Positions 1 through 64,000 of a stretch of 64,000 nt of DNA are shown here, one piece after another. Every line of letters starts with the position of its first letter. The first letter of the stretch is position 1. The notes under the pieces are model-generated. The model worked only from the letters and a program-made list of their open reading frames with translations. It did no database searches and was not told where the DNA came from. This stretch comes from Eledone cirrhosa (taxonomy: Eukaryota), in the NCBI GenBank assembly GCA_964016885.1, contig OZ024752.1:7564001-7628000 (forward strand), written 5' to 3'. The translations under genes were made by a program, and so were the position numbers.

Positions 1-337
1 ACTGTGAAAATACAATAGTATATATAGAGTAATGTAAATATTATGTGAGATATTATGTGAGGTAAAGCCTTTACTGTGAAAATACAACAGTATATATAGA
101 GTAATGTAAATGTTGTGAGATATTATGTGAGGTAAAGCCTTTACTGTGAAAATACAACAGTATATATAGAGTAATGTAAATGTTATCTGAGATATTATGT
201 GAGGTAAAGCCTTTACTGTGAAAATACAACAGTATATATAGAGTAATGTAAATTTTATGGGAGGTATTATGTGAGGTAAAGCCTTTACCACAAGATACAA
301 CAGTATATATAGAGTAATGTAAATGCTAAAGGGTTAA
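1..337 (-). mobile_element. piggyBac-like MITE end with internally amplified ~72-bp unit (>=4.5 copies, runs off window)
   Basis: Ends ...aaatgctaaagggTTAA; the unit is the reverse complement of the interior of the TTAA-CCCTTT elements at 23264-23555 and 31827-32018. Confidence 0.7.
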
Positions 338-454
338 CAGTTGCCGTCCTTACTTTGGTGACAATTTCCACAACAATATGTCCAACTAGTAAAGATACTG
401 TAAACATTTGAATTAACAAACCTGTTTTTATATTTTTTCTGGTAAATCATTGCA

Positions 455-476
455 GGGTTAGGGTTAGGGTTAGGGT
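455..476 (+). repeat. Short interstitial (TTAGGG)n tract
   Basis: agggttagggttagggttaggg. Confidence 0.6.
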
Positions 477-632
477 GTTAAGGCTCAAATATCTCAATAT
501 GTTAACCCAGATATAGAAAGGCGTGTATAGTGTGTATATAGTATTAGCTATGTTAACACTGGTGTATAAAGTGGTGTATATAGTATTTATAAAGTGGTAT
601 ATAATATATATGTTAACTGGTGTATAAAGTGT

Positions 633-1170
633 TGGTGGTGGTATTGTTGTTGTTGGTGGCAGTGGTGGTGGTATTGTTGTTGTTGGTGGCAGTGGTGGTA
701 GTATTGTTGTTGTTGGTGGCAGTGGTGGTAGTATTGTTGTTGTTGGTGGCAGTGGTGGTGGTATTGTTGTTGTTGGTGGCAGTGGTGGTAGTATTGTTGT
801 TGTTGGTGGCAGTGGTGGTAGTATTGTTGTTGTTGGTGGCAGTGGTGGTGGTATTGTTGTTGTTGGTGGCAGTGGTGGTAGTATTGTTGTTGTTGGTGGC
901 AGTGGTGGTAGTATTGTTGTTGTTGGTGGCAGTGGTGGTGGTATTGTTGTTGTTGGTGGCAGTGGTGGTAGTATTGTTGTTGTTGGTAGCAGTGGTGGTG
1001 GTATTGTTGTTGTTGGTGGCAGTGGTGGTGGTATTGTTGTTGTTGGTAGCAGTGGTGGTAGTATTGTTGTTGTTGGTGGCAGTGGTGGTGGTATTGTTGT
1101 TGTTGGTGGCAGTGGTGGTGGTATTGTTGTTGTTGGTGGCAGTGGTGGTGGTATTGTTGTTGTTGTTGTG
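633..1170. repeat. 30-bp minisatellite, ~18 copies
   Basis: Unit gtggtggt(g/a)gtattgttgttgttggtggca; explains ORFs 613..1197 and 620..1228. Confidence 0.95.
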
Positions 1171-1494
1171 CACTAAGTTAACCTCAGGAGTTGACACAAT
1201 ACTTTATGGTGTCTGCAGAAATCTGTAGAAATCTGTAGAAATATTACTCCAGTTCCTCCAAACTTTAATATTTTGTAGTCTTTCAAACAGATGTTTTTTC
1301 TAATATTTCATGTTTTTAGTTTTTAACTTTTTAACTCAAATCATATTTCACATTAAACTTCTGTTGAATTGGTCCACCAATTCCTGATGCAGCAAAGTGT
1401 TGCAGTTGTTGTGTTTGACCTAAATATGATCCAGTAGATACTTAGTGTTGGTCCTCAATGGTATATCAACATTTCAAAGTGGGCTTGGTAAAAA

Positions 1495-1665
1495 TTGTTT
1501 CTACTTTTGGCACAAGGCCAGCAATTATCCCAGTGCATTACTGGTACTTTATTTTATCGACCCCGTAAGGATGAAAGGCAAAGTTAACCTCGGCGGGATT
1601 GTAAAGGGCCATAACTCTATGCTGCAAAGCATGGCGTCCGACCCTCTACCGATACTTCTAATTCA
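1495..1665 (-). mobile_element. tRNA-derived SINE with Meta-type central domain
   Basis: ggtactttattttatcgaccccgtaaggatgaaaggcaaagttaacctcggcggga; further copies near 23790-23950(+), 29395-29550(-), 30510-30635(+), 31495-31655(+), 45055-45200(-), 47905-48020(-), 57330-57560(+). Confidence 0.75.
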
Positions 1666-1872
1666 CCCATTCATTGTAATAATGTAAACTGGAATTTAGT
1701 TTTCTCTATTCAGTCTGCCAGATTGTTTTAGTGACCTCTTTTCATTGAGATGTTACATATATTCTGACAAATTTAGAGATGTCAAGATGAATGGACCTGT
1801 TATTTTTCTCTAAAGACATTTTTTCCAATTTCAGCGCGCCCGTCCCCTCAATCTATCTTATTTCTCATTCTT

Positions 1873-1908
1873 TCTTCTGATGAAGGACCAGCGTCCGAAA
1901 CGTTAAGA
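1873..1908 (+). ncRNA. Minimal type I hammerhead ribozyme (family F) in a PLE-like 3' end
   Basis: tctt-CTGATGA-aggac-cagc-gtcc-GAAACGTT-aaga; element ends in (TA)n at ~1995; degenerate homologue at 4710-4748(-). Confidence 0.75.
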
Positions 1909-1990
1909 CCCTCTTGTGCTGCTATTTCAAGCGTTAACCTAATATATTCCTTCCATATACTGTACCGGTTGTGTTGTTATTTCTGTTTAC

Positions 1991-2056
<66 letters not shown>

Positions 2057-2806
2057 TAGAGTGGTCCTTCATCAGTGATCTTCCAACCATCATCGGTATT
2101 TCTTCGCTTTAAAGACCATATACCTCCGGTTGGTGCGAGCAACGGCTAAAGAAAGTCGTTGGGACATGTAAATAAAGGGAACAGCGAGAGTGTAAACAAA
2201 CAAAGATGGCGAAGCAACGAAAAGTGAGGAAGAACGAGTCAAGTCCCAAATTTCCATGAATATAAGTTCGGTGAAATCGTGAACGAGAGAGAATAAAGAC
2301 CATCAAACCTGGTTGGAATGTGAGCAAGGAAGGAATTCCGTACAGGTCAAACGGGAGGAAGAAGGGATCTAGTCCGTGAATTCGGTGAATGTAAGTTCTG
2401 TGAAATCGTAGACGAGGGAGAGAAAAAAAGCGAACCTGCCAGACCAAGGGTGCGAAAGAAAAGAATTACGCACAGGTCAAACGGGAAGAAGGAGGAGGAG
2501 GAGAGGTAGTAACAGAGAGTGAGTGAGTGAAGGGTGAGGAAGAGGCTAACAGAGAGAGTGACTGTTAGAGAAGGTAAAGATACAGAGAAAGAGGAAGCAG
2601 TAAGAACGATATAGTAATAATAATAAAATAGTAATAATAATAAATTTGAAGACTAAAATCCAAAGAGGGCTCGATAAGGATAAATATATATCAAATATAT
2701 AAGAACCGTAGAGCAAATATTTATTAAAATAACAGATTAAAGTTTAAGCAAAGAATCGCTGCTTTCACCCTTAACGGGATCTTCTGAAACTAACCATATA
2801 TATAAT

Positions 2807-3250
2807 ACACAATATATTAATAAATGGAAACTATATTTATAAAACCATATTTATTTTATTATACATATTTCAAGGGCAACCAAGGCAAATTATGGTGCGC
2901 TTTCATCAGATAAAATACAGATTTGTTTTATAAATAAATATTGACATACCCGGAAAAAAAGACAACCTTAATGGTTGGAGCTTCCTGGATACCGTTGAGG
3001 TTGTCTTTTTTTCCGGGAATGTCAATATTTATTTATAAAACAAATTTGTATTTTATCTGATGAAAGTGCACCATAATTTACCTTGGTTGCCCTTGAAATA
3101 TGTATAATAAAATAAATATGGTTTTATAAATATAGTTTCCATTTATTAATATATTGTGTATTTACTCCACTAATCTGTTGAGTGCTTTATATCAGTTATA
3201 AAAATTTATAAGCTTGTTGAATCCCAACAAATTAAATATAACCTCTGCAT
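2807..3250 (+). mobile_element. Fold-back PLE-like element (family B) with hammerheads on both arms
   Basis: Imperfect inverted arms ~2807-2975 and ~2992-3160; HHR 3050-3113(+) attttat-CTGATGA...GAAATATGTATA-ataaaat with mirror copy 2853-2916(-); unpaired tail 3161-3250 then (TA)n. Confidence 0.85.
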
Positions 3251-3310
3251 ATATATATATATATATATATATATGAAAAGTGTAATTTTCTACACAAAGC
3301 GAAGGTTATA

Positions 3311-3520
3311 GAGAAAATTGAGGTTGGTAATGGCACATGGAATATATAAGAGACAGAATACTTTTTTGTGAAAAAACATAATTTTATAAGGTAAGGAAAT
3401 AATAAAGGGTATAAAAAATACCCTTTATTATTTCCTTACCTTATAAAATTATGTTTTTTCACAAAAAAGTATTCTGTCTCTTATATATTCCATGTGCCAT
3501 TACCAACCTCAATTTTCTCT
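3311..3520. repeat. Perfect ~100-bp-arm palindrome between (TA)n tracts
   Basis: gagaaaattgagg...aagggtat-aaaaa-ataccctt...cctcaattttctc; no HHR core visible. Confidence 0.9.
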
Positions 3521-3540
3521 CTATATATATATATATATAA

Positions 3541-3750
3541 TATATAAGATCAAAAGATGGTTAAAAGAGTTCCATGTATTTTATTATGCGCATTTCAAAA
3601 ATTTGAAATGCGCATAATAAAATACATGGAACTCTTTTAACCATCTTTTGATCTTATATATTATGTATACTCCAGTCCTACAAACTGTAGAGTGCTTCTT
3701 ATCCGATATCTGCATTGCTTTATTGTACTACAATAAAACTCACCTCCTAC
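3541..3750 (+). mobile_element. Fold-back PLE-like element (family A), folded inside the ribozyme
   Basis: Palindrome centred ~3600 just 5' of GAAATGCGCATA; same tail as 5022-5428 and 22493-22920. Confidence 0.8.
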
Positions 3751-3840
<90 letters not shown>

Positions 3841-4069
3841 CTAACCTGATTGTTTTTTTGTTGCTTTGGTATTATGTGACTAGGTTCGCCTGTCGCAGTT
3901 TTCAATTTGTCACACTATCTAACGTATGTTATTACTTTAAGGTGACACAGCCTTTATCGAGTGCTTTGCTGCACATTCTTAATTGTATATCGTTAGCTTG
4001 GCCACAGACAAAACTTTGATTTTACTAAACTTCCTTTTGTATATATATATATATAAATATATATATATA

Positions 4070-4485
4070 TATCATCATCATCATCATCATCATCATCATC
4101 GTTTAACGTCCATCTTCCACGCTTGCATGGGTTTGGATGGGAGTTTTCCCACTTGAGGCAAGATTGGTTGTCTTGCTCGTATAGGACTGTCTGGCAGGTT
4201 TGGCTGGATGCTCTTCCTAACACCAACCACGTTTACAGTGTGGACTGGGAACTTTTTACTGTGTTAGCTACACGACCACATTACAGCGTGGACTGTGTGT
4301 TTTTTTTTTGTGACACCTACACGACCTCATTTATTTCGGACTGGATGTTGTGGTACCAACATAACTTTACATCGAAAGGGGTGGTGTGGATGGGGTGGGG
4401 GGGGTGGAGCGGGGGTGTATTTTTGTTAGAGGTGCCTACTGACTGTAGGTTTCGCTTTGTACTTAGGCAAGGCGGGTCTTCTGTA
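4070..4485 (-). mobile_element. 3' end fragment of the RTE LINE family at 16851-19322
   Basis: (cat)n tail plus 3' UTR aligning to 16851-17250. Confidence 0.8.
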
Positions 4486-4896
4486 TTATATATATAGTAT
4501 TAAAAATATTTCATGTACTTAAAACGTACATGTGACCATTGGTTTCGGTGATGATGATGATGATGATGATGATATATATGTGTGTATATATATATGTGTG
4601 TATATATATATATGTGTGTATATAAGCAAAATGTAAACAAACAACAAAGCAAACAACACAGTACAATGAAGGAAATATATTAGTTTAACACTTTATAGAG
4701 TTGGAATAGAGTCTTCACATTTCAGACACAAGTCCTTCATCAGAAAACAAATAAAAGATGAGATAGAAAGATGGAGAGTGAGAAGAGAAAGGAACGAGAA
4801 AAAAAACATCTTTCAGAAAAAACATGAGTATATTCAGTCAGCCATTTTGGATATATATATCATCATCATCATATATATATACATATATATATATAT

Positions 4897-4943
<47 letters not shown>

Positions 4944-5021
4944 TATACATATATATATATATACATATATATATATACATATATATACATATATATATAT
5001 ATACATATATATATACATATT

Positions 5022-5428
5022 ATATAAGAACAAAAGATGATTAAAAGAGTTCCATGTATTTTATTATGCGCATTTCAAAAACAAATATCATCATGCAATA
5101 ATACTTGTGTTTTCATCAGATAAAACAGGAAGACATGATATGAAGATTAAAAAACACTTGTGGATAGTTCAGTTTTAAATCAAACTGAACTATCCACAAG
5201 TGTTTTTTAATCTTCATATCATGTCTTCCTGTTTTATCTGATGAAAACACAAGTATTATTGCATGATGATATTTGTTTTTGAAATGCGCATAATAAAATA
5301 CATGGAACTCTTTTAACCATCTTTTGTTCTTATATAATATGTATACTCCAGTCCTACAAACTGTAGAGTGCTTCTTATCCGATATCTGCATTGCTTTATT
5401 GTACTACAATAAAACTCACCTCCTACAT
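5022..5428 (+). mobile_element. Fold-back PLE-like element (family A) with hammerheads on both arms
   Basis: HHR 5231-5299(+) gttttat-CTGATGA-aaacacaagtatt...atatttgttttt-GAAATGCGCATA-ataaaat with mirror copy 5058-5126(-); flanked by (TA)n. Confidence 0.85.
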
Positions 5429-5689
5429 ATATATATACATATATATATATATGTATATTTATATATATATATACACATATATATATGTGTGTGTATATAT
5501 GTGCACGTATACATATATACGTGTGTATATGTATGTGTGTGTGTGTATATATTTATATGAATGTATTTATATATATATATATATATACGCATGCATATAT
5601 ATGTATACGTATCTATACGTATGTGTGTATATATTTATACATGTATGTATATATATATATACATATTTATATTATATATACGTATATTA

Positions 5690-5721
<32 letters not shown>

Positions 5722-6404
5722 CGTATATTATATATATATATATATGATATGTATGTATATATCCTCATCATCACCATCTAATACATATATATATACACAT
5801 CTCTCAGCTAATTATGTAATATTCCTCAGACTTCCTTTAACCCTCTCCATGTTTTCACACCATTCAAATACACAACACTTCAACCATGTTTCTCCTTTCA
5901 CTTTCCTACCTTCAGTTCAGTGGACTGTGTCACACTCTATACATCCCCACCCATACCTCTTCGCACTCCAACGCACAAGCTGCATCATCTTATTCATTTT
6001 CCCAGGAACTTGTTGTTGCCGTTGTTGTTGTATGGTCATCTCTATTTTATTTTACAAAGCTGTTTATACAAAAAACAACAAACATTATTAATGGGAATAA
6101 AAAAAAAAAGGGAAATAAAAAAAAGAATTAAGTAACGAAAGAAAGAGAGTGAGGATGACATACACACCCCAGGGAGTGGGGATGACATACACACCCCAGG
6201 GAGAGGGGGTGACAGACACACCCCAGTCTGGGTGGTGTTTCAGCACCACCCTGTGGACAAAAGGTATAAGTGGAAACAAAACAGTGCAATCAAATTTTTG
6301 CGGGAAAATATATTACCTTCCGCAATAAAAAATATGTATTTTGCGAAATCCAGAGACTTTCAATAATGACCAGAAGTCGACCCTAAATATTATTAATAGC
6401 TCTA

Positions 6405-6790
6405 GGAAAGCCATGAACGACATCACATCTTTTTAACTTTGATTTTGAAAGTAGGTTTATAATTATCAATTTTCATTATACTATTGTAGCTGTCTCGGTG
6501 GCCTAGTTGGTGGAATCATAGTCGGTGGTGATCCTGTCTGAAGTTCGATCCTGGTCGGGAGTAGGGTCCCCAGTAAACCTTTTCAGTTTTTTTTCTATTC
6601 TAATAAAAATTGAAGACGGTTACATGCACCTCTTGACCAGGATTGAACCCAAAGCCAGGATCTCCGCTGTCTCTAGTACCTACCTCTAGGCCACAGAGAC
6701 AACTACAAAAATCATATGAAAATTCATCCTTATAAACCTACTTTCAAAATTTAAAAAAACAAAATGTTGTGGTGTCGTTCATGTCTTTCT
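6405..6790. repeat. Degenerate inverted repeat, each arm with a tRNA-like A/B box
   Basis: ttttgaaagtaggtttataa / ttataaacctactttcaaaa; gtggcctagttgg...gttcgatcc mirrored by ggattgaac...ctaggccac. Confidence 0.6.
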
Positions 6791-6944
6791 TAATGTTATT
6801 GCTCCTACTTAAGCTTTAGATTTAGTAGAAAGTACAACCACTGATTCCAGCTGTTTGCACTATCGTATATTTTGGTTTTTAGTAATTCCCTGGGAAATTG
6901 GTTGACCAAATGCCATTGCACAACCTGGCCACTGTATATATATA

Positions 6945-7192
6945 TACTTCGTTTTTGAATTTGTTTTGCAAGATTTCATATCTGAAAACATGTGTTAAAA
7001 CAGATATTGTTATACTTTGGGAGGGTCATGCTGCCAATAAAAACACATGCAACTGTTGGTTTTCACTTCAATTTATTATAAACTTTTTTTTTATTGGCAA
7101 CATGACCCTCCCAAAGTAATGCAATGTTTCAACACATGTGTTCAGATAAGAAACCTTGAAAAACAAATACAAAAACGAAATACACACACACA
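6945..7192. mobile_element. TA-flanked fold-back MITE-like element
   Basis: ~95-bp inverted arms (ttcgtttttgaatttgttttgcaag...tttgggagggtcatg); related copies at 56330-56690 and 38910-38975. Confidence 0.65.
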
Positions 7193-7212
7193 TACATACA
7201 CACATATATATG

Positions 7213-7360
7213 TGTGCGTGTATAAGTCGCACCTCTATTTTCAGGCAACATTTATAACGTACCATATATTTTAAATTGAGGTTTTGTAGGTCTAGTAGAT
7301 AAGTCGCACGCTGGTTTTTCACGACATATTTTCGTAGAATTGGTGCGACTTATATGCAAA
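7213..7360. mobile_element. pogo/Tc2-like MITE
   Basis: tataagtcgcacc ... ggtgcgacttata inverted motifs. Confidence 0.55.
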
Positions 7361-7950
7361 AATAATAAGGAATACTGGTATTTTCTTCTTTTGCTTGAAA
7401 AAAACAAAAACAAAAAAAAAACGACTTTATACAGCAATATATTCAGAACAAATCGAAGATCGATTCTTTGTTTGGACAGCTATATTTCGTTTTATGAAAT
7501 AGTGTCATAAAGCCACACCCTCTTCTTATTCGTTCTACCGCGAAAGGCAACAACAAAAAAAAACAAACAAAGCGACAGCTTTCCTTTATCAATCTTTGAA
7601 AAGACTGATATTTTTTATTTTAAATGGTGTTATTTCTGGCGTGCCTTCGCCGCCTACACAGATCTTTCAGGCGGGAAGAACAACGATTAAAAAAAGTATA
7701 AGAAAATGAAAACTATGCAGGGATATGTTGAAAAAGAACCTCAAATATTTAACAAATATTAGACTAGTCTTTGAAATAATTTCAAAACGGGATTTTAGAA
7801 TCATGGTATAGTAAGGTCTGTCTGAAGAGGGAAAGATAGACATTATAGTTTTATTATTTACTATTGTTAAGTTGTAGACTAAATTTGTTTGTTATATAAT
7901 AATAATTGACTGAGAAAAACTTCTCTGGGAGATGAATGGTGGTAAAGCTA

Positions 7951-7958
7951 TGACGTCA
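7951..7958. promoter_or_regulatory. Palindromic CRE (TGACGTCA) next to CpG-retaining unique sequence at 7500-7990
   Basis: Exact 8-mer only; function unverified. Confidence 0.3.
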
Positions 7959-8474
7959 CTGGCTTCGTTATTCAACAGTCTACCGCCGCCACCACCACCA
8001 TACTAACCAATACACACACCCTGTCTCCCTACCCCCTATGTCTCTCGCTTCTCTCTCTCTCTTTCTCTCCCTCCCTCTCTTGCAAGCCCGTCTGTCTGTC
8101 TCTCTCTCTCGCCCCCCCCCCCGTCTCTCTCTCTCATTCACTGTCTCTCTCTCTCCTCTCCCTCTCTCGTTACCCCCTCTGCCTCACCCATATATATATA
8201 TTTCGTTTCTGAATTTATATATATATATATGAAAATATAGAAATTAATGTGAGCAAGAAGCCAACAGTATTCCATAATATATAAGTGACTATAACGTCAA
8301 AATGGAAAATAATAAACGTAAGATATGGGAAAATAATTCAAACTCAATTAAAAAAAAATCAAGACAAATTTTATCCACAGATTTTGTGAAATTCAGGGAA
8401 AAAACCAATAGAGTCTTAACTCAGAATCAAATAAAGCTTAAATACTCATCCTTCAATTTGGAAAAACTACAAAT

Positions 8475-8555
8475 GCTCTATATAGTCTTAAAAAGACTAT
8501 TTCACGAAACTTTTCAGTGGGAATGGTCACGCTTGGAATCGTTCCTCAGTAGAGC
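8475..8555 (-). ncRNA. Complete type I hammerhead ribozyme with stable stem III
   Basis: Minus strand: gctcta-CTGAGGA-acga...tcgt-GAA-ATAGTCTT-ttt-AAGACTAT-A-tagagc; stems I and III pair perfectly. Confidence 0.85.
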
Positions 8556-8574
8556 TGATATATATAGATATATA

Positions 8575-8858
8575 TAAGTAGACGGGGTATTTAATTTGTT
8601 GGAAGTCCGACAAATATAGATGTTTATAATTGATTTAGAGCACTCAACAGTTTACTGGAGTAAATATTCAATGATATTAAATGACTATCCAGTGAATTTC
8701 CAACCGATAAGGTATGATTTTCATGGGTATGTCTCTATTTATAAAACAAACTTTGTATTTTATCTGATGAAAGCGTACCAATGTTGTCTTGGTACCCTTG
8801 AAATATATATAATAAAATAAATATGGTTTTATAAATATAGTTTCCATTTATTTAATAT

Positions 8859-8860
<2 letters not shown>
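8575..8860. mobile_element. PLE-like element (family B) with HHR at 8757-8818(+)
   Basis: CTGATGA-aagcgtacca...tggtaccctt-GAAATATATATA-ataaaat; tail motif on the minus strand at 8636-8665. Confidence 0.8.
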
Positions 8861-8905
<45 letters not shown>

Positions 8906-8961
8906 TATATATATATTAAAATACAAATATTAATAAAATAGATGTTCTTTTTATCAATTAC

Positions 8962-9014
8962 ATTGTATTATACATATTTCGGATGTACAACAGTACGTCC
9001 TCATCAGACAAAAT
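8962..9014 (-). ncRNA. Minimal hammerhead ribozyme (family C)
   Basis: Minus strand: attttgt-CTGATGA-ggacgtactgttgtacatcc-GAAATATGTATA-atacaat. Confidence 0.8.
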
Positions 9015-9071
9015 ATAATGATACATGACATACCCTGAGATGTTAAATGGTTAAGATTTAATCAAGGTAGT

Positions 9072-9108
<37 letters not shown>

Positions 9109-9811
9109 GAATGCACAAGCGGAGGACAATCCCTTCAGTTGTCTGCTGGAGACCACGGACATTTCAACATATATATATATATGATGATTTCCTTTGAATG
9201 AAACAGTTCTAGACCTGTAGAAGCCATTGCTCTCTCTATATATATGAAAAAGTATGACCCCGACGGCAGAGCTCAAGCCGTTTCGACGGCTATTTCTGGA
9301 CTAAATATATATATATATATATATTTCTGGACTAAATATATATATTTATATATATATAATCTGACACACATATAGAAAGTGAGAGGCACAGTTCTGTCAC
9401 ACGCAAACTCCCAAGATACCACAGAGTATGTGTATGTATGTCACACGCACACTAATTAATACGGGCACATCCATAATTTAATTGCAGTATTTCCTCTTAT
9501 CTCCAGCCTCCTCATCTTTCTTCACCCCTCCCCCACCACCATTGTCCTGGTCACTCTCCCTTACACTCCCTCACTATCTTTGCTTCTTTCTTTCTTTCTC
9601 CATATGTTTTCCTCTTTCAGCAACTTTCTTTCTTTCTCTTCCTTTTCACTTCTTTTTTCTCGTTTTCACCACTGCTCCCCCCCCCCCCACACTTTGTCTT
9701 TCTTTCTCTCTCTCTCTTACAATATCTTCACTTCTTTTTTCACTTTTTCTCTCTTTCTTATCCCTCCCTTCATCTGCTCGTTACCACAAGCAGCACCCAC
9801 CATTTGTTCGT

Positions 9812-10545
9812 TACCACAGTAACCCTCCCTCTCTCCGTTCTTTACCACAGTCACTCTCCCTCTCTCCGTTCTTTACCACAGTCACTCTCCCTCTCTCCGT
9901 TCTTTACCACAGTCACTCTCCCTCTATCCGTTCTTTACCATAGTCACTCCCCCCTCTCTCCGTTCTTTACCATAGTCACTCTCCCTCTCTCCGTTCTTTA
10001 CCACAGTCACTCTCCCTCTCTCCGTTCTTTACCATAGTCACTCCCCCCTCTCTGTTCTTTACCATAGTCACTCTCCCTCTCTCCGTTCTTTACCATAGTC
10101 ACTCTCACTCTCTCCGTTCTTTACCATAGTCACTCTCCCTCTCTCCGTTCTTTACCACAGTCACTCTCCCTCTCTCCGTTCCTTACCATAGTCACTCCCC
10201 CCTCTCTCCATTCTTTACCATAGTCACTCTCCCTCTCTCCGTTCTTTACCATAGTCACTCTCCCTCTCTCCATTCTTTACTATAGTCACTCCCCCCTCTC
10301 TCCATTCTTTACCATAGTCACTCCCCCCTCTCTCCATTCTTTACCATAGTCACTCCCCCCTCTCTCCGTTCTTTACCATAGTCACTCCCCCCTCTCTCCG
10401 TTCTTTACCATATTCACTCTCCCTCTCTCCGTCCATTACCATAGTCACTCTCCCTCTCTCAATTCATTACCATAGTCACTCTCCCTCCTTCCGTTCACTA
10501 CCATAGTCGCTCCCCATTCCTCCGTCCTTTACCATAGTCACTCTC
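9812..10545. repeat. 31-bp pyrimidine-rich minisatellite, ~23 copies
   Basis: Unit tcactctccctctctccgttctttacca(c/t)ag. Confidence 0.95.
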
Positions 10546-10630
10546 CCCCCCCCCCCTTCTGTCTTTCTCTATCTCTACCTTTCCTCCCATCTTCCTACGC
10601 TCTTTACCATAGTCCCTCTCTCTCTCTTCG

Positions 10631-10998
10631 TGACGTCATCACACAACAGACATCAGAGAAACGCTCCAAAATATTCGTTTACCGACTTCTCTGCTGTCCT
10701 CTGCAACTTATTTCTCTCCTCTCCATACATACATACTCCTCATATATATATATACATATATATATATACACATATATATATATACACACACTAACTCGTT
10801 GTATATATATATATATACATACACACACTAACTCGTCATATTCTATTTTCATTTATATATATATATACACACACTAACTCGCCATATATGTACATACATA
10901 CACACACACATATATATATATATACACACTAACTCGCCATATATATATATATCATCATCATCATCATACGTCCGCTTTTCCCTGCTTGCAAGGGTGGG

Positions 10999-11031
<33 letters not shown>

Positions 11032-11210
11032 TACACTGACTCGTCATACACACATTTACTCGTCATATTATACATACTTACTCGTCATATACATACACAC
11101 ACTTACCCGTCATATTTATATACATACACATATATATATATACACACATACTTATATATATATTTACACACACATATATGCGAGTACATCGTTGCTTTTA
11201 GATAAGTTCA

Positions 11211-11245
<35 letters not shown>

Positions 11246-12058
11246 CACACACACATATATATATATAGACACACATAAATATATATATAGACACATATAC
11301 TTACATCGCTGTACATATATATATATACTTACATCACTATATATATATATATATATATATACACACGTAGAATCCATGTATAGTCGGTGTGTTCTCTCTC
11401 ACGACTGTTTTAATGTCAATTTAACTTCATTATCCATCATTACAATAGTTTCTCCCATTTCACATCTCTTCATTACTCCGTAGCCGGACAATAAACAACA
11501 TAAAAACTACCATATACACATAATATACATATAATATATACATAATATATATATATATAATATACACATAATATACACATATATATATATATAATATACA
11601 CATAATACACACATATATATATATATAATATACACATAATATACACATAATATATACATAATACACATATAATACACATATATATATACATAATATACAC
11701 ATAATATATATTAATATATACATAATATATATTAATATATACATAATATATATTAATATATACATAATATATACACATAATATACACATAATATATACAC
11801 ATAATATCATTATATATAAATATCAGAGACACCAGTAGAAATAGGAGCAACTTTATATAAATAAACTGACATATTACCAATTATATTATGGCCTCTTCAC
11901 TAAAATATTCCCATCTCTGTTGATTTAATGAAACTTTCTGACATTTTGGTAACAATTTTACTACAAATCTTTGGAAGTTTCTCTTCTGTGGAGAAGAAAG
12001 TTTGGTGAGAAAAGAAGCAAGAATTATTCTCTCAGAATTAAATCTTCGTCTGCCAAAG
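10631..12058 (+). other. Possible 5' region of a plus-strand transcript: CRE at 10631 and consensus donor AAG|GTAAGT after 12058
   Basis: TGACGTCA followed by unique sequence; perfect donor; no coding frame identified. Confidence 0.3.
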
Positions 12059-12199
12059 GTAAGTCTACAATATATCTATTACTACATCTTTTCTCCCTCT
12101 CTTTATATATATATATATATATATATAAAGATATATAATGAGGTTTCTGTCTAGTAAAGACAGGCATTGTACTATAATTATCTCACAACTTGATGTATC

Positions 12200-12327
12200 C
12201 ATTTGTTTCTGAAGGAGGACAGCAAAGATGTGCATCTCTTCGACATTGTATGCAGTTTAATAACTTCTATCGATTAGTCTCTGCACATCGATAGTGTGCT
12301 CCCCTCCGAAACGATCGTAAAACAATG
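12200..12327 (+). ncRNA. Degenerate hammerhead with ~90-nt stem II insertion (family H)
   Basis: catttgttt-CTGAAG-gagg...cctcc-GAAACGATCGTA-aaacaatg; core has one deviation from CUGANGA. Confidence 0.55.
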
Positions 12328-12380
12328 CATTATCTACTACCTCACTTGGTTTGTCGTATTCTTTCACTGTTAACATTATG

Positions 12381-12419
<39 letters not shown>

Positions 12420-12559
12420 AGTCATCGTTGAACGTCTATTTTCCATGGTTAGGTTAGGCGAGTTATCAAGTTATAAAACTAGAAAGGTCGGGTGACCACA
12501 TCTTACTCATACGATGAGATTTGGGTTTGGTTTGCTATGGTTGGATATCCTTCCTAATG

Positions 12560-13145
12560 TCAACCACCTTGCAGAGTGTACTGGGTGTATTTTGTCTTGA
12601 CACCATCTCTACCACCTTACAGGGTGTACTGGGTGTATTTTGTCTTGACACCATCACTACTACCTTACATGGTGTACTGGGTGTATTTTGTGACACCATC
12701 ACTACCACTTGTACACTACAGCGTGTACCATGAGCTTTTGTCTTGACACCATCACTACCACCTTACAGGGTAAACTGAGCTTTTGTCATGGCACTACCAC
12801 TACCATCTTACAGGGTGTACTGTGAGCTTTTGTCGTGACACCATCACTACAACTTTACAGGGTGTACTGGGTGTTTTTGTCGTGGCACCATTGCTACTAC
12901 CTTACAGGGTGGACTGGGTGTTTGTGTCGTGGCACCATCACTACCACCTTACAGGGTGGACTGGGTGTTTGTGTCGTGGCACCATCACTACCACATTAGA
13001 GGGTGGACTGGGTGTTTGTGTCGTGGCACCATCACTACCACATTACAGGGTGGACTGGGTGTTTGTGTCGTGGCACCATCACTACCACATTACAGGGTGT
13101 TTTTGTCCTGGTCCCATCACCACCACCTTCTTGGGTCTAACTGTA
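12560..13145 (+). repeat. ~47-48-bp minisatellite derived from a SINE segment
   Basis: Unit caccatcactaccaccttacagggtggactgggtgtttgtgtcgtgg; related arrays at 34395-34760 and 36690-38165. Confidence 0.85.
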
Positions 13146-13609
13146 AGCTTTTGTCGTGTCCCCAACTCTATGGGAAAGCAAACAACATGTCATGGGGGGG
13201 GGGGGGTTGCACTTGGCTGTATATTGTGGACCATGTCTAGCTTTCCATGGACAGGAACATTAGTGTTGTAGCACATGGTAGAGAGAAATGGTGGTGTGTG
13301 GGGGTGGGGAGAGAAACATCATCATCAGCAACACTGTTAAACGTTTATTTTCGGTGATCACCAGGGCCAAATAAGCTGTCTTGTTCTCAGACTAGACAGG
13401 CGACCTCCTCTAAATTAATAGATTCAGTGTAGGAGTGTGTTTGATGTTGAAGGGAGTTGTGTCTTGGTATGGGTTGAGCTGGGGGGGGGGGGGTTATACG
13501 AGGGTGGTGGTGGTGGTGCGGATATACGAGGGTGGAGGAGAGCTGGGGCGGGGGGAATATACGAGGGTGGTGGGTGGTACAAACAGGTGTTGGTGGTAGT
13601 CTAGGTGTT

Positions 13610-15110
13610 GCCCATTTTTTCTCTGCTTCTTCATTACTGTTCCATGTTGGCATGGGTTGGATATGGAAGTGGTGAGGTGCATCCATCTTTGTGTGATGCT
13701 GAGCTAAGAGGTGGGGGTGGAGGACTAAGATAAAGAAAGGTATTTGAAGGTGATTGGGGGGGAAAACAGACAGGTAGGGGCTGTGTGTTTTCCAACTTCT
13801 CTGCTTCTTCATTACATTCCTCTCCACATGTGTTTTATTTTATACACGTGAGAAAGTCCTTTGTAGTATGGCAAGTTGCCATCTTAATCTTGAGTCATTG
13901 CCTTTGTGAAGTTTGTAAGAGGCCAGCTTCTACCACATCATCCCAAACTGGGACTTCCACTTCCATCCCTAGGTCTACCTCTTCCATCCCTGGGTCTACC
14001 TCTTCCATAGTTTCCATCAACTTTGAGTACCCTGCACCTCTCTATGCAGATGTTACCCTCCATACACATCACATGTCTATCTAACTTTGAGAAATATATG
14101 CCGGCCTCCCACACATATCTGTCATTGTACGTAAAAGGAGAGTAAGATTTGCTGGCCACTGCCATTGCACCACCTCTGAGGTTGTGTCCCCATTAGTGCT
14201 CTGGAAACCACAAGCAGTCACTAATAACAGGGGACACAAGCTCTCCTATCCTGACGTCATCTCCAGAGATTCTGGTATTGAAATCCAAGACTTGACAAAT
14301 ATACGGGGAGATCAATTGTTAAGTCGACTTCGGCTGAGGTTGCCGGATAATGATGATGACATGTTGATACCATCACAGTATTCTCTCCTGCTCACTACAT
14401 CTGACCTTATTTATGCCCAGTTTCTCTCTCAGTTCAATTGATGCTTCATCTTTCATGGGTACTACTATTCACATCCATCAGAGGATGCTGGTTTTCTTTC
14501 CAATCTTCATAAGTCCTCTGCCCAAGTCTCACTTCCATGCAATCTACATTTCACTTTGTGGTAGAAGTTTCTGGAACTTTTTCCACCCTGTTTTTATTCT
14601 GGCTACTGTACTTTCAGAACACCAACCCCCATTGCTAATTTGGTCACCCATGTATCAGAAGCTATCAACTACTTCTAGAGAGCCATCTAAGCACTTGATC
14701 AAGCTTGTATTATGTGAGATCTTGCTACTTACAGCTCCTGTGCATTCACCACATACATTGCTAGCCTGCCTCAGATCCCACTACATCTCTTGTGTACCCA
14801 TAGTTTGCATTTGGTACATAGAATGGAATTTCTACCTACTCTTTTCCTACATACTGAGCAAGGTCATTTCCCTGAGGGAATCACAGCTCTATATTCCTTT
14901 CTGTTTACGAGGACTTTAGTCTTTGTCAAGATGATTTTAAGGCTTTTCATTCCAGATTTTAATTCCAAGTCTGGAATTTAATTTCTAATTCAGCTGCAGT
15001 TTCAGCTATAAGGACCAGATCAACATATAGGGGTTCCCATGAGCAACCAGTTTTAAACTTCTCTGTTATGGTCTGTAGAACACTAATAAACAGAAGAGGG
15101 CTGAGGTCAG
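13610..15110 (-). mobile_element. Decayed RTE LINE containing a nested plus-strand LINE 3' fragment (~14160-14360)
   Basis: Remnants KFKTGCSWEPLYVDLVLIAE and GRGRPR; nested piece LSYPDVISRDSGIEIQDL ending in (gat)n. Confidence 0.75.
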
Positions 15111-15943
15111 AACTATATATAAACATACACATATATATTACTTTTACATATTTATACATAGTATATATTATATTATTTATATATAAATTAACGATTTTAT
15201 TTATTATATATTATTTACAATTTGCATGTAGGCAGGTCTCTTGGAAATAGGGTTGTGGGTGTTGAGGGCATTATGTGGTCGTGAGGGGGTGCAGTGGCTC
15301 CAAAGGTTTGAGAACCTCTAGTGTAGATAAACACTAGGGATGTTGTCATGTCTTCCTATCACCAACCCCTTACAGGGTGTACTGGGTACTCTTCCTATCA
15401 CCAACCACTTTACAGGGTGTACTGGGTGCATTTATCATGGCACTACCATTAGAGTGGTTGTCATCATTGACTCAACTGAAAAGCTCTCTTTACCTTACAG
15501 ACGGTGGGGAAGTGGTGTATGGGGGGTGTATGGGTGGGGTGGTGGTTGTGGGGGTGTAGGGGGGGATATGGCAGAGTGGTGGTGGTGGTGTATGGTATAG
15601 GGGTGGGGTGGTGGTGGTGTAGGGGTGTGGTGGGGTGGTGGTGGTGTATGTCATAGCCAAGTGCCAAATGTGGAGGTATTTGAGAGGTTAAGGGCTGGTG
15701 AATGGGAGGGAAGACTTCTGGCAGTGTGAGAGGTGCTGTGGTGATAACAACTACAGACTGGTTGGGGTCGGGTGATCTAGGGTAGAGGTTGATGTGAGGG
15801 TGACCCTGGATAAAGTAGAGGTGAGTACAGTGATGCTGAGAATAACTTCTAAGGAGTGATAATACACATATGTACACACATATATATATATGTGTGTACA
15901 TATATATATATATACATATGTACACACATACACATGTTTATAT

Positions 15944-15999
<56 letters not shown>

Positions 16000-16030
16000 A
16001 CATATGTACCCACATACACATGTTTATATA

Positions 16031-16089
<59 letters not shown>

Positions 16090-16172
16090 GGTACACACAT
16101 ACACATGTTTATATATGCATATATATATATATGTGTACATATGTACACACATACACATGTTTATATATACAT

Positions 16173-16797
16173 ACCTACCATACTCTGAACGCCTTGCTTC
16201 CCTGGGCATGGATTCATTGAAGCTCCGACATCTGGCAATGGACTTGGTGAATACCCACAAAGTTATTAACCATCTCGCCAATTGCAACCCTGAGCACCTT
16301 TTTGATCTCCATGTGTCTAACACACGTGGACATGCCTACAAAATCAGAAAACAGCACAGCTCCCATGACTTTCGTAGACATTTTTTCACGCTCAGAGTTG
16401 CTGAAGCATGGAACAAACTGCCTGCGTTAATTGTTAGCTGCCGAGACATTTCATCCTTTAAGACAATCATGCTTCCCAAAATACGCCAAAACTACACCTG
16501 ATGTACCCCTTCCATACACATGCACACGTGTGTGTATCATGACTCGTGCACTGTTCATTTTACTGAAGTTTGTGCATTGCCCTATGTACTGTACATGCAC
16601 TTTTTGATGAGTTGTGGTGCACCTGGGCACTGTACACAATATTTCATTATTATTATTGTTGTTATTATATCATGACCCATACACTGTTCATTTTCCTGAC
16701 ATTTGTACATTATTCTATGTACTATACATACACCTTTGATGAGTTGTAGTGCACCTGAGCACTGTACACAATAATTTCATTATTATTATTATTATTA
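16173..16797 (+). mobile_element. CR1-clade LINE 3' fragment with duplicated 3' UTR
   Basis: [11 protein letters not shown]...TRGHAYKI...FFTLRVAEAWNKLP; two copies of the gcactgtacacaat..tttc(att)n tail. Confidence 0.85.
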
Positions 16798-16850
16798 TAC
16801 ATATATATGTACATATGTACACACATACACATGTTTATATATACATACAT

Positions 16851-19322
16851 CATCATCATCATCAACGTTTAACGTCCGTGTTCCACGCTTGCATGGGTTT
16901 GGACGGGGGTAGTCCCACTTGAGGCAAGAGTGATTGTCTTGCTCGCATAGGACTGTCTGGCAGGTTTTCTACAGTTGGATGCCCTTCCTAACACCAACCA
17001 CATTTACAGTGTGGGTCTGGGAGGTTTTTACCGTGTTGCCTACACGGCCACATTACAGCGTGGATTGTGTGTTTTTTTGTCGTGACACCTACACGATCTC
17101 ATTTGTTTCGGCCTATGGCGCGGCACCAACATAACTTTACATAGAACGGGGTGGTGTGGATGGGGTGGTGGTGGTGGGACGGGGTATATTTTGTTAGAGA
17201 TGCCTACTGGTTGGAGTAGGTTTTACTATATATTTAGGTAAGGCGGGTCTTCTCTGTTACTGAGTACCGCCAAAGGTCTCGGTCCAGTGACATTGTCTTG
17301 GAGAGGTGTAAGTGTGTGATGTCGGAGTTTATGAGCTCGTCCCAGGTTTTTCTAGGTCTGCCTACTCCGTGACTACCGTCTATCTTTATTGCCCTGCACT
17401 TTGTTATACAGCTATCGACTTTCATGCGCATCACGTGTCCATACCAACGTAGCCTTCTCTCGAGTAAACAACATCTGATCCCTCTTATCTCTAATTTTTT
17501 CCTTAGTTCGTTTATGCTTTGCCGTTCACGTATATTACTGTTACACATCCAGCGGAGCATGCAAGCTTCGTTCCTCTCTAGTCTGCGTATATCCTCTGCA
17601 CACAATGCCCAGGTCTCACTGCCATGCAGCATTGCTGTTCGTATGCAGGCATCGTACAACCTGCCTTTCATTTTTAGGGAGAACCCTTTAGCAGCTAATA
17701 GTGGTATAAGCTCTCTGAACTTTTTCCAACCAGTTCTGACTCTAGCTACAGTACTTTCAGAGCACCCTCCCCCACTGCTGATTTTATCGCCCAGGTAACG
17801 GAAGCTGTCCACTATTTCTATAGAACCCTCTGCGCAATTGAAAGAGCTAGTATTTTGTGGGCACTTGCTGCTACTTATTGCACCAGAACACCGGCCACAT
17901 GTAAAATCTATGTTCTTAGTTAGCTTACCTGTGATCCCACTACATCTTTTATGCACCCATACTTTGCATTTAGGACATAAAATGGAGTTTCTACCTACGC
18001 CTTTCCTACACACCGAGCACGACCATTTCCCAGAAGGGACCGCCGCCTTGTTTTCTTTCCTACAAACTAGAACTTTGGTCTTAGCCAGGTTAATTTTAAG
18101 TCCTTTTGACTCTAGGCCGTGCTTCCATGTTTGGAATTTCTTCTCTAGCTCGGCCATTGATTCTGCTATGAGTGTCAGGTCGTCTGCGTATAGGAGTTCC
18201 CATAGGCAGCCTGTCTTGAACTCCTCTGTTATAGCCTGAAGGGCAATAATAAATAGTAGGGGGCTGAGAACAGAGCCCTGATGGACGCCAACTTTTACGC
18301 TAAACTCTTCACTATATTCGTTGTTAATTCTAACCTTGCTGACTGTTTCTTTATACATGGCTTGTATAGCCCTCACAAGCCATTCGTCAACGCCTAGTTT
18401 TCTAAGAGCCCACCAGATAATGGAGCGGGGGACTCTGTCGAAAGCTTTCTCCAAGTCGACAAAAGCTAAGTAGAGGGGTTTACCTTTAGCTAGGTACTTC
18501 TCCTGTAGTTGTCGTACTATGAAAAGAGCGTCTGTGGTACTTTTGCCTGACACAAACCCGAACTGCATTTCATCTAGGTCGATTCTCTCTCTGATTAGTT
18601 GCGCTATTACTTTTTCCATGACCTTCATGACCTGGTCGATTAATTTAATGCCTCTATAGTTACTCCTATCTAGGGCGTCTCCTTTACCCTTATAACAGTT
18701 AACGATGATGCTGCTATGCCAGTCCTTCGGAACAACCCCATTCTGTACGACTTGGTTAACTATGCGGGTGACCATGGTGTGTCCCACCGTGCCAGATGCC
18801 TTCAGCATCTCAGCAACTATTTCCGAAGGCCCAGCCGCCTTACCCGTCTTCATATCCTTGATTGCCTTACTTATTATACTCCCCTCGACTAACACTGCTG
18901 GTCCCTCTATTGGGTCGATATGGGGGAGACTGTCTTTCTCCCATTTATTCTCCTCATTTAGTAGCCTTTCGTAGTGACACTTCCAAGCTACCTTCTTATC
19001 AGCGTCGGTGATGGCAAGTGTGCCATCGTCGTTTAGTACACACTTCTCCCCGACAATATCACGGTTTTCCTTGACGCATTGCCTAGCAATCCTGAACACC
19101 TCACGTTTTTGGTCATCGCGTTGTAGAACATGCTTGAACTTTCTTTCCTCAGCTTCCCTTCTTGCTAAGTACACTTGTCTCCTAGCTTCCCTCCTGGCCA
19201 CTTGATAGTCTTCTCTACTTCCCCCATCCCGCCATACTTTCCAAGCCTGCTTTTTGGCCTTAATTGACCCCTCCACCTTACTGTTCCACCACCATGTTAC
19301 TCTCCTCCTGCCTACAGGCCTA
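16851..19322 (-). mobile_element. 5'-truncated young RTE-clade LINE
   Basis: Uninterrupted RT ORF, 3' UTR and (gat)n tail; 5' end abuts a microsatellite. Confidence 0.95.
17234..19322 (-). CDS. RTE reverse transcriptase (endonuclease domain lost) with PHD-like zinc finger
   Basis: NYRGIKL, FVDLEKAFDRV, GVHQGSVLSPLLF, LLYADD, CSVC..CPKC..HKRC..CGRC; first ~55 aa of the ORF-track call are microsatellite. Confidence 0.9.
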
Positions 19323-19351
19323 CATATATATATATATATACATATATATAC

Positions 19352-19391
<40 letters not shown>

Positions 19392-19662
19392 ACATATATA
19401 TATACATATGTACACACATACACATGTTTATATATACATACATATATATATATATCACATATATAAATAAAGATTGTTGCTGACATAATTCTCCTCCCGT
19501 TTCACCCATCTCTATATTTCCCCTCACACCTTTACTTTTCTCTTTACTGACCACTGGTCACTGATTCTGCCCTTAGAGGTATTTTTACCTGACTTACATG
19601 CTGTTGTCATTGACAACATTTAGCTGTTTTAACAGTTATTCCTTGTGTTCGAGTTTTCAAAT

Positions 19663-19700
<38 letters not shown>

Positions 19701-19734
19701 TCATCATCATTTCACGTCCGCTTTTAGTAATAAT

Positions 19735-19897
19735 AATAAATCCAAAGAGGGCTCGATAAGGATAAATATATATTAAATATATAAGAACCATAGAGCAAAT
19801 TTTTATTAAAATAACAGATTAAAGTTCAAGCAAGATCTCGTTAAGGGTGAAAGCAGCAATTCTTTGCTTAATCTTTAATCTGTTATTTTAATAAATA
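19735..19897. mobile_element. TA-anchored fold-back repeat (family E)
   Basis: Matches 2655-2795 and 48295-48370(-); inverted arms tttattaaaataacagattaaag / ctttaatctgttattttaataaa. Confidence 0.65.
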
Positions 19898-19992
19898 TAT
19901 ATATATATAATTATATATATATATATATATATATAATTATATATATATATATATATATATAATTATATATATATAATTATATGTGCATGTAC

Positions 19993-20043
<51 letters not shown>

Positions 20044-20269
20044 ATTATGTGTGCGTGTAGATGTATATAAATATATATGTAATTATGTGTGCGTGTAGAT
20101 GTATATAAATATATGTGTACATATATATACATATACATATCATCATCTTTGTTTAATGTCCATTTTCCCCGCTTCCATGGATTAGACGGGTCGCTGAGTT
20201 ATGAGACAAGTCAGGTCAGAAGACTGCATCTTGCTCATATGAACCTATATATATATTTATATATATAGG

Positions 20270-21960
20270 TTCATCATCTTCGTTTTTATGTCCATTTTCC
20301 ATGCTTGTATGGGTTGGATGGGTCCTTCTCAGCAGAGCATCTCTCCACTTACCACATTTCTTCGTCATCTCCTCTGTGAGTGTCAGCTTCTATTACCTCT
20401 GCCCAGGTCTTTTTTTGGGGTCAACCTCTACTGCAGCTTCCTTCCTCTGGCATTCCTTGGCACTTCTTCACCCAGTGATTATCATCCATGCACATCACAT
20501 GTCTAAACCAACAGTCTTCTCTCCTGCACACCACCTCGGATTCCTCTTAAACCCAGTTTTTCCCTTAATTTATCCAAGCTCTGCTTTTTTCTTACACTTA
20601 CATTACACATCCAACAAAGCATGGCTGCTTCATTTCTCTCCAACCCATGTCTTCTGCAGTCACAGCCCATATTTCACTACCATGTAGCACCACATGTCCT
20701 CTGCAGTCACTGCCCATGTTTCACTACCATGCAGTACCACATGTCTTCTGCAGTCACAGCCCATGTTTCACTACCATGCAGCATCACATGTCTTCTGCAG
20801 TCACAGCCCATGTTTCACTACCATGTAGCACCACATGTCCTCTGCAGTCACAGCCCATGTTTCACTACCATGTAGCATCACATGTCTTCTGCAGTCACAG
20901 CCCATGTTTCACTACCATGCAGCATCACATGTCTTCTGCCGTCACAGCCCATGGTTCACTACCATGCAGCACCACATGTCTTCTGCAGTCACAGCCCATG
21001 TTTCACTACCGTGTAGCACCACTTCACTACCATGTAGCACCACAGGTCTTCTGCAGTCACAGCTCATGTTTCACTACCATGTAGCACCATATGTCCTCTG
21101 CAGTCACAGCCCATGTTTCACTACCATGTAGCACCACATGTCCTCTGCAGTCACAGCCCATATTTCACTACCATACAGCATCACATTTCACACACAGGCA
21201 CCATAATTCGTACTTTTTTTACGTAGGGAGAAACCTTTTGTGACCAACAGTGGGAGTAGCTCTCTAAACTTTTTCAATCCTATCCTTATTCTAGCTATTA
21301 TGCTCTCAGAGTACCCTCCTCTGTTGCTAATTAAGTCACCTAGATAGCAGAAGCTATCAACTACTTCTATAGATCCTTCCTGTGACTGGAACAAGTTTAC
21401 ATCACTGGTTCTCTCCCCCTCGATTACCCCTGTTCATCTTTTACATACAAAGTCTTCCCTGTTAGTCTACCAGTTATTCCACTACATCTCCTGTGAACTT
21501 AAGAGTTACATTGTGTACATTCTATGGAGTTTATACCTACTTCCTGGAAGGGACTAGGGTCCTATCTTTTCTCCTACTCACTAGAACTTTAGCTTTAACT
21601 AAGTTTACTCTCAGACCTTTTGATTCCAAATTTTGTTTCCCTAGTCAGAGCTTATTTTCTAGTTCTTTTATGGATAGAGAAGTTCTCATGGACAACCAGT
21701 TTTAAACTCCCCTGTTATGGCCTGGGGAACTATGATGAACAGCAGTGGGCTCAGAACTGAACCTTAATAAACTCCTACTTGTACCTTGAATTCCTCACTA
21801 AATCATTTCCTACTCTCACTTGACTGACAGCTCTTCTGTACATAGCTTGCACTACTCTCACAAGCCATTATTCTACACCTAATTTCCTTAAGGACCACCA
21901 GATAATAGATCGGGGTACTCTGTCAAAGGCCTTCTCTAGATCAACAAAAGCTAAATATAG
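20270..21960 (-). mobile_element. Decayed RTE LINE hosting a 47-bp minisatellite
   Basis: EGSIEVVDSFCYLGD, KKFRELLPLL, and FVDLEKAFDRVP remnant near 21910-21955. Confidence 0.85.
20646..21185. repeat. 47-bp minisatellite, ~11.5 copies, from RT-coding sequence
   Basis: Reverse complement of the unit encodes MLHGSETWAVTAEDM. Confidence 0.9.
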
Positions 21961-22464
21961 CACACTTTAAAATATGTAAGGGTTAGCACCAGGAAGGGTG
22001 AGTAGCTATAGTTAACTGCCTGAAAACCTTTGTTCTAGCACGTCTCCATAGAAAAGAGCAGACAATGATGATGACTAAGTTTATTTAGAGATGTCCAATA
22101 TATGAATCACCAGATCTTGTGTGTATTGGATATTTCTGAAATCTTTGGTATCGCTCAACAATTGGTTTCTATCAATGGTGCATTTACTAGCTTCCTCCTC
22201 TCACTTGTTTACATTGCCTGTGTGTAGAGAGAGACAGTATTATTTCAGTGTTTAATTGTATACACACATACATATATATAGATGTATATATGTGTGTGTA
22301 GAGAGAGAGAAAGAGAGACAGTATTATTTCAGTGTACCAATTCTACACACACACACATACATACATGTATATATATATAAAATGATGATGATGATGATGT
22401 GTGTGTGTTGACTGTGATATTTCTGTACACATATTTTGTAATTGATCAATATGTATGTATAGGC

Positions 22465-22492
<28 letters not shown>

Positions 22493-22497
<5 letters not shown>

Positions 22498-22920
22498 AGA
22501 TCAAAAGATGGTTAAAGGAGTTCCATATATTTTATTATGCGCATTTCAAAAACAAACATCATCAAACAATAATATTTGCGTTTTCATCAGATAAAACAGG
22601 AGAACATGATATGAAGGCTAAAAAAACACTTGTTGATAGTGCAGTTTTAAATCAACATATCATATGTTGATTTAAAACTGCACTATCAACAAGTGTTTTT
22701 TTAGCCTTCATATCATGTTCTCCTGTTTTATCTGATGAAAACGCAAATATTATTGTTTGATGATGTTTGTTTTTGAAATGCGCATAATAAAATATATGGA
22801 ACTCCTTTAACCATCTTTTGATCTTATATTATGCATACTCCAGTCCCACAAACTGTAGAGTGCTTCTTATCCGATATCTGCATTGCTTTATTGTACTACA
22901 ATAAAACTCACCTCCTACAT
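22493..22920 (+). mobile_element. Fold-back PLE-like element (family A) with perfect ~165-bp arms
   Basis: Centre aacatat-c-atatgtt at ~22661; HHR 22725-22793(+) with mirror copy 22529-22597(-). Confidence 0.9.
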
Positions 22921-23263
22921 TATATATATATATATATACATATATATATACAGCTGGCCATCCAACCTTTTTGGCTGATAAACGATGATATATATATATA
23001 TATATGTATATATGTATTTGTTACTTATTTCTCATATTTTACTTTTCTCAATATATGTATATACACAACAGTCAATGTATTTATACACACCACTCAGTAT
23101 ATGTATATACACATCACTCAATATAAACACACAGCACTCAATATATGTATAGACAGCACTCAATATATGTATATATACACCACTCTCACATACACACACA
23201 TCAGTAAATAGTTGACAGAAAGCATTAGTCATTATCCAGAACTAAAACTGTTTCCAACATAAC

Positions 23264-23555
23264 TTAACCCTTTACCATTACATTATATATACTATTGTAT
23301 TTTCATGGTAATGTCTTTACCTCACATAATATCTCACATACCATTTACATTACTCTATATATACTATTATATTTTCATGGTAAAGGCTTTACCTCACATG
23401 ATATCTCACATGATAAAGAATTTATGAGATTTTGCTATTATTTATTGTAAGAACAATACCTTAACATCAGTATGAGTGGCCGGTTACAGCTGGTTTTAAG
23501 AGAAAGAGGTGAGAACATTTTGGTTGGATATGGCTGGTTTAAATACTAGAGTTAA
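23264..23555 (+). mobile_element. piggyBac-like MITE with two internal ~72-bp units
   Basis: TTAAcccttt start; homologous to 31827-32018. Confidence 0.65.
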
Positions 23556-24567
23556 TAACATTATAATTACATGTCTTGCTCAATCTATATTTGCTATTAT
23601 TGATCTCTGAAAATTTCCTGATATTTTGTTCATATTTTGACAAGGTACTAGGCCAGCAATCTTTTACTAATGGTCCACTTTGGCCTCTACTTTAGTGTTA
23701 CCCATGGCCTCACATGTATATTAGATCATATTTTACAAACATATCAAAAGGTCCAGAGACCCACTTGTTACTCATATGTATATCAGAATGTAGGCAGCAA
23801 ATTGACAAAGTCGTTAGTATGTTAGATAGAATAATTTATAGTATTTGTTCCAGCTCTCTCTGCTCTCGGTTCAAATCCTGCCAAGGTCAACTTTGCCTTT
23901 CATGTTTTCGAGGTCGATAAAAAAAGTGCCAGTCTAGTACTGGGGTCGATTCTTCCTCTATATCTTTCTCTGGAAGAAATCTGCTACTCAGCCCTGGAGA
24001 GGGATGGGCTCTGCCAGGCTTAAAATACAGAAGAAACACTGTATGTCAAATCAGCACCTTATGACTCTATCGGGAGATAAGGGACCATACATGTTAGATT
24101 ATATTTTACATGTAAACATATGAAAAAGTCAGAGACCCATTTGTTGCCGACACCTGCACTAGGCCAACTTTGTAAGGAGAATAATAAATACTATATCTTA
24201 GGTTCTTATTTTACTGATACAAAAGAAATGAGAAGAAAAATCCTCTTTGATGAGAATTGAATAACCAGATAGAATAATTCAAATAGATCAGGGTTAAGAC
24301 TTTCAGATTCTGATTCATATAGATCAGGGTTTGGTAATCTTTATACGGCTAGATGCCCTTCCTGTCACCAACCACTTTACAGTGTATACTGGGTATATCT
24401 ATTGTGTAGATCACCAACACTAGGGAGGTTGTCATGTCCTCAACACAACTAAATAGGCCGCTCAACTCTGTTTGGCAATCTTTCTACAGCTAGATACCCT
24501 TCCTGTCACCAACCACTTTAGTGTGTACTGGGTGTATTTATTGTGAGAGATGTAAAACAATCACTCC

Positions 24568-25390
24568 AGAGATATCATGAAAGACATGGCTACTGTGGTA
24601 ACAAGAATATATAATGGAAGAGATATCATGAAAGACATGGCTACTGTGGTAACAATAATATATAATGGAAGAGATATCATGAAAGACATGGCTACTGTGG
24701 TAACAAGAATATATAATGGAAGAGATATCATGAAAGACATGGCTACTGTGGTAACAATAATATATAATGGAAGAGATATCATGAAAGACATGGCTACTGT
24801 GGTAACAATAATATATAATGGAAGAGATATCATGAAAGACATGGCTACTGTGGTAACAATAATATATAATGGAAGAGATATCATGAAAGACATGGCTACT
24901 GTGATAACAATAATATATAATGGAAGAGATATCATGAAAGACATGGCTACTGTGGTAACAATAATATATAATGGAAGAGATATCATGAAAGACATGGCTA
25001 CTGTGGTAACAATAATATATAATGGAAGAGATATCATGAAAGACATGGCTACTGTGGTAACAATAATATATAATGGAAGAGATATCATGAAAGACATGGC
25101 TACTGTGGTAACAAGAATATATAATGGAAGAGATATCATGAAAGACATGGCTACTGTGGTAACAATAATATATAATGGAAGAGATATCATGAAAGACATG
25201 GCTACTGTGGTAACAATAATATATAATGGAAGAGATATCATGAAAGACATGGCTACTGTGGTAACAATAATATATAATGGAAGAGATATCATGAAAGACA
25301 TGGCTACTGTGGTAACAAGAATATATAATGGAAGAGATATCATGAAAGACATGGCTACTGTGATAACAATACATAATGGAAGAGATGTTC
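24568..25390. repeat. 51-bp minisatellite, ~16 near-identical copies
   Basis: Unit agagatatcatgaaagacatggctactgtggtaacaataatatataatgga. Confidence 0.95.
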
Positions 25391-25437
25391 TTGGTTTATA
25401 CACAGTAATAAAATAACAAGATGTTTCCATAGCCTTA

Positions 25438-25790
25438 TGGAGGCACATGGCTTAGTGGTTAGAGCATTGGCCTTGTAATCGAAAGGTTGCGAGTTCAATT
25501 CTCAGACCGGGTGATGTGTTGTTTCCTTGAGCAAGATGCTTTATTTCACATTGCATCTCATTTCTACAGCTGAGTAGACTGGAGCAAAGTGGTCGTGGAG
25601 GTGCCATGGCAAAAAAGCACCCAGCCTACACTGTAATGTGGACATGTAGGCGCATGGAAAAAAAGCACCCAGCACTCACTTTAAATGAGGTTGGTGCTAG
25701 GAAGGGCATCCAGCTGTAGAAATCAAGCCAGAATCAGTTCCCGTCCCACCCTTCCAAGCAGGGAAAAGCAGACGTAAAATGATGATTATA
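25438..25790 (+). mobile_element. tRNA-derived SINE
   Basis: A box tggcttagtgg, B box gttcaattc, gtgttgtttccttgagcaag domain, (atg)n tail; relatives at 42183-42490(+) and 58860-59130(-). Confidence 0.75.
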
Positions 25791-26213
25791 TGGGCATATG
25801 TTCATTGTTTTGTCACCCTGATTGAAACGACTTCATACCCAACTAGTCACATAGTTATCTTGTCTAATGTTTTGGGACATCTCACCTCTACAATGTCTCC
25901 AGAAGATATTCTAGTCAATCACAGATTCACATTTTTTATAGTGAGAGAGACTGTGTAACAAGTGTATATTAAATATAAGATTTGTTTGAATGCACTGCTT
26001 TATCAGTTTATTGCCTATATACATCATCAAAATATACACGCATGTATATATATATATATAAAACTTACACTGTAGAGCATTCTTTTCATCAGTTCTTCAT
26101 GCATGTATATATATATATATACAGTATTTACGTATCGAGAGAGAGAAAAAAAGGCGAGGATAGGTGATACATATAGTTATTTGCCAAGTAGCGTATGCCA
26201 AAGGTAAAAACTC

Positions 26214-26253
26214 TTTCCTTGAGAAGCTCAACTGGGCGAAACGTACGTAGGTG
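26214..26253 (+). ncRNA. Minimal hammerhead, U3-A8 core variant
   Basis: cc-TTGAGAA-gctc-aact-gggc-GAAACGTACGTA-gg inside a TA-flanked insert at 26125-26295; stem I is weak. Confidence 0.55.
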
Positions 26254-26895
26254 CTGTTTTACGGTCTATTCTCCGATTTCTTACTTTCCCACGTATATAT
26301 ATATATATATGTGTATATAAAACTTTCACTGTAGGGCATTCTTTTCATCAGTTCTTCAGTGGAAATCAGTGCCTATTAGTATCACAACCATGTTATTTGG
26401 GCCCACAGTATAACCCCACTACACTAAACCAGTTATGAAACACCAGATTTGTTGTTTGCTCTTCAGCAGTTTCTGCTTCACTACCCAGTTTACCAATCTG
26501 TGCTCACCTACCTTTCCCAAGTTCAATACCATCCAGTGCTCACCTACCTTTCCCAAGTCCAATACCATCCAGTGCTCACCTACCTTTGCTTAGTCCAATA
26601 CCATCTAGATAAAACAACAGAGATCCAACTGTCAACCCATGACATCCAATCTTATGGTCCTTACAGCTCACATGAGTCCTTATGTTTATGTACCCCACTC
26701 AATATCATTGAATCGGGACTAAACCGTGAACAGTTTAAAAAGAAAAATTAAATGTTTTCAGTTCCAGTCAGTTCTATTAACATATCCCAAACCCTTGAAG
26801 ACAATTGGAAATCAGATTGATAACAGTGTCAGACATAGTGAAACTATATTTTACCTCTAAAGAAGACATGAATAGCCTGAAAAATTATTTTCACT

Positions 26896-27090
26896 TTAAC
26901 CCTTTTGTGACTGAATTTCGAATTATTTCAATAATTAATGAAGAATTTGGTGGGATTCACTAAAATGGTTATTCTCTTACTTAGATAACTTTACATTCTT
27001 ATATAAAGCCATGTTGCAAGATAGGAACCCTTTAAAACGGGTGATTCTGTCTTATTAGAAGAAGGGCTGGTTTAGTATCAAAAGGGTTAA
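26896..27090. mobile_element. piggyBac-like MITE
   Basis: TTAAcccttttg ... caaaagggTTAA. Confidence 0.65.
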
Positions 27091-28092
27091 AGCCATCTTA
27101 TATATACACACACAGACACATATAAAGAAAATGTTATTTAACTAGAATTGAATAATAAAATTTATTGAGGCATGAAGGTGTGAAGTGTATTAAAAATGTT
27201 ATGTTTGTGGCTCCACACAAGCTGATGTGGGTTGACATGGCCTAAGGGAGACCATTCTAGTTTATGACAGTAGATATCTTAATTCTACCGAGAGGAAATA
27301 AAAAAAAAACAATATGTATTGTATATGGTGAAATATTGTTTGCAAGAAATGGTACTAGCGGTTCCTTAAAAACTGATATTAAACCAAACACTGTAGCGTC
27401 ACTTCCTTTTGGTTTTATTAAAATTCAGTTTGAAACTAAAACATTTAAATGTAGGACAAAAATGTATGGCTATAAGATAAATTTATATAAAATAATGTTT
27501 AATTGTCCAGAGAATGAAATGTGGGTGAAAACGATTAAAAATATCTAAATAAATGGTATTTAATTTCTTATGAGTGATTTATTAAGTCGACATTTCCAGT
27601 TATATCTATTTATTATGTATAATGACACAGAGCAAGAGTTGCTAGATGAAATTATTGAGTAACTCTAGATAAATCTATATATGCTTATATGGCAGAGAGG
27701 CAGAGTTGGTAGAAGTTGTGTTTATTGTAAGGTATAATGGTAGAGAGGCAGAGTTGGTAGAAGTTGTGTTTATTGTAAGGTATAATGGTAGAGATGGAGA
27801 GCTGGTAGAAGAAGTTGTATGTGTTTATTGTAAGGTATACTGTCTTCAGATGTAACACATAGGTGGTGGTCCCTTCCTGAAAAATAGTTGGGAGTCTGTT
27901 GAAGGAGATTGAGCAGTGAAACCCCTCCATGGAAGTTCCCTGCCAGAACTTGTGGGTCCGTTGTTACAGGTAGAAATGACTTGTCACTTAAACTTGTGTT
28001 GTGTCTCCAGAATTAAGTTATTTTAAATGTTCAGTTTTCTTTTTTTTTTCTGCAGATATTGTTTTCTTTGTTGTAAGATAAAATTTTATTTT

Positions 28093-28158
28093 TCAAAAGT
28101 CATTCTTAGCAAATCTTTGCACTGCTTTGTTATAATGAACCAATTCCATCATCTTTCC
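28093..28158 (-). CDS. Terminal coding exon of a small unknown protein (GKMMELVHYNKAVQRFAKNDF*)
   Basis: Acceptor ctttttatattcttcag; in frame with exon 28226-28318 across a 67-nt GT-AG intron. Confidence 0.6.
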   Translation of the reverse strand, partial: GKMMELVHYNKAVQRFAKNDF

Positions 28159-28225
28159 CTGAAGAATATAAAAAGCAGAAAGGTATTAAATAGCATCTCA
28201 CTTGTTAGGACATAATTAAACATAC

Positions 28226-28318
28226 CTGTGTGGGTATAAAAGGAAAGGAACTGATCACATCAAATATATTGTTTCTATTGGTCTCTCCATTGCTGATAAT
28301 ATCTGTCTGTAGCAACCA
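28226..28318 (-). CDS. Phase 0-0 coding exon (WLLQTDIISNGETNRNNIFDVISSFPFIPTQ)
   Basis: Acceptor cctccctctgccag, donor CAG|gtatgt, 93 nt open. Confidence 0.6.
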
Positions 28319-28692
28319 CTGGCAGAGGGAGGTAGGATTTGAACTCAGAATGTACAGGCCCAGATCAGATACCACAAAACATCACTTCTTGGACTGGTAC
28401 TTTAACAATCCTTCAACCAATGAAACATAAAGTTTCTCTGCCAATTTGCAATATATAGATATATATATTCAATTGAAGTTGGTTCTTTGAAAATCTGCTG
28501 ACTTATTCTTAAACAGACGTGAAGCACTCCACAGTTTTGCTCATCCGGAGTTTTATTATAATATATATATATATAACTGTTTAGTTATGAAGAGAAGAGA
28601 AGAGCCGTATCTAGGACTGTTTCTAGAGTCTCCAAGAGAGGAAGATCTTGTCAAACCAAAGACCTAGCCCATATATCTATAATATAGTAGAT

Positions 28693-28990
28693 ACTGCTTA
28701 AGTCACTGAATGACCAACTGGTGATGATACTAAACCAGAAGACAGATGAGACATTGCTTAAGTCACTGAATGATCAACTGGTGTTAGTACTAAACCAGAA
28801 GACAGATGAGACATTGCTTAAGTCACTGAATGACCAACTGGTGTTAGTACTAAACCAGAAGACAGATGAGACATTGCTTAAGTCACTGAATGACCAACTG
28901 GTGTTAGTACTAAACCAGAAGACAGATGAGACATTGCTTAAGTCACTGAATGACCAACTGGTGATGATACTAAACCAGAAGACAGATTAA
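28693..28990. repeat. 60-bp tandem repeat, 5 copies
   Basis: Unit attgcttaagtcactgaatgaccaactggtgttagtactaaaccagaagacagatgagac. Confidence 0.95.
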
Positions 28991-29889
28991 CCAATCCTTA
29001 ATTATATTTCATCTACAACTCTATATATTAGAGTCACATTTAAGATATAATTGTCGTTAATTATTCATTTACTGTTTCCTAGTAACAATTTGTCACAATA
29101 AAAGTGTGAAGATTAATGTTAAAAGTCTTTTGTAACATAAATTTACAGTCATAAGATTGTTGTTTTTTTAAAAAAATGGTTCTAGCTTTAAATCATATAT
29201 TATAGAAGTTGTTCCAAGCAATATCTGGTAGAAACTATATATTATAGAAGTTGTTCCAAGCAATATCTGGTAGAAACTAGTCAAATTAACAGAAGTATGT
29301 GTTTGATTAAATGTTTTGTAGTATTTATTCTGGTTTTGTGCATTTCAAGTCCAAATCTTGTTAAAGTCAACTTTGGGAGTGAAAATGAAAGGGAGCCAGC
29401 AATTACCCTAGTGTATTAGTATTTTATTTTATTGACCCTGTAAGGATGAAAGGCAAAGTTAACCTCGACAGGATTTGAACTCAGGACATAAAGAGCCATA
29501 ACTCTATGCTGCAAAGCATGGCGTCCGACCCTTTACCGAGTCTGTCCTATTAATAATAATTACACGAATAAGTACCATCAAAACATTAGTATATTTAATC
29601 TACTCCAGTAGTTCACTAGTAATACTTGCGTAACCATAACATAGTTTCTCGGGGAGATTCAGTGTAGCTGTGTGTGTCAAAGCTGGTACTTTGTATTACA
29701 GATACAATTAATTTCTGTCAGACGATTGGACTGAAATAATGTGAAATAAAAGTGACACAACACGCTACTGGGAATCGAACTCACAACCTTATGATCGCCA
29801 CTAACCATAAAGTCACACACATCCAACTACACAATATGTGTGTACACATATTGAATCTCTCAGTAGTTACCTGTTATATACACACACAC

Positions 29890-30058
29890 ACAGTGAAATT
29901 CACGGTATATAAAAAAAAAATTCGTTGTAACGAAAAATTCTTTATAACGAGATCGACCTAACACATCGAGCGTGTGGGCAGGGAATGATGAAAAAAAATT
30001 TCGTTATATTGAAAAATTTATTATAATGGTATTCGTTATAACAGAATTTTACCTGTGT
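29890..30058. mobile_element. Tigger/pogo-like MITE
   Basis: Repeated cgttataacga motifs in both orientations; partial copy at 55240-55338. Confidence 0.6.
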
Positions 30059-30075
30059 AAATATACATATGTACA

Positions 30076-30177
30076 TAGGGTGTCCCCCAATAATGTATAC
30101 ACACTTCGACAGCATTCTAGTAAATATTGCCTGCACAGGTAATTGAAAGTATGTATACATTTTGGAGGGACACCCTA
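30076..30177. mobile_element. ~100-bp Tc1/mariner-type MITE
   Basis: tagggtgtcc...ggacacccta TIRs in TA context; second copy at 32441-32540 in opposite orientation. Confidence 0.75.
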
Positions 30178-30400
30178 TATATATATATATATACATATAT
30201 ATAGACATACACACAGTCTATATATACATATATATATATATATAGACATACACACACTGTCTATATATATATATATATAGACATACACAGTCTATATATA
30301 TATATATATATATAGACATACACACACTGTCTATATATATATATATATAGACATACACACTGTCTATATATATAGACATACACACTGTCTGTCTGTCTAC

Positions 30401-30481
30401 CATTTTAGCTGGTATTAAAGATCCCCCTTCCCACTTCCGTGTTTAACAAAGGCCGTCTGATCACTTCTAACGGTTCTTAAA
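30401..30481 (-). other. Candidate 5' UTR exon ending in ATG
   Basis: Acceptor ttccctccag; ends ctaaaATG|gtagac; candidate upstream donor atggag|gtaacc at 31136. Confidence 0.4.
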
Positions 30482-31826
30482 CTGGAGGGAATTTAAACAC
30501 TACACAATAAACTTTGACTTTCATCCTTACCAGGTCGATAAAATAGGGTACCAGTAATGGACTGAGGTCGATTTAATGAACCCCCTCCCCTTCAAATTGC
30601 TGGCCTTGTGCCTAAAGTAGAAACAATTATTATTATAGTTTAAAACAAATTTCAATTTAATTATGTTTACAAAAACAAAGGAAATGAGGAGTTAGCAGTA
30701 GATTCTACACCCCAGTCTAGGAGCTATATCTCAGCTGCACCTCACAGACGACAATAGCATTGCTGCAGAGTACAGCCAGCGACACCCATTCCACCTAATA
30801 TGGCAACTGAGACCCTTAATGTCAGCGACCAGCTGGTCAAGTCCCGGTATTTGGCTATCTCCCTCTCTCCCCTGGGGTTGGGAGAGGAGATATCCCATAT
30901 TAGATATTTATTTACTACCCACCAACGGAAAAGGGTTATCCCGCCAGAGTTGCTGACTAAAATAACTATGAAACAATAATTTTAAAATACATCTATTTAT
31001 AAGTCTATATTTAAAATAGTTTAAGGCGCCAAAGAATGTTTAAAATTTAGCATATCAATAAATAATATTTGAATTCTTTTTAATGTTCTCTCGTGAAATA
31101 TCTCTTAACTTTCTCAAATAAGTTAAGTCGGTTACCTCCATTTTAGACAGTTATTTTAGTCTGCCCTTCAAATAGACATAGGGTTAGGGGTTAGAGTAAG
31201 TTAACGTTTAATATATATATATATTTATAATTAGCACACATTAAAAGGTTAAACGTTAGGCAAACAATTTCTGCTTCCATATAGTTGTATCAAATACGTA
31301 TATACACATGTATGTAGATTTATATATACACACACATCTGTCATCTTAATTTCGTAAAAAACGATCTTTTCCATATATATATATATATATATATATGGAA
31401 AAAGATCGTTTTTTACAAAAACAATATAAAAAATTGTAAACAGGTGGAGATGTGAAACGAAGGCTTCTACAGGACTAGAACTGTTTTGTTCGAAGTTAAC
31501 TTTGCCTTTCATCCTTACGGGGTCGATAAAATAAAGTACCAGTCACGCATTGGGTAATTGCTGGCCTTGTGCCAAAAGTAGAAACAATTAATATATATAC
31601 CAGTAATACACTGGGATAATTGCTGCCCTTGTGCCAAAAGTAGAAGCAATTAATATATATATATATACACACATACACACATATATCTTATCTTAATTTG
31701 TTATATATATATAGCAGCTTTTTAAAACTGACCATATTGAGCCGTTAGGCTAGCTTGAACTGACCCATACGACCAACAACAGCAATATCGTTGATTGACC
31801 TTCTACGATCCTCATACACAAGCTGA

Positions 31827-32018
31827 TTAACCCTTTACCATCTACATTACTCTATATATACTATCATATTTACACAGTAAAGTCTTTATCTCACATAATA
31901 TCGAATCTATGAGATTTTGATATTATTTATTTAGTGAACAATACCTTAATATCAGTATGAGTGGCCAGTTTAAACAAAGGTGAGAGAATTCTGCCCGGTT
32001 TAAATGCTAAAGGGTTAA
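31827..32018 (+). mobile_element. piggyBac-like MITE with one internal unit
   Basis: TTAAcccttta ... taaagggTTAA. Confidence 0.75.
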
Positions 32019-32019
32019 T

Positions 32020-32408
32020 TTTCTCCACATTTTCAGGTGTGTCGCTGGTGGCAGGTCTTCCAGGGAAGTTTCTCTACTTTTGAAGTACCCATGTCACTCG
32101 AAACATTGCTTACAACTCATTGTCTCGTCACTAACCTTGCCAAAGCATGCTCAATATCTCTGTAGCAGACTTCCCAAGTTGAACACAAAATTTCACCTTG
32201 GTTCTTTGTTCCAACTTCCTCTTTATGACAAAAACACAAATATCACAACTTGTGAATTGACCACAGAGATATCACTGGACACACTAGCTCTCACTGGCTC
32301 ACTGATACATGAAGGCCACTACTTGCCCTCACTGGCACACAACCCTGTCTTACCATTTGTTGGCACACTACAGAACTACCCCGGAAACTTTTGATACCAC
32401 CTCGTATA
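32020..32408 (-). mobile_element. mariner transposon 5' fragment (pseudogene)
   Basis: TIR tacgaggtggtatcaaaagtttccgg; remnant EQRTKVKFCVQLGKSATEILSML...GRPATS (mariner HTH). Confidence 0.8.
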
Positions 32409-32539
32409 TATATTGATTGTATAGTTCTATATTTGATAGACAGGCTGTCCTCCAAAATATATACACACTTTGATCACCTGTACAGGGAATATTTATTAGA
32501 ATGCTGTTGAAGTGTGTATACATTTTTTGGAGACATCCC

Positions 32540-32573
<34 letters not shown>

Positions 32574-33142
32574 ATTTAATGTTAGAGTTTAAATAACGTT
32601 TATTTTATTTTAATTTTGAAATCAGAGGAAGACAGGAAATGATTTAAGGCTATAATATTAAGATATTTTAAATTGGTAAATTGTTGTAAACTTTACCAAA
32701 TCTTGTAACATTACCAAGAGGAAATAAAATATTTGTATACCTTTAAGGTAGATTTTATTTATTACACCATTGTTGAGGTGGATGTTATTGTAAAGAAATT
32801 AATGGTAGTTTATAGGTTTAGTTAGAATTTTGAAGGTGAAATGTATGTTTTTCCTAGTATTTTTGGTGTGTTTTGAACAAATATGGCCTTGAAAAAATGT
32901 TGCAACTTTGTAGTTTGGTTACCCCAGCAGAGAATTCCATAACCCCCATCTCTGAGACATCATCATCATCGTTTAACGTCCATCTTCCACACTAGCATGG
33001 GCTAGACAGGTGTAATAACCCTGAAATAATATATTTAGTGGGTAAAACATTTGTTTTATTTTATTTGTCATCCTAGAACATCTTTGTAGAAAAAAATATA
33101 ATATAATGGTTACAGAACGAAAACATATACATGTATACAAAG

Positions 33143-33732
33143 GAGGTAATACATACATCTAGGACCACATACAACACACCATCAGGTAATACACACACCT
33201 AGGACCACATACAGCACACCAGCAGGTAATACATACATCTAGGACCACATACAACACACAATCAGGTAATACATACACCTAGGACCACCTACAACACACA
33301 AGCAGGTAATACATACATCTAGGACCACATACAACACACAAGCAGGTAATACACACATCTAGGACCACATATAACACACAAGCAGGTAATACACACATCT
33401 AGGACCACATACAATACACCAGCAGGTAGTACACATCTAGGACCACATACAACACACAAGCAGGTAATACACACATCTAGGACCACATACAACACACAAG
33501 CAGGTAATACACACATCTAGGACCACATACAATACACCAGCAGGTAATACACATCTAGGACCGCATACAACACACCAGCAGGTAATACACACATCTAGGA
33601 CCACATACAACACACCAGCAGGTAATAAACACATCTAGGACCACATACAACACACCAGCAGGTAATAAACACATCTAGGACCACATACAACACACAAGCA
33701 GGTAATACATACATCTAGGACCACATACAACA
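33143..33732. repeat. 40-bp minisatellite, ~15 copies
   Basis: Unit gcaggtaatacacacatctaggaccacatacaacacacaa. Confidence 0.95.
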
Positions 33733-34394
33733 AAAGGGGTGTGAAAGGGGTGGACAAATGAACCGATAGTATATTTCTACCACATTGTATCGGCTTTCTG
33801 AAACTTATCTCACGATACTTTATATTAACTAAACTACTTTATTTTCTTTGTTTCGGTCAATAGCCAACAGGTATGCTGGGACACCGGCTTAATTTTCAAA
33901 CCTGCTACTTATGTATTTTATCGATTTAGATTAAACACACACATGTATATGTTCAGTCCTTCTCACTTTCCTCTCTCTTGACTTTCAGTAATCTCTCTAT
34001 CCCCATTGTTCTTCACACCTCTCCTTCATATCCTCTCTATTACTATCTACATCTTCCCTAAATGTCACCCTCCTTACAGACCAGCTGTCCACTTCCTGGT
34101 TTTCCTCCCTCTATACAGTCTCTCTATGTCACTCAACAGACTTGTATGATACTCCTATGGGTACATACAAGAATATTATAACTCTACCTCGGTGAGTACT
34201 CATTCCCACGTTTGTCAATATCACACGGATTTATATATATGTATATATCCACACATGTATGTATATATACGTGTACACACGTGTGTGTATATATGTTAGT
34301 GTATACATGCATGTGTGTTAGTATTATATACATAATCATATATATGTATAAGAAAGTGTTGTAGTTTGTAAAGTGTAGAAAATTGTTTTATTAA

Positions 34395-34760
34395 AAAAGC
34401 CATGACAAAAGCACCCAGTCCACTATAGTGGTCATGAAGGTGTCATGACAAAAAGCACCCAATCCACACTGTAAAGTGGTTATGAAGGTGTCATGACAAA
34501 AAGCACCCAATCCACACTGTAAAGTGGTTATGAAGGTGTCATGACAAAAAGCATCCAGCCCACACTGTAAGGTGGTCATGTAGGTGTCACAACAAAAAGC
34601 ACCCAGTCCACACTGTAAGGTGGTTATGTAGGTATCATGACAAAAAGCACCACATCCACACTGTAAAATGGTCATGTAGGTGTCATGACAAAATGTACAC
34701 AGTCCACACTATAAAGTTGTGCAGGCGACGCGGCAAAATAGCACCCAACACACTGTAAAT
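34395..34760 (-). repeat. 48-bp SINE-derived minisatellite
   Basis: Unit gtcatgacaaaaagcacccaatccacactgtaaagtggttatgaaggt. Confidence 0.85.
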
Positions 34761-36689
34761 ACACTTGGTGTTAGGAATGACATCTAGCCGTAGAAACCAA
34801 GCCAAATCAGTTCTCTGTGAGCGAATCACGGTCCCCTGACCTGATCCCTCATAAAGGGGCAGTTTGTCCTAGCCACACTAACGTGGAAGATGGATATTAA
34901 ACGATGATATATATATATATATATATATACCATCATCATCATCATTTTACGTCCGCTTTTTCCCTGCTTGCAAGGGTGGGACGGGAACTGATTCTGCAGC
35001 TGGATGCCCTTCCTAACGCCAACCTCATTTTCAGTGAGTACTGGGTGCTTTTTTGCCGTGGCGCCTCCACGACCACTTTACAGTGGAATGCTAGGGACCC
35101 CAGTCCTATCATCTCATTTCTACAGCTGAGTAAACTGGAGCAATGTGAAATAAAGTGTCTTGCTCAAGCAAACAACACATATATATACCAATTGAAATGT
35201 GACATTAGTGGCCACTGCTAATACCTGAAATGTTACACCTGACTGTTGTTAGATATCAAAGGCTTGGTATACCAACAGGAGTAAAAGCCTTCTACTTGAA
35301 GAAAGACTTAGTGATATGCAATCATGCATGGCATTTACTGATTCACATCTGACAGCCCAGCTAACATGGCAGGTGTAGAAATATACAAAGTAGGTTGTAT
35401 TTCATACTGACAGGAAAGTAAGAACTAATGTTGTAATTACAATATCGACAAAGATGTCCTAGATCTTTCTTTCACAATCTTAATGTGACAGTGAAGATTT
35501 TCTCAGACCATAACATAGTACTAACAACATATGGTCTCAAGAAGACTGTAGCTATGTAAGCTACAAAAGCAGCCAAGTTCTATCTAGCTTAAACTTCCAC
35601 AAAACTGGAGAAGATCGTGAAACAAAACTAGTCTGACAATCTATGTGAGGTATTGTCATGAAACTTGGGTATTTCATGACAATACCAACCATTAAACTAC
35701 TTTTAGGAAGATGGCTAACTGTTACGGAATATAATTCCTGGAGGTAGAAAAAACTTGTGAGACAAAGAACGAAGATCTCAAATTAAAAGACTGTAAAGAA
35801 TTAGGGATTAATTGAACTGAACTGAAACACCTCCATGACAAAAGGAGAGGGCAGAGAGAGAAGCCAGTGTTATGGAAAATATAACAAACCCTAAAGTCTT
35901 GTTGAAATTTGCAAAAGAGCCCTGCTTGAGTGCCTTACAAGACAGGGCCACTGTTCCATAATAACAGCTGAGTGACTGTAAACCCTCAAAAGATGAACGA
36001 CCATTACAAGTATTTTTACATCCTCGATACAAATGAACCTGGGTGAAACTACTGCAGGACCTTTTCTAAAGTTTCCTTGCAAGTGGTAAACTCCCCATAA
36101 AGCTAAAGAAAGTCAAAATAAGTCCTTAATTTATAAAGGAGAAAGCAGAGTAGATACTCAAAATTGAGATCTTTCTTACTTCCCATATCAGTAATGAAAC
36201 TGATTATATTCCATGAGGGAATTGGTTTGCCAACACCCAGTTTAGAAACAATGGTAGTACTCCAGTATGGCCCCAACTCTGTTGGCTAGAACAGATAACA
36301 CATAAAAGATTCATCATCATCATTTTATGTCTGTCCACACTTGCATGGGTTGGATGTGTCCTCAGTACAGCATCTCTCCACTTGTTCCTTTGTCAGCTCT
36401 CACCATTTCCATCCAGGTCTTCCTCTACTGCAGCTTCCTTCCACAAATACATGTACATAGATATATCTACATCATCATTGTTAGTTCATATCTATTTTCC
36501 ATGGTTGTGTAGGTTAGACAGGTTGTCATGTTCTGATTCAAGATAGGTCAGAAGACTGCATCTAACTCACACATTCCATTTTTCACTTATATTCTACAGC
36601 AGGTTGGCCTTCCTAATGCCGACCACTTCCCTTTCTATCAGTTACAGATACTACTACCACATGACAGCATGGATAGGGTGATTTTTTTT

Positions 36690-38165
36690 TATTGTGACAT
36701 AAGCCCTACCACTTTACAGTGTGGGCTGGGTGTATTTTATTGTGACATAAGCCCTACCACTTTACAGTGTGGGCTGGGTGTGTTTTGTTGTGGTACCAGC
36801 CCTACCACTTTACAGAGTGGGCTGGGTGTGTTTTGTTGTGGTACCAGCCCTACCACTTTACAGTGTGGGCTGGGTGTGTTTTGTTGTGGTACCAGCCCTA
36901 CCACTTTACAGTGTGGGCTGGGTGTGTTTTGTTGTGGTACCAGCCCTACCACTTTACAGAGTGGGCTGGGTGTATTTTATTGTGACATAAGCCCTACCAC
37001 TTTACAGTGTGGGCTGGGTGTGTTTTGTTGTGGTACCAGCCCTACCACTTTACAGAGTGGGCTGGGTGTGTTTTGTTGTGGTACCAGCCCTACCACTTTA
37101 CAGAGTGGGCTGGGTGTATTTTATTGTGACATAAGTCCTACCACTTTACAGTGTGGGCTGGGTGTGTTTTGTTGTGGTACCAGCCCTACCACTTTACAGT
37201 GTGGGCTGGGTGTGTTTTGTTGTGGTACCAGCACTACCACTTTACAGTGTGGGCTGGGTGTGTTTTGTTGTGGTACCAGCCCTACCACTTTACAGTGTGG
37301 GCTGGGTGTGTTTTGTTGTGGTACCAGCACTACCACTTTACAGAGTGGGCTGGGTGTGTTTTATTGACACCATCACTACCACATTACAGAGTATACTGGG
37401 TGTATTTTATCATGACACCATCACTACCACATTACAGAGTGTACTGGGTGTATTTTATCATGACACCATCACTACCACATTACAGAGTGTGCTGGGTGTA
37501 TTTTATTGTGACCCCAACACTACCACTTTAGTAAATGGGCTGGGTGTATTTTATTGTGACCCCAACACTACCACTTTAGTAAGTGGGCTGGGTGTATTTT
37601 ATTGTGACCCCCAACACTACCACTTTAGTAAGTGGGCTGGGTGTATTTTATTGTGACCCCAACACTACCACTTTAGTAAGTGGGCTGGGTGTATTTTATT
37701 GTGACCCCCAACACTACCACTTTAGTAAGTGGGCTGGGTGTATTTTATTGTGACCCCAACACTACCACTTTAGTAAGTGGGCTGGGTGTATTTTATTGTG
37801 ACCCCCAACACTACCACTTTAGTAAGTGGGCTGGGTGTATTTTATTGTGACCCCCAACACTACCACTTTAGTAAGTGGGCTGGGTGTATTTTATTGTGAC
37901 CCCAACACTACTACTTTAGTAAGTGGGCTGGGTGTATTTTATTGTGACCCCCAACACTACCACTTTAGTAAGTGGGCTGGGTGTATTTTATTGTGACCCC
38001 AACACTACCACTTTAGTAAGTGGGCTGGGTGTATTTTATTGTGACCCCAACACTACCACTTTAGTAAGTGGGCTGGGTGTATTTTATTGTGACCCCAACA
38101 CTACCACTTTAGTAAGTGGGCTGGGTGTATTTTATTGTGACCCCCAACACTACCACATTACAGAG
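36690..38165 (+). repeat. SINE-derived minisatellite with three successive unit variants (46-48 bp)
   Basis: ctaccactttacagtgtgggctgggtgt... shifting to ctaccactttagtaagtgggctgggtgtattttattgtgacccc. Confidence 0.9.
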
Positions 38166-39338
38166 TGTACTGAGTATATTTTATTGATCTCAGCATTACC
38201 ACCTTTCAATACCAGGGTGTTCATTGAATCCTCTGCCAGCCTGAGGAGGAAGTGATGGGGAAGGGCAGGCTACATGTTGAGGGGAGAGGGGATTGAGAGT
38301 TTGGACTTGACAGTACATTGTAGAGAGAGTAGTTGTGTGTGTTTTGTTTGTATTGTTGGACAAACAAGGAACTGAGAGGTCACCACGGATGTGACTGGAG
38401 AGGCGAGGGGCATCTGGGGTTGGTGGGGGGACAATAGGTCGGTAAGGGAGGTTAGTGACGTAGTAGGGAGATGAAAGGGGACTAAACAGCATTGACAGAA
38501 TGAGCAAGCTAGGGCAGTGTATGTGTACACATGTATATATATGTGAGTGTGTGTGTGTATATATACATATATAAATATGTATATATGTGTGTATATTTGT
38601 TTACAATGTAGTCATACTCTATCCCAAGTATTGAGTACTCAGTTGAGAAATGTGGTTCTATATTTATATATAGTTATGTGTGTGTGTATATATATATAGT
38701 TGTGTGTGTGTATATATATATAGTTGTGTGTGTGTATATATATATATAGTTATGTGTGTGTGTATATATATAGTTATGTGTGTGTGTATATATATAGTTA
38801 TGTGTGTGTATATATATATATCATCATCATCGTTTAAGGTCCATCTTATACGCTAGCATGGGTTAGACGGTTTATATATATATATATAATTATATATGTG
38901 TGTATGTGTAAATATCTGTTTCAACACACGTTTTCAGATAAGAAATCTTGCAAAACAAATTCAAAAACGAAATATATATATATAGTTACACATAACTATA
39001 TGCGTATAAAGATATATGTTTGTATATACATATGCTTGCATGCATATATATTTATGTCTCTCTCTGTATATATATATGAGACACATATATATACACACAC
39101 TCATAGATCATGTAGCTTTTAAAAGGAGCCATTTTTTTCTTTTGTGATTGTTATTGTTTTCAAAGAAACATTGTATTATATTTTATTATTTTTACAGATG
39201 TCACGAACAAAAACAGATATTTGGTATTAAATATATTTGTAAAATTGAGGATTTAAAACAGAAATAATACCGTAAAACGTGTATGGATTGTCAAAATGTG
39301 AAATTTCCACGTGAAGAGATAGAGAGATAGATAGAGAC

Positions 39339-39380
<42 letters not shown>

Positions 39381-39444
39381 CATTTCTGATTTTTGCGTTT
39401 CGCTTCGCTTTTCCAGCCCGCCGAAATGCGATTCTCGCTGAATC

Positions 39445-39476
<32 letters not shown>

Positions 39477-39646
39477 AATATATATATATAGAGAGAGAGA
39501 GAGGTAGATAGAGAGATATATAGATAGATGGCTACATATATATATATATAGTTAGATGGAGAAATAGATATATAGCTAGCTATCTAGAGAGATAGATAGG
39601 TGGGGAGGGAGATAGCTATCAAGATAGAGAGAGAGACTCACCATGT

Positions 39647-40177
39647 TTACGTATTTAAAGAGCCATTTTCAAGAGTTGTCCGTCTCCTACACCTTCTACC
39701 GGTCATCGTCTCTGATGGTTGCATTTGTGAGTTTGTTGTCTTCATAGTATTACGTTTCAGCGCGATTTTAGCTTCGGCCTCTTCAAATTTCCTGTTAGCT
39801 CTGGTTTGTGCCATGGCCCTAGCGTTCCGTATCCTCTCCTTCCTCCTGTATTCCTCGTTCTGTCTAAGTATGGACATAGAGATGGCATTCTCTTCTCGCT
39901 CTTTCCTCCTATATTCATCGTCCATTCTAGCCTGAGCTCTCGACATAGCATTCTTGGCCCTCTCTCTTAGCCTATATTCCTCGTTCATTCGGTTTCGTCT
40001 CTGGGCAGCAGCGTTTCTTTCCCTCTCTTTAGCTCGGTACTCAGGATCTTCCCTCATTCTTCTCATATTCTCAGCGGCGCGCATTTTCGCCAGTTCTTTG
40101 TTAGCAGACCTATGTCTGACCGACAGCTCGCTCGATCTAGCATGATCTTTGCGTGCTGTTGTTTTAATCCGCGGCAT
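39647..40177 (-). CDS. 176-aa basic protein with H3-tail-like N-terminus and four 21-aa EYR..ER..NA repeats (STPR-like, putative DNA-binding)
   Basis: aaaaacATG start; repeats diverged at DNA level but conserved in protein; exon bounded by acceptor ttctaacag (40279) and donor ATG|gtgagt (39642); upstream donor GAG|gtaagg (40418). Confidence 0.8.
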   Translation of the reverse strand: MPRIKTTARKDHARSSELSVRHRSANKELAKMRAAENMRRMREDPEYRAKERERNAAAQRRNRMNEEYRLRERAKNAMSRAQARMDDEYRRKEREENAISMSILRQNEEYRRKERIRNARAMAQTRANRKFEEAEAKIALKRNTMKTTNSQMQPSETMTGRRCRRRTTLENGSLNT

Positions 40178-40961
40178 GTTTTTCCCTTTCGTTTCTTTCT
40201 AAATTCTGCCTGAATCCCCAGACAAGGGTCTCTTTTAGGAGGAAAACACTTTGGAGCTTTCTGTGAGACGGTTAAAAACCTGTTAGAAGCGGATTAAATA
40301 ATAAAACAGCTCGTTTCCTTTATTACAGATCTCGCACCTCTGATAGCCATGTAGTGCCTAATGAGAAGCTGCGCAGACAGCGACCAAATTGTTCACTCAC
40401 TGCGCATCCCCCCTTACCTCGTCCTTTTACTATTAACACCATGGCTGAGTGGTCTCACACACAGCTTTTTTACCTTAATATCCCGAGTTCGAATCTTGTA
40501 AAAGCTAATTTTATTTTATAGCTTCTTTTTTTTTCGTTGTTAAGATTTAGGATTAATAATATATTCAGCGATTGAATAAATATCTCCATTAATATCCATT
40601 AATAACTACTTTCAACCAGTGCCGTTAGTTAAGGAGCTCTCAGCTAGTCCAGTTGACATCGCACGTTCGATTCTCAGTTGTAGCCAGTTTATTATAATTA
40701 TTTTATTGTATTTTTGTCATTGAAACCTCTCAGAAAGTAATTCATATTCTACAAATGTGGATGTGAATCGGATTCAAACAGAGTTTAGAGGAGTCAAATC
40801 TTCAATGACCACATTTGGAATGTTTTGTTTTGTCACCGACACATTCTGAGCTGTTATATAAAAAGAAATATAATAATACAATGCTTACAGGACGAAAACA
40901 CAAACAAATATAATATAAAGGAAAGAGAAAACAGAAAAAAGAAAGAAAGAAAAAACACAGA

Positions 40962-41672
40962 AGCAGGTAGCACAACATCTGAGACCACATACAACACACC
41001 AGCAGGTAATACATACATCTAGGACCACATACAACACACCAGCAGGTAATATATACATATAGGACCACATACAGCACACCAGCAGGTAATACACATCTAG
41101 GACCACATACAACACACCAGCAGGTAACACATACATCTAGGACCACATGCAACACACAAGCAGGTAATACACACACCTGGGACCACATACAACACACAAG
41201 CAGGTAATACACACACCTGGGACCACATACAACACACAAGCAGGTAATACACACATCTAGGACCACATGCAACACACAAGCAGGTAATACACACACCTGG
41301 GACCACATACAACACACAAGCAGGTAATACACACACCTGGGACCACATACAACACACAAGCAGGTAATACACACATCTAGGACCACATACAATACACAAG
41401 CAGGTAATACACACATCTAGGACCACATACAACACACAAGCAGGTAATACACACATCTAGGACCACATACAACACACAAGCAGGTAATACACACATCTAG
41501 GACCACATACAACACACAAGCAGGTAATACACACATCTAGGACCACATACAACACACCAGCAGGTAACACACACATCTGGGACCACATACAACACACCAG
41601 CAGATAACAAACACACCTGGGACCACATACAACACACCGGCAGGTAACACACACATCTAGGACATCATACAA
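40962..41672. repeat. 40-bp minisatellite, ~18 copies, same family as 33143-33732
   Basis: Same unit and homologous flanks. Confidence 0.95.
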
Positions 41673-43261
41673 CAAAAGGCAGGCAAAAGGGGTGGACAAC
41701 CAAGCCATTACCACAGTAAGAGATAACAGTATCGTAAGGAGCACTGAGAAACCTCTCTAATGATTTTTGAGGCAAGCCAACACACTTGCAGCTTTACCTC
41801 GGGTAATGGCAAGGCCAAGGTGCTGGAACAACCAAGCACCCTCACGAGCCTCACCAGTTACCTCGGGTGATGGCGAGGCTGAGGTGCTGTAACAACTAAA
41901 CCCCATCATGAGTTTCACCAGTTACCTCTATTAGTCGAGCCGCCAGTGATGATAGGAATCTTGCAGTAAGTAGCCCGATCCCCTAAACATCTCAAATGCC
42001 AGAGGCTGGAAAATTATTTAAAAAAATAATCCTGAGCATTGATGAGAAATAGAAACTAATGAAAGGGATGCAAAGGACGTTAGTGTTGTTTGCAGACAAT
42101 AAAGACATAAATACTGGCTGTGTGTCTCATAACATAAACCTTGATCGCTCTTGACAGCATTGTGTGCTTCATAACATAAACAGGAAGGCATGTAGCCTAG
42201 TGGTAAGGGTGTTGGACTTATGATCACAATGTCGTGGGTTCAATTCCTGGGCTGGTTTGTGTGTTGTGATCTTGAATAAAACACTTCATTTCATGTTATT
42301 CAAGTTCACTCAGCTGAAGATGAGTACCAGCAATAGCTGGAGGTTTAACCCTGTGATGGACTGGTGTTCTGTCCAGGGGGTAGTCTTGTACTCTGTCACT
42401 TCACACCACAGAAGCCGACACAAGCACTGGTCTGATGAGCTTCTGGTCTTGAGACAGACTTCAGACTTTAGACAACATAAATAGTCCTTGATATGATTTT
42501 GACAAGGAGAAGCAAACCTAGAAGGGGATAAATTGTCATCTGGTGGTGGTGGTGGGGGCGGTGTTGTTGGTGGTGGTAGGGGTATTGATGTTGGTGGCAG
42601 TGGTGGTGGTGATGGTGGTGATGGTTGGAGTGCAATCCTGTCTGAAATAGGGACCAGTTGTCCCATACAAGTGGGGAAAATGGTCATTAAATGACGATGA
42701 TGATGATATCCACAAGGACACACACACACACACACAGACACACACACACATACACATTCACACACACGCACACAGATTCACTGAGACACACACACACACA
42801 TTCACTGAGACACACACACAGATTCACTGACACACACAGACACATATATATATACAAGGACACACACACACATAAAGACACACACATATATACAAGGACA
42901 CACACACATTCCTGTAATATTTCAAATTAGAATAAATTTATTAAATATATTTTTTTATAATTTGTTTCTAACCAACTTTTGTTGTAATTATGACACCAAG
43001 TTATCTCCCCTTGTACGTGGATTTTTGTTTTGTTGCCATCTGATCTGAGGGAAGGTAATGTGTTTACTTCCAGGTAAACTCACACACATATACACTCACA
43101 TACACACACACACTAACACACAAATACACACACTCACTCACACACACACACATTCTCACTCTCACACACACACACATTCTCACTCTCTCACACACACTCC
43201 CACCACATACTCCCCCCCTCCATACACACACACACTCTCACTCCCCTCCCACACTCACTCT

Positions 43262-44647
43262 CACACCCTACCACGTCTTCCTTCAACTGGCATTTCCTGG
43301 CACTTCTTCACCCATCGGTCATCCTCCATGTGCATCACACTACATTCTATCCCTCTCAGACACAGTTTCTCTCTCAACACATTCATGCTAGGTCGTTCAC
43401 GCACATTTACACTGCACATCCAACGGAGCATGCTTGCCTCATTTCTCTCCAGCCGTCGCATATCCTCTGCAGTTGCTGCCCATGTCTCACTACCATGCAG
43501 CATCGCGCATCTCACACAGGCATCATATAACCGGCCTTTCGTACGCAGGGAGAAATCTTTCTTCGTCAGCAGAGGAAGCAGCTCCCTAAACTTCTTCCAA
43601 CCCGTCCTTATTCTAGATACTATGACCTCGGAATACCCCCCCCCCCCTCCCATGCTAATCTGATCACCTAGGTACCGGAAGCTATCCACCACTTCTATAG
43701 CACCCACCTGCATTTGAAAAGTGTGTCTATCAATGCGACTTCTACTGTCAAATTTCCCTGTACATCTACTGCATACGTATTTCTCCCTACCTGTTAGTTT
43801 GCCTGCTATCCCGCTACATCTCTTGTGTACCCAAGATCTGCATTGTGTACATTTTATAGAATTTATGCCAGTTCCTTTTCTGCATATCGAACATGGCCAT
43901 TTCCCTGACGGAATCAGGGTTTTGTCCTCTTTTCTACTCATTAACACTTTTGTCTTAGCTAGGTTCACTCTCAGTCCTCTTGATTCCAACTGCTGTTTCC
44001 ATAGCCAGAATTTATTCTCTAGTTCCTCTACTGATTCTGCTATAAGAACCAGACCGTCAGCATAGAGAAGTTCCCATGGACAGCCAGTCTTAAACTCCTC
44101 TGTTATGGCTTGGAGGACTATAATGAACAAGAACGGGCTGAGGACCGAACCCTGATGTACTCCTACTTGTATCTGGAATTCCTCACTAAACTCCATTCCT
44201 ACCCTCACTTTACTACAGCACCTCTGTACAAAGTTTGCACTGTCCTCACAAGCCATTCCTCAACACCTAGTTTTCTTAGGGACCACCAAAGGCCTTCTTT
44301 AGGTCAACAAAGTATAGTGGCTTATTCTTCTCTAAGAACCTCTCTTGTAATTGTCTCACCAAGAAGAGGGCATCTGTTGTACTTTTCCCAGGCACAAAAC
44401 CAAACTGCATCTTATCTAGTTTGACTCTTTCTCCAATTAGTTGCGCTAATATCCTTTCTGCCACTTTCATAACCTGATCCGTCAGTTTTATACCCCTATA
44501 ATTGCTCCTCTCCAGAGTATCCCCTTTACCTTTGTAGCAATTTATGAGAATACTGCTGCACCAGTCTTTGGGTATGACACCATATATAGCCTGATTGATG
44601 ATGCGTGCAACCAGTTTAGTGCCTACATCCTCTGCCTTCAGCATCTG
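43262..44647 (-). pseudogene. Frameshifted RTE RT
   Basis: NYRGIKLTD, FVDLKKAF, QGSVLSPFLF, YADG, PHD-like finger. Confidence 0.9.
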
Positions 44648-45002
44648 CGTCTCCAAGAGACCAGTGTCTGTCCTTAGGGCATCAACATATGTTAACCTCG
44701 GTCTTCCTCTTCCAGTATGTCCATGCAGGGGCTCCCTCACTGAGTGTCAACTCTGGATGTCGGTGAGCATGTCCAGCTAACCTCAGTCTCCTCTGTGTCA
44801 CTTTTGAGCTGACCTTTGGGAGGCTCCCGTACAGCTCTGAGTTCTTCATCCTCAGTGTATACTGATTAATGTTCAGAGCCATCCTCAGCATTTTCGTGTA
44901 GCACCCATCCACCATCTGAGTGAGTTTCTTGGTCAGTGTCCAAGTTTCAGAACAGTACAGCAGCACAGACTCCACTACAGCAACGAAGAGGCGGATCTTT
45001 AT
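44648..45002 (-). mobile_element. C-terminal fragment of a second RTE-like LINE family
   Basis: ESVLLYCSETWTLT...RRLRLAGHAHRHPEL...GRPRLTYVDAL. Confidence 0.8.
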
Positions 45003-46734
45003 GGAGAGATAGAGAGAGAAAGGAAGTGAGAAAGAGATATAGTGGAAGAAACGACCCCAGTACTAGATTGGTAATTTTTTATCGACCTTAAATGGATGAA
45101 AGGCAAAGTTGATTTTGGTAGGATTTGAACTCTGTGAGCTGGAACAATACCCCAAAACATTCTATCTGACGTTCTAACAACTCTACCAATTTACCGCCTG
45201 ATTACATATCAATAACGAAATATTGCCTACATAAACACTTAGCTTTGTCTTTCATATTAACGATATTAACGGTGTTTATAAAATAAAGTACCAGTAACGC
45301 ACTGGAGAAATTATAATCGACTTTCCCGTCCCAAATTGTTGGCTTTGTGCCTAAATCACAAACCATTGGTATAGAAAAACATCCTTCTCGATTTCAGTGA
45401 GAAATAATTTTTTACCTCCTTTTTTTCGTGTGCTATCAACTAAATCTGACCTCCAACATGCTTACAATCTGCTCCCCCCCCTCCCCCGGGGAAATGACTA
45501 GGGGGAGGGGTTACATCGGAGTTTTCTCTACCATTTATTATTTTCGGGTGTTGTCAACGAATATGACTTCCAGTCGGAAACCACTAGCTTGGTAGAGGGG
45601 TAGACCACCGGAGTTCCGTATCTATACACCTTTCGCCAGTTTGGTGACAAATAATTATTTTCCTAGGGTTTTTTCGGGTGTTATCAACTAATCTGACCCC
45701 CGAAAAAATATATCAACCTAAACTTGATAACATTTCATTTGACCCTATAAAAGAAACATGTTTCCCCACTTCCTCCAAAGTCTTTTCCACCTGGTAACTT
45801 GCTTTTATATTACAGGTAATGCCACCCGGATTCTCTCTTTCACATTCTCTCTCACTCTCTTTCACATTCTCTGTCTCTCCCTCTTTCACTCTCTTTCTCT
45901 CACTCACTCTCTTTCTCTCTCACTCCCTCTCGCACTCACTTACTCACTCTCTTTCTCTTTCTCCCTGTAATAGTGGTGGTGGTGAGGATACAACGTTATA
46001 GATAATTCTCTAGAAATGTCTAGCTCTCTGTAGTGGTGGTGGTGGTGGTACAGGTACCCCAGAACTATTTATATGCAGTAGTTCAATATTTCAGGCATAC
46101 CCAGAACTGACATTTCCTGTAGTAGTGGTGGTGGTGGTGGTGGGGTGGTATCCCCAGAACTGTAGCTGTCTGTAGTAGTAGTAGTAGTAGTAGTAGTACT
46201 GCGACCACCAGATCACACACTGTGTTTGTCTAGTAGTAGTAGTAGTGTTATTGCAATCACCAGAAGACACTCTGTGTATGTTTAGTAGTTGTAGTAGTAA
46301 AGGTACCCTCACAACTGTAACTATCTGTAGTAGTTGTAGTAGCAGTAGCAGCAGTGTTGCTAGTAGTAGTAGTAGTAGTACAGGTATCCTCACAACTGTA
46401 ACTATCTGTAGTAGTTGTAGTAGCAGTAGCAGCAGTGTTGCTAGTAGTAGTAGTAGTACAGGTATCCCCTATCTGTAGCAATTGTAGTAGTAGTAGTAGT
46501 AGTAGTAATGGTAGTATTATTACAGGTAACCCCACAACTGTAACTAACTGTAGTACTACTACTACTACTACTACTATAGGTATCCCCCTAACTGTAGCTA
46601 TCTGCTGCAATAGTAGTAGTAGTAGTAGTAACAGTAGTAGTAGTAGCATATATGTTAATGAGAGCTATATAAATGAATGTCGAACTATTTATAGTGACGG
46701 CGCTCACATAAACGACATATTTGAAACTGTGAGA

Positions 46735-46784
<50 letters not shown>

Positions 46785-46831
46785 GAGAGAGAGATATATA
46801 TATATATAGAGAGAGAGAGGGGTAGTTAGAG

Positions 46832-46869
<38 letters not shown>

Positions 46870-46881
46870 GGGTAGTTAGAG

Positions 46882-46915
<34 letters not shown>

Positions 46916-46969
46916 GGGTAGTTAGAGATATATATATATATATATAGAGAGAGAGAGGGGTAGTTAGAG

Positions 46970-47003
<34 letters not shown>

Positions 47004-48071
47004 GGGTAGTTAGAGAGAGAGAGAGTAATAGATAGATAGAGTGATAGATAGATAGTGAGAAAGATAGAGACATAAAGAAAGAGATAGATAGAGAGAGATA
47101 TAGATAGATAGAGATAGATATAGATAGATAGATAGAGAGACAGATAGATATAGATAGATAGATAGAGAGACAGATAGATATAGATAGATATATATATAGA
47201 GAGAGAGATAGAGAGATAGATAGATATATAGAGAGAGTAATGGTGGGTTTATAACCCAGATTACAGATATTTCCGAGTAATTCACTGGTTGGAATTATCT
47301 CCTGCCAACCAATAGCAAATAGCGTTAGCTTTTTACACAGTTTTATACCTTACTATATATATTTATATGTTTATGTGTGGGTGCCTAGATAAATATATAT
47401 GTAGGTACCTATTTAAATATATATAAATATATATAATATATATATATATGTGTCAGTGAATGTGGGTATATATATATATCGGTATTAATCCGACGTATTG
47501 ACTGACTGAGATATATAAACATACATTTCTAGATACATACATACATACTTATACACATTCATATATATAGATATATCTGTAGACACACACATATATATAC
47601 ATACACATGTGTATCCGTTAAGTAAGTCAGTTTGATGGTTTCACTTCCAACGGTTGAAGCATATGGCTGCCCCGTCTAGCAACAGCGACCCTCTTAGGTA
47701 TTTCAAAGCACAACTGTTGACCATTCTTCACCATCTTTCATATGTCAGAGATTTCCGTTAGAATTATGCAGACGCCAATAATTAGCAACCGAGATTATAT
47801 TAAATCACACAATCCTCCCAGAATAAGGTAAGATCATTGGAAAACCCGTCTCTCTCTCTATATATATATGTATGTGTGTGTGTATATGTATATATATATA
47901 TATAATTGTCTCTACTTTTGGCACAAGGCCAGCAATAATCCAGTGTATTACTGGTACTTTATTTTATCGACTCCGTAAGGATGAAAGGCAAAGTTAACCT
48001 CGGCGGGATTTGAACTCAGTCTGTTATATATATATAATGTATGTATGTATGTATATATATATAATATATAT

Positions 48072-48263
48072 AGGAGAAAATATGACCCCGACGGCAGAGC
48101 TCAAGCCGTTTCGACGGCTATTTCTGGTCCAGAAATAGCCGTCGAAACGGCTTGAGCTCTGCCGTCGGGGGTCATATTTTCTCCTATTACCCACTCCACT
48201 ACCCTAAGTATTGAGTACTCTGGTGCGTTATGGTCCATCTGGTTCCTTACCACATTTCCTTCG

Positions 48264-48265
<2 letters not shown>
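48072..48265 (+). mobile_element. TA-anchored fold-back element (family D)
   Basis: Palindrome gaccccgacggcagagctcaagccgtttcgacggc plus shared tail; copies at 9245-9305, 54782-54985, 56700-56875. Confidence 0.8.
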
Positions 48266-48300
<35 letters not shown>

Positions 48301-48394
48301 CTCTAGGCTTCTTATATATTTGGTATATATTTATCCTTATCGAGCCCTCTTTGGATTTTAGTCTTCTCACTATATATATATATATATATATACA

Positions 48395-48942
48395 TGTAAA
48401 GTTATATTTAAAATTGTTGGGTTACAACTAGTAAATATTTATAACTGATATAAAAGCACTCGACAAATACTTGGAGTATATTTACAATATTAAATAAATG
48501 GAAAACTATATTTATAAAACCATATTTATTTCATTATATATATTTCGGGGATATCATATTAACAATATGCTATGCCTTCATCAGACAAAATACAATATAA
48601 ACAGTTTTATAGATAAATATATTCGACATACCGTAATAAACATCAACTTCATTTGAAGAGGTTCACTCTAGCAGTGAAAATACAGAGAGAAAGAAAGAGA
48701 GAGAGAAAAGAGGGAAATAAGAAAGAAAGAAAGACGAAACGAAGAAAAGGAAGAAAAAGAAGAAAAAGAAGAAATGCATGGGACAAAATAGAGAGATGGA
48801 AAAATAGATAAAGCGAAGAGCTTCATGTAAAGAGACCGAAAGAGATATATATATATATATAGAGAGAGGAAATAGAGATAGATATATAAATATAGATATA
48901 GGTAGTGGGAGGTCATTTTGAGTAAGTGTATCAATGATGCAT

Positions 48943-48977
<35 letters not shown>

Positions 48978-49823
48978 GCTCAAGTATTAATGTAAGGGAG
49001 ATATAGAGAGATATAGAGAGATATAGAGAGAGAAAAATTTAAAAATAGCCAGACATATTCGAGGCGTAGAAAACCCTATGTTTTAATGTATTAGTATTTA
49101 TTTTTATTTTTATTTTTATTTTTATTTTTATTTTTATTTTTATTTTTATTTTTATTTTTATTTTTATTCTTTTAGTATTGTAGTATTCTATAATATTTTT
49201 ATATTTTTATTTTTTATTTTTTATTTTATTTTATTTTTATTTTTAATATTTTTATATGTAAAGTTTTAATACGTAATAATTTTAAAACATAGTATTTTTA
49301 ATATGCAATATTTTTATTATGTAATATTCTTTCGTAATATTCTTTTTTAGTTTTCTATTCTATATTTTTATATTTTTATATATTTTTACTTATTATCATT
49401 ATTATTGTTATCTCTGCTTATAATATAATATATATTTTCGATTAGTATATTGAAATCTGCTCTCTATTTCTGCTTGATAGATAATCTTGTAGAGTAATCG
49501 CAAGAATAATAATACGCTCAAATGTTTATACCACATTGAGAATGTTTTCCGGTAACTTTGAATTTGCGGAGTGAATCAGTTGGATTCACATAGACATATG
49601 AATTTTTTAAAAAACTAAACATAAGATAATGAATTTTCACGCATTGTGAATACTTGTTTCATTCAGGAATACTGATATTTACAATATAGTGTAAGTTTTA
49701 TAAATACTAATACATTAAAACATAGGGTTTTCTACGCCTCGAATATGTCTGGCTATTTTTAAATTTTTCTCTCTCTATATCTCTCTATATCTCTCTATAT
49801 CTCCCTTACATTAATACTTGAGC

Positions 49824-49858
<35 letters not shown>

Positions 49859-50333
49859 ATGCATCATTGATACACTTACTCAAAATGACCTCCCACTACC
49901 TAATTTTTCTATATCTATATTTATATATGTATCTATCTCTATTTCCTCTCTCTATATATATATATATATCTCTTTCGGTCTCTTTACATGAAGCTCTTCG
50001 CTTTATCTATTTTTCCATCTCTCTATTTTGTCCCATGCATTTCTTCTTTTTCTTCTTTTTCTTCCTTTTCTTCGTTTCGTCTTTCTTTCTTTCTTATTTC
50101 CCTCTTTTCTCTCTCTCTTTCTTTCTCTCTGTATTTTCACTGCTAGAGTGAACCTCTTCAAATGAAGTTGATGTTTATTACGGTATGTCGAATATATTTA
50201 TCTATAAAACTGTTTATATTGTATTTTGTCTGATGAAGGCATAGCATATTGTTAATATGATATCCCCGAAATATATATAATGAAATAAATATGGTTTTAT
50301 AAATATAGTTTTCCATTTATTTAATATTGTATA
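48395..50333 (-). mobile_element. Large fold-back PLE-like element (family B) with ~610-bp arms
   Basis: Arms ~48484-49097 and ~49704-50331 near-identical; HHR 48528-48591(-) and 50223-50286(+); tail 48395-48484. Confidence 0.9.
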
Positions 50334-50429
50334 TATATATATATATATATATATAGTGTGTGTGAATATGTGTGTATTTGTGCGTGTATATATATATATA
50401 TATAAATGAAAATAGAGAAATTAATTATA

Positions 50430-50745
50430 TATATACATATATAACCAAATGTTAAACATGGTTCATTGATTACTCAATGAATACAGTTTTACAATAGATT
50501 AAAAGCACTCAACAAAGAAGTTTTCTGGAGTTATTAATATTATTCAAAATATTAATAAATGGAGACATTCATAATCAAAATATGTTTTATTATATATATT
50601 TCGGAGGTACTGTGCTGTTTCCTCAGTACGTCCTCATCAGATAAAATACATAAATTGATGTATGAATACCTCAACTGTCTTGATGGTTCAATTCCAGTCT
50701 TGGCAGTGATGAATGTCTCCATTTATTAATATTTTGAATAATATA
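50430..50745 (-). mobile_element. PLE-like element (family C-related) with HHR at 50584-50647(-)
   Basis: CTGATGA-ggacgtactg...cagtacctcc-GAAATATATATA-ataaaac; short inverted arm at 50706-50745. Confidence 0.8.
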
Positions 50746-50760
50746 TATATATGTCACACA

Positions 50761-50794
<34 letters not shown>

Positions 50795-51155
50795 TACGTG
50801 TGTCTGTGTGCATATATGTCTGTGTGCATATATGTGTGTGTTTATGTATATTTATATATAGTGTGTACGTCTATATTACATGTGTATATATATATATATG
50901 TGTGTGTGTTTATGTATATTTATATATAGTGTGTGTGTATATATTACATGTGTATATATATATATATATGTGTGTGTGTTTATGTATATTTATATATATT
51001 ACATGTATATATATATGTGTGTGTGTTTATATATATTTATATATAGTGTGTGTTTATGTATATTTATATATAGTGTGTGTTTATGTATATTTATATATAG
51101 TGTGTACGTCTATATTACATGTGTGTATATATATATATATATGTGTGTGTGTTTG

Positions 51156-51188
<33 letters not shown>

Positions 51189-51226
51189 TTATGTATATTT
51201 ATATAAGTGTGTTTGTATATATTACA

Positions 51227-51257
<31 letters not shown>

Positions 51258-51650
51258 GTGTTTGTATATATTACACGTGTGTATGTATATATATATGTAT
51301 GTGTGTGTGTATATATTAGATGTGTATGTGTATATATGTATGTGTGTTGACGGAATAACACATATTCTACTGATATATATTGATTGATCGGTAATTCCTA
51401 CTCTTCTAATGACAGATTCTTTGTTACAAGTGGTGAATTTCCCTCATTTTATATACACATATCTCTATAAATAGACGTATATATACACATGTATATAATA
51501 TATATTATACATATATATACACATGTATATATATTTATATATATAGTATACATACACATATATATATAAATATACATATATATATTGTCTACATGTACAT
51601 ATATTTATATACATATATATATATATATATAGTAAACATACACATATATT

Positions 51651-51703
<53 letters not shown>

Positions 51704-51819
51704 TACATACACATATTTATATATATACATATATATAGTATACATACACATATATATTTGTATACATATATATAGTATACATACACACATATATTTATAT
51801 ATATATATATAGTATACAT

Positions 51820-51858
<39 letters not shown>

Positions 51859-51922
51859 GTATACATACACACATATTTATATACATATATATAGTATACA
51901 TACACACATATATATATATATA

Positions 51923-52358
51923 TGTAGGAGGTGAATAATATTGCAGAACAATAAAACTATGCATATATCAGATAAGTAGCACTCAACAGTTGGTAGAACT
52001 GGAGTATATATAAAGAAGAAATTAAAAGATGGTTAAAGAAGTTCCATATATTTTATTATGCGCATTTCGAAAACATCATTCTGGGACGATAGTTGTGTTC
52101 TCATCAAATAAAATAAGGTAACATGATATGTGGGTTAAAATCACTTGTGAACAGTAAAGTGCCCAGTCAACAAGTGTCCACTTTTAAGTATCCACAAGTG
52201 TCCACAAGTGTCCACTTTCCTGTTGACAAGTATTTTTAGGCCTCATATCATGTTACCTTATTTTATCTGATGAGAACACAACTATCGTCCCAGGATGATG
52301 TTGTTTTCGAAATGCGCATAATAAAATTTATGGAACTTCTTTAACCATCTTTTAATTT

Positions 52359-52365
<7 letters not shown>
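51923..52365 (-). mobile_element. Diverged family A fold-back element
   Basis: HHR 52260-52327(+) with GAAATGCGCATA; mirror copy has a TTGATGA core; tail on the left. Confidence 0.8.
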
Positions 52366-52400
<35 letters not shown>

Positions 52401-52480
52401 TACAGATGGCCTCCAAAAATAATGGTCGCATTTTAAAAGGGTACGTCAAAGCTTATTTGTAAAACTGTTATATATATTGT

Positions 52481-52543
52481 ATTTTGTCTGATGAAGGCAT
52501 ACCATAATTTAATTTGGTATCCCTGAAATATGTATAATGAAAT
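52481..52543 (+). ncRNA. Minimal hammerhead (family B)
   Basis: attttgt-CTGATGA-aggcatacca...tggtatccct-GAAATATGTATA-atgaaat. Confidence 0.8.
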
Positions 52544-52584
52544 AAATATGGTTTTATAAATATAGTTTCCATTTATTAATATCG

Positions 52585-52615
<31 letters not shown>

Positions 52616-52719
52616 ATACATACATACATATATATATATATATCTATATATATATATATATAATAGTATACATACACATGCATACATATATATATATATT
52701 TATATATATATATGTATTG

Positions 52720-52769
<50 letters not shown>

Positions 52770-52782
52770 CACACACATACAT

Positions 52783-53458
52783 ACTAGTAGAAACCCCGTC
52801 AAAATAACGGTTTCTGGTCAAAATATTTAATGAAATTATAGATATATACACACACATATCTCTATATATTGACATACATACACACATATTTCTACATATA
52901 TTGACATACACACACACATATCTCTATATATACTGACATACACACATATATTAGTACGATGCCCGTGAAAATAACGGGTTTTCTCGTAAAAGATACTTAA
53001 TTAAATTATAAATATATATATATACACACACATATCTCTATTTATACTGACATACACACATATCTCTATATATACTGACACACACACATACACACATATC
53101 TCTATTTATACTGACATACACACATATCTCTATATATACTGACACACACACATACATACACTAGTACGATGCCCGTGAAAATAACGGGTTTTCTGGTAAA
53201 AGATATTTAATTAAATCATTATTTGCTCCCACAATCCTTGTATGTTTAGATCTTCTGTCACCTTATCTCTCTTATCTCTCTGACTAAGACAGTTTTTTAT
53301 TTCATATTTAAATCATTTACAATAATCTCCATTTATAATTTCACTAAATTACGATGGTTTTCTTCTATCTATTGCCTGTCTTTGGACTGCTGTTGTTAGT
53401 TCACCAAAATAGATCTGTTGGTAAATATATCTAAGTAGATAACTATAGGTAGTATAGA
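52783..53458 (-). mobile_element. Non-autonomous Helitron with three tandem 3' termini
   Basis: Minus strand cccgt-tattttc-acggg hairpin followed by CTAGT (53161; variants 52951, 52783); possible 5' end TCTATACTA at 53458. Confidence 0.6.
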
Positions 53459-53562
53459 CACATATAGGTGGGGTACCTTGATAGATATAGGTAGGGTACC
53501 TTGATAGATATAGGTGGGGTACCTTGATAGATATAGGCGATGGCATCTAGATAAACAGATAG

Positions 53563-53845
53563 GTATTTTCCAGAGTTATTAATATTAAAATACAAATATT
53601 AATAAAATAGATGTTCTTTTGATCAGTTACATTTTATTATACATATTTCAGAGGTACAACAGTACGTCCTCATCAGACAAAATATATTGAAATATGTATA
53701 ATAAAATGTAATTGATCAAAAGAACATCTATTTTATTAATATTTGTATTTTAATATTAATAACTCTGGAAAATACTTTCAGTAGAGTGCTTCCAATCTAC
53801 TGTAAAACTCATTCTTTGATGTACTCATTGAATCTTGTTTAACTC

Positions 53846-53850
<5 letters not shown>
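53563..53850 (+). mobile_element. Fold-back PLE-like element (family C) with HHR at 53631-53683(-)
   Basis: Arms 53563-53650 and 53688-53775; tail contains gagtgctt. Confidence 0.8.
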
Positions 53851-53918
<68 letters not shown>

Positions 53919-54033
53919 TTGTGTAACTACAGTTACAGGCCGCGCGCCCTTCGAAGCACTCAATGCTGTTATGAGGTCCGTCTCCCGTGAGTTGTCTTCC
54001 AGAGTTAAAAAATGTCTTTGCACATATAAACTC

Positions 54034-54123
54034 GCATATCTGACGAGATGTCGGAAAAGAGTTTGACACCCGTCATTTTGAATGTATTCTGAGCTGATCG
54101 ATATCGAAACAATTGTAATATAC
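54034..54123 (+). ncRNA. Hammerhead with long stem II (family G)
   Basis: gcatat-CTGACGA-gatgtcg...cgatatc-GAAACAATTGTA-atatac. Confidence 0.75.
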
Positions 54124-55336
54124 CAATATAGTTTGTACATATGCTGCCTCCGATTCCACTTGATCTATATATATAATGTATATATAATGTATATATAATT
54201 TAAAATGGGACTAAGGCAGTGAGTCAAACCACGTCTGTATACATCACAGCACCCTCGTAGACTGGGACTTTGAAGTATAATACTAGATTGGTATATAGCA
54301 CCTTTTAGCAATATTAACCATTTTGATATCTGGTGTTAGAATACAGACACCTTTTAAGGTGTTTATATTAAAACCTACCATCATAATTTGATGTAACAAC
54401 CTTGAAGTTATCTTTCAAACATTAACTTAATAACAAACAATGTAGTTATATTACTAAATTCCTCCAAATTCTTGATTATTGTCAAAAATATTTCAAAACC
54501 GTTGGCAGTGACTTTCATTATAAATATCATCATATAACTTATATATTTTCCATGCTTCCATGGGTTAGACCGGCTAGGTGACCACGTTTAGCTCATATGT
54601 TCCATTTTTAGCATGGGTTCTACAGCTGGATGTCCGCCCTAATGCCAACTATTGTGTACTGGCGGCATTCTATTGTGGCGCCAATATTATCTAATGGAAG
54701 CGACTGGGTGCTTTTAGTTGCGTGGTTTAATGTTTAAAGTGCAAGGTCGTGAGTTTGATTCCTGGTACACTATATATATATATAGGAACGAGTAGGACCC
54801 CGACGGCTGAGCTCAAGCCGTTTCGACGGCTAATTCTGGACCAATATAGTTTGTACCGTCGAAACGGCTTGAGCTCAGCCGTCGGGGTCCTACTCGTTCC
54901 TATTACCCACTCTACTACCCTAAGTATTGAGTACTTTGGTGCGTTATGGTCCACCTGGTTCCTTACCACATTTCCTCCGTTATATATATATATAAATGAA
55001 GTATTTCCGTAGGAAAGGAAAAGAGTGCTCTATGTAGGCTACAGAGCTTTTTAGTTAAAAGAAAAATATATATGTATATATATATATACATATACAGAAA
55101 AAATATTTATTAATAAATATTTTTTCTCATGAATGAAGACAGACATAAGTATGTCTTCAAGAAACCATCGGTAAATGAAATAATTATCTTATGTTGTTTA
55201 TTACATAACTATATATATATATATATAGTTATGTATACATACAGCTAAAATCCGTTATAAGGAATACCATTATAACGAATTTTTCAGTATAACAACATTT
55301 TTTCAATCCCCGACCACACGCTCGATGTGTTAGGTC

Positions 55337-55455
55337 CCTATATACAGTGTTAAGGTTCCCTATATACAGTGTTAAGGTTCCCTATATACAGTGTTAGGGT
55401 TCCCTATAGACACAGTGTAGGGGTTCCCTATAGATATTAGTGTTAGGGTTTCCCC
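55337..55455. repeat. 22-bp tandem repeat, ~5 copies
   Basis: Unit cctatatacagtgttaaggttc. Confidence 0.85.
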
Positions 55456-55639
55456 ATTAGGTTCTGCGTATGTATGTATTTGGGGTCCTACTGATGTGAA
55501 TCTGACCAGATTTAGCCCCCAATTCTGTAAAGGAAGCTCCTTAACTGGTCAGTCAACATCGTAGTAGTATAAATAAATGTCCTGCATTGGTGATGGTTGA
55601 GAGGGGGTGGGGGTGCTGTTATCACCTCCATCTTCCTCA

Positions 55640-55699
<60 letters not shown>

Positions 55700-55731
55700 A
55701 ATGTGTGTGTATATATATATATATATATGTG

Positions 55732-55772
<41 letters not shown>

Positions 55773-55986
55773 TTTATTTAATTATGTCTCATATAAAATA
55801 ATACAGCCGACTTTCCACACAATACAATATAGTTAGCACCCCAAACGTATAATTGGGAATATACTTAGGTATTTCCTAATGTTTGTTGAGTGAGATGGAA
55901 GTTGGTCAGAGTATCGCTAATAGCTTTCTCTGTTAATGTATTAAATATATATCGTCTGCCTCTCTATTTTGTTCCCGTTCCATTTT

Positions 55987-56025
<39 letters not shown>

Positions 56026-57097
56026 TTTGGGATTAACGTAATTTGTTAGTTATTTACATGTTTTATTGACAAGAATTGCTGGTGTTATTTCAGGAGTTGT
56101 TTCTCCAGTTTAACAACTGTAGATATTGACTTATGTAAATATTTAAAGCTATCTCCATTAATTACCCCAAATATTCTGCAGTGAAATAACGATCTCCTCG
56201 TCTTATTTAAATGATGTACAACCTATGATGTCTCTTGTTTATATATTGCTGTGTGAAGGGAGGTATATTTAATTTGACCTGTGAAGATATGATCACACCC
56301 TCTCCCTGCCTCACCTCCTTGGCTCTCACATATATTGTTATATTTGGGGAGGGTCATATTGTTATGATATTGCCAAACAATATATAATAAAACACTCTCA
56401 CTGTTTGGTTTGGGTTGGTTTTCACTTGATGTCACAGGTGTGAGACGAAAGAACTCTGAGAGATATTTATACCTATATTTTTAATTGTTGGTCAATTAAT
56501 GATAAATATTGATTGCCAGCTAAATTAATTGTAGAAATATAAAATATACTGAAGCGAAAACCAACCCAAACCAAACTGAGTGTGATTTATTATATATTTC
56601 TGGCAATATAACAATATGAGCCTCCCCAAATATAACAATACTTGTTTCAACACACGATTTCGTATAAAAAGACCTTGCAAAACATATATATATATATATG
56701 AGAAAATGTTCAAGAAGACCCCGACGGCAGAGCTCAAACCGTTTCGACGGCTATTTCAGTTCAGAAATGAGGTCTTGAACATTATCCTATTACCCACTCT
56801 ACTAGCCTAAGTATTGAGTACTCTGGTGCGTTATGGTCCACCTGGTTCCTTACCACACTTCCTTCGTTATATAATTTTCGATTTTTTTTCAACTGAAATC
56901 AGGACAGTCGGTTTTATTTTTCCTTCTTCTTTCGAGTTATCGAGATATAATATAATGTTATATCTAATTGTCTCTGAACATTTTTGGCCTTGATTCCAGT
57001 GTAAGAAATTATTATTCATTTATTGTAAGTAATTTTGATAATTTGTCAATAACTGTCAACACATTTTTGAAAAACTAGGCTTAATAACTAACGGACT

Positions 57098-57245
57098 TCT
57101 GTGAAGATAGTATGGTGAAGATAGTACTGTGAAGATAGTATGGTGAAGATAGTACTGTGAAGATAGTACTGTGAAGATAGTACTGTGAAGATAGTACTGT
57201 GAAGATAGTACTGTGAAGATAGTACTGTGAAGATAGTACTGTGAA
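57098..57245. repeat. 14-bp tandem repeat, ~10 copies
   Basis: Unit ctgtgaagatagta. Confidence 0.9.
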
Positions 57246-58127
57246 ACCAGCCTCTGATTGGCTTCTATTTCAACTATATGTACACAATAATTTCATTATT
57301 ATTATTTTATATGGTGGTAACCCTTGCCATTCTGAGTTCAAATCCCGCCGAGGTTAACTTTGCCTTTCATCCTTACGGGGTCGATAAAATAAAGTACCAG
57401 TAACGCACTGATAATTACTGGCCTTGTGCCTAACGTAGAAACAATTATTTTATATGGTAGTGAATTGGCAGATAAGAATGTTTTGTAGTATTCATTCCAG
57501 CTTTCTTCTCTCTCAGGTCAAATCCTGCCGAGGTCAACTTTGGGTCGATAAAAAAGTACCAGTCTTGGCGTTCTAACCACTCTGCCAATTTGCTGCCTAC
57601 TTGTTATATTGAGAGCTCAATAAAATAAGTTGAAAGGTTTCTAGAAATATTCTTAATTTTCCTCTAGGCAAACATATATTTTTTAGATGGCTAAATGTGA
57701 ATTGAGGGAGATTTGTCTGCTATTTCTAGCAGGTTCCCTGGTAACATATCTGTCTCCACAACCTTAGGTATTGGTTATTAAGTGAAAGTTCTTTAAATAA
57801 CAATCAGACCAAGATTTTCATCTTAGTTCACCAGAACTATTAAAATTATTTCTTATTAGTTAAAACAATGATTTGTGTGATGTCATTTAATTATTTAATA
57901 AACAACATAAGATGTGTCACTCAATATTTTCATTTTACAGTAAAAAATTCAACATATTTTCCTCCTGACAATTTCCTCGCATCTTTAAATGATTCCATTC
58001 TTGGTTAGTATTTGTGGACTTTGATTCTTCCACAGGAAATTCCATGAATATTTCTGCTCATAAAATCAATAAATCCACATGTTTCTCTTATGATTGTGTA
58101 ACATGTCGACATTGTTGATACATACAT

Positions 58128-58275
58128 ACCATATCTTAATATATACTACATATATACACCATATCTTAATATATACTACATACATACACACCATATCTTA
58201 ATATATACTACATATATACACCATATCTTAATATATACTACATATATACACCATATCTTAATATATACTACATAT
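58128..58275. repeat. 30-bp tandem repeat, ~5 copies
   Basis: Unit acaccatatcttaatatatactacatatat. Confidence 0.9.
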
Positions 58276-59097
58276 TGTACGATTTAGTAATGTTTTAATA
58301 ACGACGACAGTGAAAGTGTGTACAGTGCTCAGGTGCACTACCATTAAAATATTTTTACAGCTTATAAATTTGGTTTTACCCTTTTTTGTATAGTTTTATA
58401 AAATATTGATTCTCTCTCCCACTCATCACTTCTCCCTCTCTCTCACATTGCTCTCCCTCTCTCTCTCCCTCTGACATTGCTCTCCCTCTCTCTCCCTCTG
58501 ACATTGTTTCTCTCTCCCTCCCCCTCTCTCTTACATTGCTCTCCTCCTCTCTCTTACATTGCTCTCCTCCTCTCTCTCACATTGCTCTCCTCCTCTCTCT
58601 CACATTGCTCTCCCCCTCTCTCTTTGACATTGCTCCCCCCTCTCTCTCTCTCTTTGACATTGCTCTCCCTCCCCTCTCTGACATTGCTCTCCCTCCCCTC
58701 TCTGACATTGCTTCTCCCTTTCCCTCTCTCCATGACATTCCAATCTATCCATACTAAGGAATTCCCAAAGTTTGACTCACACAACACCCTGCATCATTAC
58801 GTCTCTCCACCAGCTGCAACACCCTGCAACACATTGCTCTATGCCAAGATTTACTTTGTGTACATCAAGTCTAAAGTCTGTCTTAAACCAGAAGGGTCAT
58901 TTGGCCGGTGCTTATCCTGGTTTCATGGCCTGAAGCGACTGAGAGTACAAGACTCCTCCTGGACAGGACACCAGTCCATCGCAAGGTTAAACCCCCAGCT
59001 ATTGCTGGTACTCATTTTCAGCTGAGTATACTGGAGCAACGTGAAATGAAGTGTTTTGCTCAAGAACACAACACGCAACCCAGGAATCAAACCCATG

Positions 59098-59340
59098 ACA
59101 TTATGGTCATAAGTCCAACACTGTCACCACCAGGCCACATGTCTCCACCCCACCACATTATGGTCATAAGTCCAACACTGTCACCACCAGGCCACATGTC
59201 TCCACCCCACCTCATTATGGTCATAAGTCCAACACTGTCACCACCAGGCCACATGTCTCCACCCCACCACATTATGATCATAAGTCTAACACTGTCACCA
59301 CTAGGCCACATACCTCCACCCCACCACCAGGCCACATACC
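59098..59340. repeat. 57-bp tandem repeat, ~4 copies, from a SINE tRNA head
   Basis: Unit cattatggtcataagtccaacactgtcaccaccaggccacatgtctccaccccacca, continuous with the SINE at 58860-59130. Confidence 0.85.
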
Positions 59341-59516
59341 TCCATGTACATCATATGACTTGTACCTATTCTTCTTTTATATGTCCAGCAAGTTATACAA
59401 AACTACTTCCCTGATGGGATCAGGGTCCAGTCTTCTTTCCTACTAAAACTGTGGTTTTTAATAAACCAGTAAGTAAAGGGTTAAATAAGCCAGTCATTGT
59501 TAAACTAAGTTATATA

Positions 59517-61788
59517 CTACATTGACATAGCTAGTGTTGTCTCTATAAAACATGTGTGGATGGTATATAATACATTGACATAGCTAGTGTTGTCTCTATA
59601 AAAGGTGTGTGGATGGTATATAATACATTGACATAGCTAGTGTTGTCTCTATAAAACATGTGTGGATGGTATATAATACATTGACATAGCTAGTGTTGTC
59701 TCTATAAAAGATGTGTGGATGGTATATAATACATTGACATAGCTAGTGTTGTCTCTATAAAACATGTGTGGATGGTATATAATACATAGACATAGCTAGT
59801 GTTGTCTCTATAAAAGGTGTGTGGATGGTATATAATACATTGACATAGCTAGTGTTGTCTCTATAAAACATGTGTGGATGGTATATAATACATTGACATA
59901 GCTAGTGTTGTCTCTATAAAAGATGTGTGGATGGTATATAATACATTGACATAGCTAGTGTTGTCTCTATAAAAGATGTGTGGATGGTATATAATACATT
60001 GACATAGCTAGTGTTGTCTCTATAAAACATGTGTGGATGGTATATAATACATTGACATAGCTAGTGTTGTCTCTATAAAACATGTGTGGATGGTATATAA
60101 TACATAGACATAGCTAGTGTTGTCTCTATAAAACATGTGTGGATGGTATATAATACATAGACATAGCTAGTGTTGTCTCTATAAAACATGTGTGGATGGT
60201 ATATAATACATTGACATAGCTAGTGTTGTCTCTATAAAACATGTGTGGATGGTATATAATACATTGACATAGCTAGTGTTGTCTCTATAAAACATGTGTG
60301 GATGGTATATAATACATAGACATAGCTAGTGTTGTCTCTATAAAACATGTGTGGATGGTATATAATACATAGACATAGCTAGTGTTGTCTCTATAAAACA
60401 TGTGTGGATGGTATATAATACATTGACATAGCTAGTGTTGTCTCTATAAAACATGTGTGGATGGTATATAATACATTGACATAGCTAGTGTTGTCTCTAT
60501 AAAAGATGTGTGGATGGTATATAATACATTGACATAGCTAGTGTTGTCTCTATAAAAGGTGTGTGGATGGTATATAATACATTGACATAGCTAGTGTTGT
60601 CTCTATAAAAGATGTGTGGATGGTATATAATACATTGACATAGCTAGTGTTGTCTCTATAAAAGATGTGTGGATGGTATATAATACATTGACATAGCTAG
60701 TGTTGTCTCTATAAAACATGTGTGGATGGTATATAATACATTGACATAGCTAGTGTTGTCTCTATAAAACATGTGTGGATGGTATATAATACATTGACAT
60801 AGCTAGTGTTGTCTCTATAAAACATGTGTGGATGGTATATAATACATAGACATAGCTAGTGTTGTCTCTATAAAACATGTGTGGATGGTATATAATACAT
60901 TGACATAGCTAGTGTTGTCTCTATAAAACATGTGTGGATGGTATATAATACATTGACATAGCTAGTGTTGTCTCTATAAAAGATGTGTGGATGGTATATA
61001 ATACATTGACATAGCTAGTGTTGTCTCTATAAAAGGTGTGTGGATGGTATATAATACATTGACATAGCTAGTGTTGTCTCTATAAAACATGTGTGGATGG
61101 TATATAATACATTGACATAGCTAGTGTTGTCTCTATAAAAGATGTGTGGATGGTATATAATACATTGACATAGCTAGTGTTGTCTCTATAAAACATGTGT
61201 GGATGGTATATAATACATTGACATAGCTAGTGTTGTCTCTATAAAACATGTGTGGATGGTATATAATACATTGACATAGCTAGTGTTGTCTCTATAAAAC
61301 ATGTGTGGATGGTATATAATACATAGACATAGCTAGTGTTGTCTCTATAAAACATGTGTGGATGGTATATAATACATAGACATAGCTAGTGTTGTCTCTA
61401 TAAAACATGTGTGGATGGTATATAATACATTGACATAGCTAGTGTTGTCTCTATAAAACATGTGTGGATGGTATATAATACATTGACATAGCTAGTGTTG
61501 TCTCTATAAAAGATGTGTGGATGGTATATAATACATTGACATAGCTAGTGTTGTCTCTATAAAACATGTGTGGATGGTATATAATACATTGACATAGCTA
61601 GTGTTGTCTCTATAAAAGATGTGTGGATGGTATATAATACATTGACATAGCTAGTGTTGTCTCTATAAAACATGTGTGGATGGTATATAATACATTGACA
61701 TAGCTAGTGTTGTCTCTATAAAACATGTGTGGATGGTATATAATACATTGACATAGCTAGTGTTGTCTCTATAAAACATGTGGATGGC
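59517..61788. repeat. 53-bp satellite array, ~43 highly homogeneous copies
   Basis: Unit tacattgacatagctagtgttgtctctataaaacatgtgtggatggtatataa. Confidence 0.97.
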
Positions 61789-62529
61789 TCATCTCTGTTA
61801 TTTCAATAAAGAATCTAAAAATATTTCACTGAATTAATGTCTGTCTGTATCTGTCTGTGTGTATGTCTGTCTGTCTATCTGTGTATGTCTGTGTCTGTCT
61901 GTATCTGTGTATGTCTGTATCTGTGTATGTCTGTATCTGTGTATGTATGTCTGTATCTGTATGTCTGTGTCTGTGTATGTCTCTCTCTGTATGTCTGTAT
62001 GTATCTGTGTGTCTGTGTCTGTCTGTCTGTATGTCTCTGTGTCTGTCTGTCTGTCTATCAATGTGTCTTTTTTAAAGACAGTAACGTGAGGTTAAAGGGA
62101 AATGTTGCTGCTATTACTAGCAGACTGTGCAACCATGTGAAAGGCTTCCTCAACTTCAAAAGTCACATTGGATAATGTGGTCCTGAGTTCTTTTGCACCT
62201 AGGACAAAAGACTAGATGGTCACAGCTGGAATGTCTCCAATCACTGACCTACTCAGTGTTAACCTGGGGCTAAACAACAACTTGAAGCATGACTTAAATG
62301 TTTCTTCTTTTGATAGTTATCCTTGATAGACTTGTATCCAACTTGGGCTGTATATATATATTTAGGGTGTGTTCCCTAACACTTCTCTTTCAATATACAT
62401 CTGCACTGATATTAAACATAATCTGGATGTTTTATATTCAAGGCCTACAATAGCACTCACTTAATGTAATCTTTATTTTAAAGTTGCCATATTGATTTCA
62501 TAACAAATAACAGATGGTCTGTTTATATA

Positions 62530-62580
<51 letters not shown>

Positions 62581-62589
62581 ATATATAAG

Positions 62590-64000
62590 CTCCTTGGCTA
62601 GCGGTGTACTACCCAGGGAGCTGAAAGAAGGCACAATATGCCCTATCCATAAAGGAGGTAGTAGAGCGGAGGCCAAGAACTATAGGCCAGTCTCCCTGAC
62701 GTCGCATATCAGTAAGGTCATGGAGCGAGTCGTCAGAAAGAAACTAATCACTTTCCTCGAGGAAAATGACCGCCTGACTAGCACGCAACATGGCTTCCGC
62801 CCAGGAAGAAGCTGCCTTACACAGCTGCTACATCACTACGACTGGGTACTGAGACAACTACTAGACAGCTTACATGTAGACGTGATATATCTTGACTTTG
62901 CGAAGGCCTTTGACAAGGTCGACCACGGAATGATATGTCACAAACTACACGGACTCGGCATAACTGGAAAAGTAGGTGAGTGGCTGCATGGCTTCCTAAG
63001 GGACAGAAGCCAGGCAGTCGCAGCAAATGGGGCCCTCTCGAGGGAAACACCGATAACAAGTGGGGTGCTCCAGGGGACAGTCCTGGGACCACTACTGTTT
63101 TTGGTGGCTCTCTCGGACATGCCCTCTGTGGTGCATGCAACAACATCCCTCACTAGCTATGCTGATGACACTAAGGTAGCACAGGCAATCAAAAACCCGG
63201 CTGACGCTGCCCTCTTACAGCAGGATCTGGATGCCATATACAGATGGGCGGAAGAAAACAACATGCAGTTTAATGCTGGCAAATTCCAAGCCCTACAATA
63301 CAAACCTGCAAACACAAACACAAATATAGCGGAACACAGCTACACAGGACCAGGAGGGACCGATATCCCCGTGTCAAAATCGATACGAAACCTGGGCATA
63401 GACATGAGCGATGATGCATCTTTTTCTTCACACATCATGAAGGTGGCGACAACATGTAGACGATTCGCTGGCTGGATCTTGAGGACTTTCCTTACAAGAG
63501 ATTGAGACACCATGTTGACACTGTGGAGGACTTTTGTCCTAAGCCGCCTGGACTACTGCTCCCAGCTGTGGTCACCCCATAGTGTCAAACTAACCACGGA
63601 GCTTGAGGCAATCCAGCGAAGCTACACCAAGAGGATTGCCAAGATGAGGGAGACAAGCTACTGGGAGAGGCTAAAGGAACTGAACCTCTACTCCTTGGAG
63701 CGAAGACGGGAGAGATACGCAGTGATCTACATGTGGAAAGTCCTGGAGGGACTAGCACCAAACTTTGGCATTGGGAGCTGGACCAACCGTCGAACAGGAC
63801 GTCACTGTGTGGTGCCAAAGGTCCCGTCTTCCACATCTAGAATAAGGAGCAGGTATTGCAAAGCCTGGGATTCAAGGGCCCTCAACTCTTCAACAGGCTG
63901 CCGAGGCATCTGCGAGACTTGCATGACGTGGAGGTGGATGTCTTTAAGAAACATCTCGACACCTTGTTATCCAGGATCCCGGATGAGCCCACAGCAAGAC
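62590..64000 (+). mobile_element. 5'-truncated CR1-clade LINE RT with an in-frame stop at 63503-63505; runs off window
   Basis: NYRPVSLTS, QHGFRPGRSCLTQLL, YLDFAKAFDKVDH, QGTVLGPLLF, YADD; homology continues past the stop. Confidence 0.9.

Follow-up and report, generated by a model that had tools for sequence, protein, structure and literature searches.

The window analysed here is a stretch of 64,000 nucleotides from the genome of the octopod Eledone cirrhosa. Its minus strand carries an open reading frame, 40177→39647, that encodes a protein of 176 amino acids and ends in TAA. An in-frame stop lies 7 codons 5' of the ATG (the open frame as a whole is 39647-40198, 183 aa). The reading frame sits within a 985-bp island without tandem repeats (39600-40584; CpG observed/expected 0.92), the surrounding window being rich in microsatellites. 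The flanks of the gene consist of microsatellite and unique sequence. Table 1 is a collection of the features found.

Table 1. Features of the gene, its transcript and its protein, in window positions.
Feature	Position	Strand	Remarks
Conserved 5' block, promoter or 5' UTR	40293..40420	-	Two TGCGCA palindromes, 40370-40375 and 40401-40406; contains the 18-codon upstream ORF
Exon 1, minimum extent	39642..40354	-	5' UTR, whole coding sequence and 5 nt past the stop; X8 contig
Coding sequence, 176 aa	39647..40177	-	All within exon 1; single copy
N-terminal 11 codons, H3-tail-like decapeptide	40145..40177	-	Also like MP[RK][LT][RK]K[QK]S, with which HLE2 RepHel proteins begin
Lead-in helix, possible degenerate repeat 0, residues 22-42	40052..40114	-	AlphaFold helix 8-43; aligns with relatives' repeat units
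21-aa repeat 1, residues 43-63	39989..40051	-	Predicted helix 45-64
21-aa repeat 2, residues 64-84	39926..39988	-	Predicted helix 66-83
21-aa repeat 3, residues 85-105	39863..39925	-	Predicted helix 87-106
21-aa repeat 4, residues 106-126	39800..39862	-	Predicted helix 108-127
Degenerate fifth unit, residues 127-147	39737..39799	-	Predicted helix 129-151
GT-AG intron, 11,483 nt, in 3' UTR	28159..39641	-	Donor ATG|GTGAGT; X8 spliced, X5 not
Exon 2, likely non-coding 3' UTR	27765..28158	-	X8 loose end; single copy; 3' end provisional

Evidence for a transcript can be found in public sequencing runs, four of which were aligned to positions 39600-40900. Run X8, a run of unrecorded kind, stems from the same organism as the DNA runs and from a different sample. 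One of its contigs (1107 nt, depth 88.7) follows the genome with 0 mismatches over 40354→39641 and then departs from it. The 30-nt loose end has one place in the window, 28128-28157, just past a pyrimidine tract and an AG. A contig from DNA run X5, in contrast, continues unspliced past the donor. Because the GT-AG joint is present in X8 and missing from X5, X8 is taken to be RNA. The 393-nt tail of the X8 contig would stop at 27765, inside a 48-bp tandem array. The gene is apparently transcribed and spliced. Under the 50-55-nt rule, a stop codon this near the last junction would escape nonsense-mediated decay.

Runs X1 and X2 come from one study of a second species, here called organism A, and are guessed to be RNA. 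An organism A contig runs from the 5' block through the coding sequence to the final 29 nt of exon 1 and stops at the donor used in X8. Another extends into the intron; the intron start is common to both species. The organism A contigs branch at the donor (39641), and the branch that enters the intron has about half the depth, which may reflect retention of the intron or another 3' end.

Only 2 letters differ in organism A over the last 29 nt of exon 1 (39669→39641, minus strand), which contain the final codons, the stop and an ATG right at the donor. The 80 nt that precede them are unalignable in organism A, which has 71 nt instead, with the frame kept. A bicistronic reading, in which the ATG at the end of the exon opens a second large protein, was considered and rejected for the one isoform seen, in which only 22 codons run across the junction (to 28093).

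The 5' block differs from organism A at 28 of 128 nt, in a comparison where synonymous sites differ at 57-66%. An upstream ORF of 18 codons with a good start context is found here (40350→40294, minus strand). Its stop and the edge (40293) of the stretch shared with organism A are 1 nt apart, a hint that this may be a regulatory uORF under conservation.

The 851-bp region, the 176-aa protein and an independent repeat protein each have one place in the 3.0-Gb genome (these counts are lower bounds), and the exon 2 sequence is also single copy. The possibility, raised in the initial annotation, that the ORF is a fragment of a high-copy transposon is ruled out by this single copy at the level of both DNA and protein.

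Among named relatives, only the O. vulgaris protein CAI9723314.1 is close, with 80% identity over 123 aa. Its gene model begins at a Met equivalent to residue 41 and is likely truncated at the N-terminus. Homologue searches with longer and shorter queries returned none further. No squid, bivalve or gastropod orthologue occurs among the named matches (names were sought for 20 of the 30 representative hits, and many have none). The ESM Atlas gave nothing usable for the whole protein; the repeats match clusters there at 0.82-0.87, which are leads only. A metagenome search with the single protein returned 305 stretches matching a pattern, 0 of them confirmed.

For the comparison with organism A, 40 of 74 differences are listed, namely those at 39785-40040. 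Among the indels listed, none falls inside 39750-40177. All those listed, with one further row beyond the listing, lie at 40181-40193, just 5' of the ATG, so that coding constraint evidently begins at this ATG. Third codon positions account for 32 of the 40 listed differences; 34 differences are synonymous and 6 are replacements. Over codons 46-131, this one species pair gives a dS of about 1.6, a dN of 0.030 and a dN/dS of 0.019 (Fisher p 3e-23). Over codons 46-143 the corresponding values are 1.08, 0.026 and 0.024. The coding sequence is under strong purifying selection. Four of the six replacements are common to organism A and O. vulgaris, and other positions differ between them; three distinct lineages thus carry the gene.

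Of the 64 differences in the whole piece, 24 remain for codons 1-45 and 132-143 together with 42 nt of UTR. Synonymous change alone predicts 24.8, and a free N-terminus would add about 69 more. The first 45 residues thus appear constrained as a whole, without the H3-like motif being singled out. The initial annotation had proposed a lineage-specific protein and suggested dN/dS of residues 1-11 as a check. The ratio indicates purifying selection over codons 46-131, the leftover count points to overall conservation of codons 1-45, and, together with the single copy, the splicing and the presence in O. vulgaris and organism A, these values bear out a lineage-restricted, conserved and apparently transcribed gene. 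It is a single-copy, spliced, conserved octopod host gene.

In the protein, EYR recurs at residues 46, 67, 88 and 109, as first described. Self-identity of the whole protein at lag 21 is 0.27, a value reached at any lag by 0 of 5000 shuffles. Within the repeat region it is 0.43 at lag 21 versus 0.18 at lag 23. The 21-aa periodicity therefore far exceeds chance, and the period given in the initial annotation is correct. At the DNA level the repeats are 40-63% identical to one another. The protein has a pI of 11.3, with 49 K+R and 26 D+E (R 37, E 22, A 22). A Pfam search finds no family at E<=10, hence neither a histone fold, whose absence had already been noticed, nor STPR.

AlphaFold, given an alignment of 20 sequences, predicts the helices listed in Table 1, with a mean pLDDT of 87, about 98 over the repeats, and a pTM of 0.52. 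The prediction is a chain of charged helices, one per repeat, with a break at the D/N position of each unit. The C-terminal tail past residue 151 has a pLDDT of about 54 and differs in O. vulgaris and organism A.

Searches for known structures were less informative than the prediction itself. A PDB sequence search with the 176-aa protein gave one chance match (E 0.38). A PDB profile search returned polyQ huntingtin and RING-like cysteines, which come from the RepHel part of the profile, and no STPR. Foldseek with the predicted model found nothing at E<=0.001. The best VIA-align match has a Z of 5.8, and the matches are coiled coils or generic long helices only, with an rmsd of 20-40 A for most, which is uninformative.

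Relatives of the repeats can be found among transposases of the Helitron2/Helentron group, HLE2. When 1.84 billion representatives were searched with phmmer, 30 hits came up, orthologue included. DUF6570, Helitron_like_N, PIF1 or OTU is present in 13 of the 29 other hits (in P0003 the PIF1 match falls slightly short of the cut-off), and the cysteine motif that comes after the repeats in RepHel proteins is found in 3 others. The six best hits after the orthologue are all RepHel-type proteins, recognised by their domains or by the cysteine motif. DUF6570 is a marker of HLE2 according to the part of the HELIANO study consulted (PMC11417382).

The match in the RepHel hits is their N-terminal repeat array. 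The top lag is 21 in 28 of the 30 hits, with one tie and one hit at 22 (ranges chosen by hand). An MP[RK] start is seen in 9 of the 30, two of them at an internal Met. The Musca RepHel protein P0003 aligns from Met1 to residue 135 without gaps and with 28% identity, and Chrysoperla P0005 likewise aligns from Met1. The octopod gene and the HLE2 N-termini have in common the repeat consensus [QE]-D-x-x-Y-R-x-x-E-[RQ]-x-R-[ND]-x-x-A-x-x-x-x-R. Across 135 family units, D/N, Y/F, R/K, E and R are kept at fixed positions, of which Y/F, R/K and E served as the anchor for picking the units. Some caution is called for, since low-complexity repeats rich in R and E can converge.

The N-termini of HLE2 RepHel proteins (XP_058974718.1 from Musca, XP_044742323.1 from Chrysoperla and XP_065370889.1 from Calliphora) thus share with the octopod protein the 21-aa period, the consensus, the basic MP[RK] start and the alignment from Met1. 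Unlike them, the octopod protein consists of about 5 units without DUF6570, Rep, PIF1 or OTU, and its gene is single copy, has a spliceosomal intron and contains repeats that have diverged. Nor does the locus resemble an autonomous HLE2 element, as it has neither a RepHel core nor dispersed copies (the counts being lower bounds). When 10 relatives were compared with the 64-kb window by tblastn, only the ORF was matched among the matches listed, and no RepHel core (DUF6570, Rep, PIF1; nuclease, helicase). The initial annotation had also mentioned the N-terminus of a Helitron as a possible source of the ORF. This likeness is real, probably as a matter of origin; it does not extend to a mobile, high-copy fragment, the gene being single copy.

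DUF6570 is matched at 54 places in the genome, in many cases within a frame longer than 2000 aa. Fifteen of these 54 loci were inspected with 1.5-kb flanks, and they show repeats of 15 or 19 aa, none of which matches the protein as a donor element would. Repeat length at the HLE2 N-terminus differs between families. Loci L005 and L007-L017 comprise a young, near-identical HLE2 family with frames to about 2245 aa and basic 15-aa repeats, and another family with 19-aa repeats.

Stand-alone or host-like proteins with the 21-aa repeat occur elsewhere (P0009, P0012, P0015, P0021, P0023 and P0027). In P0021 the repeat is fused to C2H2 zinc fingers. P0015 and five members of its cluster are stand-alone proteins with an MPK start and four repeats, in which the repeats are conserved and the tail is variable. 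The P0015 cluster (6 members), P0021, P0012 and P0027 may be independent domestications, or they may represent an unrecognised DNA-binding family.

The initial annotation had compared the repeats with STPR domains. The STPR repeat is strictly 23 residues long, with Glu1, Thr/Ser2 and Arg9, and each unit consists of a 2-residue linker and a 21-residue helix that contacts 4 bp of the major groove via Arg, Tyr and small hydrophobic residues (PMC4856987). The DNA bound by STPR is AT-rich. STPR proteins (PF21107; silkworm FMBP-1, ZNF821) and the octopod protein are alike in having four tandem basic helical repeats, each with a linker and one helix (here by AlphaFold prediction). Both kinds of repeat are known in Helitrons and in host proteins, also beside C2H2 fingers. 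They differ in period (21 versus 23), in the signature, in the lack of a Pfam match and in their association, which is with HLE2 for the 21-aa repeat and with HLE1 for STPR in the part of the HELIANO study at hand (PMC11417382).

Octopod units begin with ED, MN, MD or QN followed by x-E-Y-R, without the E1-[TS]2...R9 signature of STPR, whereas true STPR units of the E. cirrhosa genome show E1, S/T2, R6, R9 and L10. PF21107 has 176 places in this genome, and the locus of the octopod gene is absent among the 150 listed. An hhalign comparison of 106 three-unit rows with 7 STPR rows (a small alignment) gives a probability of 0.04%, where 20 shuffles give 0.03-1.23. Membership in the STPR family is not borne out by period, Pfam or profile. 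The comparison with STPR by profile and by structure prediction, which had been recommended, thus agrees in the predicted helix per repeat with its short linker, and the profile probability falls within the range of the shuffles.

The 21-aa repeat looks like the HLE2 counterpart of STPR. By analogy with STPR, the 176-aa protein likely binds DNA; no DNA-binding work on the 21-aa repeat was found in the open-access literature. At two other loci of the genome, L025 (G000:C8:40278164) and L033 (G000:C4:286076511), short ORFs encode 4-5 canonical STPR units that no Helitron sequence continues in frame; they are candidates for STPR factors of the host. L033, too, has an H3-like basic start, which shows that such starts arise easily.

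Domesticated DNA-binding modules of transposases are a known source of animal transcription factors. The explanation favoured here, with moderate confidence, is that the octopod gene was domesticated from the N-terminal repeat module of an HLE2 transposase, and that its chain of helices probably lies along DNA as a small factor that reads sequence or shape. Domestication is favoured because the transposase starts outscore the host-like relatives, because the coding sequence is intronless, and because no orthologue from a non-octopod mollusc is found among the named matches.

The process may have taken the following course. The N-terminal module of a Helentron/Helitron2 transposase would have become an octopod host gene, capturing a host promoter and an intron in the 3' UTR, so near the stop that nonsense-mediated decay would be avoided. 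The basic helices, capped by D/N, would present their Y-R-x-x-E face to the major groove in the manner of STPR. The protein might then be a transcription factor of the host, or it might compete for Helentron ends by occupying them. Its H3-like start would be the basic start motif of the transposase plus a chance RK, likely used for nuclear import or DNA contact.

Parallels can be found in THAP, ZBED, CENPB, FLYWCH, HTH-Psq and FHY3, where one transposon module was kept as a host gene, as is proposed here (PMC10027918, in part). The part of that survey consulted describes domestication in cephalopods as common for cut-and-paste families, and the words 'helitron', 'rolling' and 'STPR' do not occur in it. 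Helentron-related VTD genes, unlike the N-terminal repeat of the octopod protein, carry protease domains (PMC9741609, in part). In the open-access literature, neither a report of the domestication of an HLE2 N-terminal repeat nor a description of the 21-aa repeat was found, and the repeat has no Pfam model.

The direction from transposon to host is only inferred, since the part of the HELIANO study consulted reads the extra domains of HLEs as captured from hosts (PMC11417382), and stand-alone repeat proteins exist elsewhere. The 21-aa repeat could belong to an old host family of DNA-binding proteins, small and uncatalogued, from which Helentrons captured the domain, with nothing domesticated. 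The MPK-starting four-repeat proteins of the P0015 cluster and the host-like fusion P0021 speak for such a family, HLEs are known to capture domains (PMC11417382, in part), and no donor element was seen in the 15 of 54 DUF6570 loci inspected. However, transposase N-termini outscore all host-like relatives save the octopus orthologue, the named matches include no squid, bivalve or gastropod orthologue, and an intronless coding sequence that aligns from Met1 with RepHel starts is more in keeping with a transposase. An old host family is an unlikely explanation.

The initial annotation had aligned the first residues of the protein with the tail of histone H3. With the H3 decapeptide as quoted there, and numbering after removal of Met, the N-terminus is identical at 6 of 10 positions in register (R2, K4, T6, A7, R8 and K9), so the alignment itself is sound. 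The chance of 6 or more identities in one protein is 1.6e-5 with the composition of all fetched proteins, 1.0e-4 with its own and 1.75e-4 with that of the family N-termini. A profile of the family N-termini gives 6.5e-5 to 6.7e-4, the upper figure with one deletion. A proteome assumed to hold 25,000 proteins would be expected to contain 0.4-4.4 chance matches. The match is unlikely for one protein, yet within genome-wide chance.

Qualitatively, R2, K4, T6 and A7 echo the HLE2 start motif. The 8 sequences of the profile were chosen for their MP[RK] start, so that its fit (9 of 5000 shuffles) is partly circular. The family start does not explain the match away, as it raises the chance only to about 7e-4. 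In register with H3, the 10 family N-termini compared each have at most 2 of 10 identities, and one reaches 4 with a shift of one residue.

The octopod N-terminus also has A-R-K as its core, preceded by T at -3 and K at -5 relative to the K9-like lysine. Readers of K4 want a free alanine N-terminus. According to PMC8303541, SUV39H1 prefers S, T, K or R at +1 and a small residue at +2, while SUV39H2 requires S or T in the first of these places and does not act when S10 is phosphorylated. The residues at -5 (K), -3 (T), -2 (A) and -1 (R) agree with the preference of SUV39H1. Those after the K9-like lysine, D at +1 and H at +2, lie outside the preferences of both enzymes. Phosphorylation at +1 blocks the binding of HP1 to known mimics (PMC9768651, in part), so that a K9 decoy with an acidic residue in this place would be a poor one. 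The H3K9-like mimics of G9a/GLP described in the same part of that paper share the T-A-R-K core with the octopod protein. They have a phosphorylatable T at +1 and proven methylation, whereas the octopod protein has D at +1.

The initial annotation had read this start as a K4/K9 decoy tail on a DNA-binding protein, with a phosphomimetic residue at position 10. It would then be a selected mimic whose K4-like and K9-like lysines are targets of methylation or of readers, D10 taking the place of phospho-S10. The low identity of the family N-termini would mean that the match was gained in the octopod lineage. Along with the identities in register from the mature N-terminus, the SUV39H1-like residues before the lysine (PMC8303541, in part) and the apparent conservation of residues 1-45, this speaks for selection. 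The constraint, however, spans all 45 residues, and the letters of codons 1-11 are unlisted in the organism A comparison. The O. vulgaris model, which starts further downstream, has no bearing on the motif. The match was picked post hoc from a proteome in which chance alone could supply it, and four of its six residues echo the HLE2 start. The predicted helix begins at residue 8 and covers the RK, and the residues at +1 and +2 ill suit SUV39 enzymes (PMC8303541, in part) and, in the case of the acidic one, HP1 (PMC9768651, in part). A selected mimic is accordingly improbable, and the H3-tail likeness is likely a coincidence.

The two readings can be combined: a domesticated Helentron helical array may later have evolved a true H3-tail mimic, binding Helentron ends or AT-rich repeats and recruiting or decoying the H3K4/K9 machinery, which would make it a chromatin targeter of transposon origin. 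This is a quite improbable scenario. If the mimic were functional, it would tie transposon domestication to chromatin control in cephalopods.

The protein, whether domesticated or born in the host, could also use its E/R-rich helices in another way, as an RNA-binding protein or as a rod (a single alpha-helix or coiled coil) that spaces other proteins. Its richness in R, E and A fits such a rod, and the only structural matches, with Z no higher than 5.8, are coiled coils and long helices. These matches are at background level, though, given their large rmsd. The predicted helix is interrupted at every repeat, and residues are kept at fixed positions of the unit, including those beyond the picking anchors. 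An RNA-binding or rod-like role is very doubtful. A remnant of a mobile Helitron without host function can be dismissed as highly improbable: the gene is homologous to RepHel N-termini, and active Helitron ORFs can also show purifying selection (dN/dS 0.15; PMC13085455, in part), but it is single copy, has no RepHel core in the window among the matches listed, is spliced to a unique exon 11.5 kb away, and shares its 5' block, frame and donor with a species at a dS of 1.1-1.6.

As a probable domesticated HLE2 module, the gene offers a small, testable handle on the function of the HLE2 N-terminus. It points to a second, STPR-like family of predicted helix-per-repeat DNA-binding proteins, which would include stand-alone and zinc-finger proteins elsewhere. 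It also corrects the likely truncated gene model of O. vulgaris.

Several other features are present in the window. LINE reverse-transcriptase ORFs lie at 17234-19501 (minus strand, 755 aa), in the flank on the intron side past exon 2, and at 43261-44259 (minus strand, 332 aa); in both, the RT domain is followed by an inserted PHD finger. A LINE-type reverse-transcriptase fragment is found at 62504-63505 (plus strand, 333 aa). Within the intron there is a unique, single-copy AT-rich island (39100-39335, plus strand) whose plus strand reads ttttacag, like an acceptor, at about 39190-39197. Positions 48663-48950 and 49855-50151 are local duplicates, each about 300 bp long, that lie on opposite strands and have near-identical translations. 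Upstream of the gene, the 50 bp at 40851-40900 are a dispersed repeat, of which the genome has at least 40 other copies.
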